From the NCBI GenBank assembly GCA_963666835.2, contig CAXXGO010000006.1, positions 256,001-320,000 of the forward strand: a stretch of 64,000 nucleotides of DNA, in the 5' to 3' direction. Of this stretch, positions 1 through 64,000 are shown one piece after another (the first letter of the stretch is position 1; each line of letters starts with the position of its first letter). Source of the stretch: Phycisphaerae bacterium. GTDB lineage: Bacteria; Planctomycetota; Phycisphaerae; UBA1845. The notes beneath the pieces are model-generated. The model was not told the DNA's origin. It made no database searches and saw only the letters and a program-made list of their open reading frames with translations. The translations under genes were made by a program, and so were the position numbers.

Positions 1-477
1 CACGTTGAGCTTCTGGCGGCGGACGTCTTCGGCGCCCATGTAGACCGCGCATTCGAGCCCGCACGCCGCGGCGGCCGTAGCGGTCGCTACGCCGTGTTGC
101 CCCGCTCCGGTCTCGGCGATAATCCGCCGCTTACCCATCCTCCGGGCGAGCAGCACTTGCCCGATCGTGTTGTTGATCTTGTGGGCTCCGGTGTGGTTGA
201 GATCCTCTCGTTTGAAGTAGACCCGGGCACCGCCGAGCTGGTTCGAGAGCCGATCCGCCCGGTAGAGCGGGCTGGGCCGGCCGACGTAGTCGCGCAGCCA
301 GCCGTGCAGTTCTTGCCAGAAAGACTCGTCCGAGCGGGCAACGGCGTAGGCGTCGGTCAGTTCCGTGACCGCCGGCATCAGGGTCTCGGGCACAAAACAG
401 CCCCCGAAATCCCCGAACCGCCCCCGAGCATCGGGCCCCCAGCGGCTGTCGTCCGGCGGCATGATGTCGATATCCAT
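1..477 (-). CDS. trpB: Tryptophan synthase beta chain, N-terminal part (runs off the window start)
   Basis: Minus-strand translation from ATG at 477 gives ...[16 protein letters not shown]...[46 protein letters not shown]..., the TrpB PLP-lysine motif. GGGAG RBS upstream. Not in the ORF track because there is no stop in the window. Confidence 0.97.
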
Positions 478-659
478 GGCGATACTCCCTCGGTCCCGCG
501 GCAACTTCGAGCCGGTCCTGCTTTCTACGTTTGGCGGATCATGGTAGCCCTGCTCCCGGTGAGCGTCCAAGCCTCCGCTGTGACCGGCGGGAGCGGGAGA
601 TCTGCATCGTCCGCTAAGATCACGCATTCAACCCCAAATCGGAAAAAACTACTGGCCGG

Positions 660-701
660 TTGACGCGAGGCCGATATATCCTAGTATCCGGATATACGGA
701 T
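660..701 (+). promoter_or_regulatory. Putative sigma70 promoter (TTGACG...TAGTAT) overlapped by palindromic operator ATCCG-gatata-CGGAT
   Basis: TTGACG 660-665, TAGTAT 682-687, inverted repeat 686-701, directly upstream of the ArsR-methyltransferase gene. Confidence 0.55.
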
Positions 702-740
702 TCTCGGGCGCGGGTCGGGCTCGAATAGGTGGGCGTGCGG

Positions 741-1679
741 ATGAAGCCGGAGATAGTCTTCAAGGCCATGGCGGACGGAACGCGTCAGCGGGTGTTGATC
801 GCGCTGAGCCGGCACGAGCTGAGCGTATCGGAGCTGGTGGAAGTGCTCCGGCAGCCTCAGTCGACGGTCTCGCGGCATCTAAAGACACTGCGGGAGGCCG
901 GGCTGATTCGAGACCGGCGGGACGGCTCGACAGTGCTGTATGCGGTGGTCGAGCCGACAGTGGGGAACGGCGAGGATGCGCTGACGGCGATGATGCTGAG
1001 TTGGGTCGCTGAGCAACAGACGACGTCGGCTCTGGATCGCCGGTTGGAGGCGGTAATCCAGCGACGCAGCCAGATGAGCGACCGGTTCTTCCATGATCTC
1101 GGTCGGCACTGGGATACTCTGCGTGAGGAGAGTTTCGGGGCCGGCTTCCACCTCGAAGCTCCGCTGGCGCTGCTGCCGCCGGAGTGGGTGGTAGCCGATT
1201 TGGGAACCGGAACCGGTTACATGCTGCCGGCGTTGGCGAACCACTTCGCGAGGGTTATCGGAGTGGACCCGGTCGAGGCGATGTTGGAGGGAGCTCGGCA
1301 TAGGGTAGCGCTGGCCGGTCTTACGAACGTGGAATTGCACAACGGTGATCTTTCGGAGTTGCCGATTAGCGACGAGGCGGTGGATCTGGCGGTTGCGGTT
1401 CTAGTGTTGCATCACGTACCGGTTCTGCAACGGGCTCTGGTGGAGATTCACCGGATTGTCCGCCCCGGCGGCCGCGTGTTGATCGTCGAACAGTTCGCCC
1501 ACGAGCACGACAACTTTCGCGACCGGATGCAGGATCACTGGTTCGGCTTCGAGCCGGCCGCACTTACCGGTCAGATGGAATCGGCAGGATTCGACGACGT
1601 ACGATTGAGCCGCCTTGCCACGGTAGAGCGAGCGGCGGACGCCCCGGATCTGATGGTCGCCACGGGTACGAGCCGGTAG
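741..1679 (+). CDS. ArsR-family HTH + SAM-binding (methyltransferase-like) regulator, SahR-like
   Basis: N-terminal ArsR HTH ([13 protein letters not shown]...[17 protein letters not shown]) and C-terminal class I SAM motif (VADLGTGTG). Lies immediately upstream of ahcY, the known SahR arrangement. Confidence 0.9.
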
Positions 1680-1740
1680 CGCGATCGGATTAGACCTTGA
1701 TAACGGGAACAACAGAGAGCTTGTTTTTCTGGAGATTACG

Positions 1741-3168
<1,428 letters not shown>

Positions 3169-3236
3169 CAACGGCGGGCTCGTGTGCCGCTGCTCCTGAG
3201 CGGAGCAGGGCCGCCGGTGTTGCAGTCAGTGCGCAT

Positions 3237-3281
3237 GAGAAAAGGGGGAGCCGAGCCCATCCGGCTCCCCCGTTCTCTTTT
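3237..3281 (+). terminator. Intrinsic terminator after ahcY
   Basis: Stem GGGGGAGCCG (3244-3253) / CGGCTCCCCC (3262-3271) followed by GTTCTCTTTT. Confidence 0.75.
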
Positions 3282-3335
3282 CGCTACCCCCTTGACGGAG
3301 GCTCGCTCATAGACGCCATTCCGTTGGCATACCCC

Positions 3336-3363
3336 GTAGAGCACGGTCGAGGCACGAGACCTG
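3336..3363 (+). repeat. GTAG-REP (family A) left part, serving as the 5' exon of the intron
   Basis: GTAGAGCACGGTCGAGGCACGAGACCTG. The remainder CCGCAACGGCGCG resumes at 4034-4046. Confidence 0.85.
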
Positions 3364-4033
3364 GAAAGCGCCGGGATAAACCGGCATGGAGTAGCGGATG
3401 AAAGAGCCGTACAGGAAAGGGTTAGCGTCCCATCCTGACCCCGAGTCATGCGCCGGGGGTCGCAAGGCCCCGGGCGAAGCGTTGACAGGGGCACAGGTGG
3501 GCCCGGCTATTGAGCTCCGAAAACGTGTACGTCTGCCGTGCCGACCCAGTCAGGTCACGGGGAAGGCCACATGAGCGGTGACGATAAGCGCGAGCCGTCG
3601 CTTGACGCCACGGAGTCGAAGACCCTGGGCACGCTTGGAAGCTCTATGCGCGAGAACCGGGAGGCCCCGAAGACTCCCTCGGCGGATAGCACCGGGGAAC
3701 GGTCGGAGAAGGGGGTTTGCCGAACGTCCGGCATGTACGTCTACGGGGAGTCGGACGATCTCATAGTACCAACGAAGCTGGCGAACAAAGCTGGGTAACC
3801 GGTGGCGGAGTCGGTGGAGGGAAGGGGATCGACCAAGGGCAACACCTTGCAGACTGCTGCGGGCCGGGCACAGCACCGGAAGCCCGGGCTCAGAACCGGG
3901 AAGCCCGCATCGATCGGGCTGGATGGTGTACGATCGACTGATCGTTATGACCCGAGGTAGGAGCCGTATGAGGTAATTCTTCACGTACGGATCTGTGCGG
4001 GGGGTGGCCCGAAAGGGCCATTCCTAGTGCGAC
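3364..4033 (+). mobile_element. ORF-less group II intron RNA (IIB / class E-like scaffold)
   Basis: Domain V GAGCCGTATGAGGTAATTCTTCACGTACGGATCT (3961-3994, AGC triad), domain VI hairpin with GAAA loop ending ...GCGAC, DIII-like GGGGAGTCGGACGATCTCATAGTACC...GGAGGGAAGGGG, and DI motifs GACCCCGAGTCATGCG, GAAGCGTTGACAGGGG, ATTGAGCTCCGAAA. EBS1 CAGGTC (3551-3556) is complementary to exon GACCTG (3358-3363). No RT ORF in DIV. Confidence 0.93.
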
Positions 4034-4083
4034 CCGCAACGGCGCGTGGCGCAGCGCTTTGTAGTGAGTTGTGTTCCACAGCG

Positions 4084-4653
4084 CTAAAGCGATGGGCCAC
4101 CCGGCGTCCGCGGGACGCAGAACAGCCCTAAAGCCACGACCAGAAGCCCTACGGACATGCACATGACAACCGGACGGGTCTCGCGATCGCAGAAGACGCG
4201 GTCGTAATCGTAGGCCGGCAGATGACTCGCAAAATTGGTGACCAGCGGCGGCGGAGCCGCCGGTTGGGGTATAAACGGCTCCGCAGAGTGCTCATCGAAG
4301 GCTACTAATGAAACCGGGGCGTAATCGGCGGCGGCAGCCACGCGGACCGTGCGATCGCCGATCCGGCGGAATCGCAGATCGCGTTGGGCCAAGCGGTCGA
4401 TGACGGCCGGGTCGGTCCGCATCGCCTCCAACTGCCGCCGCTCCCGGTCCACCGCTCGCTGCACTTGTTGCAACCGATGTTCCTCCGCCTGACGGGCCAG
4501 GTCGAGCGTCTGATAGGCCCGCCATTCCGGGAGGATCACGCACGGGGTAAACGTACCGAAGGCCAGCAGCACAAGAAGCCAGAAGACAACCGTCCCCCCG
4601 TGACGAGGCGGATGGTGCGCCGGCGGCGGTGACCCGAAGTTCGCCTCAGTCAT
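4084..4653 (-). CDS. Septum-formation-initiator (FtsB/DivIC)-like membrane protein with an extra C-terminal TM helix
   Basis: TM helix, then coiled coil, then DPAVIDRLAQRDLRF (resembles DivIC 'D...IE..AR..L'). Starts 3 nt after the eno stop. Confidence 0.6.
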   Translation of the reverse strand: MTEANFGSPPPAHHPPRHGGTVVFWLLVLLAFGTFTPCVILPEWRAYQTLDLARQAEEHRLQQVQRAVDRERRQLEAMRTDPAVIDRLAQRDLRFRRIGDRTVRVAAAADYAPVSLVAFDEHSAEPFIPQPAAPPPLVTNFASHLPAYDYDRVFCDRETRPVVMCMSVGLLVVALGLFCVPRTPGGPSL

Positions 4654-4656
4654 TGA

Positions 4657-6630
<1,974 letters not shown>

Positions 6631-6682
6631 TCCTTGTGACTCTCGCGCGTCCGCCCGGGCGGGCAGACGCCTTGGGCTCGGG

Positions 6683-8239
6683 CTACGTCCGGAAGGCGTC
6701 CACCGCGGGAAGCGATTCTGCCAGCTTTTTCAGAGCGGTCTTGCGACAAAGGGCCACGAAGAACTCCCGCGATCGGGCGATACCGTTCCAGCGAATATCT
6801 TCGACAGCTTGATCCACGGCCGCTTGCCGTTGGGCGACGGCCTCGGGGCAAGCCGCCAAGATCGCCGCACTAATGTCGCGAATCTCCTGAAAGACGGCCG
6901 CCCGCGCCCGGTGGTTCCGCGGGTAGTTATCCCGGAGTCTGTTTGCCCGGTTCACGGCATCGGTGCGCTGTTCGATCAGCGGAAGCAGGTCCGGGCGGAG
7001 CCCGACATTGCGTTGCGGGTTGTGCTGCAAATCGCGCAACGCCTGGCGGGTGGTTCGTAACGTCTCTGCGGTGGCGGGCCGGGTCGGCAGATCCAACCCC
7101 AACGTTGCGGTCACGCACCCTACCTGCGGCGGGGTCAGGCCGTAGTAGTCTCTAATGATCGCGTCCGTGATCCGGTCGTATTTCGCCCCTCCGATGCCGT
7201 GGATGAACAGATCCGCCACCAGCAGCCGAGCCCAGAGCGTGAGAGTAAGGGCTCGCGGACGCAGCCGCCATCCGCCGAAGGGCTCCGGGGGCCAGGCAGG
7301 CTCCGCCGTGCCCATCGCGGGAAGAGCACCGAGGCGAGTGTCATTTGCAAGTAGCTGCACTTCGCCGCCGCAGGTCCGGGCGAAGAGCCGGGTGCGGCGT
7401 GAACTTGCTCGCTGCGCCCACACCGGTACCTCCCACCAATCCCCGTTCTGTTTGAGGTCGGGAATCGGGCGGTTCGTCCCGCGCACTCGGTTCGCCCGGC
7501 GGTAATCAGCCAGCGCCTTGTTATAACTAGCCGCGAACCGCGGAGCGTTACACAGGAGATCGACCAGCAGCGGTCCGCCCCAATACTCGCTGACCCGCCG
7601 GTCCGTAAGGGTCACTCCGCATAGCGCATCAAGACCTTTGCGGCCCGCGATTATCTGATCGACCCAATCACGCACATTTGCTGCCCCGCGCAGAGCGCTC
7701 ATGAAGTCCGGCATCGCAGACTCGGCGTACCGCTTTCCAAGAGCAGAGATCACTTCCTGCTCGAAACGGTTGAGGTCTTCGACCCCGGCACGAGGAACCT
7801 GTTCGAACGTGTGCCCGGCCGGGAGGTCGGTGAATCGCACCTGCTCCGTAGTGAGGCGCTCGTTACGTATCGCCGGCACTGAGATGGTCGTTTGCCGGAG
7901 AGTATCGTTGTCGACGACGACGTTGATTCCGATTCCCTCGACAGCCTGCGCCAGCCGTCCGGCCACGATGCCCTTGGCCCAGGCCCCGGCGTGCATGAAC
8001 TCCGGCTGGTGCCCGGTGACGACAATGAGCTTGTCATCCGTACCGGCGAGGGCGTTGCGAGCAGAGCGACGGCAATCCGCAAGGGCGACGCCGGCGAGAC
8101 AGATGGGAGCATGCCGCAAGGCCGCGGCGTTCGCCTGCGCGATCCGGCCCCACAGCGCCGGATCGGGCGCGACCAGTACGTCCCCGTGCCTTGCAGGCGC
8201 CTGCAGCGAGGCATAATCAATCGTCGTTGGGCTGGTCAC
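6683..8239 (-). CDS. BshC-like protein (putative cysteine-adding ligase family)
   Basis: VVTGHQPEF..G...K, VVDND, LRPRAL, FIHGIGGAKYD and C-terminal ..RE motifs parallel BshC (TGQQ, LRP, GPGE.Y, QER). GTG start overlaps the GT2 stop (GTGA). Confidence 0.6.
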   Translation of the reverse strand: MTSPTTIDYASLQAPARHGDVLVAPDPALWGRIAQANAAALRHAPICLAGVALADCRRSARNALAGTDDKLIVVTGHQPEFMHAGAWAKGIVAGRLAQAVEGIGINVVVDNDTLRQTTISVPAIRNERLTTEQVRFTDLPAGHTFEQVPRAGVEDLNRFEQEVISALGKRYAESAMPDFMSALRGAANVRDWVDQIIAGRKGLDALCGVTLTDRRVSEYWGGPLLVDLLCNAPRFAASYNKALADYRRANRVRGTNRPIPDLKQNGDWWEVPVWAQRASSRRTRLFARTCGGEVQLLANDTRLGALPAMGTAEPAWPPEPFGGWRLRPRALTLTLWARLLVADLFIHGIGGAKYDRITDAIIRDYYGLTPPQVGCVTATLGLDLPTRPATAETLRTTRQALRDLQHNPQRNVGLRPDLLPLIEQRTDAVNRANRLRDNYPRNHRARAAVFQEIRDISAAILAACPEAVAQRQAAVDQAVEDIRWNGIARSREFFVALCRKTALKKLAESLPAVDAFRT

Positions 8240-8982
8240 GTGCAAAGCAGGCCGTGTTCTTGCGGAAAGTCGGACCGGGAGTCGCTTCTATCCAGCTCGG
8301 CCGTCAGCGCCGAAAGGTAGTATTCCAGCCTCGTCACGGGATCATCCAGCCCGCCCCCAAAGAAGCGGCAGGGGTTGTTGTAGATCAGCCGAACCGGCAG
8401 TTCCCGAACTCGCAACCCGGCTCGGGCAATCTGCACCCACATTTGAATCGGCGCGGCGTACCCCGGCTCGGTGATCGCCAAGCGCGCGAGCGAGGCCACC
8501 CGATAGGCTTTGAATCCACAAAACGCGTCGGTTATTCCCAGCCCGAGGCGCGCGTTAATGATCCCGGTTATCCGACGATTGATTTCGCGTCGGTCGGTCG
8601 GAGCCGCCTGGCCTGCATCGTAGCCGGCGGGGTAGCGCGTCCCGCTGACCACATCGGCCTTGTCCTGCCGGGCTACGGCGAGAAACCGCGGAATGTCCGC
8701 GGGCTCATGTTGTCCGTCACCGTCCATGACGATCAACCACTCGTAGGTCCGGGCTGTGGCATACTCGATAGCGTCCGCCAGACTCCGCCCGTATCCGAGG
8801 TTCTCCGAATGCGTGAGAACTTGCACATCGCCGCACCGGCTCAGGACCTGCGGCGTATCGTCGGTCGACCCGTCGTCGACGACGAGAACATCCGCGCAAA
8901 AGCGGCGGGCCTCGGTCAGGACCGTAGCGATGGTCTGTCCCTCGTTCAGGGCTGGAATCGCCAACAGGCAGCTATTCGGCAT
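8236..8982 (-). CDS. Glycosyltransferase family 2 (DPM1-like)
   Basis: IPALNE, VVDDGSTD, NLGYG, MDGDGQH, DAFCGFKAY. Confidence 0.93.
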   Translation of the reverse strand: MPNSCLLAIPALNEGQTIATVLTEARRFCADVLVVDDGSTDDTPQVLSRCGDVQVLTHSENLGYGRSLADAIEYATARTYEWLIVMDGDGQHEPADIPRFLAVARQDKADVVSGTRYPAGYDAGQAAPTDRREINRRITGIINARLGLGITDAFCGFKAYRVASLARLAITEPGYAAPIQMWVQIARAGLRVRELPVRLIYNNPCRFFGGGLDDPVTRLEYYLSALTAELDRSDSRSDFPQEHGLLCT

Positions 8983-9217
8983 CCGGCTGAGTTCCTCGCG
9001 ATAATCCCCGTTTGACTGGTCAGGCACGCCGGGGGATCGTAGACTCAGACCCGGAAAAATCAAACCGCCGCCCTTGGAAGGGGCGGTGGAGGACGTCGGA
9101 GCCTTGCTTACCGATCAACCGCCGGCGCCTTGAGGGAATCCGCGCCGGTGTGCTACGCTGGGTAGAACTTGAAAGCGTGGATCCGAACAGCCGAACACGG
9201 AACTTCTAATAACCCGT

Positions 9218-10258
9218 ATGTATCGAACGTCGCCGGAAACTACCGTTGCCACAAGATCAAAGCCAATGGGCCGAGTCGCCTTTCTGGCCGCTGCGATGGC
9301 CTGCGCCGGACTCGGCTGCGTGCCGCTCGGGACATACCGGGCTCGACAGTATGTCTCCTACGGCGAGGCTTACCTGGCCGAACAGAACCTGGAAGCTGCC
9401 CTGGCCGAGTTTCAGGCCGCGGCCCAGGTCGACCCGCAGATGGCCGAAGCCCATTCGAAGATGGGCGACATCTATCAGCGGATGGGCGAATACGACCGGG
9501 CGATAGACTGTTTCATCGAGGCCATCCGGCGCAACCCGTTCTCTTTCGCCGACACGTTCAACTTAGCACAGTTGTACCACTTCACCAAGCAGATCAAGGA
9601 CGCTATCCAGGCGTACCTGCACGCCGTCCAACTCCAGCCCGACCACTTCGACGCTCAACTGAATCTGGGCACGTGCTATCAACAGACCGGAGACTACGCT
9701 CAAGCCGTCGAACGGTTCGAGAAGGCTATTGCGATTGACCCGAACCGCTCTCACGCGTACGTCAACCTCGGTGTCGCTCTGGACGCTCAGGGCAAGTACT
9801 ACGAGGCAATTAAGGCTTATAAGGAATCCCTCGAGCGTGATAGCCGCCAGCCGTTGGTGCTGGTCAACCTCGCTCATACGTATATGAACCAGGATCGGCT
9901 GAAGATGGCCCGGCAGTCGCTGGACCAGGCTATCCGCATGGATTCGCAACTGGCCGCGGCCCATGAGGCGTTGGGATACTGTCTGTTCAGATTGCGGGAG
10001 TTCGACGCCGGTGCGGCGGCGTATCGCCAAGCGCTGGCCTGCAACTGGCGGCTGCCTCGCGCCCACGCCGGTTTGGGCTCGATCAGCATGCTCCAGTATC
10101 TTGAAGACAAGACGAACCCGAGGCTGCGAGACCAAGCCTTGGAGCATTGGCACCAATCCCTGGAGCTGGACCCCGACCAACCGCGCATCCGGAAGCTGCT
10201 CGCCCGCTACCGACCTCAACGCCGCGATCCCGAGTCCGCTCTGCTCAAGCAGCAGTAG
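9218..10258 (+). CDS. Tetratricopeptide-repeat lipoprotein
   Basis: Hydrophobic leader ending LGC, followed by about 8 TPR repeats (A...G..Y...G.Y..AI..Y..A...P). Confidence 0.9.
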   Translation: MYRTSPETTVATRSKPMGRVAFLAAAMACAGLGCVPLGTYRARQYVSYGEAYLAEQNLEAALAEFQAAAQVDPQMAEAHSKMGDIYQRMGEYDRAIDCFIEAIRRNPFSFADTFNLAQLYHFTKQIKDAIQAYLHAVQLQPDHFDAQLNLGTCYQQTGDYAQAVERFEKAIAIDPNRSHAYVNLGVALDAQGKYYEAIKAYKESLERDSRQPLVLVNLAHTYMNQDRLKMARQSLDQAIRMDSQLAAAHEALGYCLFRLREFDAGAAAYRQALACNWRLPRAHAGLGSISMLQYLEDKTNPRLRDQALEHWHQSLELDPDQPRIRKLLARYRPQRRDPESALLKQQ

Positions 10259-10579
10259 CGCAGGCATTCTGCCTGCAGCGCGTAGGGCACGGTCAAGGGA
10301 CGAGACCTGTCATGATGGCTCTTGGTCGGGTGGCGAGTGTGCCCCTGGTCCAGAGCAGTGTGCCGGGCGGCCCGGATCCTCTTGGATTCGACGCGTCTTG
10401 CGGCCCAGCGAGGAAGAAACGCCGTTACTTTGTTGAAAACCGCGTGGCGGTTCCCATACAATCGGGGAGGGACATCCGGGGCGTTCGCTCGATGCGGTAC
10501 GCCGGTTGGCAGCAATATGATCGCTGTCGACAAGCCGTACTCGAGCGCCACCGGGCCGCCCCGAATACGGAGACCGCAC

Positions 10580-12397
10580 GTGAAGACCCCGAAACCAGCC
10601 AAAGTGCTTGCCGAGCCGGCGGCCGTGTTGCTCTTCCTTGTTTTCGGATTCCCACCCGTATCCTCGACCGCATACGGCGGCGAACCTCAGCCCGGCTCGG
10701 ATCCTCTCGCCGCCCCGGCATTGCCGGGGGAGGTGGCGGACAGTCCCTGGCCGACGTTCCGCCATGATCTGCGGAATACGGGGTATACCCCCTACACGGG
10801 GCCGGCTACGCCTGACGTCGCCTGGATTTTCTCCGCCTCCGGCGAGATTCTCGCCTCTCCAACTCTGGGCCGCGACGGGACGATCTACATAGGCACTCGT
10901 GGGCGTTTCTCCGGAGGCAACCAGGGCGATTTCTATGCCCTACGTCCTGACGGCACCGTCCGCTGGACGTATCCGGTGACGTCAGGGTTCTTCGCTTCGG
11001 CCGCCCTGGGGCCGGGAAATATCATCTACGTGGTCTCTCTCGATGGAAATCTCCATGCCCTTGCGGATCACGGTACTCATGCGGAAGTACAATGGGTGAC
11101 CCAACTCGACGTCGCATACAGCTCCCCTGCAGTTGCCTCAGACGGTACGATCTATGTAGGTGGTCTGGCTTTTGCATTCTATGCTATAGACCCGACTGAT
11201 GGATCCATCAAATGGGATTGGACGACGGGCTGGTGCATTTTTTCCTCCGCGGCCATTAGCGATGACGGGATCGTGTATGTCGGTTCCAAGGACCAACAGC
11301 TTTATGCCCTGGATCCAGCTTTGGAGGCAGCCGTTTGGCAGTTTGCGGCCGGCGATTTTTATGACGGACATATGGTCGATTCGTCCCCCGCGGTCGGTGC
11401 CGACGGTACGATCTACTTCGGCACGGACCCGTATGGCTCTTGCTGCCATACCCCCGTGGCGGTCGATACCAGCTTCTGGGCGGTAAACCCAGATGGCAGC
11501 CTGAAGTGGTCTTTCGATACCGGTGACGGAGTGGAGTCATCTCCTGCAATCGGCCCCGACGGCACCGTATATTTCGGATCCTATGATCACCATCTGTACG
11601 CCGTTGCGGACACCGGTTCCGCGGGCGTCCTGCAATGGAAGTTCCCTACCGGTGGCACGGTCGACGGGTCTCCAACCGTAGATCGCGACGGCGTGGTGTA
11701 CTTTGGCTCCCGTGATTCGAACATATACGCCCTTCATGCTGACGGGACAGTGAAGTGGAGTTTTCCGACAAGCGGGGACATCGAGAGTTCGCCGACCATC
11801 GATCACAACGGGTATCTGTATATCGGAGGCTTTGACGGCAACCTCTATGTTCTGGGCACGGGCGCCCCGGACGTCGGGGTGGTTTCTATAGACCTGCCCG
11901 ACGAAGTGGTGGCCGGAGCAGCCTATTCACCCAGGGCCACAGTGGGGAATTTCCGGGCGGCGGACCAGCAGGTAGACGTTGCCTGCAGCATCACGACAGA
12001 TGGTATGGCCGTATATAGCGATACAACCACTCTCATACTTAGCGGAGGAAGTGATGAGCAGTACACCTTCGCCCCCTGGGCAGTTGAACTGGAGTTAGGC
12101 ACGGCGTACGTAGTGGCGGTGACGACTTCTCTGGCTGAGGATGAGAACGTCGGTAACAACTCACGCGTCGTACAAACGCTCAGCTACGGCGGGCAATGTG
12201 GAGACGGGATCGTAAGTGTGGGGGAGGAGTGCGACGACGGCAACCGCGTCCCGGGCGACGGGTGTGACGCTGATTGCCTGATCGAGGTGGAGGGAATCCC
12301 CACGGTCTCCGGCTGGCACGTGATAATCCTAGCCCTGCTCCTGGCCGCCGCGGGCAAAACCCGGCTCGGACTGAATCGGCGTAGACGAGCAGCCTGA
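10580..12397 (+). CDS. Secreted PQQ-like beta-propeller repeat protein with CARDB-like domain, CGDG Cys-repeat and IPTL-CTERM-like tail
   Basis: GTG start with GGAG RBS, signal peptide, WPTFRHD..NTG, repeated SSPAIG.DGT.Y.GS.D..LYA...G..KW.F, CGDG....GEECDDGN...GDGC, then IPTVSGW + TM + basic tail. Confidence 0.85.
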   Translation: MKTPKPAKVLAEPAAVLLFLVFGFPPVSSTAYGGEPQPGSDPLAAPALPGEVADSPWPTFRHDLRNTGYTPYTGPATPDVAWIFSASGEILASPTLGRDGTIYIGTRGRFSGGNQGDFYALRPDGTVRWTYPVTSGFFASAALGPGNIIYVVSLDGNLHALADHGTHAEVQWVTQLDVAYSSPAVASDGTIYVGGLAFAFYAIDPTDGSIKWDWTTGWCIFSSAAISDDGIVYVGSKDQQLYALDPALEAAVWQFAAGDFYDGHMVDSSPAVGADGTIYFGTDPYGSCCHTPVAVDTSFWAVNPDGSLKWSFDTGDGVESSPAIGPDGTVYFGSYDHHLYAVADTGSAGVLQWKFPTGGTVDGSPTVDRDGVVYFGSRDSNIYALHADGTVKWSFPTSGDIESSPTIDHNGYLYIGGFDGNLYVLGTGAPDVGVVSIDLPDEVVAGAAYSPRATVGNFRAADQQVDVACSITTDGMAVYSDTTTLILSGGSDEQYTFAPWAVELELGTAYVVAVTTSLAEDENVGNNSRVVQTLSYGGQCGDGIVSVGEECDDGNRVPGDGCDADCLIEVEGIPTVSGWHVIILALLLAAAGKTRLGLNRRRRAA

Positions 12398-12459
12398 TAA
12401 CCTGAGCCGCGGGCACTGGCCGTGGCACGCGGAAGGAGCTTACGCGTCGCTACGCGTAC

Positions 12460-12802
12460 GTAGGGCAATCGTAACGGACCGAGGCGCGAGACCTGCCGCC
12501 GAGGGCGGCATGGGCAAGCGTCGCCGATTCGCGCGGCGAAGTACCGTTCGTTACTTAATTCCGCGTTAGGGTTATGGACCGTTCCAGCTTGCCCGGGGAT
12601 GCCCGCGCCGCATCGCGCACCACGGGTCAACAGGTTGACCCAGGCCACCCAATTGGCACTTTTGTAGAGCACGGTTGGGGGGCGAGCCCCCCCGTGGTCT
12701 TTGCGTGATGCAGGCATTGCGGCAGGTCTCGTTCCTCGACCGTGCCCTACGGGGCTTCGCGCGGTGGTCGGCGTTGCGGCAGGGTCTCGTGCCTCGGCCC
12801 GG
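12460..12802. repeat. Cluster of REP-A copies and family-E palindromic element
   Basis: REP-A variants at 12460-12497(+), 12721-12750(-) and 12775-12797(-). 12510-12651 is the inverse of 25335-25475. Confidence 0.75.
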
Positions 12803-12819
12803 CGTTACTTGGCTTGGCG

Positions 12820-13956
12820 TTATTCGGTGACGGTCAGGTATTCCTCCAGCCGGGTCGCAACGAGGCGGCCACAGTCGTCGTGGGACTTCGGCGCGACGCT
12901 CGTGAAGTCTGCATGGTGATCGTTCTGGAAGTCGACGATGACCCACTCTCCGGCTCGATCGCAAACGACGAAGTGTACGGCCATCACACGTCCGTCGCGC
13001 GGGCTAATCATGTACTCGGCGTAAAGGGCGTAATCGGCATCCGGCGGGGTCTCGCGCACATAGGCGCGAAAGGCGCGGGCCAAGTCCCAGAGGCGACGCT
13101 GTTCATTCCGCCCGCCGGCGAGCTCGAAGACCGGGCGTTCATCTGCCATCGTCGCGGCGGTTAGGTTCTGCTCGGCGACCAGCCCGGCCAGATGGGCGCC
13201 GCTCTCCGCGTCGACCGTTCCGCCAACGAGAACCGGATAGACCGCCAGGGAGGTCTCGGGTCCGCGGTTTCGCATGGCCTTCGCTCGTTGCTCGATGGCG
13301 GCGCGTTCCTCTCGGTCTGGGAGCCGGGATTTCTCGGCCCACATCTTGGCCATCTTCCCTTCGCCGCTGTCGTCTGCGGTGGCTTCACTCAGTGAGAACG
13401 GCGTGTGCAACCGTTTGGCCAACAGCACGCAGCAACTCATCGGGCACTGCGGCTTGACGCGTTTGAAATCGGCATCGCTTGGCGTCTGCCGATCGAGCCA
13501 GACCGCGGCGCCCGTGCGATTGACCAGAACGGCACGTACTTCGTCGACCCCCGTCTTCGGCGCGCCGATATACTCGGCGTAAAGGGCATACTCCGTCTCT
13601 ACCGGGTTCTCGCGGACGAATTGTCCGAACAGCACGGGAGCTTCGTCGAACTCCACGTCTTTGGGCAACTGAAAGACGGCGTCGGTCGTTGTCAGGTTGC
13701 TCATGCCGCTCTTCTCGAGAAGGAGCCCGAGCGCATCGGCGACGTCCTTCATCGGCTGACCGGCCAGGACGATTGGAAACACGGTCAGAGACGCTGCAGC
13801 CCCCTCTGCTTGCACCTTCTCCAAGCGCTCCTGGCGTTCCTTCAGGTCATCCGCTTCCGCCCGAGCGTTTGCCCCGGCGATCAGGATCATCGCAACCCCG
13901 GCGACCATAACCAATCCGCCCACCACACCCGTTATCTGCTTTCGTTTCTTAGTCAT
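12820..13956 (-). CDS. Exported protein made of two tandem homologous alpha/beta domains
   Basis: ATG with GAGGAG RBS and signal/TM helix. Two repeats of L.V(F/Y)P...(F/Y)VRE.P...YALYAEY...V..D.Q...DF..V.P....C..L.A.RL. Confidence 0.8.
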   Translation of the reverse strand: MTKKRKQITGVVGGLVMVAGVAMILIAGANARAEADDLKERQERLEKVQAEGAAASLTVFPIVLAGQPMKDVADALGLLLEKSGMSNLTTTDAVFQLPKDVEFDEAPVLFGQFVRENPVETEYALYAEYIGAPKTGVDEVRAVLVNRTGAAVWLDRQTPSDADFKRVKPQCPMSCCVLLAKRLHTPFSLSEATADDSGEGKMAKMWAEKSRLPDREERAAIEQRAKAMRNRGPETSLAVYPVLVGGTVDAESGAHLAGLVAEQNLTAATMADERPVFELAGGRNEQRRLWDLARAFRAYVRETPPDADYALYAEYMISPRDGRVMAVHFVVCDRAGEWVIVDFQNDHHADFTSVAPKSHDDCGRLVATRLEEYLTVTE

Positions 13957-13988
13957 CTCGTTTCTCCTCAAACCTGGTTGGAGCAAAC

Positions 13989-14004
13989 GTAAGTGTTTGC
14001 TTAC
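13989..14004. promoter_or_regulatory. Putative TetR operator, copy 2 (GTAAG-TGTTTG-CTTAC)
   Basis: 16-bp inverted repeat matching the one at 14649-14664. Confidence 0.7.
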
Positions 14005-14027
14005 AATAACGACAAATAGAAAGGGGA

Positions 14028-14621
14028 TCATTCCCCATTACCTTTCAACAACAGGCGCCCCGTGTCACCGATCAGCCGTCGGCGTTGGGGCGCGGTGATC
14101 AGGCCCAGCTCGCGGCTGATGTTCGCTACGGTGCCGAGCCCAACAACCGCCCAAGCCGCAATTGCCGCCTCCTGCTCCGTTGTGCCGGATTCGGCGCCGC
14201 GATAATCCACGATTTGCTGGCGGATGAACTTGTGGAACCGGCCGTACATTTTACGCAGCGCTCCACGGATCTGTGGATCGTCAATCTCGCTCAAACCCGC
14301 AAAGACCAGCCGATACAGCCCGAACTCTCCGAGATGGTCAGACTCGTAATCGAGCAGACGTTCCGCCGGGCTCGCGGTGGTTTCCCCCTCGCGCAGCAGC
14401 TTCGCCCAGACCTCGGCCGAAAGCTGGTAGACATGTTCGATAGCAGCCACAAACATGGCTTTTTTGTCCGGCCAGAGGCGGTAGAGCACATTTTCGCGAA
14501 CGTCGCACCGTTGCGCCAGCTCCGCGGTAGTGGCTCGCCGATAGCCCAACTCGGCGAACGCCCGCGCGAGAATCGGCAAGAACTGCCCGCGTCGTTCATC
14601 AGATTGGTCAGGCTTGGCCAT
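14028..14621 (-). CDS. TetR/AcrR family transcriptional regulator
   Basis: FAELGYRRATTAELAQRCDV....LYRLWPDKKAMF HTH. Confidence 0.93.
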   Translation of the reverse strand: MAKPDQSDERRGQFLPILARAFAELGYRRATTAELAQRCDVRENVLYRLWPDKKAMFVAAIEHVYQLSAEVWAKLLREGETTASPAERLLDYESDHLGEFGLYRLVFAGLSEIDDPQIRGALRKMYGRFHKFIRQQIVDYRGAESGTTEQEAAIAAWAVVGLGTVANISRELGLITAPQRRRLIGDTGRLLLKGNGE

Positions 14622-14648
14622 CCGCCACCCATCCGACAAGACCGTTAC

Positions 14649-14692
14649 GTAAGTATCCACTTACAACATACCTTACTGAGGGTCGCTGTCAA
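14649..14692 (-). promoter_or_regulatory. tetR promoter (TTGACA-16-TATGTT) with operator GTAAGT-ATCC-ACTTAC at the start site
   Basis: -35 at 14687-14692, -10 at 14665-14670, perfect inverted repeat 14649-14664. Confidence 0.7.
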
Positions 14693-15441
14693 ACGGTTGG
14701 GCGGCGTTTACACAAGAAGATACGTCCGGGGGACTTGGACAGGTGTTTTCGCAGTATTTTCTTGGGGAATACGGGGGGGGGTACGGGCGACGGCCCTGGG
14801 ATTCCGCCTCAGGGCGCGCGATGTCGCGACCGATAGACTTAAAGCGGGCGTTCTTTTTTCTGCGGGTGGTTCTGCCGCAAGCAGCTCCATCGCGCGGCGC
14901 TACGCAGGCGGCGCCAGGGCGGAAGATGGTTGTGGCAGAGTTGTCGCTCGTGCTATCATGGCTTCGCCAGCGAAGGCGGGGCCATCTGGCCCGAGGACGC
15001 GTGGGTCGGGCAACCGGCGTTACGAACGTCGACCGTCCGGTCGGAAGCGGGTCATTTCAGTAAGACACATGAACGTGAACGGACGCGAGGGCGATGCGAA
15101 GGCCGACGGCGAGACCGGGAGGCCGGCCCGGCAGAAGTAGCTTCGGGGCACCAAGGCCCGGGTAGGAGGACGGATTGAATGAACGGCGCCAACCCTTCTG
15201 CAACAACTCGATGCGAAGCTGCAGCCAACGGGCGCGCGGTGACGGAGGTTATCGCGTTCGCGCAGATAAGCGAATGGCCGGAGAACTCGGCCGGTCGCGC
15301 GCATAGCTTCAACGCGGAAAGTGCGAGAAAGCGCCGGGGAAACCGAGGCTTCGGATCGTCCGGTTCGCGGCGAGAGCAGCGCCGCGGCGACTCCACCGTC
15401 GCAGATCGGAACCATGCGTCCGACAGAGGGAGTGTTGGCCA

Positions 15442-18400
15442 ATGAGAGGCAAGTCCGGAAGAGTCCTGGGGCTTCTTGGAGCTGGACTGGCTGCGATTGC
15501 CGTCGTCGTCTTGTTGGGTTGCCTGGCCCGGACTTACGCCCTCGACCAAGCGGAGCGGCGCGTACGCGATGCGATGCTTGAATGCCGCGCATTCCACCGC
15601 TATGTGCAGGGTGGCATGCACCCGGCATACAAGAAACTCATCGAAGACGGCCGGCTGCCCCAGGGGTTCTTCGCCCCGGAGTTGCTGTCATCGTCGTATA
15701 TCGCGCGGTCGATCCACCGGCACTATAACACGGAACGGCGCGAGGCGGGGTTGCCGGAAGTGCGATACCGTATGGCGACTGTGAACCCACGCAACCCGGT
15801 GAACAAGGCCACCCCCGCAGAACAGGAGCTGATCGCCTGGTTCAATGAAGACCGTGCGCGAAAGAGTTACCGGGAGGTCATCAAGGAGGACGGCCGGGAG
15901 TATTTGCTCTATGCCCAGCCGTTCCTAACTGTCGAGCAGCGCTGCCTGAAGTGCCACGGCAAGCCGGAGGACGCCCCGGCGGAGCTCAGGGAAGCCTACA
16001 ACTGGACCGGGGGGTGGAACCTGAAGGTCGGTGACATAGTGGCGGTTGAGTCCATTCGTTCGCCGTTGGAGGGCGAGTACAACATTGCCATGGTCGTCGT
16101 TGCTGGGCTCGTGGTAATTACCGCCGCCGTGGTGATCTTGTTGATCTTCAACAACCGACTTCGCACCCTCGTCTCCCGGCGGTCGAAGGACCTGCAAGAA
16201 AGCGAAACAAGGTACCGGCTGCTGGCGGACAACTCCGCTGACCTGATATGGACGTGTGCCGGCCGCGAAGACAACTTCCGAATGACGTACATCAACCCGG
16301 CGATCAAGGAGATGCTGGGTTACTCGGTCGAGGAGTTCCTGCAGCTACCGATCGAGGAACGAATGTCGCCTGAGTCACTCGATATCGTGGATGAGGCGAT
16401 AAGCGAGATGACGCGCTCGCGACGGCCGGCGGTCTTCCAGATTCAGCACATTCACAAGAATGGTGAACTCGTCGATTGTGAGCTATGGGCCAGACCTATC
16501 TTGGGCCCGGATGATCAGATTACGGGGTTCCAGGGCAGGACCATTGATATCACCGAGCGCAAGCGAGCGGAACGGGCGCGGCAGGAGGCTGAAACGCGAT
16601 ACCGTGAGCTGTTCAACAACATGGCTAATGGCGTAGCCGTCTACGAACCGACCGCTGACGGCCGGGACTTCATCATTAAGGACATGAACCGAAACGGCGC
16701 GAAGGCGAGCCGCTGCGATAGGGGTGACGTTGTGGGCCGCAGCGTGCTCGAGGCGTTCCCGGGCATCGAAGAGATGGGTCTCTTTGACGTTCTCCAGCGA
16801 GTCTGGCTGACGGGTGAGCCGGAACGTGTCCGCGCGAGCTTGTATCGGGACCAGCATACGCGCGCCTGGTATGACAACCAGGTATACAAGTTGCCCTCGG
16901 GAGACGTCGTTGCCGTCTATGATGATGTCACCGAGCGCAAGCACGCGGAAGAGGCCCTCCGGGAAAGCGAAGAACGGATGGAGCTGGCGCTGCAGGGCGC
17001 GGACTTAGGGACCTGGGATTGGGACGTTCGAACCGGCAAGGTGACGTTCAACGAACGCTGGGCTGCGATGTTGGGTTACACGTTGGATGAAATCGAACCT
17101 CACGTGCGCACGTGGGAGGGAATGGTCCATGCCGATGATCTGCCGCGGGTTCGGGACGAGCTGAACGCGCACCTCGAGGGCAGGACGGATTCCTATGAGG
17201 CCGAGCATCGCGTGCGGCACAAGTCCGGCGATTGGGTCTGGGTGCTGGACAAGGGACGAGTCACCCATCGTGACGACAACGGCAAGCCCCTGCGCGCCTG
17301 TGGGACGCATCTTGATGTCACGGATCGAAAACGCGCGGAACAATCGCTCGTGGAGCAGAACAAGACCCGGAATGCGCTGATCGAGGCCCTGCCCTATCCC
17401 ACCATGTTGATACGCAAGGATAGAACGGTTCTTTTTGCCAATCGCAAGGCTCGTGATTTCGGAGCGACAGTCGGCGGTCTATGCTGGCGTGATTTCGGGC
17501 GCAGCTATTATATCTCCGAGGCAGACAAAGCCTACATCGATGAGCACGGGAACCCACCGCCGAGCGGTACTCATTGCACGTTCTGCCTGGCCGACGAAGC
17601 TCTGGGCACCTCGAAGACCGCGACGGCGCCGGACGTTGCTTTCCTTGGTGGGATCTCGGAGATCAGCTGGGTCCCGATCGACGAGGATACTTATCTGCAC
17701 TTCGCGATGGACATCACCGAACGCAAGCGGGCCGAGGAGACCCTGCGGCTGGGCGAGGCGCGGCTGTCTCTCGCCCTTGACGTAAGCGGGGCGGGCATCT
17801 GGCGCTGGAACATCAAGACCGGCGAGTTAAACCTGGATGACCGTTTCCATGAGATGCTCGGGTACCTCCCGAATGAGCTGCCTGCCAACGTGGAAGACTG
17901 GAAGCGGTGGCATCATCCCGACGAGATCGATTCGGTAATGGCCAAGCGCGAACGTCACTTGCGGGGTGAGACTCCCGTTTACGAGGGTAACCATCGGCTC
18001 CTTCGCAAGAACGGAGACTGGGCCTGGGTCTTCACTCGCGGAAAAGTGGTTAGTTGGGATGCGGACCACAACCCGGAGACGTTCCTCGGAGTCGCGATGG
18101 ACATCACCGAGCGCAAACGCGCCGAGGAAGCCCTGGAGAAACGTGTGCTGGCGCTGACTCAGCCGCTTGAGGACACGGGCACCATTGCATTCGACGACCT
18201 GTTCAATCTGGACGATATCCAGCGTCTGCAGGACAGGTTTGCCGAGGCCACCGGGGTCGCATCGATCATCACCCAAACCGACGGGACGCCCCTCACGAAG
18301 CCAAGCAACTTCACCCGACTCTGCAACGATATCATCCGGGGGACGAAGGAAGGCTGCGCCAACTGCTATAAGTCCGATGCCCAGCTAGGCTGCTTCCGTC

Positions 18401-20700
18401 TCGACGGACCTACTATCGAGCCCTGCCAGAGTGGGGGACTCTGGGACGCCGGCGCCGCAATCACCGTGGGCGGCAAGCACGTTGCCAACTGGCTGATTGG
18501 CCAGGTGCGAAACGAGACTCAAACTGAAGAGAGAATGCGGGAGTACGCCCGAAAGATCGAAGCGGACGAAGAGACCTTCATTGAGGCCTACCGCGAAGTG
18601 CCGGTCATGCCGTACGAGCAGTTCGAGCGGGTCGCCCAGGCGCTGTTCACGATCGCTCGGCAATTGTCCGCTTCCGCCTTTCAGAACGTGCAGCAGGCGC
18701 GCTTCATAACTGAGTGCAAGCGGGCGGAGAACGAACTGGCGTCAACCACGGCGTTTCTCGATACGGTTGTCGATATGAGCCCCTTTGCCATGTGGGTCTC
18801 CGATGAGACGGGGATGATCATCAGAACGAACCGCGCCCTGTGCGAGATCCTGAATCTGGCAAGTGAGGAGATTGTCGGGAAGTACAACGTACTCGAGGAT
18901 CAGAACCTGAACGATGCCGGCTTGATGTCCTTGACGAAGGGGGTGTTCGAGGTGCATCAGCCGATCCGATTCAACATGCCCTGGAAGGCCACCCAGGCCG
19001 GTGATGTCTCGTTCGAAGGAGCGCGGGATCTGTATATCGATGTCTCGATGTTCCCGATTCTCAACGACGCCGGCGAGCTGACCAACGTGGTGTGCCAATG
19101 GGTGGACATCACCGAGCGCAAACGGGCGGAAGAATCGCTGCTGAGCGAGAAGTTGCTTTCCGAAGACTACATCAACAGTCTACCCGGTCTGTTCTATGTG
19201 TTCGATGAGACTAGGTTCGTCAGATGGAATACCCAGTGGGAGACCGTCACCGGCTACACCGCAGAAGAATTGAGCGTCATGTACTGTACGGACTTCTTCG
19301 AAGGAGAAGACCGGAGGATCATTCAGGAGAAAATGCTTGAAGTGTTCCGCGAAGGCGGTGCGGAGGTCGAGGCGGAACTCACTACCAAAGACGGCCGGAG
19401 GATACCCTATCTCTTCACCGGTCTTCGTCGAGAATTCAACGGCAAACCCCATCTGGTAGGCTTTGGATTGGACATCACCGAGCGCAAGCGGATGGAAGAA
19501 GAGCGCGCGGCTCTGGAGGATCAACTCCGCCAGGCGCAGAAGCTGGAAGCGGTGGGGCAACTGGCCGGAGGCGTCGCCCACGACTTCAACAACATCCTGA
19601 CCGCGATCTTCGGCAATACGCAATTGGCGGTCAGTCAGCTCAAATCGGCTTTCCCGGAGGCAACCAAGGCGGTCGAACGCATCGAGCAGGTTCGCGAAAG
19701 TGCCAAGCGAGCGGCGTCATTGACCCGGCAACTGCTCACTTTCAGTCGTCGGCAGGTCATTCAGCCCGAGGTGCTCGACCTTAACCGAATCCTGGCGGAC
19801 CTGGACAAGATGCTGCGGCGATTGATCACCGAGAATGTGACGCTCGAAACCATCGCCGACCCGAACCTGCAATCGGTGCGGGCGGACGCCGGCCAGCTCG
19901 AGCAGGTGGTTGTGAACCTGGTGGTCAACGCGGTCCACGCCATGCCCGATGGCGGCCGGCTCACCCTGGAGACCAAGAACGTCATCCTGGAGGAGGAGTA
20001 TATCGAAAGCCACGCCGAGGCCCGCTCCGGCCCGCACGTGTTGTTGGTGGTCAGCGATACGGGGCACGGTATGGACGCCGCCACCTGCGCACGGATCTTC
20101 GAACCGTTCTATACCACCAAAGCGGTAGACAAAGGCACCGGGCTCGGGCTCGCGACGGTACACGGCATCGTCAAGCAAGCCGGCGGCCATATCGTGGTCT
20201 ACAGCGAACCGGGGCGGGGAACCACGTTCAGAGTCTATCTGCCTGCGATTGACGCGACCCCTGTAGAGCCGGCGCCGGTCTTGGAATCGGAGAAGCCGTC
20301 AACCGGAGCCGAGACGGTTCTACTGTGCGAGGACGACCGCTTCGTACGCGAGCTGGCCGCTCAGTTGCTGCGAAACGCCGGCTATACGGTGATTGCGGTG
20401 GGCAGCGGCAATGAAGGCCTCGAAGCCGCGCGGAATCATACCGGGTCTATCGACCTACTGATAACCGACGTAATCATGCCGGGCATGAACGGCCGGGAGC
20501 TGTCCGAACAACTGGGTGCCGCATTACCTGGTTTGCCGACTCTGTTCATTTCGGGTTACACTTCCAACGTCATCGCCCACCACGGAGTGCTGGACGAAGG
20601 AGTCGAGTTCCTCGAGAAACCGTTTACCCAACAGGGGTTGTTGACCAAAGTCCGCACCGTGCTCGATGCGAAGAAACCGGATGCCAGCTTGAAAGTCTGA
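15442..20700 (+). CDS. Multi-sensor hybrid histidine kinase: periplasmic heme-c (DUF3365-like) domain, multiple PAS/PAC, PocR, HisKA, HATPase, REC
   Basis: NPRNPVNKA and CLKCHG, many DITERK PAC ends, PocR (IQRLQDRFAEATGV...C...C..SD...C..GLWD), AGGVAHDFNNIL, GTGLGL, LLITDVIMPGMNG. Confidence 0.95.
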   Translation: MRGKSGRVLGLLGAGLAAIAVVVLLGCLARTYALDQAERRVRDAMLECRAFHRYVQGGMHPAYKKLIEDGRLPQGFFAPELLSSSYIARSIHRHYNTERREAGLPEVRYRMATVNPRNPVNKATPAEQELIAWFNEDRARKSYREVIKEDGREYLLYAQPFLTVEQRCLKCHGKPEDAPAELREAYNWTGGWNLKVGDIVAVESIRSPLEGEYNIAMVVVAGLVVITAAVVILLIFNNRLRTLVSRRSKDLQESETRYRLLADNSADLIWTCAGREDNFRMTYINPAIKEMLGYSVEEFLQLPIEERMSPESLDIVDEAISEMTRSRRPAVFQIQHIHKNGELVDCELWARPILGPDDQITGFQGRTIDITERKRAERARQEAETRYRELFNNMANGVAVYEPTADGRDFIIKDMNRNGAKASRCDRGDVVGRSVLEAFPGIEEMGLFDVLQRVWLTGEPERVRASLYRDQHTRAWYDNQVYKLPSGDVVAVYDDVTERKHAEEALRESEERMELALQGADLGTWDWDVRTGKVTFNERWAAMLGYTLDEIEPHVRTWEGMVHADDLPRVRDELNAHLEGRTDSYEAEHRVRHKSGDWVWVLDKGRVTHRDDNGKPLRACGTHLDVTDRKRAEQSLVEQNKTRNALIEALPYPTMLIRKDRTVLFANRKARDFGATVGGLCWRDFGRSYYISEADKAYIDEHGNPPPSGTHCTFCLADEALGTSKTATAPDVAFLGGISEISWVPIDEDTYLHFAMDITERKRAEETLRLGEARLSLALDVSGAGIWRWNIKTGELNLDDRFHEMLGYLPNELPANVEDWKRWHHPDEIDSVMAKRERHLRGETPVYEGNHRLLRKNGDWAWVFTRGKVVSWDADHNPETFLGVAMDITERKRAEEALEKRVLALTQPLEDTGTIAFDDLFNLDDIQRLQDRFAEATGVASIITQTDGTPLTKPSNFTRLCNDIIRGTKEGCANCYKSDAQLGCFRLDGPTIEPCQSGGLWDAGAAITVGGKHVANWLIGQVRNETQTEERMREYARKIEADEETFIEAYREVPVMPYEQFERVAQALFTIARQLSASAFQNVQQARFITECKRAENELASTTAFLDTVVDMSPFAMWVSDETGMIIRTNRALCEILNLASEEIVGKYNVLEDQNLNDAGLMSLTKGVFEVHQPIRFNMPWKATQAGDVSFEGARDLYIDVSMFPILNDAGELTNVVCQWVDITERKRAEESLLSEKLLSEDYINSLPGLFYVFDETRFVRWNTQWETVTGYTAEELSVMYCTDFFEGEDRRIIQEKMLEVFREGGAEVEAELTTKDGRRIPYLFTGLRREFNGKPHLVGFGLDITERKRMEEERAALEDQLRQAQKLEAVGQLAGGVAHDFNNILTAIFGNTQLAVSQLKSAFPEATKAVERIEQVRESAKRAASLTRQLLTFSRRQVIQPEVLDLNRILADLDKMLRRLITENVTLETIADPNLQSVRADAGQLEQVVVNLVVNAVHAMPDGGRLTLETKNVILEEEYIESHAEARSGPHVLLVVSDTGHGMDAATCARIFEPFYTTKAVDKGTGLGLATVHGIVKQAGGHIVVYSEPGRGTTFRVYLPAIDATPVEPAPVLESEKPSTGAETVLLCEDDRFVRELAAQLLRNAGYTVIAVGSGNEGLEAARNHTGSIDLLITDVIMPGMNGRELSEQLGAALPGLPTLFISGYTSNVIAHHGVLDEGVEFLEKPFTQQGLLTKVRTVLDAKKPDASLKV

Positions 20701-21001
20701 GCGGTTAGTGCAAGCCCGGACAAGCTTCGGCAGCGCAACCGCTGGAGCATTGGGCGACCTACCAGCTTCGCGCGATGTGCTACTTTGATAGGCTTTATGC
20801 CTCGACCACGTACTACGGAAGCTGCCAATCGCGTAGTATTCGTGCATTCGTCGCGGCTGTTCTAACCTTCGCGGGGTGTTTTGCTGCAGTAAGTAGTGAC
20901 TCCACGTACGCGAGCGGCAGCGGCGCAAGCCGATGACGTCGGTCTCCATCGTCCCGCGGTCTCAACGCACCGCCGGAGGCCTCATTCCACGGCCACAATA
21001 C

Positions 21002-21364
21002 CTACTGTCCAGATAACGGGCCTTGAATCACGCCCACACATGTCGAGTAGCGGTGGCGCAGATCGACCCACAAATGCAGCAATCTGAACGGTGATGGACG
21101 CACCTCACGATCAAAGCTTTGGTCCAGCCGCGTGACACCATGGTCAACCCAACCCCCTGACGCTCTCTCGAGCGCGGGAACCTTGATCTTCTTCGCGTAA
21201 CCGTTCACTTCCTTCAGGATGTCGTTCGCCGACATCGTCTGGACATAGCCGATCATTGCACCTGATTCGGCACCTTCCCCGTACCCCCAGTCAGGATCCA
21301 TGAACCGTTTGACGCCGTTCCGCGTGTAGTTCTCATTCAGAATCCACCCAGGTGATGAGGGTCT
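21002..21364 (-). pseudogene. 5'-truncated remnant of a hypothetical nuclease-like gene
   Basis: Protein-like segment WILNENYTRNGVKRFMDPDWGYGEGAESGAMIGYVQ...LLHLWVDLR. Upstream sequence in frame is not protein-like and runs antisense into the lemA region. Confidence 0.5.
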
Positions 21365-21535
21365 GGGATCCCATCGGGGCTGGGAACACCGCCGACATGT
21401 TTGGTTGGGCACCCGTCTTTCGCTTGACGGTCCACCCCGTTGCCGGGATACTCGTTTTGGCCGTTTTAGAGGGGGCGAAGCGCCGGCGGTGGGCTTCGTT
21501 CGTTGGATTGGGTCGATGGCTCTGGGAGACGGACC

Positions 21536-22141
21536 ATGTCGTCGTTGTTGATCGCACTCATTGTTGTGGCGGTTCTGGCGGTGCTGTTCGGCGGCACGGC
21601 CGTGAGCATGTTCAACAAGCTCGTCACGTACAAAAACCGTTACCAGAACGCCTTCGCCCAGATCGAAGTGCAGTTGAAGCGCCGGTACGACCTGATCCCC
21701 AACCTGGTCGAGACGGCCAAGGCCTATATGGAGCATGAGCGCGGCACGCTGGAGGCGGTTATTGCCGCCAGGAACCAGGCGGCGAGCGGGCTGGAGAAGG
21801 CGGCTTCCGACCCGAGCAACGCCGGGGCGATGAAGGCGCTGATGGGAGCCGAAGGGGCGCTAACCGGCGCGATGGGCCGACTGTTCGCGGTCATGGAAGC
21901 CTACCCGGACCTCAAAGCCAATCAGAACATGCAGCAACTCAACGAGGAGCTGACCTCGACGGAGAACAAAGTCGCCTTTGCCCGACAGGCGTTCAACGAC
22001 GCGGTCACGTTCTACAACACTTACAAGCAGACGTTCCCGCCGGTGCTCTTCGCGGGCATCTTCGGGCACAGTCAGGACGCCACTCTGCTCGAGTTCGACA
22101 GCGAAGCGATTGCGGAGGCTCCGAAAGTGTCCTTCAGTTGA
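21536..22141 (+). CDS. lemA: LemA family protein
   Basis: TM helix, QIEVQLKRRYDLIPNLVETAK, EAYPDLKAN, ENKVAFARQAFN. Confidence 0.97.
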   Translation: MSSLLIALIVVAVLAVLFGGTAVSMFNKLVTYKNRYQNAFAQIEVQLKRRYDLIPNLVETAKAYMEHERGTLEAVIAARNQAASGLEKAASDPSNAGAMKALMGAEGALTGAMGRLFAVMEAYPDLKANQNMQQLNEELTSTENKVAFARQAFNDAVTFYNTYKQTFPPVLFAGIFGHSQDATLLEFDSEAIAEAPKVSFS

Positions 22142-22165
22142 CACCAGCTCGCTTGAGACTCCGAC

Positions 22166-24109
22166 ATGGCCATGGACTTCTTCGAAAGCCAGGATGTCGC
22201 GCGGCGTAAGACCGGCCGGCTGGTGATCCTGTTCATCCTGGCCGTGATTGCGATTATCGCCGCGGTTCACGTTCTGGTCGGATTGCTCTGGGGTTATGTG
22301 GGGCGGGATCCGGAAACGCATGGCCTCCAGTGGTCGCATCTGCTGGACTGGCAGCTTTTGGGGATTGTCGCCGGCAGTACGATTCTAGTAGTGGGCGGCG
22401 GGAGCCTTTTCAAAATCGCGCAGCTTCATGGCGGCGGTAGGGTCGTGGCGGAGACGCTGGGCGGCCGGCTCGTGCACGCGTCCACCAATGACCCCGACGC
22501 GCGCAAAGCGCTCAACGTGGTCGACGAGATGGCCATCGCCTCCGGCATTCCCGTGCCGCCGGTGTACTTGCTGGAACACGAGAAGGGTATCAACGCCTTC
22601 GCCGCCGGTTTCGCGCCGGGCGATGCGGTGATCGGCGTGACCCGCGGATGCATCGAGCAGCTCTCGCGCGACGAACTCCAAGGCGTCATCGCCCACGAGT
22701 TCAGTCACATCCTCAACGGCGACATGCGTCTGAACATCCGGCTGATAGGTGTTCTGCACGGCATTCTGGTGATCGGTATCATCGGCTACTTCATGTTCCG
22801 GTCGTCGTTCTATTCAGGGCATCGCCGGAGCCGCTCCAGCAAGGACGGCAGCCCCGTGCCGCTTCTGGCGCTCGGTGCGGGCCTGGCAATCATCGGGTAT
22901 GTGGGCACGTTCTTCGGTAATCTGATCAAGGCCGCGGTCAGCCGGCAGCGCGAGTTTCTCGCCGACGCCTCGGCCGTGCAGTTCACCCGGAACCCGCATG
23001 GAATCGCCGGGGCACTTAAGCGGATCGGCGGGTTCACGTCCGGTTCGAAGCTCGAAAGCCCCGGGGCGCCAGAGGCGAGCCACATGTTCTTCGCTCGGGG
23101 GGTGGCTTCGGCCTTGGGATCGCTTTCCGCCACTCATCCGCCGCTCCCGGAGCGAATCCGACGGATCGAACCCAACTGGGACGGCGGATTCACCAAAGGC
23201 GACCGACGGGAGCGCAAGGCGCGGGCGCCCGCCGCGCAGGCCGCCGGTTTCGCCGCGGCGCCGCCTTATGTTGCGCGGGCCGCGGAGCCGGCTCCGGCCG
23301 TGAGTCAGATCGGGCAGCTTACGGAGGCCCACGTCGACTACGCGGGGCAGCTTATAAGGAGCTTGCCGGCAGCTGTTACCGCGGCCGCCCGTGAGCCGTA
23401 CGGGGCGCGGGCGGTAGTGTATGCGCTGCTCATCGACAAGGAACCGGAGCCTCGTCGCGCCCAGCTTGCGAGGCTCGCGGAATACAGTGACCAAGGCGTA
23501 AGCGCCGAGACGGAACGGCTGTTGCCTTTGGTAGAACAGTTGGGGAGCGAAGTCCGTCTGCCTTTGGTCGACCTGCTCATTCCGACTCTGCGCGAACTCT
23601 CTCCGGCTCAGTATGACATCTTCAAACGCAACGTGGACGAGCTGGCTAAGGCCGACAAGAGGGTTGATCTGTTCGAGTGGACTCTCGGTCGGATTCTGCT
23701 GCACCATCTCGATCCGCATTTTGTCCGGACAGCGCCGCCGCGGGTGCAGTATTACGCTTTGAGTCGGCTGCAGCGGGAGTGCGAGGTGCTGCTATCCACG
23801 CTGGCGTATTCGGGTCACAAGGACCACGATCAAGCGCGGTCAGCCTTCGAACTTGCGGCCCCACGTTTGGGTTTGCCCAAACTGGGTATGACGCCGGTGA
23901 ATCAGTGCGGGCTCAAGGAGTTGGATAGCGCTTTGGACGCCCTGGCCTTGGTCGCGCCCCGGCTGAAGAAGCAGCTCGTCGAATCGTGTGCGGCGTGCGT
24001 CGGCGCGGATCGGGAAGTTACGGTCAAAGAGGCCGAGCTGCTCCGCGGCATCTGCGACGCCCTGGCCTGCCCCATGCCGCCGCTACTGCCGGGGCAACGG
24101 CTGATCTAG
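22166..24109 (+). CDS. M48 family (HtpX-like) membrane zinc metallopeptidase with C-terminal extension
   Basis: INAFAAG, VIAHEFSH, SRQREFLADA, THPP. Follows lemA. Confidence 0.93.
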   Translation: MAMDFFESQDVARRKTGRLVILFILAVIAIIAAVHVLVGLLWGYVGRDPETHGLQWSHLLDWQLLGIVAGSTILVVGGGSLFKIAQLHGGGRVVAETLGGRLVHASTNDPDARKALNVVDEMAIASGIPVPPVYLLEHEKGINAFAAGFAPGDAVIGVTRGCIEQLSRDELQGVIAHEFSHILNGDMRLNIRLIGVLHGILVIGIIGYFMFRSSFYSGHRRSRSSKDGSPVPLLALGAGLAIIGYVGTFFGNLIKAAVSRQREFLADASAVQFTRNPHGIAGALKRIGGFTSGSKLESPGAPEASHMFFARGVASALGSLSATHPPLPERIRRIEPNWDGGFTKGDRRERKARAPAAQAAGFAAAPPYVARAAEPAPAVSQIGQLTEAHVDYAGQLIRSLPAAVTAAAREPYGARAVVYALLIDKEPEPRRAQLARLAEYSDQGVSAETERLLPLVEQLGSEVRLPLVDLLIPTLRELSPAQYDIFKRNVDELAKADKRVDLFEWTLGRILLHHLDPHFVRTAPPRVQYYALSRLQRECEVLLSTLAYSGHKDHDQARSAFELAAPRLGLPKLGMTPVNQCGLKELDSALDALALVAPRLKKQLVESCAACVGADREVTVKEAELLRGICDALACPMPPLLPGQRLI

Positions 24110-24289
24110 TGCCGCTTCCAGTAAGAGGTGGTCCAGAATCCTCCCCCCTTGCCAAGGGGGGATTGAGGGGGTTCATTTCGCCGGGATGAACGATCCAGGC
24201 TAGTCGGCCGGGGCGCACCGCCCATCCGCCCAGCGGACACGGCCGGCAAGAGCGCATCGAGCGACGGGCCTCGCTCGCCGCGCGGGCTT

Positions 24290-24673
24290 TCAGCAGTTCT
24301 TCTGCAGATCCTGATAGAGCATCAGCGTGTTGCCGTCCGGGTCGAAGAAGGTCGCCAGTTTGACCATACCTTCGATGATGCGCGTGGGGCCGTCGAAACG
24401 GACGTCCTTGGCCTCGAGCTGCGCGCGGGCGTCGTCAATATCCACGACGCCGAAAGTGAGTACAACGCCGCCGGATCCGCCGCCAGCATCGCCACGCGAT
24501 AGCCCCACGTTAACGTTCGCGACTTCGGTGGCCAGCTCGCACCAACCCAGGTCGTCCATGCGGTACAGCATGCTGAAACCCAACACCTCCTGGTACCATT
24601 TGATGGCACCTTCGAAATCCGCGACCTGGATCCCGCAGGTCAACCCGCCGTCGTATTTGAGAGGTGATGCCAT
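24290..24673 (-). CDS. VOC/glyoxalase family protein
   Basis: IQVADFEGAIKWYQEVLGF...FFDPDGNTL. Start set at ATG 24673. Confidence 0.9.
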   Translation of the reverse strand: MASPLKYDGGLTCGIQVADFEGAIKWYQEVLGFSMLYRMDDLGWCELATEVANVNVGLSRGDAGGGSGGVVLTFGVVDIDDARAQLEAKDVRFDGPTRIIEGMVKLATFFDPDGNTLMLYQDLQKNC

Positions 24674-24935
24674 GGTGCGCGCCTTTCCCGTTCGAGGTTC
24701 ATTTGAATAGACCAATCGTAGCACGGCCCCGTCATTGCACTCGACTATCGCGTGCGACGCAACCCGGGCTCGCTTGTGGCATGGCGATACCATACGCCCT
24801 GCCCACCCGACCTTGGGGCCGGCGGTGCTCCTCCGCCTCGAGTACTCGGCATTTGCGAAACCGGCGAAGACAATGAGACTGCGACCTGTCGTTGAAGCAG
24901 GTAGGGTCCGCTCCGCGGACCAATTCGCTTGTTGG

Positions 24936-25265
24936 CGGCAAAGGGCATCGAGGTTCGGATCGGACACCGGTGATTCAACATCATAAGGGAACCACGTTGG
25001 CGACCGCCGGGAGCTCTTCGATCATCGAAGTGCCGCCCTTGGGTTGACGTGCGACGCGATCCCGCGGCTTACGCCGCGGGCTGGACAGAGCTGTCGCCCT
25101 GACGGGCTGGTCCCGCACGCCACGCAGGTGGCACATATACGGCACTGTCGACCACGGGCAAGCTGCGCGCGTGCATGCTGGAAGCGCGGGCTGTGCGGCG
25201 GAATGCACATGAGCTGCGCTCATGCCACTCTCGATGGCAGGTCTCGTGCCTCGACCGTGCCCTAC
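24936..25265 (-). repeat. Dispersed composite palindromic element, copy 1 (REP-A headed)
   Basis: Reverse complement aligns with 28487-28870, 41745-42128 and 48299-48543 (AGCCCGTCAGGGCGACAGCTCTG...CCCGCGGCGT.AGCCGCGGG...TATGATGTTGAATCACCGG). Confidence 0.85.
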
Positions 25266-25484
25266 GAGGTCTTCGCGGGACGCGCGCCCGCATGGCGGGT
25301 CTCGCACCTCGAACGTCTACGGGGGGATGGTACGTGGGTGGCATGGGCCAACTTGTTGGCCCGTGGAGCGTGGTGCGGCGCAGGCGTCCACGAGCAAGCT
25401 GGAACAGTGCATCAGCGTAACGCGAGATCGAGTGACGAACCGTACTTCGCTACACAAACCGGCTATGCTTGCCACCCGCCGCGG

Positions 25485-26049
25485 GTCTCGTTCCTCGACC
25501 GTGCCCTACAGCCGCCGATGCTGCCCTACAAGGAGGCCGTCGTAATCAGCCTCGGTGGCAGGTCTCGTTCCTCGACCGTGCCCTACACCCGCCGATGCCG
25601 CCCTACAAGGAGGCCGCCGTAATCAGCCTCGGTGGCAGGTCTCGTTCCTCGACCGTGCCCTACACCCGCCGATGATGCCCTACAAGGAGGCCGTCGTAAT
25701 CAGCCTCGGTGGCAGGTCTCGTTCCTCGACCGTGCCCTACAGCCGCCGATGCTGCCCTACAAGGAGGCCGTCGTAATCAGCCTCAGTGGCAGGTCTCGTT
25801 CCTCGACCGTGCCCTACAGCCGCCGATGCTGCCCTACAAGGAGGCCGTCGTAATCAGCCTCGGTGGCAGGTCTCGTTCCTCGACCGTGCCCTACACCCGC
25901 CGATGCTGCCCTACAAGGAGGCCGTCGTAATCAGCCTCGGTGGCAGGTCTCGTTCCTCGACCGTGCCCTACACCCGCCGATGCCGCCCTACAAGGAGGCC
26001 GTCGTAATCAGCCTCGATGGCAGGTCTCGTTCCTCGACCGTGCCCTACA
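25485..26049. repeat. 77-bp tandem array (7 full units + partial, 8 REP-A cores)
   Basis: GTCTCGTTCCTCGACCGTGCCCTAC starts at 25485, 25562, 25639, 25716, 25793, 25870, 25947 and 26024. Linkers are nearly identical. Confidence 0.97.
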
Positions 26050-26253
26050 GGGGTGCCAACCGGGTGGGTCAACTTGTTGAGCCGTGGAGCAAGTACGGTC
26101 CACGGAGTGGGCCCTGCACGCTGACGTACAATGGTGCGAGACATCTCATGCCGCCCGGTTGCGAGTGAATATCCGGTGCTTTCTCGCGGGGGACACCGAA
26201 CGAACATAAGCGGCGGGCAAGCGTGGAGGGACAGAGCAGTGTCACAATGGCGT

Positions 26254-26346
26254 GACCCCGTTGGGGTAGACTTCTCATCTGAGCGTGGACCCAGGGTAGC
26301 CGCTGCGCGGCAACCCTGGGCTTCAGGGCGAAACGCCTTCGGCGTA
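26254..26346. repeat. Family D palindromic element (CCCAGGGTAGCCGCTGCGCGGCAACCCTGGG...ACGCCTTCGGCGT)
   Basis: Inverse copy at 41502-41558. Confidence 0.75.
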
Positions 26347-26627
26347 GTTCCACACGGCGAGGTGTTTATGTTTGGCGACGCGGGAACCTTCGGAAGAGAG
26401 ACGCCCACGTCACCTGCTGAGCCACCGTACGATTAGCAAACCGCCGGCACACCGCTCGTGGCAGTGCCCCGTTTGCAATACGTAGCTGTGGCCGCTTGCG
26501 ACGTCAAGAAGGTGTTTCTGGCTCGTCCGTTTTCGGCGGGGGATGTAAGAACCCGTCAGATTCGGCGAGGGGTAAGGGCGGGAGCGGGCATTACTATGGT
26601 AGAAGATCATCGATGAGGAGTATTCAC

Positions 26628-27221
26628 GTGGAAATCGCCGGGGCGGCCGCCGGCCTGCGACAAACCGCATCGATCGAACGCACCTGTAACCGGGACGACC
26701 GGCTGCGGGAGGTGTTCGACCGGGTCGGGGAGGGGCTGTACCGCTTCATCCTGATGCGTGTGGGTGGAGATCGGCACACGGCTGATGATCTTCTGCAGCA
26801 GACGTGCTATGAGGCGGCACGTCATCGTCGACCGCCGACCGATAACGGCGAGTGTGCGGCTTGGATGTGGGGGATCGCGCGTAACCTGCTCCGCCGGCAC
26901 TGGCGTGATCAGAAGCGGCAGGCGGGGTTGATTCCGTTGGACAGTGCGGCGGCCCAACTGGCCGACTGCCTGGAGGCGCGTCCGCTACCGCAAGACGCTC
27001 TGATCCGGGAGGAGATGGCCGACGCCTTGTTGTTAGCTGTCACAGAGCTGGCAGCAGAGGATCAACGCCTTGTGTTTGGTTATTACTTCGACGGGCGCCG
27101 CCAGGCGGAGATCGCCCGCGACGAGGGTATTACGGAGAAGAGCGTCGAGACCAGATTGGCTCGGGCGCGGCAGCGGCTGCGGAACACTCTTCGCAGCATG
27201 GGAAGGTCAGGTGGACGATGA
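26628..27221 (+). CDS. ECF RNA polymerase sigma factor
   Basis: Region 2 (LYRFI...ADDLLQQT...WMWGIARN) and region 4 (EIARDEGITEKSVETRLARARQRL). GTG 26628 has a GAGGAG RBS; ATG 26613 is an alternative start. Confidence 0.92.
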   Translation: MEIAGAAAGLRQTASIERTCNRDDRLREVFDRVGEGLYRFILMRVGGDRHTADDLLQQTCYEAARHRRPPTDNGECAAWMWGIARNLLRRHWRDQKRQAGLIPLDSAAAQLADCLEARPLPQDALIREEMADALLLAVTELAAEDQRLVFGYYFDGRRQAEIARDEGITEKSVETRLARARQRLRNTLRSMGRSGGR

Positions 27222-28342
27222 ATACGCCACATGATCCGGATAAACAGTTTCACGACAATCTACGCTCGGTGGGTCGGCAAGTGCAGGTCCCTGACGGACC
27301 TTCAAGCCAGACCATGGCGCGGTGCCGCGCTGCTTTGGACCCGGCCAACCGAACAACGAAATGGAGTATTTTTGCGATGATTAAGAAACCAGCCGTCTTG
27401 TCGGCAGTTGGAGTGGCGGCTTCCATCGTTGTGGCCGTGGGGTTTTTCCTCCCGGTCGGCACCGGTCCGACCGTCCAAGCCGCGACCATCATTCAGAAGC
27501 TCGACGAGCAGATCCAGCAGAACCCGCGCATCGAGGTGACCATCGACTCGCTGAGCGTCGATGAGGTTTTCGTGAATGGGACCGTACAGATCTCGGAGCA
27601 GGGAGTGGCCGGCGATATGGCCGTTCAGGTCTATGACCAGCCCGGCGGAGAGCTCGAGGTGGAAGTTGATCTTTCCCTGGGGATTACCGACGACGGCGGT
27701 TGGGTGCTGCTCCGCAAATTGGTGGTTCCGGACCCGAAGGCCCAGGCGATGCTGGCGATGTTCATGCCGCCGGGCGGCGAAATACTGCTTCTGTTGCCTA
27801 AGGAAGCCCTCGACGCGGATATCGGAGCCGACGTGAGAACCGAACTGGGCAGCCTGAACGAACTGCAGTCCGGGGAGCTGGTGTCCATATTCCAACAGTT
27901 GATCGAGGCCCACGCCGACTACGGCATTAACCTCGTGAACCAAGCCGATGGTACTGTGCTTCTTTCGCTATCGATAGATGACGCCGAAGCGCTGGCCGGG
28001 TTTGAGCAAATGCTCATCGCCTCTGCCGGAGCCGCGGCTGAAGAGGCTATCGCGGATGTTACGGCCGACGCCGACGTTGAAATCAATCTTCTGGATATGG
28101 ACGAAGGCAACGAACTGATCGGCTGCACGCTAAGCGTCGTGTACGACCCGGCTACAGAGAAGGTCCGGTCCTTCGGGATTGAAGGGCTCGGCGGGCCCGA
28201 CAGCCGGATCAACATAGTCATTGGCGAAGGTGAGATCGACCCGGACTTGTTCGACTCGGATCGCGTGGTGACCCCCAGCACGCGGACCTTCGACCTGGGC
28301 GCTTTGGAAGCCATGTTCGGGCAGTTTGACTCCGAAGAGTAA
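27218..28342 (+). CDS. Putative anti-sigma factor (single TM, acidic periplasmic domain)
   Basis: ATGA overlap with the ECF gene, short cytoplasmic N-terminus, TM AVGVAASIVVAVGFF. Confidence 0.75.
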   Translation: MNTPHDPDKQFHDNLRSVGRQVQVPDGPSSQTMARCRAALDPANRTTKWSIFAMIKKPAVLSAVGVAASIVVAVGFFLPVGTGPTVQAATIIQKLDEQIQQNPRIEVTIDSLSVDEVFVNGTVQISEQGVAGDMAVQVYDQPGGELEVEVDLSLGITDDGGWVLLRKLVVPDPKAQAMLAMFMPPGGEILLLLPKEALDADIGADVRTELGSLNELQSGELVSIFQQLIEAHADYGINLVNQADGTVLLSLSIDDAEALAGFEQMLIASAGAAAEEAIADVTADADVEINLLDMDEGNELIGCTLSVVYDPATEKVRSFGIEGLGGPDSRINIVIGEGEIDPDLFDSDRVVTPSTRTFDLGALEAMFGQFDSEE

Positions 28343-28359
28343 ACCCGGCTAAGCCCGGT

Positions 28360-28418
28360 AGGATGAGAACGCAGCGCCCTCGGGAACCGACCAGGGACCC
28401 GAGGGCGTTGCTTATCCT
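28360..28418 (+). terminator. Strong hairpin after the anti-sigma gene
   Basis: GCAGCGCCCTCGGG (28371-28384) / CCCGAGGGCGTTGC (28398-28411). The U-tail is weak. Confidence 0.55.
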
Positions 28419-28486
28419 GACTTCAACATCGGGGCAGCCAATCAACGGAGTACGTCGTACAGTTACCGGGATCGCGCGAAAACCCC

Positions 28487-28870
28487 GTAGGGCACGGTCG
28501 AGGCACGAGACCTGCCATCGAGGCCGCAATGGGCCGAATCGCACGAGAACGTGCCACGCGCGTGGCTCGAGGAACCAGCCGGTCAGGGCGACAGCTTTGC
28601 CTGACCCGCGGCGTGAGCCGCGGGATCGAGTCGCCATGTTGGCCCCAGCCCCGCCCGCGGCGGCACTTCGATACTCGAAGAGGTCCCCGCGGTCGCCAAC
28701 GCGCTCTCCCTATGATGTTCAATCACCGGCGTCCGATCGAAACTTCGAGGTCCTCTGCCGCCCGCAAGGGGCTTGGCGCAAAGCCGCACAGTTTCCCCCA
28801 GGCTTACGCCGTGGGGCTACAGGACCTGTCGCCCCAAGGGGCTGTCCGCCGGCGGCGTATGTTCGGAGAA
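28487..28870 (+). repeat. Dispersed composite palindromic element, copy 2
   Basis: Begins with REP-A GTAGGGCACGGTCGAGGCACGAGACCTGCC and is collinear with 41745-42128. Confidence 0.85.
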
Positions 28871-28892
28871 GGCGCGTTGCGCAAGGGCGCAG

Positions 28893-29704
28893 GCAGGGAT
28901 GCCTGCGCTACGCGAAAAGCAAAGGCAGGTCTCGTGCCTCGACCGTGCCCTACCCCTGGCACCGCGGCTCCGCCCACGCCGAGGGCGTACTCGGACGGGA
29001 CGCAGTCCGCACATCACAGAGAGGACTCTCTCATCTCGTCTGCCAAGGCTAGTACCATTGGGCTGAGCCCGACCTACCGCACTGCAGGGATGCCTGCGCT
29101 ACGCGAAAAGCAAAGGCAGGTCTCGTGCCTCGACCGTGCCCTACCCCTGACACCGCGGCTCCGCCCACGCCGAGGGCGTACTCGGACGGGACGCAGTCCG
29201 CACATCACAGAGAGGGCTCGCTCATCTCGTCTGCCAAGGCTAGTACCATTGGGCTGAGCCCGACCTACCGCACTGCAGGGATGCCTGCGCTACGCGAAAA
29301 GCAAAGGCAGGTCTCGTGCCTCGACCGTGCCCTACCCCTGACACCGCGGCTCCGCCCACGCCGAGGGCGTACTCGGACGGGACGCAGTCCGCACATCACA
29401 GAGAGGGCTCGCTCATCTCGTCTGCCAAGGCTAGTACCATTGGGCTGAGCCCGACCTACCGCACTGCAGGGATGCCTGCGCTACGCGAAAAGCAAAGGCA
29501 GGTCTCGTGCCTCGACCGTGCCCTACCTCTGACACCGCGGCTCCGCCCACGCCGAAGGCGTATTCGGGCGGGACGCAGTCCGCACATCAGAGAGGACTCT
29601 CTCGTCTCGCCTGCCAAGGTTAGTACCATTAGGCAAAGCCGGACCTACCGTACTCTCTCGTTTCGTCTGCCAAGGTTGGTGCCATTGAGCAGAGCCCGAC
29701 CTAC
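28893..29704. repeat. 191-bp tandem array (4 units + partial), each unit carrying REP-A and REP-B
   Basis: GCAGGGATGCCTGCGCTACG starts at 28893, 29084, 29275 and 29466. The fourth unit is diverged at its end. Confidence 0.97.
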
Positions 29705-29735
29705 CTGGCTACCGTGCGGGCGGCCTGGATCCGTA

Positions 29736-32700
29736 TTACTCCATTGCCGATTGCAGGACGGCAAAGTCCGCACTATCCACGTCACCGTCGACTCCAAAAT
29801 CAAAGGCGTTTAGACAATCGTCCGCGGTTACGCCCGGGAGGCTCGGGGTCGGATCCGCGTTCGGACCGGCCATGCAGTCACTGAAAACGAGGTAGTCGTC
29901 CAGATCCACCACGTCGTCTCCGTTCCAGTCACCCGACATCTGCCCAACCGTAATCGTGACGCTGCCGGAGTCATAGGTAACCGTATACTGCCCGGCCGAT
30001 TGGATCTCATCGAACTTCCCGTCCACCGCACCGGCGGTCAGGATCGTAAAAGAGTCACCGATTGCCGGCACGAAGCCGTCAGTCAGCACGATCCGCAGCT
30101 TGCCGCCCAACCTGGCCGTGGAACTGACGGTTAACAGGTCGTAGCTGTCGCCCTGGACAAGCCCGCCTAACTCGATGACGAGGGTCCCGTCCGCATCTTG
30201 GATGTACGTGCCTTGAATGTGCAAGCTTCCCGTTTCGCTCCCGGGGGCAACCGTACCCTCGACGTTGCTGACACTGCCCGAGAAAGTCCCGTCACCGGTC
30301 AGTGTGCCGCTCAGCGAGGTCACCCCGGGGGCCGTGATGGTACCGTCTACTTCGGTAACCGAGCCGGACGAAGGCGTATACTCTCTGGTCAATAGCAACG
30401 TCTTACCTGTGGGCACTTCGAGAGCCCCTTCGTTAATAAGGAACGACCGGATGTCGTTGTTGCCAAGGATGCGCATTGTGTGGCCGGCGGAGTTGGTGAG
30501 ATTGTAGGCGTTGTCGATATCGTTGTGCCCGCCGATACTGAACACCCCGGTCCCGGTCAGCACGGTGTCGCCGGCCAGGAGAAGATTCGTTCCGGACCCG
30601 CCGCCTTGCACTTCAAAGGTCCCGAGGTTGGTGATAGTGCCCGAAACGTAGCCCGGGCCCTGCCCGTTAGGTACCATGAGGGTGCCGAGGTTAGTCAGGT
30701 CGGAGATCAAAGAGTTGCTCGCGAGTTGGATGACCCCGTCGTCCGTGGTGTCCAGTGCACCGCCTCGCACGGAGGCACTGCGTAGAGAGGCGATTGAGCC
30801 GGCCAGGGCCCGGATAAGACCGCCGGTGTTATCGTAGGCTCCGGAAGTGACCTGCAGCGTTCCGCCGCTGCTACCCTGCATTATTCCGGTGTTGTAGTTG
30901 GTTTCGCCGTCGGTCGTGTTGATGATCAGCGGATAGGCCGGGTTGTCGGCGTCGATTGTGCCCTCGTTGGTGAGAGTCATCAGGTTCTTGCCCAGCTCGC
31001 GCGATCCGCGGATGGTGTGGTTGGCGGCATTGGTAAGGCGGTCGGTGGCGGTCGCCCCGCGCAGGGCGTTCGGTCCGGACGGACCGAGGACCACCTCGCC
31101 GGTGCCGCTGAGGGTCACGTCGCCGTTCATATACAGGTTCACGCCGTTTCCGAGACTGGTTAGTTCGATGGTGCCCTGGTTGATAATGGTTCCCTGGGCG
31201 TAGCCACCTCCGCCGGCGTCGTTCGGCAGCAGGATCGCGCCGTCGTTGGTCAAGTCGGCGATGACGCCGCCGGCGCGTAGTTCGATGTTCCCGCTTCCAT
31301 CCGTAACGAGCCGGCCACCGCTGACCAGCGCCCCGGTTGAGATCTGGGCGGTCGAGCTGTCGGCGGCTTCGATCTGCCCATTCGTGTTGTCGTAGGTTCC
31401 GGAGGTAATCTGAAGAGTCGCGCCGTTGCTCGCCCGCATCGTGCCGGTGTTGTAGTTGGATTCGCCGTCGGTCATGTCGATGGTCAGCGGGTAGGCCGGG
31501 TTGTCGGCGTCGATTGTGCCCTCGTTGGTGAGGGTCATGCGGTTCTTGCCCAGCTCGCGCGAGCCGCGGATGGTGTGGTTGGCGGCATTGGTAAGGCGAT
31601 CGGTGGCGGTTGCCCCGCGAACGTAGTTTGGTCCCGACGGACCGAGGACGATATCACCGTCACCCTCGAACGTAACGTCACCGTCGATGGACAGCGCAGT
31701 GCTGTAATGGACGCTGGTTAGTTCGATTGTGCCCTGGTTGGTAATGGTCCCGCGAACGAACCCGGTGCCGCCGCCGTTGGGCACACGGAGGGTTCCGGTG
31801 TTGGTGATGTCACACGCCACAGCGGAATCGCGCAGTTCAACGACGCCGTCACCGACGGTGGTAGTCTCGCCGTTGGACACAACGGCCCCGGTGGTGATCT
31901 GGGCGACGGAACCGTCCATGCCGCGAATGAGCCCGTCGGTGTTATCGAAGGTGCCCCCCAGCAGTTGGAGGGTGCCGCCGGCGGAGGCCTGCATAGTCCC
32001 GGTGTTGTACACGATCTCGGTATCGGTCGGGTTCACTTCAAGCGGATACGCCGGATCATCGGCGTCGATCGCGCCTTGGTTAGTCAGAGCCATGTAATTG
32101 TCGCCCACGCGTCGCGAACCGCGAATCGTGTGGGCGGCGCCGTTGGTCAGGCGGTCGGTCGGCGTGAGTCCGCGCATGTAGTTGGGTCCCTGCGGACGGA
32201 GAATGACCTCACCAATGCCCCCAAGCGTAACATCTCCGTTGATCTGGAAGTACGTACCGAAATGGGGGCTGGCAAGCTCGATTGTGCCGTTGTTGGCAAC
32301 CACGCCCATCCCCGGTCCGCTGTCGATCCGCAACGCAGCCCCTCCGTTTACGCCGATCTGCACCTTGTCGCCCGGGTCGACGGTGAGGTTGTCGATTGCG
32401 GCCGTTAAGCCGTTTTCCAACACGACGGTAACGTCGCCCACGTTGCCGCTGTCGATAAACACGCTGTAATGTTGCTTCGAAGTGTTATTGGGCCAACTCA
32501 GGGTGGTCCAATTGAGGCTTTCATTCCAGGGCGATCCGGACGCTCCGGTCCAGATGGCGCCGTGCTGCTCAACACCCATAGGCGCGAAGATGCCGAACTC
32601 GACGATACCGGACGCGGCCACGCGATTGATATCCGGGTCGGCACCGCTGCCGACGACTTCCCACCACTCGGTGCCGTCCCAACGCCACATGCGCAGGCTG

Positions 32701-34421
32701 GACTCGTTGAACTCGCCGGGGTCCGAGTCTTCGTAGTTAACCCAGAGCTGGAGTTCGGCGGGGGCCGCGATCTCCACGACCTCGACGTAACGCCCCATAC
32801 TGACCTGATCCGCCCGCGGCGGTGGGGCGGTGGCCACCTCTCGAATGCCGACGCCGCCTTCATAGAGGAAAGACACCGACGTGGCGTAGCTGGCCAACTG
32901 AAGTCTGCTGACGGCGTTTTCCGTGCCGGATTCTCCGAGGAACGCATACGTGTTACCGCTCGAAGCAACGTCGCTGATCGAGCAGTGCTCGACGCCGTCG
33001 GTGATGTGAATCCCGGCGACGTCGGCCCCCGTTGCCCCGAAGATACCAAAGCCGATTATGGCCACGTAGTCCGCGGTGACGTCAAACGCGTGATCGTCCG
33101 GATCCGCCGCCCGGACAATCGTGTCGCGCGGCGCGCCGTAGGCCTGCAGCACCAGTTGCTTGGTGACATCGATGTTCTCTTCATACTCACCGGGGCCGAT
33201 CTGGATCAACTGCCCGTCGAGCGTATCGTCGTCGTCGATGGCCTCCTGAATCGTGTAGAACCACTCATCGGTGGCGACGTTGTGTACGGCGGGTGGGGCG
33301 AGGACGTCGTAATGGTCTGCGGATTCGATCAGCGGGTACAGGTCCTGCTGTGAGCTGCCGAGCGTGTAGACATCGTGAGGATCCTCGCCGACCCCGTCGC
33401 CGTCATCGTCTGCGCCCGCGTAGTCGCCCCAGTGGTTGCCCAGCCGGCCGGTGAAGCGGCCCGTATCGTATTCGTACGTCAGGTCTTCCAGGCTATACCA
33501 GGTGCTGGAGGCGAAGTCACTGGTCGTGGCGTTGGCAAACGTGTTCCCCGTGAAGTTGTTGAGGTAGACGACGTTGTCATCTGCCGAGTAGTTCATGTTG
33601 ATACCGGTGTGGTTGCCGGTACAAGTGTTGTGAGTAATGGTATTGAAGTCCGATTTGTTGAAATAGAGGCCGTCGTACGCGCAGTTCGTTACGGCATTGC
33701 CGCTTACGATGTTGTGGTGACTGTCGTCAGTGAGGTGAATACCGCCGCGTTCGCTTGCGGTGATCGTGTTATTGATGATCTCGTTATAGTCGCTGTGCAC
33801 GATCAGCGAGATACCGGCCTGGGCGATGTCATGGATGTTGTTGCCCGACACGATGTTGTAGGTGTTCGTGTTGGCCAGGATGATGGCCGGCCCCGTGCAG
33901 CCGGAGATTTCGTTGCCGGAGATCACGTTTTCCGTGGAAAGGTTTGCCCGGACGCCGCGATAGTCGCCGATGAAGTCATTGCCAAGAACATGGCATTGCG
34001 TGGCGTCGACGAGAAGGACCCCATCGCCCATAGGATCAGTGGCGCCGGTGATGGTGAACCCGGATAGGGTGATCTCGCAAGCGCTGAGCAAGAACACGCT
34101 CAGGTTCGGGTCCGCCCCTTCTACGGTCGTTGTATCAGGGCCGTTTTCAGATTCAATGCTCAGTCCGTCACGAAGGTGGAGCCCGCTGCTCGATTCTCCG
34201 ACCACCTCGTAGTTGTCCACGACGACGTTCTCCACGTACGTGCCGTCACGAACGATGATAAGATCGTACGCCTCGGCATCGTCCACGGCGCCCTGGATTG
34301 TCGTGTAGGTTTCGCCCGAGCCGACATACAAGGTCGCCCCACCGGCGACGGCGGTGTGAAAGGCAAACATCATCGCCAAGCCCGCGACGATCAGGCAGGT
34401 GGACTTCGATCTGACGAACAT
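29736..34421 (-). CDS. Large secreted beta-helix protein: NosD/CASH-like domains, 3-4 ~185-aa passenger-like repeats, dockerin-like C-terminus
   Basis: Signal peptide, YTTIQGAV...DGTYVENV, LGNHWGDY, repeats RLTN.A.HTIRGS...NQG.I.A, VAPGS..G.L, C-terminal GDWNGDDVVDLDDY..F..C..GP. Confidence 0.88.
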   Translation of the reverse strand: MFVRSKSTCLIVAGLAMMFAFHTAVAGGATLYVGSGETYTTIQGAVDDAEAYDLIIVRDGTYVENVVVDNYEVVGESSSGLHLRDGLSIESENGPDTTTVEGADPNLSVFLLSACEITLSGFTITGATDPMGDGVLLVDATQCHVLGNDFIGDYRGVRANLSTENVISGNEISGCTGPAIILANTNTYNIVSGNNIHDIAQAGISLIVHSDYNEIINNTITASERGGIHLTDDSHHNIVSGNAVTNCAYDGLYFNKSDFNTITHNTCTGNHTGINMNYSADDNVVYLNNFTGNTFANATTSDFASSTWYSLEDLTYEYDTGRFTGRLGNHWGDYAGADDDGDGVGEDPHDVYTLGSSQQDLYPLIESADHYDVLAPPAVHNVATDEWFYTIQEAIDDDDTLDGQLIQIGPGEYEENIDVTKQLVLQAYGAPRDTIVRAADPDDHAFDVTADYVAIIGFGIFGATGADVAGIHITDGVEHCSISDVASSGNTYAFLGESGTENAVSRLQLASYATSVSFLYEGGVGIREVATAPPPRADQVSMGRYVEVVEIAAPAELQLWVNYEDSDPGEFNESSLRMWRWDGTEWWEVVGSGADPDINRVAASGIVEFGIFAPMGVEQHGAIWTGASGSPWNESLNWTTLSWPNNTSKQHYSVFIDSGNVGDVTVVLENGLTAAIDNLTVDPGDKVQIGVNGGAALRIDSGPGMGVVANNGTIELASPHFGTYFQINGDVTLGGIGEVILRPQGPNYMRGLTPTDRLTNGAAHTIRGSRRVGDNYMALTNQGAIDADDPAYPLEVNPTDTEIVYNTGTMQASAGGTLQLLGGTFDNTDGLIRGMDGSVAQITTGAVVSNGETTTVGDGVVELRDSAVACDITNTGTLRVPNGGGTGFVRGTITNQGTIELTSVHYSTALSIDGDVTFEGDGDIVLGPSGPNYVRGATATDRLTNAANHTIRGSRELGKNRMTLTNEGTIDADNPAYPLTIDMTDGESNYNTGTMRASNGATLQITSGTYDNTNGQIEAADSSTAQISTGALVSGGRLVTDGSGNIELRAGGVIADLTNDGAILLPNDAGGGGYAQGTIINQGTIELTSLGNGVNLYMNGDVTLSGTGEVVLGPSGPNALRGATATDRLTNAANHTIRGSRELGKNLMTLTNEGTIDADNPAYPLIINTTDGETNYNTGIMQGSSGGTLQVTSGAYDNTGGLIRALAGSIASLRSASVRGGALDTTDDGVIQLASNSLISDLTNLGTLMVPNGQGPGYVSGTITNLGTFEVQGGGSGTNLLLAGDTVLTGTGVFSIGGHNDIDNAYNLTNSAGHTMRILGNNDIRSFLINEGALEVPTGKTLLLTREYTPSSGSVTEVDGTITAPGVTSLSGTLTGDGTFSGSVSNVEGTVAPGSETGSLHIQGTYIQDADGTLVIELGGLVQGDSYDLLTVSSTARLGGKLRIVLTDGFVPAIGDSFTILTAGAVDGKFDEIQSAGQYTVTYDSGSVTITVGQMSGDWNGDDVVDLDDYLVFSDCMAGPNADPTPSLPGVTADDCLNAFDFGVDGDVDSADFAVLQSAME

Positions 34422-34754
34422 CTTCTTCGCTCCTCGTTACGCTCGTTGAACTCGTGGCGGTAAATACCGGTCCCGGGAATGTCCGAAGTCAAAGAGCCCC
34501 CCTCCGGGACGAGTACCGGTCAGACCCCGACCGCCGGCAAGTCGCCCATCGACCTTGCCATTAACCCAAGCGCGAATCGGCGTTGGGCGCTACGCAAGCG
34601 CGCCGAGCTTGTACCGACACATGCTAAGGGCCCACGCTGGGAGGGATTCGTCGTCCTATAATGCAAGCGGTATCATCCGGGGAAGAGAAGTGATGGAAGG
34701 GATGATTGAATCCGAGGTGCGTCGCTGATTTCGGGTCGTTGACTCGTGGTTCGT

Positions 34755-35912
34755 TCAGACTCCAACCGGCGTCGAGACTCGCTCCTCAATCTTGTGAGCT
34801 ATCTCCGTCAGGGCGATTGCGGGGGTACTGCCGGGTTGCGACAGCACGATCGGGACACCGGACGCATACGCTTCGTTGCAGGCGTCCTCGGCGGGCGGGA
34901 AGAAACCGATAACATTCACGCCCAATTCCAAACTGATGTCACCGGCGCGGGGTGGACGGGAGGATGCTGCGCGGCTCACCATCACGATACCTCGCCGGGT
35001 CTTGCCGACGCCCCAGGAGTCGATTCGTTCCAAGACCGCCTTGGCGGTATCCCAGCAGCATTCGCGATGCTCGGCCACGACCACTACGTAATCGCACCGC
35101 TCGATCGCTGCTCTTGTTCCGGGAGACATATCGCCGGGTAGATCGAGCAGCGTGTACTCCGACATATCGGCCAGCCCGGAGACTACGGCCAGGGCGTGGT
35201 CCGGTGTAACTTCCGTATACCCTTCGTCGGGGCGGGGGCCGAACAGTACTCGAAGACCGGGTCGGTACTTGACCAAGCGCCGGCGCAACTCGCGGGTGGT
35301 GATGTTCCTGCTTTCGAGTTCGAGCAGACTCGCGAGCCCGTCCGTCGGCGCCTCCCCCAGCTCCAAAGAGCAAGTTCCGAAGGAAGGCCGTAGCTCCGCG
35401 ACGATTGTGGATCGTCGTTCGGCACAGAGTGCCGCAGCCACGTTCAACGCCACGGTAGTGGCACCCACACCGCCTTTTGCGCCAACGAAGCCGAGAGTCT
35501 GACCCAATCCTCCGGTTTGGCCATACTGGAGTTTCTGAGTTCGTTCCAGCAGCGCCGCAACGCGCGTTACCATCTCGTCGATGTCAAACGGTTTGGTAAC
35601 GTACTCGTCCGTCGCGGTCTGCCAATCCTTGATCTTGTCCGCGGTCTCCGTTCGGCCGCTGAGGAGGATGACGGGAAGCTCGGCGGTATCCGGGCGGGCG
35701 CGCAACTGTCTGCAAAAGGAAATCCCGCTCATGTCGGGTAGCTTGACGTCCAGGATCAGCAGATCGAAAGGCTCAGAGGTGATCTTCCGCAAAGCGGCCT
35801 CTCCCGTTTCGGCCGAGATGATTCGATGGCCCTCCGCCTCAAGAGCGCGGCCGAGTATCCGCAATACGTTCGCCTCGTCGTTTACGATCAGGATCTTGGC
35901 GCTCATCAGCAT
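34755..35912 (-). CDS. Receiver domain + CpaE/MinD-like ATPase
   Basis: REC (LLILDVKLPD...KPF) and deviant P-loop GAKGGVGATT. Confidence 0.88.
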   Translation of the reverse strand: MLMSAKILIVNDEANVLRILGRALEAEGHRIISAETGEAALRKITSEPFDLLILDVKLPDMSGISFCRQLRARPDTAELPVILLSGRTETADKIKDWQTATDEYVTKPFDIDEMVTRVAALLERTQKLQYGQTGGLGQTLGFVGAKGGVGATTVALNVAAALCAERRSTIVAELRPSFGTCSLELGEAPTDGLASLLELESRNITTRELRRRLVKYRPGLRVLFGPRPDEGYTEVTPDHALAVVSGLADMSEYTLLDLPGDMSPGTRAAIERCDYVVVVAEHRECCWDTAKAVLERIDSWGVGKTRRGIVMVSRAASSRPPRAGDISLELGVNVIGFFPPAEDACNEAYASGVPIVLSQPGSTPAIALTEIAHKIEERVSTPVGV

Positions 35913-35921
35913 TTGTCCTTT

Positions 35922-37112
35922 CTATCCTTTGCAGGACACCTCATGCTGGGCGACGCCTTCCGCAGCTTTGTGACCGCTGCCCTCCGCGATCAGCTTCGCG
36001 AGCTTGGTGACTTGCTTGGCCACATCACTGCGGTGGCGGCTGATGATGAACGGCACGCCTTCGTTGATGCTGTGGGACACGAGAGCGGGGTCATTGGGAA
36101 GCGCGGCGGTGATTTTGTAGCCCATTGCCTGCTCGATATCCCCCGAGGGCAATTCGCTTTTGCGTCCATGACAATTCAGTACCGCAATGGGCGTCGCCTC
36201 CGGCTGAAGTGACTGAACGTACTCGATGAACATCTGGGCTCGCCGGACCGAGGTGACCTCCGGCGTCGTCAGCAGCACGATCCGATCGGCGACGGACAAG
36301 CCGGCCTGGCAGCATTTTCCGGGGAACGGGGCGGAATCCACGACTACAAAATCGAAGATGTTGCGTAACTCGGTGAGCATTTTCATCAGCGGCGGGGCTT
36401 CGGTGCTGTCATTGGCAATGCGGTGCTCGGGGGCGGCAAGGACCTCAATACCGGACGAGTGGGAAACGGCCACCGTGTCGATGAGTTCCGAATCGAGATC
36501 ATCGGCCCGGGCCAGAAGATCGAGAACCGTGTATTTAGGGTACAGCTCCAGCATGGCGCTGACGTCCCCGGCCTGGATGTTCGCATCCACCAAAGCCACG
36601 CGGGCTTTGGTTTCCCGACCGAGGGCAACGGCGAGGTTAGTGGCCATAACCGTCTGCCCCACCCCGCCCTTCGCTCCGCACACGGCCACCATAGTCCCCC
36701 GCGACGGCTTCTCGGACGCGGTTCGCCGATAGAGTAGCTCGGCTTGTCGGTCCAACATGCCGGCCACGCGAGCCACGACCTCGTCACAATCAAAAGGCTT
36801 GGTGATATACTCGTCGGCTCCCGCCCGGATTCCGCTGATTCGGTCGGATACCTGAGCTCGGGCACTGAGGATCATCACCGGCAGGTCAATCGTCTCCGGA
36901 TCGGCGCGCAGTTCTTTGCACACCTCGGTTCCGCTGATCCCCGGCAGCATGTTGTCCAGGATCACGAGATCCGGCCGGTCGTCGCGGATCTTGGCCAGAG
37001 CTTCCTCGCCGGTTTCGGCGGTAATGACGCCGAAGCCCTCGGCGTCGAGTACGAAACTGAGCATCCGCAGGACGTTGGCCTCGTCATCTACGATCATTAT
37101 TCTTCGGTTCAT
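35922..37112 (-). CDS. Receiver domain + CpaE/TadZ-like ATPase
   Basis: REC (IMIVDD...VILDNMLP...KPF), GAKGGVGQT..A.NLA, SINEGVP. Confidence 0.9.
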   Translation of the reverse strand: MNRRIMIVDDEANVLRMLSFVLDAEGFGVITAETGEEALAKIRDDRPDLVILDNMLPGISGTEVCKELRADPETIDLPVMILSARAQVSDRISGIRAGADEYITKPFDCDEVVARVAGMLDRQAELLYRRTASEKPSRGTMVAVCGAKGGVGQTVMATNLAVALGRETKARVALVDANIQAGDVSAMLELYPKYTVLDLLARADDLDSELIDTVAVSHSSGIEVLAAPEHRIANDSTEAPPLMKMLTELRNIFDFVVVDSAPFPGKCCQAGLSVADRIVLLTTPEVTSVRRAQMFIEYVQSLQPEATPIAVLNCHGRKSELPSGDIEQAMGYKITAALPNDPALVSHSINEGVPFIISRHRSDVAKQVTKLAKLIAEGSGHKAAEGVAQHEVSCKG

Positions 37113-37199
37113 TACCCATCAATCCACTTGTGTTTGCTGGATCCTGCTGTTCCAGTCGCCGCCCCACCCCGTCCACTCGGACCACCTGCGTTACTGCCG

Positions 37200-38843
37200 T
37201 CAACTCGGCACGCCGCTGGGGCCACCCACCGGCAGAACGAAGTGGAACGCGCTTCCCTTACCCGATTCACTCTCAACTCCGATTTCCCCCCCGTGGGCTT
37301 CGACGATTTGTTTCGAGATGAAGAGCCCGAGCCCCGTTCCCTTCCCCCGGCGTTTCTCTTGTGTCTCTGAACGATAGAACCTATCGAAGAGCTTCGGCAT
37401 CTCGTCGGGCGCGATTCCCGGACCGGTATCGACCACCCGGATTCTGACGGTGTGGTCGTCGGCCGTGGCGGTTACCCGGATCGCCTGCCGCGGCTTTGAG
37501 AACTTGATTGCGTTTCCGATCAGATTGACCAGAACTTGCTGTAATCGGTGCCGATCGGCGCGCGTCGGTGGGCACTCTCCCGACACCTCTTTAATGAGCG
37601 TGATTTGCTTTTCCCCGGCGAGACTCTCGAGCGAATTAATCGTGTCGGTCAGCAGGCCTGCAACGTCAACTTCCTCAAGGTCGAGTTCCAACCGACCGGC
37701 CTCCATCCGCGAGAGATCCAGCAGATCATCGACCAGAATCGCCAGACGGTCCGCGTCGGCGCACGCCCGAGTGAGGAACTCCTGCTGAACCTGCGGGTCT
37801 TTGGCTCTACCTTTTACCAACAGTTGGAGCATTCCCTTCAAAGAGCAGATCGGAGTGCGCAGCTCATGAGAGACGTTGGCCACGAGATCGCTCTTCATCT
37901 GAATGAGCTCTTGGGTAGCCGCCTCCGCTCGCCTTCGTTCGGTGATATCACGGGAGAATACAGCACAAACGCTTACGTTGTCTTCGTTGTCGCGAACCGG
38001 ATAGACGTTGTTATCGAGGATTCTCTCTCCGTCGCGATCCTCGTAACTCAATGACTCTCCCAGCCTGAACGCGGCGGTCACGTTCTCGCGGCAGACCTGA
38101 GCGGTCTCGGGCGGCAGGTAGCCGTACATGCACTCCCCATACAGTTCGTCACTGCTCTTGTGAAAGCGCCGGCCCGCCGCCACGTTGCAGGCCAGTACCA
38201 CCCCGTCTCGGTTGACCAGGACGGCACTGTCGGAAGGCGCGTTGAGCAGTGTCCGATTCATGGCTTCGCTGTCGCGTAACCGCTGATAGGTCGTTTCGAG
38301 CTCCGCCAGCAGATGCCGGTTTTTGCTCACGACGTCCTCCAAGACCGCCCTGGCGTCCTCCAGGTGGCTGACGTCCAACTCGAGAGTCGACGCGTATTCC
38401 TTGAGCCTGATCTCCGTGCTCTGGTGTTCGCGTCTTGTCCGAAGCACCGCCCGTACTCGGGCTCGAAGTTCGTCCGCCTCGAAGGGTTTGGGGATGTAGT
38501 CATCGGCTCCGAGGTTGAGCCCGTGGGCCACATCCGCGCTGGTCGTGAACTTCGCAGTCAGGAAGATCACCGGAACCTGCTCGGTCTTCGGCGACTTGCG
38601 TAACCGGCGGCACAGCTCGTAACCGTCAACATCCGGCATGTGCACATCCAGGATGGCCATGTCCGGGCATTGCTCCTCAGCCAGCGTTATTGCAGTCTCG
38701 GCGTTGAGGGCCGTCACCACGGTGTAGGGTTCGTCCTCCAGGACATCGCAGATGAGATCGAGGTTGTCCTGGCAGTCGTCGACCGCCAGGATCCTGGCTT
38801 GTTCGGCGGCGGTCGTATCGAGATGACAATCCTTCGCTGGCAT
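37200..38843 (-). CDS. Cytoplasmic REC-PAS-HisKA-HATPase hybrid kinase
   Basis: ILAVDD...[30 protein letters not shown]. Start uncertain (ATG 38843 chosen). Confidence 0.9.
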
Positions 38844-39691
38844 AACTCTGTCGTTGGTATACCGCGGGTCCACCGGCCGGGTTTGCCCCCGTCGAACTCG
38901 CGGTTTGCGCAGCGCGCAGAACCCGCAAGATCGTTGAGTAATCCTCGCTCCGAGGTGCCACCCGGATGAGCGAGGTGTTCGACGTCCCCCAAAATGACGC
39001 CACCCTCCGCAACTGCGTGCCACGGCGGCGACCTGAACTAAAGAACCGATCATCCTTCGATCTGTCCATCGACTCGGGTAACCCGAGCCATGAGCCCGAC
39101 GACGCCAGGCCTGTGCGTATTCGGGTAAACGTGGGCTCGGGTTGTCCCCGCCGGATCACCGAAAGAAGAGGCTGGCCCGGCCGATCGCCGGCCGCCGTAT
39201 CGCCGGACAACTTCGGCGAGACGTCCGGTTCCCCCTAAGTGGCAAGCCGTCGATTCCATCCATTCGGACGTAGGGCGTATTGCGTCTTCACCGACAGCCC
39301 GCAGACGTGCCCCTCCAGCGGTGTACGACCACCCAAGATGAAACTTTTCCGTCCTAATTCATCAAATCGGTGGATGTCCCTTGGAAGCCGGAGGGCTCTC
39401 GCAGGGAGAAACTGGGATACATGGATTGACAGGGCCGGGGGCATCTCGGTAATATAGGGCACGATGTCCTGATCGTCCGTCTCGATCTGGTAGCGGACAC
39501 AGACACAGATTAACACTCCGTTTCCTGGGTTGGGTCGTTGTAGGAAATGCGACGATGACCTCGGCGTTTACGGTCAGCGGGTCGCCGGCCGCGACGTCGT
39601 CGACAGGCGCAGCTCTTGGAGAAGCTGCTCGCGGGGGAATACGGTCCACCCTGCAAGGGGAAGATAGACAACCTTTCAGGAGGGGAAGAAA

Positions 39692-39742
39692 GCAACCGGT
39701 GACCTGCCTCTTAGCGGAGGCAGTGGCGCCGGTTGTCTTTTT
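39692..39742. terminator. Likely bidirectional terminator hairpin downstream of the oxidoreductase
   Basis: GCAACCGGT.. CTGCCTC/GAGGCAG ..GCCGGTTGT, flanked by an A-rich side and a T-rich side. Confidence 0.55.
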
Positions 39743-39813
39743 AGGGCGACGCCCCAGATTCTCACGACCTCGATACCAAGGTTCATGCAGCTTCCCATCT
39801 TGATGATTGCCGG

Positions 39814-40698
39814 TTAAGCAATCCCGGACAAGCGCTCCAACGTGTTGACCAAGATCTGGGTCCCTTCACGCCCATGACCGGCGGCTTGGCACGCGGTCAG
39901 AAGCTGCGACACCAATGCGGTTCCCGGCAGCGGGGTGTCATTCGCCCCGGCGGTACGCAGGGCGATACGCAGGTCTTTCTGCTGAAGGTCAACCATGAAC
40001 ATCGGGGCAAAGTCCCGGCTGAGCATACGCGGGCCGAGGTTCTCCAAAGCCCAGGACCCGGCCGCCCCTCCGGATACGGCTGAAAGCACGGTCTCCGGAT
40101 CGAGCCCGACCCGTTTGGCAAACACGAGAGCCTCGCTCACCGCGAGCAGGTTCAGACCGCAGAGAATCTGATTGCACAACTTCGTGAGCTGCCCATTACC
40201 GACGGGGCCGCAGTGGACAATCGACTTGCCCAACACGTCGAACACCGCCTGCGCCCGGGCGACGTTGGCGTCGCTGCCGCCGACCATGATCGAAAGCGCG
40301 CCGCTCTCGGCTCCCGTTCTGCCGCCGGATACCGGAGCATCCAGAAACGCCGCTCCACGCTCGGTGACATCCGCGGCGACCTTCCGCGCCGTCTCCGGCG
40401 CCACCGTCGACATGTCGATGCACAAGGCGTTGTGGCGCACCGCTTGGCACACTCCGCCCGGACCGAGGTACACGGCCTCGACATCCGGTGAATCGCTGAC
40501 CACAGAGATTACGATGTCCGCACCCCTGGCGAGTGCCGCCGGGGTGTCTTCCCACACCGCCCCCTTGCGGATCAACGCATCGGCCTTGTTGCGGGTGCGG
40601 TTATGTACGTGCAAAGAAAAACCGGCTTCGAGCAGCCGGCGGCCCATCGGCGCGCCCATTATGCCCGTGCCGATCAACCCGATGTTCCTGTCTTCCAT
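39814..40698 (-). CDS. NAD(P)-dependent oxidoreductase, 3-hydroxyisobutyrate dehydrogenase / tartronate semialdehyde reductase family
   Basis: IGLIGTGIMG, DAPVSGG, KLCNQ, F...L..KDL. Confidence 0.95.
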   Translation of the reverse strand: MEDRNIGLIGTGIMGAPMGRRLLEAGFSLHVHNRTRNKADALIRKGAVWEDTPAALARGADIVISVVSDSPDVEAVYLGPGGVCQAVRHNALCIDMSTVAPETARKVAADVTERGAAFLDAPVSGGRTGAESGALSIMVGGSDANVARAQAVFDVLGKSIVHCGPVGNGQLTKLCNQILCGLNLLAVSEALVFAKRVGLDPETVLSAVSGGAAGSWALENLGPRMLSRDFAPMFMVDLQQKDLRIALRTAGANDTPLPGTALVSQLLTACQAAGHGREGTQILVNTLERLSGIA

Positions 40699-40861
40699 AG
40701 CAGTACTCCTATCAATACTCCCAGGCCCGTTAACCCTCCGATGGCGAAAAGAACATCCTTCTCCGAAGGCGGCGTGCGATACCGCGCGTGGGAATCGTCG
40801 AAATCGCTACCCTTGTTCAACAGGCCGCCGCGGGCCTTTGAACAGGGCGACGATCGGGTAA

Positions 40862-41215
40862 CTACGGCTCTTGCGGTTCGACCGCGGTCGGCGTTTCGGA
40901 CGGTGGATTATTCTGCCCGATGAGGGTCCACGGTTTGACCGTTAACAGGAAGCCCGCCGTGGCGACCAAGGCGGCCAGTAGCGCCAGCCAGACGCGGTAG
41001 CGCTGCAGAGTCACCTGTCGTTCGGCTGCCGCAGCGGAGCGCTCGGCGGGGGTCGGCCCGGTATCCGTCGGCGGAGGCGGCGCGGCATCGCCGGGCACGG
41101 GCTCTGGGCCGGTCGGAGCCTCCGCGGATAGCTCCGGGGACTTCTTGGCCAGCTTCGCTTGGGCCTTGGCGGCTTTCTTGGCGGCCTTGGCAGCCTTCTT
41201 GGGATCTTCCGTCAT
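40862..41215 (-). CDS. Small membrane protein with Lys/Ala-rich N-terminus
   Basis: MTEDPKKAAKAAKKAAKAQAK..., GGGAG RBS, C-terminal TM helix. Confidence 0.7.
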   Translation of the reverse strand: MTEDPKKAAKAAKKAAKAQAKLAKKSPELSAEAPTGPEPVPGDAAPPPPTDTGPTPAERSAAAAERQVTLQRYRVWLALLAALVATAGFLLTVKPWTLIGQNNPPSETPTAVEPQEP

Positions 41216-41293
41216 AGGTGCGCTCCCATCCGCTTCGGGTTTACCGATCGGGAGGCTAACACCATCCAAAAGCGCTGTCGAGACCGCCACATG

Positions 41294-42460
41294 TTCAGGC
41301 TGAAAGCCTGCAAGACAACAGCCGGGGGCAAGGCCGCGCAGCGGCCGCCGCCCCCGGCTGGGGGCCCAGCAATCCCAATCGCCCTGAAAGGTCGAAAGAA
41401 ACGGCGGCGATGAACCACGCGTCTGTTTGGGCTGCCCGACCTCTTTGAGCACGCGTCGAAAGAGATAGCGGCATTGCGCGGGAGTGCTCGAGGTACCGAA
41501 CTACGCCGAAGGCGTTACGTCCTATAGCCCAGGGTTGCCGCGCAGCGGCTACCCTGGGATCAGGGTCACCTCCAAGATCAACCCCAACGATCCGCCGGTG
41601 TTCAACCACCTTCGGGGTCGGTGTGGAAAGTGGGCTTTGTGACCCAGGGTGGCACTTCGCGGCTACGCCGTCTCGTTTGCCCCGGGCTTTGTTGTGAAAC
41701 GCCGTTGGCGCAAATCGAAAAGACAGACGTCACGCGAAGGCCCCATAGGGCATGGTCGAGGAACGAGACCTCCGCATCAAGGCCGCAATGGGCCGAATCG
41801 CACGAACACGTGCCAACCACGTGGCTCGCGGAACCAGCCCGTCAGGGCGACAGCTCTGCCTAGCCCGCGGCGCAAGCCGCGGGATCGCGTCGTCATGTTG
41901 GCCCTAGCCCCGGCAGGGGGGGCACTTCGATACTCCAACAGGTTCCGGTGGTCGCCAACGTGCTTTCCGTATGATGTTGAATCACCGGCGTCCGATCGAA
42001 ACCTCGAGGTCCTCTGCCGCCCGCAAGGGGCTTGGCGCGAAGCGGCCGCACGGTTTCCCCAGGATTACGCCGTGGGGCTAGAGGATCTGTCGCCCCAAGG
42101 GGCTGTCCGCCTTCGGCGTGTGTTGGGAAGATGCACCTCGCGCAAGAGCTGCATCCCTGCGCTACGCGGTTACGCCGCTTCGTTTACCCTAGGCTTTGTT
42201 GTGAAACGCCGTTGGCGTAAATTGAAAAGACACACGTCACGCGAAATCCCCGTAGGGCACGGCCGAGGAACGAAATCTGGCGCGATTGTCAACCGCTGAT
42301 CATCGGCTCCCCCACGTCCGGCGGGCGTGTGATTGAACGGCTCGCGAAGGCCCGCAGCGCACGGCAAAGACAAAAGGACGTGGGCCACCCGGCCGCGCAT
42401 CAGAGAGGACTCGGGCATCTCCTTTGTGAAGGTTAGAACCATTGAGTTATGCCCGATGTT
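41294..42460. repeat. 1.2-kb mosaic of palindromic repeats (family C, family D, composite element copy 3, REP-A, fragment of the 191-bp unit)
   Basis: 41294-41470 matches 6222-6397; 41502-41558 is the inverse of 26290-26346; 41745-42128 is the composite element; 41660-41770 is duplicated at 42160-42275; 42395-42456 resembles the 191-bp unit. Confidence 0.85.
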
Positions 42461-42488
42461 CTGCCTGAACAGGCGTACGCCGCGCGGC

Positions 42489-45400
42489 TTACTCGGCCGG
42501 TGTTTCCGGTCGAGTGACAGCCAACCGACTCTGCAAATCCTGGAAAAGTGTGAACATGGCCGGGACCACTACGAGCGTGAACATCGTCGAGACCAGCAGA
42601 CCGCCGAGGACCACGCTGCCCAACCCGCGATACAGCTCGCTACCCGCACCCGGCATGATGACCAGCGGGGCCATGCCGAATACGGACGTCATTGCACTCA
42701 TGAAGATCGGGCGCGTGCGGGTCTGAACCGACCGAACCACCGCCGCCCCGGGAGCCATGCCTTCCAGACGTTCGAAGTTCAGTGCCTGGTGGACAATCAA
42801 GATCGCGTTGTTCACTACGATTCCGACCAGGATTACGAACCCCAGCATGGTCAAAACGTCAAGCTGCTGAATGGGCGAAGTGACATCGTAAAGGCTCACA
42901 ACGTGTACTATACTGAGAGCTGCAAAACCTCCGACTGCTGCCAGCGGAACCGAGAACATGATCACGAACGGGTACGCGAACGACTCGAACAACGCGGCCA
43001 TCAGTAGATACGTAATCAGCAAGGCAAGAATGGCCCGCGATTGGGCGACGGCGAGAACCAGCGGATAGTTTACTGCCAATAATACGACACTCAGCACGAC
43101 AATGCCGCCGGTAAGCAGTCGCAATCCCATTCGACGACCGGCGAATCGCCAAGTCACTCCCGCCCCCGCCAGCAGCAAAGCCAGAACGGCCCCGATGACC
43201 GTGGTTCCGGAGAATCCGAAGAACTCCCGAGCGCGGATCGTACCGGCAAAGTCGCCCACCAGAGCCCTCTGGGTCTCGGTCAGCTTGTCCGCCGTGCCGG
43301 CCAGGATCGTCGATACCGCCGAAGGAACAATGCCCGCAGCGCGCAACGGGCCGATGACGTCCTCGCGCAGTTCCCGCATAGTCTCCTGCAGGGCAACGCC
43401 GGTTTTGGGCTTTACCGACAGAGTAACGGCACTCATTTCCTCGATGTGCTTGATCTGTTGCGGAGCCGTAGTACGCCGGAACTCGACGACCGAGTCGATC
43501 GGTACGCCGTGCCCGGTAGGCGTAATGATTGGAATCTGGCCAATCTCATCGACGGTGGCGCTTTTGGTACCGGCGACCGTTAGGGCCATGTCGATCTTGT
43601 CCCCATGATCGTTGTACTCGCCGACGAACGCCCCTTCGATACAAGCCTCCACAATGAAACCGACGTCGGCAACGTCGAGCCCGACGTCGGCCGCCCGAGT
43701 GCGATCGGGGACAATCTGCACTTCCGGACGCCCCAGGGCGAAGTTGGCCGGATTGGGCGACGGGTACTCGTATCCCTTCTCCATCACTGCGCCCATTATG
43801 GCGCCGGCGGAGGCCACGACCGCATCATAGTCGTCGCCCCGCACCTCGATATCCACGGTTGCACCACCGCTAACTCCGCCGCCGAACAGGGATGTTTGAC
43901 TGAAAGCGGCGAAGACCCCCGGCAGGCGCTGCCCCGCTTGGGTCAAGGCGTGCTCCAGCGGTTTCACATTGGTCGGCACCTTCGAACTGGAGCCCATGAA
44001 CGCCTGACCGCCCCACGCCACGAAGAAGAAATCCTCAACCGGCGGCGGTACAACAGTGCGAACATCCGGTTCCTGGCCGGGCGCGAGGTCCGTTGTGCTG
44101 CCGACCGGGATAGTCACCGGAGGAAGCAGCTTGGCCTCTGCGGAACCCAACTCAGCCTCCCACGATGCGCGGATTCCGTCGTATGGGTCTTCCGGATCGC
44201 CCTCTTCAACCACCGACGCCATCCGCCGGAACTCCTCCATCGAGTACCCCGGCGGAGTAAAGATGAACCCGAAGACCAGATTCTGATTACCGGCCGGCAA
44301 GTACTCCGCCGGCGGGGCGAGCGCCCAGCTCCCCAACAACGCCAAGCCGGAGATTCCACCGACCACGGCTATGCGGGTGCTCACGTGGCGGTTGATCGCA
44401 GCCACCATAGTCGACACGCGCTGGGCTACCCACCAGGGCTTATCCTCGCCAAGCGCATGCGCTCGGGAGGCGTGGAAGTACTTTGCCGCCAACGGTGGGA
44501 TCACAAGCACCGAAACAACCAGTGATAACCCAACGGTGGTGGCAATGGCGATCGCGATGTCCTTGAAGAGCTGCCCCGCCTCCTCCTGAATCGTAATCAC
44601 CGGCAGGAAGACCGCCATCGTCGTGAGGGTGCTGGCTAATACCGCTCCCCACACTTCACGAGCACCGTCGAGCGCGGCTTGGGCCTTGCTCTTACCCATC
44701 GACCGATGCCGGTAGATGTTCTCGAGAACCACAATCGCGTTATCAACAACCATACCGACCGCGAAAGCCATCCCGGCCAGGAGCACGACGTTGAGCGTGC
44801 GGTGGAGCATGGTAATGACCAGGAATGTCCCGATCACCGAGATGGGAATCGCCAGCGCAATGATCCCCGTAGCGCTGGCGCTGCGCAGGAACAGCATAAG
44901 GACCACGGTAGCGAGCAAACCGCCGAGGAAGATATTCTTGATGACCAGCCAGATCGCGCTCCAGATGTACACCGTCTCGTCGTAGACTTGGGTCAGCTCG
45001 AGCCCTAAGCCCCGTGGTTCCAGCAGCTCACGATTGACGAATCTGATGCGCTCCTGCAGGTTCTCCATCGTCTTGATGACGTTGGCCCCGGTCTCCCGGC
45101 GGGCGGGCATTGCCAAGACGAACTGTCCCTTACTGCGCACGAAGGCATACTGCTTCTTGAACCCGTCAATGACCGTCGCCACGTCCCGGACGAAAATCGG
45201 CCCGCCTTCCCGAAAGGCGATCACCGTATTCGCGATGTCCTCCATCGTGCGGTATTCGCCTACCGTGCGGAACGTGTAGTCGCGTTTGCCCAGCGCAATC
45301 GTTCCGGCCGAGATGTTGCGATTCTGACTCCGCAACGCCTCCTCGACATCGCGAAACGTCAGCCCGCGGGCCGCAAGGAGAAAGGCGTCCACCTCGATCT

Positions 45401-45956
45401 GGACCTCACGCTCCAGACCGCCGTAGACCGGTACCTCGGCCACCCCCTCCGCCCGCTCGAGCTGCGGTTTGACTTTGTCCTCGACAAAGGTCTTGAGGTT
45501 GGCAATATCCTCGCCATCCTTGGAGTAGAGAATCAGCCAGGCAATCGTGTTGGTCATCTCGTCGTCGGTGGGCGACATGATCGGTTCGTCCACCTCTTCG
45601 GGATAGTCGGGAACCTGGCGGAGTTTGTCTGAGACATCCCGGTAGGCGATGTCCTTATCGACCTCGACGGGGAACTCCAGGCGAACCGAGGCCATGCCCT
45701 CCTGCGAGGTCGAGATCATCTTCTTGAGGTTGGTGACGCTCTTGAGCTTCTCTTCCTGCTGATCGACGATCTCGCTTTCGACTTCCTGCGGGCTCGCCCC
45801 AGGCCAGGCCGTCGTAACGGTGATGATCGGTTTGTCGACGTCCGGAGTAAGCTGAACGGGAATCGCGAACAGGCACAGCAGCCCAAACAACACCATCAAG
45901 ATCACCGCCACGGAGACCTTAACCGGATTGTCGATCGCGAATCTGATGATCCCCAT
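42489..45956 (-). CDS. RND efflux permease (AcrB/AcrD/AcrF family)
   Basis: W.GASPQEVE, GMVVDNAIVVLENI, STLTT.AVFLP, GIVVNNAIL, RTRPIFM. Confidence 0.96.
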   Translation of the reverse strand: MGIIRFAIDNPVKVSVAVILMVLFGLLCLFAIPVQLTPDVDKPIITVTTAWPGASPQEVESEIVDQQEEKLKSVTNLKKMISTSQEGMASVRLEFPVEVDKDIAYRDVSDKLRQVPDYPEEVDEPIMSPTDDEMTNTIAWLILYSKDGEDIANLKTFVEDKVKPQLERAEGVAEVPVYGGLEREVQIEVDAFLLAARGLTFRDVEEALRSQNRNISAGTIALGKRDYTFRTVGEYRTMEDIANTVIAFREGGPIFVRDVATVIDGFKKQYAFVRSKGQFVLAMPARRETGANVIKTMENLQERIRFVNRELLEPRGLGLELTQVYDETVYIWSAIWLVIKNIFLGGLLATVVLMLFLRSASATGIIALAIPISVIGTFLVITMLHRTLNVVLLAGMAFAVGMVVDNAIVVLENIYRHRSMGKSKAQAALDGAREVWGAVLASTLTTMAVFLPVITIQEEAGQLFKDIAIAIATTVGLSLVVSVLVIPPLAAKYFHASRAHALGEDKPWWVAQRVSTMVAAINRHVSTRIAVVGGISGLALLGSWALAPPAEYLPAGNQNLVFGFIFTPPGYSMEEFRRMASVVEEGDPEDPYDGIRASWEAELGSAEAKLLPPVTIPVGSTTDLAPGQEPDVRTVVPPPVEDFFFVAWGGQAFMGSSSKVPTNVKPLEHALTQAGQRLPGVFAAFSQTSLFGGGVSGGATVDIEVRGDDYDAVVASAGAIMGAVMEKGYEYPSPNPANFALGRPEVQIVPDRTRAADVGLDVADVGFIVEACIEGAFVGEYNDHGDKIDMALTVAGTKSATVDEIGQIPIITPTGHGVPIDSVVEFRRTTAPQQIKHIEEMSAVTLSVKPKTGVALQETMRELREDVIGPLRAAGIVPSAVSTILAGTADKLTETQRALVGDFAGTIRAREFFGFSGTTVIGAVLALLLAGAGVTWRFAGRRMGLRLLTGGIVVLSVVLLAVNYPLVLAVAQSRAILALLITYLLMAALFESFAYPFVIMFSVPLAAVGGFAALSIVHVVSLYDVTSPIQQLDVLTMLGFVILVGIVVNNAILIVHQALNFERLEGMAPGAAVVRSVQTRTRPIFMSAMTSVFGMAPLVIMPGAGSELYRGLGSVVLGGLLVSTMFTLVVVPAMFTLFQDLQSRLAVTRPETPAE

Positions 45957-47245
45957 TAGTGGCCGCCCTCCGGCGGATTGCCGGCCGGCATCGCAATCGG
46001 AGTGCCCTTTTCATCGACTATCAAGATTGGCGTGGGAAACGGCATCATGTGTTCATTACCACGAGTAATGACTGACATGCCCGGATGAACATTGCCGGAG
46101 GTGATCGTAATCCACTCTCCGGTGTCCGCGCCGACCGTAACACCCATCAACATACCGGTAATATTGCCCATCTGGTCGGGCATCGTAATAGCAATGTGCG
46201 CGATGCCCCCTTGCTCCACAATGGCGTCCTTCGGGACGGCTATGACCGGGCCGCGGGGGCCGGCCGCGACCGTTGCTCGGGCGAACATCGCACCTGCCAG
46301 CGTGCCCGCGGAGTTGTCCAACTCGATCTCCACCGGGAAGGTCCGCGCCCGCGGATCCGCATCACGCATAATGTGTTTGATTCGGCCGATGAACGAATCG
46401 TGTAGAGCATCCACGCTCACCCGAACCTCGTCCCCTTCCGAAACATGCGGCAATGCTGCTTCGGGCAGATCAACCTGCACCAGCACTGTGGACAAATCGA
46501 CGAGTTCGGCGATCTGACCACCTTCCGGCACCCATTCGCCGATCTCCGTGTTCCGGGCTATTACGTAGCCATCGAACGGTGCCCGGATGGCCGTCTTGCG
46601 CAGATCTCCGGCGATCCGATCGACCACGGCCTGCTGCTCCGCCACCTCGAACGCCGCCCGGGCGATCTCCTCGGCCCGCGGTCCGGCCACCCCCAGATCG
46701 AAATTGGCCTGGGCGGCGATCTTCTGCTGTTCGGCCGCCAGGAAACTCGCACGCGTGTCCGTCTGTTCCTTCTGGTTCGAGTCTCGACCGGCGTACAAGC
46801 GATTGATGCGGTCCATCTCGAACTTCCACCGGTCGAACTCGGCTACCGCTTCCTCGAGCTGGGCCTTACGGCGGGTTAGCTCCTCCGGGCGCGTTCCGGC
46901 CAGGAGTTCTTCGTGGTAGGCGTTTAGCGCGCCCAAGCGCGCTTGTGCCTCTGCCAGGCGGTGCGTGAAGGTCTCGTTGTTGAGGCGGCAGAGCACGTCG
47001 CCCGCCGAGACTCTGTCACCCTGGCGTACCGGCATCTCCGCGACTATCCCGGCGATCTCGGACCCCAACCGGCTTCGCCGCACCGGGAGAACAGTCCCGA
47101 CCAATACGATCGCGGAGGGCGCCTCGACCATGCGGGCTTCTGCCACAACTACCTTTGTAGCAGGCATTTGCGCCGATACGCTCACCGAGCAAACCAGCCC
47201 CGCGAGCACAGCCCCGGCGAGTGCCTTTCGTGTCTTCATTCGCAT
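45956..47245 (-). CDS. RND periplasmic adaptor (membrane fusion protein)
   Basis: G.V..M.V.QGD.V..G.VL, AIRAPFDG.V, RTFPVEI. Stop overlaps the permease start. Confidence 0.95.
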   Translation of the reverse strand: MRMKTRKALAGAVLAGLVCSVSVSAQMPATKVVVAEARMVEAPSAIVLVGTVLPVRRSRLGSEIAGIVAEMPVRQGDRVSAGDVLCRLNNETFTHRLAEAQARLGALNAYHEELLAGTRPEELTRRKAQLEEAVAEFDRWKFEMDRINRLYAGRDSNQKEQTDTRASFLAAEQQKIAAQANFDLGVAGPRAEEIARAAFEVAEQQAVVDRIAGDLRKTAIRAPFDGYVIARNTEIGEWVPEGGQIAELVDLSTVLVQVDLPEAALPHVSEGDEVRVSVDALHDSFIGRIKHIMRDADPRARTFPVEIELDNSAGTLAGAMFARATVAAGPRGPVIAVPKDAIVEQGGIAHIAITMPDQMGNITGMLMGVTVGADTGEWITITSGNVHPGMSVITRGNEHMMPFPTPILIVDEKGTPIAMPAGNPPEGGH

Positions 47246-47330
47246 CTTTGCCGCAACACCCCCCAGGGAGGCCGGTCCGTCTGGACCAAAACCCTTTCAA
47301 TGCGTGTAATATAGCTATCGGGATAATATT

Positions 47331-48227
47331 GTGAAGAAGAGGTACGTTTCTTTACGACCGCGAACCGTCAATCGGATTGGCGTCCGACCGCTCAGCGGTT
47401 CGAAGAAGGGGACTGGCTCCGAGCCGACTCCCACTTACGGTATCAAGAGACACCTTCGGCGAGGTGCCTGTACCCTCTTTCAGCAGGCTGTTAGCGTGCT
47501 CTTCCCCGCAAGCTGCGAGTTGTGCGCGCGACCGGCCGAGCCGGCGGGCGATGATATCGGACTGTGTTCTGATTGCGCCCGGAGCATCGCCCGCGAAAGA
47601 AGCGAGCCGGCGTGCCCGACGTGCGGCGCGTCGGTGGCGTTGCACGAGGTTTCCGGCGATCGCTGTGGCGAGTGCCGCGATCGGCCGGCTCGGTTGACCG
47701 GCACGGTGCGGGTCGGGCCCTACGCGGATCATCTGGGGCGACTCCTGCGCATGTTCAAGTTCCATGCCCGGGAAGATCTCGGCACGATCCTGGCCGGTTG
47801 GCTCGCCGACGCGATTGTCCAGGCTCCGTGGCTTGATCGCGTAGAGGCCGTAACCTATGTGCCAACCCATTGGCGGCGACGGATCAGTCGTTCGTTCTAT
47901 CCCGCCCGGTTCCTGGCGAAGATCGTATCTGCCCGGACCGGTATTCCCCTGGTGCCTCTTCTGCAGCGGGTCCGGCCCGGGCCGCGGCAAGTCGGGCTGA
48001 GTTTCACCCAACGGGCCCGCAACGTCCGCGGGGCGTTCGCCCTTCGCCGGGGGGTGTCATTACACCGAGCCCGCGTGCTGGTAATCGACGACGTCAAAAC
48101 CACCGGAGCCACAATCGGGGAGTGCGCCAAAGTGCTGAGGCAATCCGGGGCCGCAGAAGTATTCGCCGGAGTGATCGTAAGAGTCCGCGGCGCCCGCCCC
48201 GGAGCCCGCCTCCCGACCACCCTGTGA
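47331..48227 (+). CDS. comF: ComF family protein (double zinc ribbon + phosphoribosyltransferase)
   Basis: LFP.SCELC, C..C, CPTCG, CGEC, VPTH, R..NVRGAF, VLVIDDVKTTGAT. True start uncertain (47331 or 47496). Confidence 0.9.
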   Translation: MKKRYVSLRPRTVNRIGVRPLSGSKKGTGSEPTPTYGIKRHLRRGACTLFQQAVSVLFPASCELCARPAEPAGDDIGLCSDCARSIARERSEPACPTCGASVALHEVSGDRCGECRDRPARLTGTVRVGPYADHLGRLLRMFKFHAREDLGTILAGWLADAIVQAPWLDRVEAVTYVPTHWRRRISRSFYPARFLAKIVSARTGIPLVPLLQRVRPGPRQVGLSFTQRARNVRGAFALRRGVSLHRARVLVIDDVKTTGATIGECAKVLRQSGAAEVFAGVIVRVRGARPGARLPTTL

Positions 48228-48298
48228 CCCCGGCGCCCGCACCACGTCACGCTCCACGGGTCAACAAACCGCGCCATGACACGCGGTTGTCATAACTT

Positions 48299-48954
48299 GT
48301 AGGGCACGGTCGAGGTACGAGACCTGCCAGCAAGGCCGCAATGGCCCGGGTCGCACGACGATGTGCCACCCGCGCGGCTCGCGGGATCAGCCCGTCAGGG
48401 CGACAGCTCTGCCCAGCCCGTGGCGTGAGCCGCGGGATCGAGTCGCACATCGGTCCCAGCCCCCAGGGCGGCACTTCGATGCTCGAAGGGGTCCCGCTAG
48501 TCGCCAACGTGCTTTCCGTATGATGTCGAATCACCGGTGTCCGCCGGGTGGCCCGGTCCTCTTGGGCTTGGCGTGTGTTTCGGTCTATGGAGGGTTGTCG
48601 GAGTGGAACACACCGGACCCGGGGGAGCCCATGATCCGCCGCGTTCTCACGGCCGCCGCGGTATTGGCATCACCCGTGCAGGTCTTCGCGAGCTGCGCGC
48701 CGTTGCGGCAGGTCTCGTACCTCGACCTGCCCTACAGCGTGGTTCGCTGCGCTCCACCCGTGGCCACATGCCCACGTTCCTAAGGGAATGCGTATCGACC
48801 AAGGGCGAGTCGCTTACGCTCGCCGTACTGAGTACGACGCCCTGCTTATAGACCAGCGTCGGCGGGTGTAGGGCACCATCGAGGCCTGAGACCTGCCATC
48901 AACGCGCGCGTCGCGCAGACGTTGCGGCAGGTCTCGTACCTCGACCTGCCCTAC
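48299..48954. repeat. Composite element copy 4 plus REP-A copies, including an inverted doublet
   Basis: 48299-48543 composite; REP-A at 48696-48735(-), 48868-48897(+) and 48926-48954(-). Confidence 0.85.
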
Positions 48955-48974
48955 AAGCTCAGCGCGAGCGGGAG

Positions 48975-49724
48975 TTACTCTTTGGACAGCTCCGTAATCA
49001 CGTCGTCGGGAACGTCGGAATTGGAGTACACGGCATCCACGTCGTCGTGATCCTCCAAGGCGTCGATCAGCCTCATCACCTTGCGGGCTTTGGCCAGATC
49101 CAACGTGATCAGATTCTCCGACACCATGGAAAGATCCGCCGATTGAATCTCGATGCCGGCCTCGGTAATCGCCTGCCGAACATCCTCGAAAGCCTCCGGG
49201 CTGCACGTGATTTCGTGGATCATCTCTGATGAATCAACGTCGTCGGCACCCGACTCCAGAGCGATCTCCATAATCTTCTCTTCCGGAGCCTTCTCTACAT
49301 CGATAACGATGACGCCCTTTTGAGCGAACTGGAAAGCCACGCAGTTCTGAGCCCCGAGATTGCCGCCGGCACGTTCGAAGATCTTCTTGATCTCGGCGCT
49401 GGTCCGGTTGCGATTGTCGGTAACGGCCAGGCACATGATGGCCACCCCGCCCGCGCCGTACCCTTCGTACAACACATCTTCGTAGCTTTCGCCTTCCAGC
49501 TCCCCGGTGCCCTTCTTAATGGCCTTTTCAATGGTGTCCTTCGGCATATTGCCGCCTTTGGCCTTGTCAATCGCCAGGCGCAAACGAGGGTTGTCGTCCG
49601 GGTTACCGCCGTTCTTGGCGGCCATGGTGATAGCGCGCGCCAGCTTACTCCAGGCCTTGCCGCGTTTGGCATCAAGGGCGGCCTTCTTATGCTTGATCGT
49701 GGACCATTTCGAATGTCCGGACAC
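48975..49724 (-). CDS. yebC: YebC/PmpR family protein
   Basis: SGHSKWSTIKHKK, NPRLR.A, YEGYG.GG, TDN.NRT, LEDHDDV..VYSN. Confidence 0.98.
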   Translation of the reverse strand: MSGHSKWSTIKHKKAALDAKRGKAWSKLARAITMAAKNGGNPDDNPRLRLAIDKAKGGNMPKDTIEKAIKKGTGELEGESYEDVLYEGYGAGGVAIMCLAVTDNRNRTSAEIKKIFERAGGNLGAQNCVAFQFAQKGVIVIDVEKAPEEKIMEIALESGADDVDSSEMIHEITCSPEAFEDVRQAITEAGIEIQSADLSMVSENLITLDLAKARKVMRLIDALEDHDDVDAVYSNSDVPDDVITELSKE

Positions 49725-49766
49725 TGCGCTACTCCTTCATCACTTCCTTCGGTCCAATCTCGTCCC

Positions 49767-52700
49767 TCAATCCGCCGACACTTCTTCCGCGTCCGCAGGT
49801 TCGTCCGACGCCAACGGTGCTACGTCGGGGACCCCGCCGGATCGAGCCGCTTCAATCTTGGCGGGCGAAGACTCCCGCACACGCCGATAATCGGCGCTTA
49901 TGGCCTCCGCTTCGGGGTCGCTCGCTTCGACCGCAGTTACCGCAGCCGTCCAGTGGGCGATGGCCTCATCCGCCAAGCCCAACCGCCAGCAGGCGTCACC
50001 CAAGTGGTCCAGAACCACCGGGTCCCCACCGGCGAGGGCGCGGTTGGCTCTACCGAGCCACTTCCTGGACTCGGCAAACTCGCCCTTCTTGTACATCAGC
50101 CAGCCGATAGTGTCGAGATAGGCGCCCTGCCGGGGCGCCTGCCAGACCACGAACCGGATCATCGCCTCGGCTTCCTCGAGCCGGACCCCACGATCGATCC
50201 AGCCGTACGCTACGTCGTTGTTCAGATGGACGTCGTCCGGCCTGAGGATCAGGGCTCGTTCCATAGTCTGGGCGGCCTGTGAATCCTCTTCGAGTTCTTG
50301 TTGAGCCCAAGCCAGGGCGAGCAGATACCCGAACCGCGTGTTGGGATCGGGGGCCTCCTCCAGCCAGGCTTGGATCTGCTGTTCAGCCTCACGCGATCTC
50401 TCTGCGGCGATAAGTTCCTGAGCCAGGTTCAGACGCAGCCCGGTAAGGCGGTCGCTTACTGTCGAGAACGCATACGGCTCGTCCGGAAGCCGGATCATCT
50501 CCTCGCGGTCGGTAACGCTCGCCATCTGATCGAAGACCGGCTCCTCCATCGCCCTCAATACGGAAAGTGCTCCGTCGAGGAGATCTTCGATCCACTTGAT
50601 GCACTCATCCTGATGCCCGGCCTGCTTCAGCAGGCCGATCATACTGTTCTGGAACGCCTGCCGGTTGGAAGTGTGCAAGAGCCGGCTTCTCACCAGCTCG
50701 ATGGCGTCGTCGGCCCGTTCCGCATTGGCCAGAACAGATGCCATAAGCGCAACCGGCCGGTCGTTTTCCGGGTCGTCATAGAACCACTCGAGCGCCGTCT
50801 GGGCCGCCCGGTCGTTCTGCCCGGCGGCGACCAGCGTCTCGGCTAGGGCGCTTTGAACGGTCCGGTCGGTCGGATCCGTCTTCCGGCGAGCCTCGAGGAT
50901 TGGGACCGCCTTGGATGCCTGTCCATCTTGAACGAAAGCACCGGCAAGGCGCGCGGCCCACTCCCAATCGTCCGGGTCATCCGCCGCCCATTTCTTTATC
51001 AAGGCAATCGCTTCGGCCGATTGCTCGTCCACCCACAACGTGTCGAGAAGAAGGAGGCGGTACTCGTCCCGGGCGGTTTTGTCCAGGTCCTGACGTGCCA
51101 GCCACTCCTGCAAGAGGGTCAACGCCGTGTCGTAGTCCTGAATGTTCAGATGGAGTTCGATCAGATGTCGCCGCCACGAGGCCCGGTTCGGCCGGCGCGG
51201 CAGCAACTCGGTAAGATAAGCGATGGCATCCTCCCAGAGCAGCAGACGCTGGCAGACGCGCACCAACCCCAACATCGCCTCTTCGTTGACCGGCTCGATC
51301 TCTAAAGCGGCAAGGTATGCCCGGCGAACCGGTTCCTGGTCCTCGTCGAACTCGCTATAGCTATCCGCCACTGCGATCCAGGTGCGGGCGTCGGCCGGGT
51401 ATCGCCCGAGAGAATCCTGCAACGCGGCCCGGTACTTCGCCGGGTCTTGCGGAGGGAAATCGCCCAGGGCGGCTTCGCAACGCCCCTTCACGGCCGGCGT
51501 CGTGGCCCGCCGGTTCAACTCCTCAAACTCGCCGAACGCAGCGTCGACTTTACCCTCTCTCAGATACAGAAAGCCGAGCAACTCGCGAGCCCGCTCATGG
51601 TCCGGATTCCTTTCCAGCAAGATGCGCAGTTGCCGTTGGGCCTGGAGAGGCCGGCGCGAGCGCCGGTACAGCTCGGCCAGGTCCAACATGGCCTCGGTAT
51701 CGTCGCGGTCGAGTTGACTGGCCGCTCTGAGATGCTGCTCTGCTCCGTTCTCATCGTCCAACCGATCACAGATTTCCCCGAGAATCCTCTCCAACACCGC
51801 AGCTTCCGGCACTTCCGCCTCTCGGCGGCCCGCAACTTGGAGAGCCTCGGCGTAACGGTATTCGCGCAGAAGGAGCCGCGCCAAACTTACCCGCGCCGGT
51901 AGGAATTCAGGTCGATGGGTCAGAGAGGCCCTGAACCAGCGCTCTGCCAACTCCGCTAGTTCTGACGCGCTTGCGAGAACCCCGCGGACATAGGCCGTTG
52001 CCTCGTCGTCCTCACTCGCCTCCGGCTCCTCGAGTATTTCACTCGGGATCCCGGCGGGACGGCTCGAGGACGTTAGCTCCGCCGTCAGTGCATCCGCCCG
52101 CTCCGGGTCGAGCCGGATTCCATCCGCGGCAATCCGAACAGCCTCGTGCCACATCCCCGCCCCGGCCAGCGATCGAATCAGCCGCCCTCGAACGTCAGCC
52201 GCGTCTGGGTGGCGGAGCAAATACCCCTGCAACACCCGGCGCATTTCGTCCGGCTGTTGCGCGTTCTGCAGGGCGTCGGCCAGATGCAGGACCAGCCGCG
52301 ACTCGTCCGGTCTGGCGGACAGTCGATCTCGTATATCATCCGCCAGGCGCTCCGGGTGCCCGGCTTGGAGGTGAAGCTCGCGCAGCAGATCGATCACCTC
52401 GTCGTCATCCGAACTGATCGCGCGGGCTGCAGTTCGAGCCTCATCGAGCCGCCCGGCCTGCATCATAAGCCGCACATACCGCATGCCGAGCGCCGCATCG
52501 TCTTGGTTGGCCGCCACCGCGGGCGTCAGCACGTCGGCCGCCTCGGAGAACCTCCCCAGCCGCTCCAGGATTGCGGATCGAGATTCCCCGGTCGATCCGT
52601 TGGTCACCTGTAGCAGCGCCGACAAGGCCGGCGGGCCCGCGGCAACCGGGTGCGCAGACGCCGCTTTCTCGAAAGCCGCATACTCCTCGAGCGCCGCGGT

Positions 52701-53303
52701 GAGATAGCCCTCAAGAGCCAGCGCTTCGGCAAGTTCATAGTGACAGAGCAGTACGAAGCCGGCGGCGCGATCGGCGGCCGAACAGAGTAGAACGGTGCGA
52801 TAGGCCGTGATCGCTCCGGCCAAGTCTCCGGCCTTTGCCCGGCAATGTCCTGAGACAAAACGCGCCCGCACGTCGCCGGGATCGAGCATCAACGCCTGCT
52901 CGGCATGCACGCCCGCCCGCCCGGCGTTACCGGCTTCCCAATGAAGCACCGCCAGTGCCGTGTGGATTTCCGGATGGTTCGGATCATAGCGAAATGCGGC
53001 TTCCAGTTCGACGGCGGCCTCGGTGTAACGCTGATCCGCCATCAGCGCTTGCGCGGTCTCGAGCTTTGCGGCGGATCGTTCAGACAGCGGTTTGCGAGAG
53101 TCAGGCCCTTCCGGCCTGGCCATTGCGGGTTGAATCTCGCCCAAGGCAATGAATGCCCTGGTCGGGTCGACATCCGCAGCTAATGTCGGGGCAGCCGGAC
53201 TCCGCCGCGCCGAAGTGGCACTGGTGGCACAGCCGGCGATGCTGAGCGCCAGAACCAGAAGAAACCCCGTCCCGTCCCGCCGAACTGATACGCACTCGTG
53301 CAT
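49767..53303 (-). CDS. Large tetratricopeptide-repeat lipoprotein
   Basis: Lipobox IAGC, many TPRs, C-terminal N.VAY.W.D...AYLDTIGW..YK...DHLGD. Confidence 0.9.
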   Translation of the reverse strand: MHECVSVRRDGTGFLLVLALSIAGCATSATSARRSPAAPTLAADVDPTRAFIALGEIQPAMARPEGPDSRKPLSERSAAKLETAQALMADQRYTEAAVELEAAFRYDPNHPEIHTALAVLHWEAGNAGRAGVHAEQALMLDPGDVRARFVSGHCRAKAGDLAGAITAYRTVLLCSAADRAAGFVLLCHYELAEALALEGYLTAALEEYAAFEKAASAHPVAAGPPALSALLQVTNGSTGESRSAILERLGRFSEAADVLTPAVAANQDDAALGMRYVRLMMQAGRLDEARTAARAISSDDDEVIDLLRELHLQAGHPERLADDIRDRLSARPDESRLVLHLADALQNAQQPDEMRRVLQGYLLRHPDAADVRGRLIRSLAGAGMWHEAVRIAADGIRLDPERADALTAELTSSSRPAGIPSEILEEPEASEDDEATAYVRGVLASASELAELAERWFRASLTHRPEFLPARVSLARLLLREYRYAEALQVAGRREAEVPEAAVLERILGEICDRLDDENGAEQHLRAASQLDRDDTEAMLDLAELYRRSRRPLQAQRQLRILLERNPDHERARELLGFLYLREGKVDAAFGEFEELNRRATTPAVKGRCEAALGDFPPQDPAKYRAALQDSLGRYPADARTWIAVADSYSEFDEDQEPVRRAYLAALEIEPVNEEAMLGLVRVCQRLLLWEDAIAYLTELLPRRPNRASWRRHLIELHLNIQDYDTALTLLQEWLARQDLDKTARDEYRLLLLDTLWVDEQSAEAIALIKKWAADDPDDWEWAARLAGAFVQDGQASKAVPILEARRKTDPTDRTVQSALAETLVAAGQNDRAAQTALEWFYDDPENDRPVALMASVLANAERADDAIELVRSRLLHTSNRQAFQNSMIGLLKQAGHQDECIKWIEDLLDGALSVLRAMEEPVFDQMASVTDREEMIRLPDEPYAFSTVSDRLTGLRLNLAQELIAAERSREAEQQIQAWLEEAPDPNTRFGYLLALAWAQQELEEDSQAAQTMERALILRPDDVHLNNDVAYGWIDRGVRLEEAEAMIRFVVWQAPRQGAYLDTIGWLMYKKGEFAESRKWLGRANRALAGGDPVVLDHLGDACWRLGLADEAIAHWTAAVTAVEASDPEAEAISADYRRVRESSPAKIEAARSGGVPDVAPLASDEPADAEEVSAD

Positions 53304-53388
53304 TAGGGATCACCATGCGGCTCTTTTTCGAGCCAATCGACCGGCAGCAAAGAGAGGGCGATCGCGCGGGTCCAGGCCCCGGCCCGGC

Positions 53389-54036
53389 TCATTCCGAGAC
53401 CGTTTCGTCGGCGGGACTTTCCGACGCCCCCTTCGCCTCCCCGGTGAAGGACCGCATAATCAAACAGAACTCCTTAGCTTCGGCCGCAACGATATGCCGT
53501 TCCAGAAAGGCCTGCACTTCGGCGCGGGTAGCGGCGGGATGCACCAGATCGGCAGCTTGCAGTTCTTTTAGGAGCCGATCATCAACGGGAACGCCATGCC
53601 CCCCGAGACTCCACAACACGACGGATGCTACGGCATACTCGCCGGCGCCGTCCAGCTCCTCCAGATATTGCCGCGCTTCGCGGCGGCCCAGGTGCTTGAG
53701 GCGATCCAGCGAGAGCGTGTTCTCCCGGTCGAAGATAGACTGCAGAACGGTGATAAGCCGCTGACACGGGGCAAGCCGTTTTGAGTCCGGGTTGCCCATC
53801 GCGTCGTTGATCTCGGAAGGCCGGGAGACCCGGATCTCGTTCCAATCCACCATCGTCGCCAGAAGCTGATCGATGGCGCGCTGCGCTTCGACATCGCCCA
53901 CTACTTCGCCGATAACGGCCACTCCGAGCCGATGGAGCGGATCATCCGCTTCCGGAATCTCGGGCGTTGGAACCGTCTCGCGAAACTTGGCGTACGCCTT
54001 CTTCAGTCGCGTCCCGTAGAATGTTCCCTTCTTCAT
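53389..54036 (-). CDS. HhH-GPD (endonuclease III-like) protein without Fe-S cluster
   Basis: VDWNEIRVS, HhH-like LEELDGAGEYAV, LGGHGVPVD. Start overlaps the rbfA stop. Confidence 0.7.
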   Translation of the reverse strand: MKKGTFYGTRLKKAYAKFRETVPTPEIPEADDPLHRLGVAVIGEVVGDVEAQRAIDQLLATMVDWNEIRVSRPSEINDAMGNPDSKRLAPCQRLITVLQSIFDRENTLSLDRLKHLGRREARQYLEELDGAGEYAVASVVLWSLGGHGVPVDDRLLKELQAADLVHPAATRAEVQAFLERHIVAAEAKEFCLIMRSFTGEAKGASESPADETVSE

Positions 54037-54488
54037 TCCTGTGACCTCTGCGCGTTTTCGTCGTCGTCGGCCTGCGGCAGCTCGTCAGACCCCGGATCCG
54101 CCTCGCCGTCGGCGTCCTCGTGCTCGTCGTCGAGCTCCCCGCGCTCCCTCCGATTCTCCGCCAAGATGTCCAAGGTCACTTGCACCTTCTTGGCACGCTC
54201 GTCGATTTCGAAGCGAAGTTCCGGACAGAGACGCAGGGAGACCTCCCGGGCCACCAGCCGCTGGATATACCCACCCGCGTGCCGGATGGCCTGTAGAGTC
54301 TGACGCTCCTGGACCTCGCCCCCGGACACGGTAAGGAAGACCTTGGCGATCAACAGATCACCACTCATTTCCACTCGCGTTATCGTCGTAAGCGGATCGA
54401 TGCGCGGATCCTGCACCCGGTGATGCACCGCTTCGGCGATCACGTCACGCAACACGCTGGCTAGTTTCTGCTTTCGGTATGGTTTCAT
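54033..54488 (-). CDS. rbfA: Ribosome-binding factor A
   Basis: R..K....L...IAE....V.DPRI...TITRVE.S.DL..AKVF, LR..PELRF..D. Confidence 0.95.
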   Translation of the reverse strand: MKPYRKQKLASVLRDVIAEAVHHRVQDPRIDPLTTITRVEMSGDLLIAKVFLTVSGGEVQERQTLQAIRHAGGYIQRLVAREVSLRLCPELRFEIDERAKKVQVTLDILAENRRERGELDDEHEDADGEADPGSDELPQADDDENAQRSQE

Positions 54489-54581
54489 TCGCGGTTCGCG
54501 TGCAACATCTACTCGACAATCGGAGATCGTCGCCCAAGGAGCCCCGATTCTGCCGTTCGCGCCGTTGTGGCAGACCCCCGA

Positions 54582-54863
54582 TCAAAGAAGCTCCCGTTCA
54601 TACTCCAAGAGCGTCAATCCGCCGCACCGTCGGACTAACTCGACGATCTTGTCCAATCGAGCGTGCAGGCCTCTGCTGTCTGACGAGACCATCGCCACCG
54701 CCAACCGGGAGCGCTTGGCGCTGTCTCTGAAGGCCACTTCCGATACGGACACGTTGAACGTGTTGCGGAGCTGTTGTTTGATGCTCTGAATAACGCGGCG
54801 TTTGTCCTTGAGTGATTGCGCGTCGAACAAGGCCAGCTCCAACGTCAACACTCCGACAATCAT
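54582..54863 (-). CDS. DUF503 (YlxP-like) protein
   Basis: MIVG.L.LEL....QSLKDKR.V...I...L...FNVSVSEV. Typical position before rbfA. Confidence 0.92.
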   Translation of the reverse strand: MIVGVLTLELALFDAQSLKDKRRVIQSIKQQLRNTFNVSVSEVAFRDSAKRSRLAVAMVSSDSRGLHARLDKIVELVRRCGGLTLLEYERELL

Positions 54864-55992
54864 GGCTTAGCGTCACAAATCTCTTTCTCTCCGAAAAGGC
54901 CTCTGTGGATGTCGATCTCAAAGAGCCTGGTTTTCCCGTCGGTGGTCACGTACGGAATCACCCCGATCCTCTTTAGGGCCTCGATAATGAACGGCCAGTC
55001 CGCCTTCGGAACATTGTAGAGTTCCAGCTCACTCTCCACCTCACGAACGTCGAACCCATAACGGGTTTCCGAAGGGATAATCCCGTCCTGAATCAGCCGA
55101 GCGATCGACGATCCCGTTCCAACCTCATCGGAAACGCGCGGAAGAAACAGAGCCCGCACCCCCGCGGAACGTTCCTTGTGCATCACGACATTGTGATATT
55201 GGCGAACGATGAACTCCTGTCCCTCCGCCTTGTCGAACAGAACGACACTGCCGTCCTGCAGGAAATACTGCGTTATCAATCGCTCCTTCTGGGTGTTGCT
55301 CCTGGCGTCGCGTATCTGTCGACGCAGTTCCCGGTAGCCGGGGTAGTCACGGAAGGCCGGATGGCGGAGCGGCAGCACCACCTCCACAACGTATGTTCCG
55401 TCGCTGCGCACCCGGCAGGAATCGCCGGTACAGGACAGACAGTCCTTGTGACGGTAGATCCTCCCTTCCTCCGGGGCGTCCTCCTCCTTCATGAAGTAGA
55501 TGCCGGCTCCGGCAGGTGTGGAACCTACGTACATGTGGCCCGGCTGGACGGTCTTCTGCAGCCCATAACGAATCTCGGGCTTGGACGAATTGTCCGGTGC
55601 CGGTTTCGCCGGCTTGTCGTCCTCTCCATCCGACGGGTTGAAGACTATGTCCGCAAGCCCGCCGTCCTGAAACAACGGTTGGACGAACTTGCGGCCCACA
55701 AAAATGACAATGATGATGAGCAAGGCGGCGTAGCAGAGTTTAAGCACCACGGCGAACGGATTGAACTCCCCGGAGCGCCGGCGACGTGTGAAGACCCCCC
55801 ACTTCGCACCACGCTTCCGCTGCGCCGCAGACTCCTCGGTCTGCTGTACATCGGAGAACAGAAAATCCAACTCATCACCGGTGGTGTCAGGCACTTCGGC
55901 AGGTTTACCGCAGTACGAACAGCGGACCACCTCCCGGCATCCTCATCACGAGCCCGAACCGTATGACCACATTCAGCCTTGAATTCGATCAT
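54860..55992 (-). pseudogene. Zinc-ribbon + TM + PEGA-like protein with an apparent 1-nt frameshift near 55933
   Basis: MIEFKAECGHTVRARDEDAG (from 55992) continues as VVRCSYCGKPAEVPD in another frame. The join GCC GGG AG GTG is one base short. Confidence 0.7.
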
Positions 55993-56086
55993 GTTTGCGC
56001 CTTCACCGTGCTCAAACTACCGACTGCGGCTTCGGCCGTTACCAGCCACGGCCTCTCCCCCGGCGATCCGGCTGGTGCGCAGAACC

Positions 56087-58906
56087 TCATAGGGTCCGCG
56101 CGGTCTTCACGATTTCGTACGTCTCGACAATATCCCCAACATGAAGATCGTCAAAATCCTCGATCCTGATGCCGCATTCCATACCCTGACGGACTTCCTT
56201 CGCATCGTCTTTGAACCGGCGCAGCGATGCAATCTTCGTCTCGTCGCGGATGATAACTCCGTCGCGAATGATCTTGGCGAAGTGGTTGCGGTTCACGACG
56301 CCGTCAGTCACGAACGACCCGGCAATCACGCCGCCGCGGCGACTCAGTCGGAACACCTCGCGAACCTCGGCGGTAGCCCGACGCTCAATCGACTCCTCGG
56401 GAGCCAGCAACCCTTCCAGAGCCTTCTTCACATCGTCGCAGACGTCGTAAATGACCTTGTAAGGCCTAACGTCGACCCCGTGCTCGTCCGCCAGCCGCCG
56501 CGCTCCGGTGGATACATCAACCCGGTAAGCCACGACAATCCCATCACACGCCGCCGCCAGGAGAATGTCGCTATCACTGACCGCTCCGACCGCGGAATGC
56601 CGGATCGTCAGACGGACCTCATCCGAGGGCAAATCTCCCAGAGACTGCCGCAGTGCCGCCAGGCTGCCGTCAACGTCCGCCTTGATGATGGCGTTGAGTT
56701 CCGGAATCTCGTCGGAGGTTCGCTGCTGCAGCATGTCCTGAAGAGTGCGGGCCTTACGCGTTTGCTGTCGACTACTCTCCACGCGGACCTGCTTGGTCTC
56801 CTCCGCAATCTCCTTGGCCCGCTGCAGGCTCTCTACCTGATAGAGCCGGTCACCTGAGATCGGCACGTCGTCCAGGCCCCACACCTCAACCGGCAGAGCC
56901 GGACCGGCCTCTTGGATTCGTTGCCCGGAATCGTTGAGCAACGCCCGGACCTTACCCGCGGCACCCCCGCAAGCTACGAAATCGCCGACCCGCAACGTGC
57001 CGTCTTGGATCAGCACTCGAATGACTGAGCCGACCCCCATCTTGGTTTCGGCCTCAATCACCGTCCCGGTGGCCGGGATCGTCGGGTCGGCCTTTAGCTC
57101 GAGCAGACCGCTCAACTCAGCCAAGTGCTCGACCAGCTCAGTTACCCCCTGTCCCGTCGTCGCGGAGGTCTCCAGCACATCGACCTCACCGCCCCACTCG
57201 CCGCTGGGCGTTAGTCCCAGCTCCGCGAGTTGCCCGAAGATCTTCAGTTTGTTGTCGTCTCCCAGATCGATCTTATTCAGGGCCACGACGATCGGGACTT
57301 CCGCGGCCTGGGCGTGGTGGATTGCCTCGATCGTCTGCGGCATGATGCCGTCATCCGCCGCAACCACCAGGACCACGACGTCGGTGATCTGCGCCCCGCG
57401 CGCCCGCATCGCCGTGAATGCCTCGTGCCCCGGAGTATCAAGAAAAGTCACGGCTCCGTGCGCCGTTTCCAGATGGTACGAGCTGATGTGCTGCGTGATT
57501 CCACCGTCCTCTCCGGCAGCTACGCGCGTGCGCCGCACGGCGTCCAGGAGGCTCGTTTTGCCGTGATCAACATGCCCCAGCATCGCCACCACCGGCGGAC
57601 GCGGCTGAGGGTTCTTGCGCTCACGCTGGGCAAACTCGTCCTCGATCACGTCCAGCAATGTCTTGGCGGGAACCACCGTTAACTCAATACCGAACTCCAA
57701 AGCCAGCAATTGCGCGGTCTCGGTGGGCAGCGTCATGTTAATGTTGGCCATCAAGTTGTGCTCGTTGCGCAGCACCTTGAACACCTGCATGAAGTTGACC
57801 CCGGTCTCCGAACAGAATTCCTTGATCCGAACCGGCTCTTGGACCCTGGCTTGCGTCTTCGGACCGGTGGCGGCCTTCTGGGCTCCGCCGGTCGTCTTAG
57901 CGGTCGTTCGATGGCGCGAGATTCTCCGCCCGGTCGCCCCGGCCAGGCGTTCTTTCCGTTCTTGCAGGTCTTGATCGCGCCACTCGGCCAGCCGTTCTCC
58001 CGCGTCCCGCAGAGTACCGGCGGCACGGCGCGGGTTTATCCGGCGGCGGCGGCCACTCGCGGCGCCCTGTTTCCCTGGCTCCGCGGGGATCGGCGGCGGC
58101 GGCGAGCTGTCCCCCAGGTCTATACTCTCTTCGCGTTTTGCCGCCGGGGGTCTGCGCCGGATTGGGCCCAGATCACGCTCAGGAGCTTCATACCGGACTA
58201 CGCGCGGGCCCTGAAGCTTCGCCGGTGCGGGCACGTGCTGCGGACCGGCCGGCTTGACCGGCTTGCGCGGTTTCGGCCGCTCTTCCGGAGTATGCTCGGC
58301 ATCCGGCGCCTCCTCCCTTGCAACTTCCGGGGTCGCCTCGGCAACAGGTTCACCCTCAGCCGGTGCTTCCGCGACAATCTCAGGTTCGGGCGAAGGCGCA
58401 GCGTCCGGCTCCGACGGAGCCTCAACCGCCTCGGCAACCTCCGCGATTTCCGGCGCAGGCGTCGGCTCAACGGTCTCGGCCTCGGCAACTACCTCGGGTA
58501 CTTCCGAAGCCGCTTCCGGCGGCTCGGGGGCGGCAGGCTCTGGGGCAACCACCGGCGCCGGCGGGACACTAACCTCCGCCACGAGCGGCGCTGCGGTCGA
58601 CGGCTCTGCCACGGCCACCGGTGGGCTCTCCTCGACGGCACTCGCCGGAGGCGCAGAGGTCTTGGCCTTCGCGCGCCGCGGCGAAATTCGAGTCTTCTTC
58701 AGATCGACCGGCTTGGCGGTTTCCAGCGCGTCATGGGACGACGCCTCACTGAACCACTCCCGAATGCTGGCGTGCAAGCCGGCCGTGAGGGTCGACATGT
58801 GGTTCTTAACCGTGTCGATACCTTCCGCCCGGCACTTTTCGATGATCGCTTTGCTGGGGACGTTCAACTCCTTTGCCAGGATATGAACGCGCATTTTCTC
58901 AGCCAA
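56087..58906 (-). CDS. infB: Translation initiation factor IF-2
   Basis: TTG start, RVHILAKEL, GHVDHGKTSLLD, FLDTPGHEAF, SLRRFKDDAKEV..G.ECGI. Confidence 0.99.
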   Translation of the reverse strand: MAEKMRVHILAKELNVPSKAIIEKCRAEGIDTVKNHMSTLTAGLHASIREWFSEASSHDALETAKPVDLKKTRISPRRAKAKTSAPPASAVEESPPVAVAEPSTAAPLVAEVSVPPAPVVAPEPAAPEPPEAASEVPEVVAEAETVEPTPAPEIAEVAEAVEAPSEPDAAPSPEPEIVAEAPAEGEPVAEATPEVAREEAPDAEHTPEERPKPRKPVKPAGPQHVPAPAKLQGPRVVRYEAPERDLGPIRRRPPAAKREESIDLGDSSPPPPIPAEPGKQGAASGRRRRINPRRAAGTLRDAGERLAEWRDQDLQERKERLAGATGRRISRHRTTAKTTGGAQKAATGPKTQARVQEPVRIKEFCSETGVNFMQVFKVLRNEHNLMANINMTLPTETAQLLALEFGIELTVVPAKTLLDVIEDEFAQRERKNPQPRPPVVAMLGHVDHGKTSLLDAVRRTRVAAGEDGGITQHISSYHLETAHGAVTFLDTPGHEAFTAMRARGAQITDVVVLVVAADDGIMPQTIEAIHHAQAAEVPIVVALNKIDLGDDNKLKIFGQLAELGLTPSGEWGGEVDVLETSATTGQGVTELVEHLAELSGLLELKADPTIPATGTVIEAETKMGVGSVIRVLIQDGTLRVGDFVACGGAAGKVRALLNDSGQRIQEAGPALPVEVWGLDDVPISGDRLYQVESLQRAKEIAEETKQVRVESSRQQTRKARTLQDMLQQRTSDEIPELNAIIKADVDGSLAALRQSLGDLPSDEVRLTIRHSAVGAVSDSDILLAAACDGIVVAYRVDVSTGARRLADEHGVDVRPYKVIYDVCDDVKKALEGLLAPEESIERRATAEVREVFRLSRRGGVIAGSFVTDGVVNRNHFAKIIRDGVIIRDETKIASLRRFKDDAKEVRQGMECGIRIEDFDDLHVGDIVETYEIVKTARTL

Positions 58907-58981
58907 CGCCGATCTCCGTGCAGTAATCGTTCTATCTCGCCCCCCGCCGGGAATCCCCGCCGGGCAGCTTCACTTCCGGAC

Positions 58982-60403
58982 CTACGTCAGGTCACTCGAC
59001 TCGACCGGGGTTTGATCGTCGCTTTCCTCGGCCTCAGCCGAGACCTGCTCCGCCCGATCACTTCCCACATCCTCACCAACCGCCGCCGCTATCGACGGCT
59101 CCACCCCGCCGGACACTTGCGGCTCACTCTCAACCGTTCCGAGCGCCTCGGCCGATGCTTCCGCGTCCGGAGCATCTGTGCCGGCAAGAACGTCAGAGAG
59201 AGCTTCCGAGTCCGCCTGGGCGGCTTCAGCCGCGGCCTTCTTGGCCGCTTCATTCTCAGCCACAATGCGCTTGGCCTCTTCGGTGGCGATCTCCACGACT
59301 CGGTTCGCCAGGGTCTCCTCCAAACCGAGCTCGTCGACCAGGGGCTGGACGCCCACCTCTCCCAGATCGCCCAGGGAGATCATGCCCATCGCCAACATCT
59401 TATCGAGAACGACATCCTCGACGCCCTCAATGCCCTTGAGGGTGCGCTCCATGTCGTCCACGCTCTTGTTGTATTCCGCGGGTGTCAGAATATCGACATC
59501 CCAGCCGGTAAGCCGGGCTCCCAGCCGTACGTTCTGCCCGCGTTTCCCAATTGCCAGCGACAATTGGTCTTCTTCGACAATGACCGTGGCCCGTCCGAGT
59601 TCAAAACAGAGGAACACCTCTTTGATCTCCGCGGGTTTCAGCGCATTGGTAATCAAAACCTGCGACGACTCGTTCCAACGGACAATATCGATCTTCTCGC
59701 CGCCGAGCTCATCTACGATGTTCCGAATGCGGCTGCCGCGGACCCCGACACACGCCCCCACGGCGTCGACCTTGGAGTCGATTGACGAAACCGCCACCTT
59801 GGTGCGATAACCGGCCTCACGAGCCAGAGCCCGGATTTCGATCACCCGCTCGGCGACCTCCGGAACCTCCATCTCGAAGAGCTTTCGGATGTAGTCCGGG
59901 TGGGTTTGGGTCAGAATGATCCGAACCTGATTCTGCTCCTCGCGCACGTTCAGGATCATGCCGCGGACGCGTTCGCCCGGATGGTGCGTATCGCCGGGAA
60001 TCTGCTCGCTGCGCGGCAAGAAGCCCTCGCCACGCCCCAGATTGACCGTCAACCCGCCACTTTCATAGCGCGTCACCGTTCCGGTCACGACCGTACCGAC
60101 CCTCTCCGAGTATTCCTCAAAGACCGCACTACGTTCGTCCTCGCGGATTCGTTGGATCATGACCTGCTTGGCCGTCTGAGCAGCAATCCGCCCCAGAGTC
60201 TTCATGTCGATGGGGCTGCCGTCCGCCAGAGCCTCAATCTCTCCGCTCGAACGGTTTATCTTCACCACGACATCATCGGCGCCCTCGTCGGACTTCCGCA
60301 CCGCCGAGACCATAGCCGCCTCCAAATCGGCGAAGATGCTCTCCTTGTCGATGTTCTTGTCGCGGCTGATCGAGTCAATAAACCTGATTAGATCGGCATT
60401 CAT
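58982..60403 (-). CDS. nusA: Transcription termination factor NusA
   Basis: GRIAAQTAKQV, AREAGYRTK, GACVGVRGSRI, LSLAIGKRGQNVRL. Confidence 0.99.
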   Translation of the reverse strand: MNADLIRFIDSISRDKNIDKESIFADLEAAMVSAVRKSDEGADDVVVKINRSSGEIEALADGSPIDMKTLGRIAAQTAKQVMIQRIREDERSAVFEEYSERVGTVVTGTVTRYESGGLTVNLGRGEGFLPRSEQIPGDTHHPGERVRGMILNVREEQNQVRIILTQTHPDYIRKLFEMEVPEVAERVIEIRALAREAGYRTKVAVSSIDSKVDAVGACVGVRGSRIRNIVDELGGEKIDIVRWNESSQVLITNALKPAEIKEVFLCFELGRATVIVEEDQLSLAIGKRGQNVRLGARLTGWDVDILTPAEYNKSVDDMERTLKGIEGVEDVVLDKMLAMGMISLGDLGEVGVQPLVDELGLEETLANRVVEIATEEAKRIVAENEAAKKAAAEAAQADSEALSDVLAGTDAPDAEASAEALGTVESEPQVSGGVEPSIAAAVGEDVGSDRAEQVSAEAEESDDQTPVESSDLT

Positions 60404-60555
60404 AGCGGCTAGAACAATCCTGTTTGTCTGTGCTTCACCACTGTCGCACAGAAACCCGGCGTCTGTGCTCGCTTGTTTACGCCACCCAAAAGGCGACCAT
60501 CACAAACCAATCCGCCCGCCCGGACATCCGAAAACCGCCCCGGCAACCAAGCCAT

Positions 60556-60595
60556 AAAACAAAAAACGCGTGGGCGCGAACAGCACTCCCACGCG
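60556..60595 (-). terminator. Attenuator-like intrinsic terminator in the nusA leader
   Basis: Minus strand reads CGCGTGGG-loop-CCCACGCG-TTTTTTGTTTT, about 150 nt upstream of the nusA ATG. Confidence 0.8.
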
Positions 60596-60906
60596 GAGCT
60601 AAACCAACGGCGAATTGGAGGTCGCAACTCAGAGCATCGCGCCACTCCAGTCGGCCGGGCGCATTCGCCACGGCCCATAGCCGGACCCGTGCTGGAACAA
60701 ACTAGTCCGCACGAGTCAACACTCCACGTGTGGGCCCAACCAGGCTCACGACTTCATATCCTCACCCTTATGCACCAACCCGCCGGTAAGCCGTCCCCGG
60801 CCGTACCAACGAAGCGCACAACCCAACCCCGGCCGCTCCAACGAACGGGCCCGGGCTCAGACTCGGCCGGGAGAGACACGCTCCCAGTCAAGATGTTAAC
60901 TCGCAG

Positions 60907-60934
60907 ATTATAAGACAGCACCGGCGCCTGTCAA
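60907..60934 (-). promoter_or_regulatory. Consensus sigma70 promoter TTGACA-16-TATAAT for the nusA operon
   Basis: tgtcaa at 60929-60934 and attata at 60907-60912 on the + strand. Confidence 0.8.
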
Positions 60935-61358
60935 TTCGCCCTGCCCGGACTTTCCCCGCCCGCGCCACACCGTACCGCACTCAGCAGAGAATGCACCCTT
61001 GAGCACCGTCGCGGGTACACGCTACCATAGACCCCAACGCTTGCCCCGCAAAGGTACTCAGCAAGTAGAGAACGGCATATATAGTGCAGGCGGCTCTCAA
61101 TGAACGCTTGATATGGTGCAATGGGCCGAAACGCGCGCGCGAGGGCAATTGCAGCGAGAGTGTGGTGCCCCCGGCAGTAAGCAGCGGAACCTTGGCGGTT
61201 TACCGGTACCGCAGGCCCAAGGCCGGCACGGGCGGAAGGCTACGCAAAACGTCGCTCGAGCGCGGTCGGGTTATCGGCCCCCGAGCGGTCGTCCCCCGAG
61301 GCCGGGAGCTTGACGGCGCCTGCACAGCAGTGTTCGATGGTTTTGTTATCGGAGCCAT

Positions 61359-62714
61359 TTGATCATGACCTCACGACCTCGAGCAATCGTGTTGACAAGC
61401 TTGCTTGCCTGGATCCTAACCCCGACCGGGGCGACGGCAGATCCGCCCTCTACGCTGGATGGACTTGTCGTCCGGTTCTTTCACACGGACGATGTGGCCG
61501 AGCGGCGAGAGCTGAGCCAGGTAATCGCCCGCGCCGCCGACGGTTCCGTCGATGCCGTCGCCCAAGCGGTGCGCGAGGTCGACCTGTGGTCCGATATTGA
61601 GGGACACCCGTGCTTCATCTCGTTCGAACGTAGCGACGGAAGTGACGTAGACGTGTCATTACGCCTTCCGGACGGCTACGATCCCCGAAAGCCGTACCCG
61701 GTGCTTATCTGCATGCCCGATAACACCATAAATGCCTTGAACGCGCTCAGTGACGCCACTCGGGTTCTGGGCGACGCCATCCGCGGCTTCGTGCTGGTTT
61801 GCCCGCGCACACCGATCGGCGGCAGCTTCCACCAGCCGCTTGCCGCAAGTTCCGACACGGGTCGGTTCATGCGCGCGCTGCGCCGCCGAATCCACACGGA
61901 TACCAACCGGGTCTACCTCTTCGGCGCCGGGGCCGGCGGTGACCGCGCGTGGCTCTCGGCGATTATGCAAGCGGATTGGTTTGCAGGTGCCGTCGTCATG
62001 GCATCCTGTCCCCCGGCACCTTATACCGAGCAGGTCTATCCGCTGCTTTTGCCGAATCTGCGAAACGTCCCGGTCCTGTCGGCCTGGTCCCCCCCGAACG
62101 AAGAGCTGCCCTCAGACCATCGTTTCCGCATCGCGGCTCACAACCGCGGGATTGTCGAATTCGCCCGTCGGGCACGACTTCCGATTACCGGGCTCGAGTT
62201 GCCTTTTACCTCGCCGTTCTCAACGACCTTGCCACTTAGCCGCGTTACCCCGATCCTCACCCATTGCCGCCCCCCCGTCATCCGGAACGTTGCCCATCGG
62301 TTCCGTTACCCTGAACAAGGGCGGGCAAGTTGGCTGCGGATGGCGGAACCCCGCGAGCCAATCTGGCAAGCGGACCAGCTCGCAATCCTCCCGGCCGCAG
62401 GCACCGATCGGGACGCCTTCATCGCCGACACGGTAAGATCGCGGCTGCCCTTCCTCAGCGGCATCGTCGACGGCCAGACCCTCACCATTGAATCCCGCGG
62501 CTGCGCGCGGATCGACATACTCCTCACTGAAGGCCTTGTTGACCTCGATCAGCCGGTCACCGTCGTGTGCAATGGCCGAAAACGACACACCCAGCCGGCC
62601 GAGCCGAGCATCAAGACCCTCCTCGATACCGCCTACGAAGACTGGGACGTTCAGCGCCTGGTTTTTGCCAAGCTCTCGATTTCCATCCGCACCGACCCCG
62701 AACCGGATAATTGA
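61359..62714 (+). CDS. Secreted alpha/beta-hydrolase-fold protein (esterase/PHB-depolymerase-like), nucleophile Ser absent
   Basis: Signal peptide, LRLPDGYDPRKPYPVLI, DTNRVYLFGAGAGG, C-terminal VDLDQPVTV. Confidence 0.75.
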   Translation: MIMTSRPRAIVLTSLLAWILTPTGATADPPSTLDGLVVRFFHTDDVAERRELSQVIARAADGSVDAVAQAVREVDLWSDIEGHPCFISFERSDGSDVDVSLRLPDGYDPRKPYPVLICMPDNTINALNALSDATRVLGDAIRGFVLVCPRTPIGGSFHQPLAASSDTGRFMRALRRRIHTDTNRVYLFGAGAGGDRAWLSAIMQADWFAGAVVMASCPPAPYTEQVYPLLLPNLRNVPVLSAWSPPNEELPSDHRFRIAAHNRGIVEFARRARLPITGLELPFTSPFSTTLPLSRVTPILTHCRPPVIRNVAHRFRYPEQGRASWLRMAEPREPIWQADQLAILPAAGTDRDAFIADTVRSRLPFLSGIVDGQTLTIESRGCARIDILLTEGLVDLDQPVTVVCNGRKRHTQPAEPSIKTLLDTAYEDWDVQRLVFAKLSISIRTDPEPDN

Positions 62715-62741
62715 CGACGCGAGCCCACGCTATCCCCGCTC

Positions 62742-62770
62742 TTGACACCCTTTTGGGAAAGACGTATGTT
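62742..62770 (+). promoter_or_regulatory. Putative sigma70 promoter TTGACA-17-TATGTT
   Basis: TTGACA 62742-62747 and TATGTT 62765-62770, upstream of the sigma gene ATG at 62844. Confidence 0.6.
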
Positions 62771-62843
62771 CGGTTTTTGTTCTGGTCCACCTGGGGTGGG
62801 TGGACCGCATCTCGTTGTCATTCAACAGGGGGGGGGCAAACCA

Positions 62844-63851
62844 ATGAAAGAGGCATCCGACGCGCTTATACCGCTGACATCCGAGCAGCGCGAGCTGGTC
62901 CAGCGGAACTTAGGGCTCGTGGGTGTGCATTTGCGACGGTATGTGGGGAACCTCGCGGTATCGCGAAACACCCGCGAGTGGGACGATCTGTTTCAGGAGG
63001 GCTGCTTGGGCTTAATGCGCGCGGCCGTCGCCTTCCGAAAAGAGCGGGGTATTCCGTTTGCGGCCTTTGCGTTGCCGCGCATTCGTAACGCTGTCAGTCA
63101 CGCACTGCACTCCGAGTTCAGTATGATAAAGACCCCGTTCCGTTCGACCGGCGGCAAGGGGACGAACGATGCTCCGCAAGAATGCCGATCACGCCGACCC
63201 GCAGTCTGCAGTCTGTCCAACGGGTTGGAGACGACAATCGTGAACAAGCGGACGGACGGCGTAGATCCCTCGCCGGGTGAGACTATCGGGCAACGTCTAC
63301 GCACCAAGTACGAGCGGGCCGTGCGGCGCGTGGGGTCGCTCATGGCCGGGCAACCGTCCCCGCGCGGCGATCGAGATCGGTTGGTGCGACTGCTGGTTGA
63401 GGAGAGGTTCTTCGTTCCTCGCGAAGAGGACAAGCGGGCGCTGCGCCGAATTGCCCGCGATACGCAGTCTTCCTTCGCCCGCGTGGCCCAATGCGAGAAG
63501 CAACTCGCCGGCGCCGTGCGTGCCGTGCTCGAAGCCGACCCGGAGTTCAACACGCTACGGCAACTGGCTCGCCAAGACCCGCGAGGCCGGGACACACCAA
63601 TCGACCGTGAGGTCGAGGAGTCGCTCCGGGGTGCCGGTACTGACGAGTATATCCACCGATACCGCCGGGCTGATCCCCTGCATCGGGGCCGGATGCTCTA
63701 TTCGGTGCTACGCCAGTCCCCGGACGACGCCGAACAGCTTCTGCGCAGCAGGTTCGCGCGCCTGACCGATCGAACTCGCGAACACCTGCTCGATGACAGA
63801 CCGGGCCCGACCTGCCCTCGAAGGGAATCAGCGGTTTCGCACCCGGGGTAA
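62844..63851 (+). CDS. Sigma-70 family factor (FliA/WhiG-like region 2) with C-terminal extension
   Basis: NLGLV...DDLFQEGCLGLMRA...F..ERG..F..FA..RI, region-4-like LRRIARDTQSSFARVAQCEKQ, then about 100 further residues. Confidence 0.8.
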   Translation: MKEASDALIPLTSEQRELVQRNLGLVGVHLRRYVGNLAVSRNTREWDDLFQEGCLGLMRAAVAFRKERGIPFAAFALPRIRNAVSHALHSEFSMIKTPFRSTGGKGTNDAPQECRSRRPAVCSLSNGLETTIVNKRTDGVDPSPGETIGQRLRTKYERAVRRVGSLMAGQPSPRGDRDRLVRLLVEERFFVPREEDKRALRRIARDTQSSFARVAQCEKQLAGAVRAVLEADPEFNTLRQLARQDPRGRDTPIDREVEESLRGAGTDEYIHRYRRADPLHRGRMLYSVLRQSPDDAEQLLRSRFARLTDRTREHLLDDRPGPTCPRRESAVSHPG

Positions 63852-63898
63852 TCGCACGGGCTAGGGTGAGTCCACCTCGGTAGCGGGTGGCGCGGGTG

Positions 63899-63965
63899 CC
63901 CCATCCATTCCGGCGGGTACCGGCCCGGAACAGCCGGGGCCAAGTCCCCGCCGGAATGGGTGGGG
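63899..63965. repeat. 19-bp stem-loop after the sigma gene
   Basis: CCCCATCCATTCCGGCGGG (63899-63917) pairs with CCCGCCGGAATGGGTGGGG (63947-63965), with one G-T pair. Confidence 0.85.
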
Positions 63966-63966
63966 G

Positions 63967-64000
63967 GAAAGCGCCGGTAAGCCGGTGAGGAGTAGTGGAT
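63967..64000 (+). mobile_element. Probable 5' end of a second group II intron (cut by the window edge)
   Basis: GAAAGCG-CCGG-taag-CCGG-tga-GGAGTAGTGGAT versus intron 1 GAAAGCG-CCGG-gataaa-CCGG-cat-GGAGTAGCGGAT. Confidence 0.75.

What the first reader, a model, noticed from the sequence alone, without database searches (positions are those of the whole stretch)
3336..4046. ORF-less group II intron homed precisely into a multicopy REP palindrome
Seen: a 670-nt intron scaffold (3364-4033) with intact domain V and no RT ORF; DIV collapses to about 100 nt. Removing it gives GTAGAGCACGGTCGAGGCACGAGACCTG|CCGCAACGGCGCG, almost identical to the uninterrupted repeat at 48696-48735 (minus: GTAGGGCAGGTCGAGGTACGAGACCTG|CCGCAACGGCGCG; 13/13 match on the 3' side). 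The loop CAGGTC (3551-3556) inside GCCGACCC...GGGAAGGC is the exact complement of exon GACCTG (EBS1/IBS1). CGTGT (3524-3528) can pair with GCACG (candidate EBS2/IBS2). Known: group II introns pick targets by EBS-IBS pairing, and ORF-less copies can be mobilised in trans by a related intron-encoded RT. Inference: a non-autonomous retroelement has specialised on a dispersed REP family as a neutral, abundant landing pad.
Basis: partly seen in the sequence, partly recalled or inferred. Interest (0 to 1): 0.92.

Follow-up and report, generated by a model that had tools for sequence, protein, structure and literature searches.

The report
REP-homing intron with unusual start
This is a real self-splicing-type mobile intron that has lost its enzyme gene and sits exactly inside one of about 800 copies of a small DNA hairpin repeat; this copy is probably stranded, but its family keeps jumping into such repeats even though its RNA begins with two extra letters that break the textbook rule.

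Summary
Confirmed: 3364-4033 is a 670-nt class E (IIB-like, endonuclease-less) group II intron (Rfam D1-D4-6, 172 bits) inserted without duplication into a GTAG-tagged REP of about 800 copies. EBS1, EBS2 and EBS3 match the REP; 501 of 521 genomic matches to the full recognition motif are this REP, and four more relics of the lineage sit at the same REP position. It is a 1,274-nt deletion derivative of an RT-encoding intron (90% identical relative in G014), cut cleanly inside the DIVb stem. Trans mobilisation of this copy is not shown: it is the only ORF-less copy, its branch helix carries two substitutions, and the resident class E RT (12 near-identical copies in a second repeat) is only 58% identical to the parent-type RT. 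In a relative (G132) one ORF-less form sits at two sites, so the lineage can move in trans. This start is fixed by empty sites and EBS1 in 22 of 67 relatives, arose at least three times, and occurs in a recently mobile intron, against a published suggestion that mobility needs IBS1 next to GUGYG. New variant of a known kind.

The parts
3336..3363 (+). 5' part of REP-A (GTAG tag, bulged 5' arm, loop, most of 3' arm) = 5' exon; IBS2 at 3352-3356, IBS1 at 3358-3363
   Evidence: REP consensus from 805 anchored matches
3364..4033 (+). ORF-less class E group II intron, 670 nt
3364..3370 (+). Non-canonical 5' end GAAAGCG: G1 kept, two extra bases before the GCG that aligns with positions 3-5 of GUGCG
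   Evidence: empty-site comparison; EBS1 register in relatives
3401..3625 (+). Domain I core matched by Rfam RF02005
   Evidence: 172.4 bits
3524..3528 (+). EBS2 (CGUGU), pairs with G[C/T]ACG at -12..-8
   Evidence: best register among those scanned, 0 of 500 shuffles reach it (18 non-redundant introns with the 7-nt start)
3550..3556 (+). delta (U3550) and EBS1 (CAGGUC, 3551-3556)
3618..3618 (+). EBS3 (G), pairs with C4034
   Evidence: this position pairs with the first 3' exon base in 35 of 38 introns (33 Watson-Crick, 2 U-G)
3733..3934 (+). Remnant of the RT ORF N-terminus (stop at 3796-3798), ending at the deletion junction 3934/3935
3930..3945 (+). DIVb hairpin that closes the 1,274-nt ORF deletion (6-bp stem, 4-nt loop)
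3961..3993 (+). Domain V: AGC triad, AC bulge, 5-nt loop; intact
   Evidence: the 5-nt loop is an E/F trait in PMC3753933
3995..4033 (+). Domain VI; branch A4026 followed by GT (4027-4028) instead of CC, which refolds the A opposite a G; intron ends AC
4034..4046 (+). 3' exon: last two bases of the REP stem (CC) and the common REP tail; IBS3 = C4034
3244..3271 (.). Terminator-like hairpin found on both strands, between ahcY and the REP
1741..3168 (+). Upstream gene ahcY (adenosylhomocysteinase)
   Evidence: TIGR00936 632 bits
4084..4653 (-). Convergent 189-aa ORF without Pfam match, downstream of enolase
48696..48735 (-). Empty REP-A copy (perfect-stem variant)
63967..64000 (+). 5' end of the RT-encoding sibling intron (1,927 nt, 12 copies, also starts GAAAGCG), inserted in a second repeat family (REP-B)

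Best explanation
A class E, endonuclease-less group II intron whose EBS1, EBS2 and EBS3 read the 3' arm of the genome's most abundant GTAG REP inserted there by full reverse splicing and reverse transcription (retrohoming), as it did at four other REP copies. Its RT gene was cut out of the DIVb loop, leaving a closed hairpin and the upstream part of DIV. The likeliest route is that the folded RNA holds the two ends of the ORF together, so the loop is skipped during cDNA synthesis or replication; such a form could be mobilised while a cognate RT was present. The cognate RT-encoding parent is no longer in the assembly and the branch helix has since changed, so this copy is most likely a stranded relic. 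The family starts with GAAAGCG: EBS1 still sets the splice site at G1, and two extra bases are accommodated between G1 and the GCG anchor without loss of mobility. Shown: boundaries, class, target motif, deletion end points, 5' register, recent spread of the sibling. Inferred: retrohoming chemistry, how the deletion arose, present inactivity, looping-out of the extra bases.
For: Rfam. Class E references nest inside the RT clade, with D, F and g1 references outside. 5 of 5 lineage insertions share the REP position. 501 of 521 full recognition motifs are REP-A. The parent-type intron in G014 is 90% identical over 649 aligned bases and has 1,274 extra nt with an intact RT. Eight ORF-less copies of 667-788 nt in seven genomes end their deletions in the same DIV region, and most fold back into a hairpin there. 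G132 has one 670-nt form at two sites, 96.6% identical. No second ORF-less copy and no closer RT in G000. D6 change unique among 45, while the 140-nt sister relic keeps CC. Sibling: 12 copies, at most 3 differences among the 11 of equal length, each with its own flanks and a precise GAAAGCG junction.
Against: G000 is 92% complete, so a cognate RT copy could be unassembled. The altered D6 still folds stably (-26 kcal/mol), and class E introns self-splice by hydrolysis in vitro (PMC3753933), so branch damage may not abolish splicing. The order of deletion and insertion cannot be read from one copy. Relatives were chosen by likeness to this intron, which favours both similar end points and the GAAAGCG start. 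G132 is rated 8% contaminated, so its two copies may come from two strains.
Confidence: 0.72

Rival explanations
1. The copy is an active non-autonomous retroelement, now spliced and mobilised in trans by the 12-copy sibling RT.
For: Clean DIVb deletion with D1-D3 and D5 intact. A recently mobile class E RT is present in 12 copies and shares the GAAAGCG start. The G132 pair coexists with an RT intron only 67% identical in RNA. Driver RTs with relaxed specificity are known in T. elongatus (PMC2882425).
Against: One copy against about 500 matching empty sites. The sibling is 70% identical in D1 and 58% in RT. Branch region altered. Junction absent from the metagenome scan. No REP-A/intron junction in 400 other genomes of the class or among 119 metagenome stretches.
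Confidence: 0.15
2. There is no specialisation on REPs: EBS sequences drift, and variants that happen to match an abundant intergenic sequence survive because such insertions are harmless and numerous. REPs are a sink, not a recognised structure.
For: Relatives hit unrelated repeat types: GTAG REPs in either orientation, GGGAC/GGGTC inverted repeats and 7-base tandem repeats. The GGGWC/GGTGWC motif is in only 9 of 18 targets with the 7-nt start. IBS1 lies in the REP stem, where a hairpin would compete with EBS1. Some targets are barely repeated (G176: 2; G023: 4 against 1 control).
Against: It does not conflict with the anatomy. Repeat targets recur in most genomes tested: G014 13 vs 0 control, G132 23 vs 3, G048 14 vs 3, G174 10 vs 2, G025 44 vs 2, G176 7 vs 0, G181 17 vs 0. 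The motif is in 4 of 29 canonical-start targets.
Confidence: 0.35
3. The true intron starts two bases later (AAGCG); the GA is exon or an untemplated addition.
For: GAGCG five-base starts exist in 6 of 67 relatives. No 5' end was mapped on RNA.
Against: Empty REP-A and REP-B sites lack the GA (781 of 805 anchors go on with CC; the REP-B five-G form followed by AC 19 and 8 times, the four-G form 0). In the 22 introns with a 7-nt start EBS1 pairs 5.8 of 6 on average at this register and 1.5 at the canonical one.
Confidence: 0.04
4. The copy has been kept by the host as a regulatory RNA element at the end of ahcY or of the convergent enolase operon.
For: It is the only one of five relics with a complete scaffold.
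Against: It lies outside genes, past a terminator-like hairpin. No relative among 60 searched has it at this locus. The substitutions fall in the branch helix.
Confidence: 0.04

Closest known systems
Bacterial class E (IIE) group II introns, e.g. Cl.be.I2 (PMC3753933: abstract, introduction and passages read) and the class E introns of plasmids NZ_CP014510 and NZ_CP016613 (PMC8919778: supplementary table rows and passages read)
   Same: IIB-like scaffold with EBS1-3, 5-nt D5 loop, RT without endonuclease, about 670 nt without the ORF; both references nest in the RT clade.
   Different: Both references read GTGCG at the intron start; this lineage starts GAAAGCG. This copy has no ORF. Its targets are dispersed intergenic repeats.
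ORF-less TeI3 introns of Thermosynechococcus elongatus (PMC2882425: passages read)
   Same: ORF deleted from DIVb with remnants of both ORF ends, EBS divergence opening new target sets, mobilisation in trans by a related RT.
   Different: TeI3 arose once and has 17 copies with very close driver RTs. Here deletions arose repeatedly in different genomes, copy number is 1-2, the resident RT is distant, and targets are REP-type repeats rather than IS elements and intron ORFs.
Group II introns with shifted 5' splice sites: C.te.I1 (PMC4024640: passages read) and fungal mitochondrial rRNA introns (Li et al. 2011, seen only as cited in PMC4024640 and PMC4424553)
   Same: EBS1 places the splice site upstream of the GUGYG register.
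   Different: Those introns lost the RT, EBS2 and the branch A and are not retromobile. Here RT-encoding members keep EBS2 pairing and a normal D6 and have spread recently; the shift is 2 nt and the GU itself is altered.
REP-targeting insertion sequences such as IS1397, IS621, ISPpu9/10, ISPa11, ISRm22 (PMC1525189: passages read)
   Same: Insert at one fixed position of a multicopy REP.
   Different: They are DNA transposases; here an RNA reads the REP by base pairing.
Class C (IIC) introns inserting after terminators or attC hairpins (PMC4424553: passages read)
   Same: Intergenic insertion tied to DNA hairpins.
   Different: IIC lacks EBS2 and inserts behind the hairpin; this intron has EBS2 and a 6-nt EBS1 and cuts inside the stem, two bases from its base.
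GTAG-family REPs (PMC3733652: passages read)
   Same: GTAG tag, short imperfect stem-loop, hundreds of mostly extragenic copies, dimers and tandem clusters.
   Different: No Y1 transposase gene in G000 has REP-A within 1.5 kb (0 of 9).

Membership tests
Group II intron | Domain I-IV scaffold recognised by a covariance model | tested here: met
   RF02005 172.4 bits against a cut-off of 49
Group II intron | Catalytic domain V with triad and bulge | tested here: met
   AGC triad and AC bulge at 3961-3993; RF00029 scores 31.8, under its cut-off of 40, as do the sibling (36.9) and the mini copy (32.3)
Group II intron | 5' GUGYG and 3' AY ends | tested here: not met
   3' AC met; 5' is GAAAGCG. PMC4424553 lists altered 5' ends as exceptions within the family, so this does not exclude membership
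Group II intron | Bulged branch A in domain VI | tested here: inconclusive
   A4026 is at -8 but folds opposite a G in this copy; it lies in a bulge in the 140-nt sister relic
Group II intron | EBS1-IBS1, EBS2-IBS2 and EBS3-IBS3 pairing | tested here: met
   6 of 6, 4 Watson-Crick pairs plus one wobble of 5, and G-C; co-variation in relatives
Group II intron | Self-splicing or protein-assisted splicing | not testable with these tools
   No RNA run holds more than a tenth of the words
Bacterial class E | RT groups with class E proteins | tested here: met
   Tested on the 90%-identical RT-encoding relative: two class E references nest in its clade (99% SH-aLRT, quick tree); one D, one F and one g1 reference lie outside on long branches. 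Ge.ur.I1, Pe.th.I2 and So.us.I2 were not available for the tree
Bacterial class E | 5-nt loop in domain V (shared with class F) | tested here: met
   Loop UAAUU read from the sequence; feature from PMC3753933
Bacterial class E | RT/maturase without endonuclease domain | tested here: met
   Parent-type and sibling proteins (476 and 501 aa) match only RVT_1 in Pfam; the sibling also passes TIGR04416
Non-autonomous (trans-mobilised) ORF-less intron, TeI3 type | ORF deleted from DIVb with the ribozyme intact | tested here: met
   apart from the D6 change
Non-autonomous (trans-mobilised) ORF-less intron, TeI3 type | Several copies with the same deletion at different sites | tested here: not met
   1 copy in G000; met by a relative in G132, 2 copies
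Non-autonomous (trans-mobilised) ORF-less intron, TeI3 type | Closely related RT-encoding intron in the same genome | tested here: inconclusive
   Nearest is 58% (protein) and 70% (D1) identical; genome 92% complete
Shifted-5'-site introns (C.te.I1, rRNA introns) | Loss of EBS2, branch A and RT | tested here: not met
   RT-encoding members keep all three
Class C (IIC) | No EBS2, short EBS1, insertion behind a hairpin | tested here: not met
GTAG REP (the target) | GTAG tag, stem-loop, high copy, extragenic | tested here: met
   180 of 682 midpoints fall in crude ORFs of 150 aa or more, which cover 80% of the genome
GTAG REP (the target) | Cognate RAYT flanked by the REP | tested here: not met
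   0 of 9 Y1_Tnp loci; PMC3733652 says REPtrons can be missing

The most novel reading that the evidence does not exclude
Class E harbours lineages that have repeatedly lengthened the 5' end to GAAAGCG while still retrohoming as lariats, and that keep throwing off about 670-nt RT-less forms. These behave as bacterial SINE-like parasites: they chase the host's REP and Y1-transposase-associated repeats by retuning EBS1-3 and borrow the RT of a distant co-resident class E intron. The window copy is one such element.
Probability: 0.3. Interest if true: 0.8.

Novelty: new variant of a known kind. Interest (0 to 1): 0.58.

Why it matters
McNeil and Zimmerly (PMC4024640) suggested that mobile group II introns may need IBS1 directly next to GUGYG, because all introns with a shifted 5' site known to them had lost retromobility. 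A 12-copy, nearly identical, RT-encoding intron with a 2-nt-lengthened start, and relatives with 5-, 6- and 7-nt starts, make that directly testable with natural variants. Second, REPs were known as targets of DNA transposases; here retroelements reach them by RNA-DNA pairing, and two introns in one genome split two repeat families between them. Third, pipelines that find introns through the RT or the GUGYG boundary will miss or mis-trim these elements. The window copy itself is probably a relic.

Tried and rejected
Other copies of this ORF-less form: none in G000; 0 exact matches to the 20-nt deletion junction in metagenome contigs. RAYT for REP-A: none. A compensating change for the 7-nt start: no column of the D1-D3 alignment separates all 22 long-start introns from the 42 five-base ones; the differences follow the main clade. 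One origin of GAAAGCG: rejected (AU p 0.00045, 9 rows against 20, quick tree). Preference for the bulged REP variant or for C/T at -11: the four canonical insertions fit it, but four cases are too few. Lagging-strand bias of the sibling: 11 of 11 filled against 14 of 38 empty sites on the + strand of C1 and C6 (Fisher p 0.0002), but p 0.07-0.5 against local GC skew, and some empty sites are ends of the same element; suggestive only. Class F, as earlier notes had it for GAAAGCG introns elsewhere: the F reference tested is 33% identical and lies outside the clade. Literature: no paper on group II introns in REPs or on a GAAAGCG start came up in the listings. Simon et al. 2008 is not held and Figure S1 of PMC4028801 (class boundary consensus) is not among the held files; either, or the Zimmerly database, could already show this start.

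Full report
Observation. The window is G000:C6:256001-320000 of a 6.0-Mb, 92% complete assembly. Bases 3364-4033 form a group II intron: RF02005 scores 172.4 bits on 3401-3625 and RF00029 31.8 bits on 3959-4033, under its cut-off of 40. D5 is intact and has a 5-nt loop. The element lies between ahcY and a convergent ORF downstream of enolase, 65 bases past a hairpin scored as a terminator on both strands. Contigs of runs X1 and X2 cover the locus with no differing letters.

The target. The 10-base anchor at the end of the 5' exon occurs 805 times, 781 followed by CC; a few of the 805 are chance matches outside the repeat. The consensus is a GTAG tag plus an 8-bp stem, often with a one-base bulge, and a 9-nt loop; copies form dimers and tandem runs and are mostly outside long ORFs (180 of 682 against 80% coverage). 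This fits a GTAG REP (PMC3733652). The intron cuts the 3' arm two bases from the stem base. EBS1 pairs 6 of 6, EBS2 with four Watson-Crick pairs and a wobble, EBS3 (G3618) with C4034. IBS1 plus IBS3 alone occurs 2,520 times; with IBS2 it occurs 521 times, 501 of them in this REP. Four more relics share the 5' junction: a 140-nt internally deleted copy (C6:234347), 5' stubs of 93, 28 and about 20 nt (C1:352856, C6:1508537 in a degenerate REP, C7:29181). So 5 of 5 insertions are at one REP position.

Origin. G014 holds a 1,923-nt intron, 90% identical over 649 aligned bases, with an intact RT. The window copy lacks 1,274 nt of it; the cut leaves the ORF's N-terminal remnant and last codons and closes as a 6-bp hairpin at 3930-3945. 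Two plasmid introns listed as class E in PMC8919778 nest inside the clade of this RT; single D, F and g1 references lie outside on long branches. The G014 intron has a different EBS1 and sits in another palindromic repeat (13 copies in G014, 0 for the reversed control). The next relative (G176) has a third EBS1 and a target found 7 times against 0.

Is it mobile? Against: it is the only ORF-less scaffold in G000. The junction was not found in metagenomes, nor a REP-A/intron junction in 400 other genomes or 119 metagenome stretches. The two bases after the branch A are GT; 43 of 45 parsed introns have C after the A, and the mini relic keeps CC (the parsing pattern itself required the A). The change refolds the A opposite a G. 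G000 has 14 RVT_1 matches: 12 copies of one class E sibling, one more distant intron RT and one unrelated RT; the sibling is 58% identical to the parent-type RT. For: ORF-less forms of 667-788 nt occur in G023, G044, G028, G102, G132 and G174 with end points in the same DIV region, and G132 has one 670-nt form at two sites with different flanks (96.6% identical) beside an RT intron 67% identical in RNA. In G174, G102, G023 and G044 no complete RT closer than 46% was found with this query (assemblies 87-93% complete). One more short intron (L056) has a different deletion. I read the lineage as able to move in trans and this copy as stranded.

The 5' end. Both the window intron and the sibling start GAAAGCG. 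For the sibling, empty sites of its own repeat (REP-B) fix the junction, EBS1 pairs 6 of 6, and the 11 equal-length copies differ by at most 3 bases with 12 distinct flanks. Of 98 sequences examined, 75 could be parsed and 67 had an EBS1 score of 5 or more: GTGCG 35, GAAAGCG 20, GAGCG 6, GATGCG 3, GACAGCG 2, GTGTG 1 (near-duplicates included; the set was gathered by likeness to this family). For the 22 seven-base starts EBS1 scores 5.8 at the long register and 1.5 at the canonical one. EBS3 pairs in 35 of 38, and EBS2-IBS2 co-varies in 18 non-redundant long-start introns (0 of 500 shuffles; relatedness not controlled). On the RT tree GAAAGCG is not one clade (at least 3 changes forced; AU p 0.00045), and a D1-D3 tree also places the sibling and a second G014 intron away from the main group. 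Known shifted-site introns lost RT, EBS2 and branch A, and PMC4024640 speculates that mobility needs IBS1 next to GUGYG. Here junctions are precise in 16 of 17 insertions in G000 (one stub has A at +1). From my own knowledge of the pathway, precise 5' junctions point to complete reverse splicing of a lariat, although class E introns splice only by hydrolysis in vitro without protein (PMC3753933). That the extra bases loop out between G1 and the GCG anchor is inference.

Repeat targeting in the family. The 28-nt 5' motif occurs in 12 of 279 genomes of the order. Their 5' exons are mostly short repeats. Counts against reversed controls: G132 23/3, G048 14/3, G174 10/2, G102 4/0; G025 44/2, G023 4/1, G176 2/0, G279 6/0; G181 17/0. 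Two of these motifs flank Y1 transposase genes in G000. The GGGWC/GGTGWC motif is in 9 of 18 long-start and 4 of 29 five-base-start targets. Whether the repeats are recognised as hairpins or simply survive as harmless, abundant matches is open; IBS1 lying inside the stem argues for plain pairing. Eleven of 11 sibling copies on C1 and C6 lie on the + strand, the G-rich strand overall, as expected for fork-dependent homing of endonuclease-less introns (PMC8914252, start of abstract in listing), but the test against local skew is not significant.

Comparison and novelty. It is a member of class E group II introns and works like the TeI3 type (PMC2882425), but fails that type's multi-copy test in this genome. 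My six searches listed no paper on REP-homing group II introns or a GAAAGCG start; Simon 2008 and the class boundary figure of PMC4028801 could not be seen. Other papers seen: PMC3552965, parts 2-3 of 4 and Table S2; PMC4028801, passages and part of one supplement. Earlier notes of this scan report both themes in other genomes; they are unchecked and are not counted as support, but they suggest that neither is rare. Verdict: observation confirmed, interpretation partly supported, new variant of a known kind, interest 0.58.

Noticed in passing
window 63967-64000; G000 C1, C6, C7 (12 copies): A 1,927-nt RT-encoding class E intron starting GAAAGCG has 12 near-identical copies, all in a second repeat family (REP-B, 52 sites by my pattern); one copy (C1:23317) is one base longer and has a shorter open frame.
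   Followed up: yes
G000:C6:234347-234486: A 140-nt mini intron (first 61 and last 79 nt of the lineage) sits precisely in a REP-A dimer; the same joint is seen in contigs of runs X1 and X2.
   Followed up: partly
G000 and G014 (L059): In two genomes an intron from a separate RT subclade has the same GAAAGCG start as a co-resident intron of the main clade; convergence or exchange of the terminal bases is unexplained.
   Followed up: partly
L051 (G032:C265), domain VI: Sequence starting GTGCGCC, like another group II intron, is inserted right after the branch A. The window's GT after the branch A could be the scar of such a nested insertion; not tested further.
   Followed up: partly
G000:C6:1065k, C7:26.4k, C6:567k: A third intron family with canonical GTGCG start: one RT-encoding copy and two 5' fragments.
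   Followed up: partly
L024, L026, L028 (G000): Y1 transposase genes flanked by inverted GGGAC- or GGGTC-type repeats, the same motifs that related introns target in other genomes.
   Followed up: partly
G000:C6:1809235-1809837: An RVT_1 match in a 958-aa open frame, only 29% identical to the intron RT; another kind of RT, not examined.
   Followed up: no
window 25238-26021 and 28926-29499: Tandem REP-A arrays with 77-nt and 191-nt periods on the minus strand; the genome holds many such arrays.
   Followed up: no
window 4084-4653 (-): 189-aa ORF behind enolase with a hydrophobic N-terminal stretch and a coiled-coil-like part, no Pfam match; its position recalls eno-ftsB (recalled, not tested).
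   Followed up: no
window 729-1679 (+): ArsR-type regulator fused to a methyltransferase, directly upstream of ahcY.
   Followed up: no
L147 (G174), L143 (G132): The ORF-deletion scars fold into long, near-perfect hairpins, tidier than a random deletion would be expected to leave.
   Followed up: partly

Follow-up and report, generated by a model that had tools for sequence, protein, structure and literature searches.

The window, that is, the whole stretch of 64,000 nt that was analysed (G000:C6:256001-320000), carries one ORF-less group II intron near its start (intron 1) and breaks off 34 nt into another (intron 2), which follows a REP-like palindrome. These final 34 nt (63967-64000) read GAAAGCGCCGGTAAGCCGGTGAGGAGTAGTGGAT and resemble the start of intron 1 at 3364, which reads GAAAGCGCCGGGATAAACCGGCATGGAGTAGCGGAT; the first-pass annotation had recognised an intron start like that of intron 1 here, and the two sequences do agree. 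A loose motif search gave 6 matches against 3.0 expected, neither intron start among them, and the 34 nt alone are weak evidence; the 1.9-kb continuation past the window edge settles the identity of the element. The features are as follows, with L001 coordinates past the edge.

3364..4033, plus strand: intron 1, ORF-less, 670 nt, starting GAAAGCG and lying in REP-A
63899..63917, plus strand: 5' arm of the target element, a REP-like palindrome
63947..63965, plus strand: 3' arm of the palindrome, holding IBS2 and most of IBS1
63954..63959, plus strand: IBS2 GAATGG, scoring 4.0-4.5 of 6 against EBS2 at 12/12 filled sites
63961..63966, plus strand: IBS1 TGGGGG, the 5' exon end, the same in 12/12 filled sites
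63967..63973, plus strand: non-canonical intron start GAAAGCG, in which three bases stand between G and GCG, so that it exceeds GUGCG by two bases
63967..64000, plus strand: first 34 nt of intron 2, the remainder lying past the window edge
L001:1967-3893 (G000:C6:319967-321893), plus strand: intron 2 as a whole, 1,927 nt, a complete group II intron
L001:2002-2226: RF02005 domain I core
L001:2124-2129 (intron nt 158-163): probable EBS2 CCUUUU, pairing imperfectly with IBS2
L001:2151-2156 (intron nt 185-190): EBS1 CCCCCA, 6/6 pairs with IBS1
L001:2219: EBS3, a U
L001:2331-3836: RT/maturase ORF, 501 aa, ending inside domain V
L001:3821-3854: domain V, with AGC triad, 2-nt bulge and 5-nt loop
L001:3855-3893: domain VI, with a bulged branch A at L001:3886

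Just 5' of intron 2, on the same strand (62742-63851, plus), lies a gene for a sigma-70 region 2 protein, whose transcript could carry the intron.

Much of this anatomy had been forecast from the 34 nt. The predicted domain I motifs are there: GACCCCGAGTCAT is present, followed by AC instead of GCG, and RF02005 (D1-D4) matches over the full model with 169.4 bits. An EBS1 complementary to TGGGGG, such as CCCCCA, had been expected, and CCCCCA is what stands there; an RT ORF was likewise found, with domains V and VI about 1.9 kb downstream, where about 2 kb had been foreseen for an RT-bearing form. The ORF occupies domain IV, and its product carries YADD and matches TIGR04416 with 370.7 bits (cut-off 300), while no En family match was found in the 501 residues. 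Domains V and VI were read from the sequence and its fold, the Rfam matches listed including no domain V. The alpha-prime element sits in a terminal loop, which, like the 5-nt domain V loop, is a trait common to classes E and F (PMC3753933), and at the 3' end the bulged A stands before a 7-nt spacer whose last bases are AC (an AY end).

We placed the intron 2 RT in a protein tree of 21 rows, where it joined two class E references at 57-58% identity (clade support 85/97); the class D, F and G references, at 31-34% identity, fell elsewhere. The two class E references are close kin, and the class labels are those of the supplements to PMC8919778 and PMC3552965. To the class F introns Ni.ha.I1 and B.th.I3 the RT is 31-33% identical, in a separate clade of a comparison made without Ge.ur.I1, Pe.th.I2 and So.us.I2. 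By these sequence comparisons intron 2 is a class E intron, as judged on two closely related references, which agrees with the class E-like kind of intron suggested from the window. The two references are the introns labelled class E on pBCJ2315 of B. cenocepacia and pPV15 of P. vervacti (PMC8919778). Common to intron 2 and class E, Cl.be.I2 included (PMC3753933), are the absence of En, the 5-nt domain V loop, the terminal alpha-prime, the 7-nt branch spacer and recognition through EBS1/2/3. The two class E references start with GTGCG, whereas intron 2 starts with GAAAGCG and homes into a palindromic repeat.

Twelve full copies of intron 2 are present in the genome, all after GGGTGGGGG and all before an A. 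Eleven, the window's included, are 1,927 nt long with 0-3 substitutions relative to the window copy; the twelfth is 1,928 nt long and carries a frame break. Two 3' fragments (C7:69129 and C7:94518) have flanks unlike the target repeat. On C6, all 10 intron copies lie on the plus strand, against 19 plus and 27 minus among the empty repeats (p = 0.0008). Beyond 1 Mb, C6 is G-rich on the plus strand, so that this strand would be the lagging-strand template there, a type of target that the En-less RmInt1 is known to use (PMC8643678); the GC skew is flat in the first 1 Mb, home of 8/10 copies, which makes the lagging-template reading weak for those. In two public DNA runs, which may be the source samples, intron 2 collapsed to one contig, with a depth of 58-63 against 3-6 in the flanks. 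An RNA run (X1, with 0.09 of words present) gave one identical 244-nt contig at a depth of 2.2 and no L001:1966-3894 joint, and is evidence neither for nor against splicing or expression of intron 2. Intron 2 is complete and, from the 12 precise copies, appears to be recently active and mobile.

The 5' end of intron 2 departs from the usual form. In nearly all introns, IBS1 lies immediately before GUGYG (PMC4024640); directly after the IBS1 of intron 2 stands GAAAGCG instead. Two pairs of filled and empty twins (C1:23317 with C1:22629, and C6:556014 with C6:558853) have the common junction TGGGGG|ACGGA, so that the inserted DNA starts with GAAAGCG. The empty repeat copies give the same boundary, and the collapsed contigs from both DNA runs start exactly at the first G. 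GUGYG is a consensus and no absolute rule, and GAAAGCG marks intron 2 as a variant; this breach of the rule, absent from the first-pass annotation, is the main oddity of the element.

The hairpin before intron 2 had been described as 19 bp long and as something other than REP-A, and both descriptions hold: the stem has 18 Watson-Crick pairs and one T.G, beats 40/40 shuffles, and belongs to a second palindromic family. Its DNA fold has a predicted energy of -31.1 kcal/mol, and an unpaired G at 63966 is the sole base between stem and intron. The genome holds 54 empty matching copies of the palindrome and 12 filled ones, an intergenic location having been checked for the window's copy. Two subtypes of the repeat are filled (10 and 2 copies), with loops of 3 nt to about 50 nt and a constant linear motif. 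IBS1 is paired in the predicted stem, over 4-5 of its 6 nt, at 11/12 filled sites, and IBS2 at 12/12; at one filled site IBS1 is predicted to be unpaired. At equal EBS scores, 12/52 repeat sites are filled against 0/34 non-repeat sites (p = 0.003), so EBS pairing alone is insufficient, and extra specificity must come from further bases or from the hairpin. None of the 14 repeat copies in which EBS2 matches less well is filled (p = 0.056), nor is any of those with TGGGGA in place of TGGGGG among the rows compared. The repeat pattern was not found in the 40 relatives searched. For a Y1 transposase of the RAYT kind that might go with the repeat, PF01797 gave 9 matches in the genome, counted whatever their flanks. 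After intron 2, at L001:about 3895-4040, lies the second palindrome subtype in inverse orientation, holding an unused minus-strand site; the target is thus half of a repeat doublet.

To see how far such starts extend, we scored 205 loci, among the matches listed, to find the offset that lets EBS1 pair with DNA upstream. Among these, 72/82 distinct introns with enough flank reach 5 of 6 EBS1 pairs; shuffling EBS1 among introns in 200 trials gave 8.2 on average and 18 at most; 10/82 score below 5, and 2/82 have other offsets. The leaders, among at least 70 introns, are 5 nt (n=27), 6 nt (n=11) or 7 nt (n=32) long, frequencies that are biased and do not stand for class E as a whole, the survey pattern having been cut from this clade and the offset picked to maximise pairing. 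Again among the matches listed, 5-nt leaders are GTGCG or GAGCG, 6-nt leaders include GATGCG and GTAGCG, and 26/32 of the 7-nt leaders are GAAAGCG. All 70/70 open with G, EBS1 pairing puts the splice site before G-N(1-3)-GCG, and 43/70 of these listed introns are 1-2 nt longer than with a canonical start. The 32 listed seven-base introns carry 22 different EBS1 sequences, and IBS1-EBS1 covaries over 6 bp across relatives; EBS2 covariation is weak. Six-base leaders occur in multi-copy introns, with 5 copies in G401 and 3 in G110, at differing flanks.

Introns with extended leaders look functional from their sequences. Among the matches listed, the branch A is present in 18/18 extended rows with domain VI visible, EBS3 and the first exon base form a Watson-Crick pair in 20/23 (one wobble, 2 mismatches), YADD is found in 11/14 proteins, and every extended row has a d3 hairpin of 15 nt. 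No compensating change in domain I was found to track the longer leader, the top columns being lineage markers, and at most of these columns intron 2 does not show the state of the extended group. An EBS2a-IBS2a pairing was considered and rejected, as no column covaries with position -7; none is expected, because this pairing is restricted to IIB1 and IIB2 (PMC8643678). On a protein tree of 33 rows, leader length requires 7 changes, and for each state a minimum of 3 is forced by starred branches; a single target site is occupied by introns with the leaders GAGGCG, GATGCG and GAAAGCG. A phylum-wide pattern search matched 15/401 genomes, and was dropped since those matches listed for genomes other than G000 resemble chance hits.

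Intron 1 provides the nearest comparison. Its EBS1 CAGGTC faces IBS1 GACCTG and its EBS3 G faces C as the first 3' base, and it is 69.7% identical to intron 2 in domain I. In a weakly supported RNA tree of 300 nt, the nearest rows to intron 2 have 5- and 6-base leaders, and intron 1 belongs to another clade, in which GAAAGCG predominates. Intron 1 thus seems to belong to a different sub-lineage, and with the two introns on different branches GAAAGCG may have been reached independently or by exchange. Four intron-1-type starts occur in the assembly, all ORF-less or truncated, and in that assembly (92% complete) no RT could be assigned to the intron 1 branch. The RT of intron 2 had been put forward as a possible helper for intron 1. 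Truncated or internally deleted copies of this type lie at G000:C1:352856, C6:234346 and C7:29180, each at GAGACCTG in REP-A.

It had been proposed that such introns form a family, each aimed at a different palindrome through a re-programmed EBS loop. For introns 1 and 2 this stands, both lying in palindromic repeats through different loops (CAGGTC and CCCCCA); as a statement about the family it is supported in part. At rebuilt sites, among the matches listed, an inverted repeat beating 40/40 shuffles was found for 4/12 seven-base, 0/6 six-base and 0/9 five-base leaders, the intron 1 row having been left out and 6/33 other rows having flanks that were too short. Palindrome targeting fits part of one lineage rather than the whole family.

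Observed for intron 2 are its anatomy and boundaries, 12 precise near-identical insertions, EBS1/EBS3 and weaker EBS2 complementarity to the target, a one-strand bias and the G-AAA-GCG end. We read it, with a probability of about 85%, as a group II intron of class E (IIB-like) that is retromobile, lacks an endonuclease, is guided by its EBS elements into a repeat and keeps G1 with looped-out bases behind it. At the 5' end of group II introns, where G1, epsilon and lambda have their roles, G1 is the reactive base and GCG makes tertiary contacts. In intron 2, EBS1-IBS1 alone would set the 5' splice site, G1 would stay the reactive first base, the downstream GCG would keep its usual contacts, and up to two extra bases between them would be looped out. 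The RNA, spliced with the assistance of the RT, would pair through EBS1/2/3 with TGGGGG|A and reverse splice into DNA, mostly on the lagging-strand template, and copying would be primed by the nascent strand at the fork. The repeat would offer plentiful landing sites between genes and be recognised chiefly by its sequence, with bases outside EBS1-3, probably read by the RT, raising specificity.

Two other accounts of the 5' end and its target were weighed against this. The true start might be AAGCG or later, the extra bases being target duplication, exon or assembly error; the G run at the junction could blur the boundary, and one empty repeat does have six G. The empty twin alleles carry five, however, the short-read contigs open at the same base, and across 32 introns among the matches listed the last exon base before a seven-base leader is variously A, C, G or T. 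Moreover, the same reading yields a canonical GTGCG for another intron in this genome, and GTGCG is also what the two class E references begin with. A later start is therefore largely refuted and highly improbable, and duplication of the target or a shifted boundary was rejected on the empty repeats and twin alleles. The other account concerns the hairpin, for which an analogy with class C introns, which insert downstream of stem-loops, had been drawn. Recognition of this type as the main mechanism was rejected, since IBS1 and IBS2 sit inside the stem, which hides the target rather than presenting it; with a 6-nt EBS1, EBS2 and EBS3 all present, targeting of intron 2 is IIB-type base pairing and not class C hairpin reading. 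The hairpin could still aid targeting in a class C manner, for example by fork pausing or RT binding: 12/12 insertions are in palindromic repeats against 0/34 equally scored non-repeat sites, and strong inverted repeats mark 4/12 seven-base-leader targets against 0/15 others. A formed hairpin would nevertheless compete with EBS pairing, loops of 3 and of about 50 nt are both used, one filled site has an unpaired IBS1, and shared distal bases account equally well for the repeat preference, so we regard such help as distinctly unlikely.

A further alternative keeps the same element and target but makes the intron linear, with hydrolysis as the first step and host repair closing the 5' junction; the longer 5' end would then block branching, and imprecise repair would explain the changing leader length. 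In vitro and without protein, three class E introns spliced solely by hydrolysis (PMC3753933), for which reason a bulged A is no proof of branching, and introns with shifted 5' sites also splice by hydrolysis (PMC4024640). The 7 changes of leader length on the protein tree, and the one site with three leaders, would fit imprecise repair as well. Against it, all 12/12 5' junctions of intron 2 are identical and precise, and domain VI with its bulged A is intact in 18/18 visible cases among the matches listed, unlike in the published shifted introns. On balance a linear intermediate seems rather unlikely, and lariat formation is probably the route taken in vivo, because the branch A has been kept throughout.

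Among known systems, the closest parallels to the displaced 5' end are the Clostridium tetani intron C.te.I1 and the mitochondrial rRNA introns from Li et al. 2011 (PMC4024640, PMC4424553, the latter listing the same 5'-shifted cases), in which, as in intron 2, extra bases separate IBS1 from GCG and EBS1-IBS1 sets the splice site. In those introns a spacer precedes a retained GUGYG, and EBS2, branch A and RT are gone, whereas in intron 2 the insert comes after G1, all three are retained, the d3 hairpin is unchanged in size and 12 precise copies exist. RmInt1 (class D) is like intron 2 in being En-less, EBS1/2/3-guided and spread with a strand bias through a multicopy target. That target is reportedly an insertion sequence present in many copies; the target of intron 2 is a short palindrome, and the class differs (33.5% RT identity to the pSymA class D intron). 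RmInt1 invades single-stranded DNA at forks (PMC8643678). Class C (IIC) introns after terminators or attC hairpins likewise occur in many copies at the foot of a stem-loop; their IBS1 spans 3-4 bp, they lack an EBS2, and their hairpin stands upstream of IBS1 (PMC4024640, PMC7923331); intron 2 has a 6-bp IBS1 and an EBS2, and both sites are in the stem.

The notable part is a 5' leader of variable length in a mobile lineage, REP homing alone being modest. In the literature searched, neither a mobile intron that starts in this way nor homing to REP elements was found; Simon 2008, Toro 2002 and Li 2011 may bear on this. McNeil and Zimmerly suggested that mobile introns may need IBS1 beside GUGYG for reverse splicing (PMC4024640), to which intron 2, with 12 fresh copies, is a natural counter-example. 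We tentatively propose that a class E branch has uncoupled the first intron base from GCG, so that leaders of G, 1-3 free bases and GCG interconvert repeatedly while lariat formation and precise retrohoming continue, and that one sub-lineage became specialised on palindromes through EBS1, repeatedly spawning ORF-less riders. If true, a widespread branch with uncoupled leaders would overturn the supposed need for IBS1 next to GUGYG in mobile introns. Related introns start with 5, 6 or 7 bases, in part at one and the same target, and this series makes testable what distance between G1 and epsilon/lambda still allows branching and reverse splicing, and the displacement of G1 bears on the spliceosomal 5' splice site too. 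Boundary predictors based on GUGYG may misplace or miss such intron ends. Boundaries of classes E and F are the weakest in PMC4028801, and in Sedimentisphaera salicampi NZ_CP021023 the 5' ends of three class E introns are given as 'not detected' (PMC8919778 Table 3); these three are candidates for extended leaders.

Several observations from the survey stand by themselves. Nine rows (L091, L100, L102, L127, L132, L142, L150, L168 and L169) have the EBS1 CTTGAT or TTTGAT and one common site, which looks like the last codons of a conserved protein-coding gene and is occupied with three different leaders. ORF-less forms of 540-743 nt make up 9/23 extended rows with both ends (L091, L092, L099, L107, L108, L113, L124, L134 and L149) against 1/10 of canonical length, among the matches listed and with short contigs favouring their detection; ORF-less group II introns have been called rare in bacteria (PMC4424553). 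In L131, GAAAGC directly follows the intron's 3' end, which suggests a tandem insertion through a U.G EBS3 pair, of a kind described for another intron (PMC12584367).

Besides the intron 2 family, the assembly (92% complete) encodes two more RTs, one of group II type and one distant. A second full group II intron (G000:C6:about 1065005-1067035) has a canonical GTGCG start and a matching EBS1; its RT is 45% identical to the RT of intron 2 and branches next to class E. The distant RT lies in a frame of 833 residues (G000:C6:about 1808300-1810800) with a glycine-rich motif in its front part, which we take to resemble Cas6, and the frame is possibly an RT-Cas fusion.
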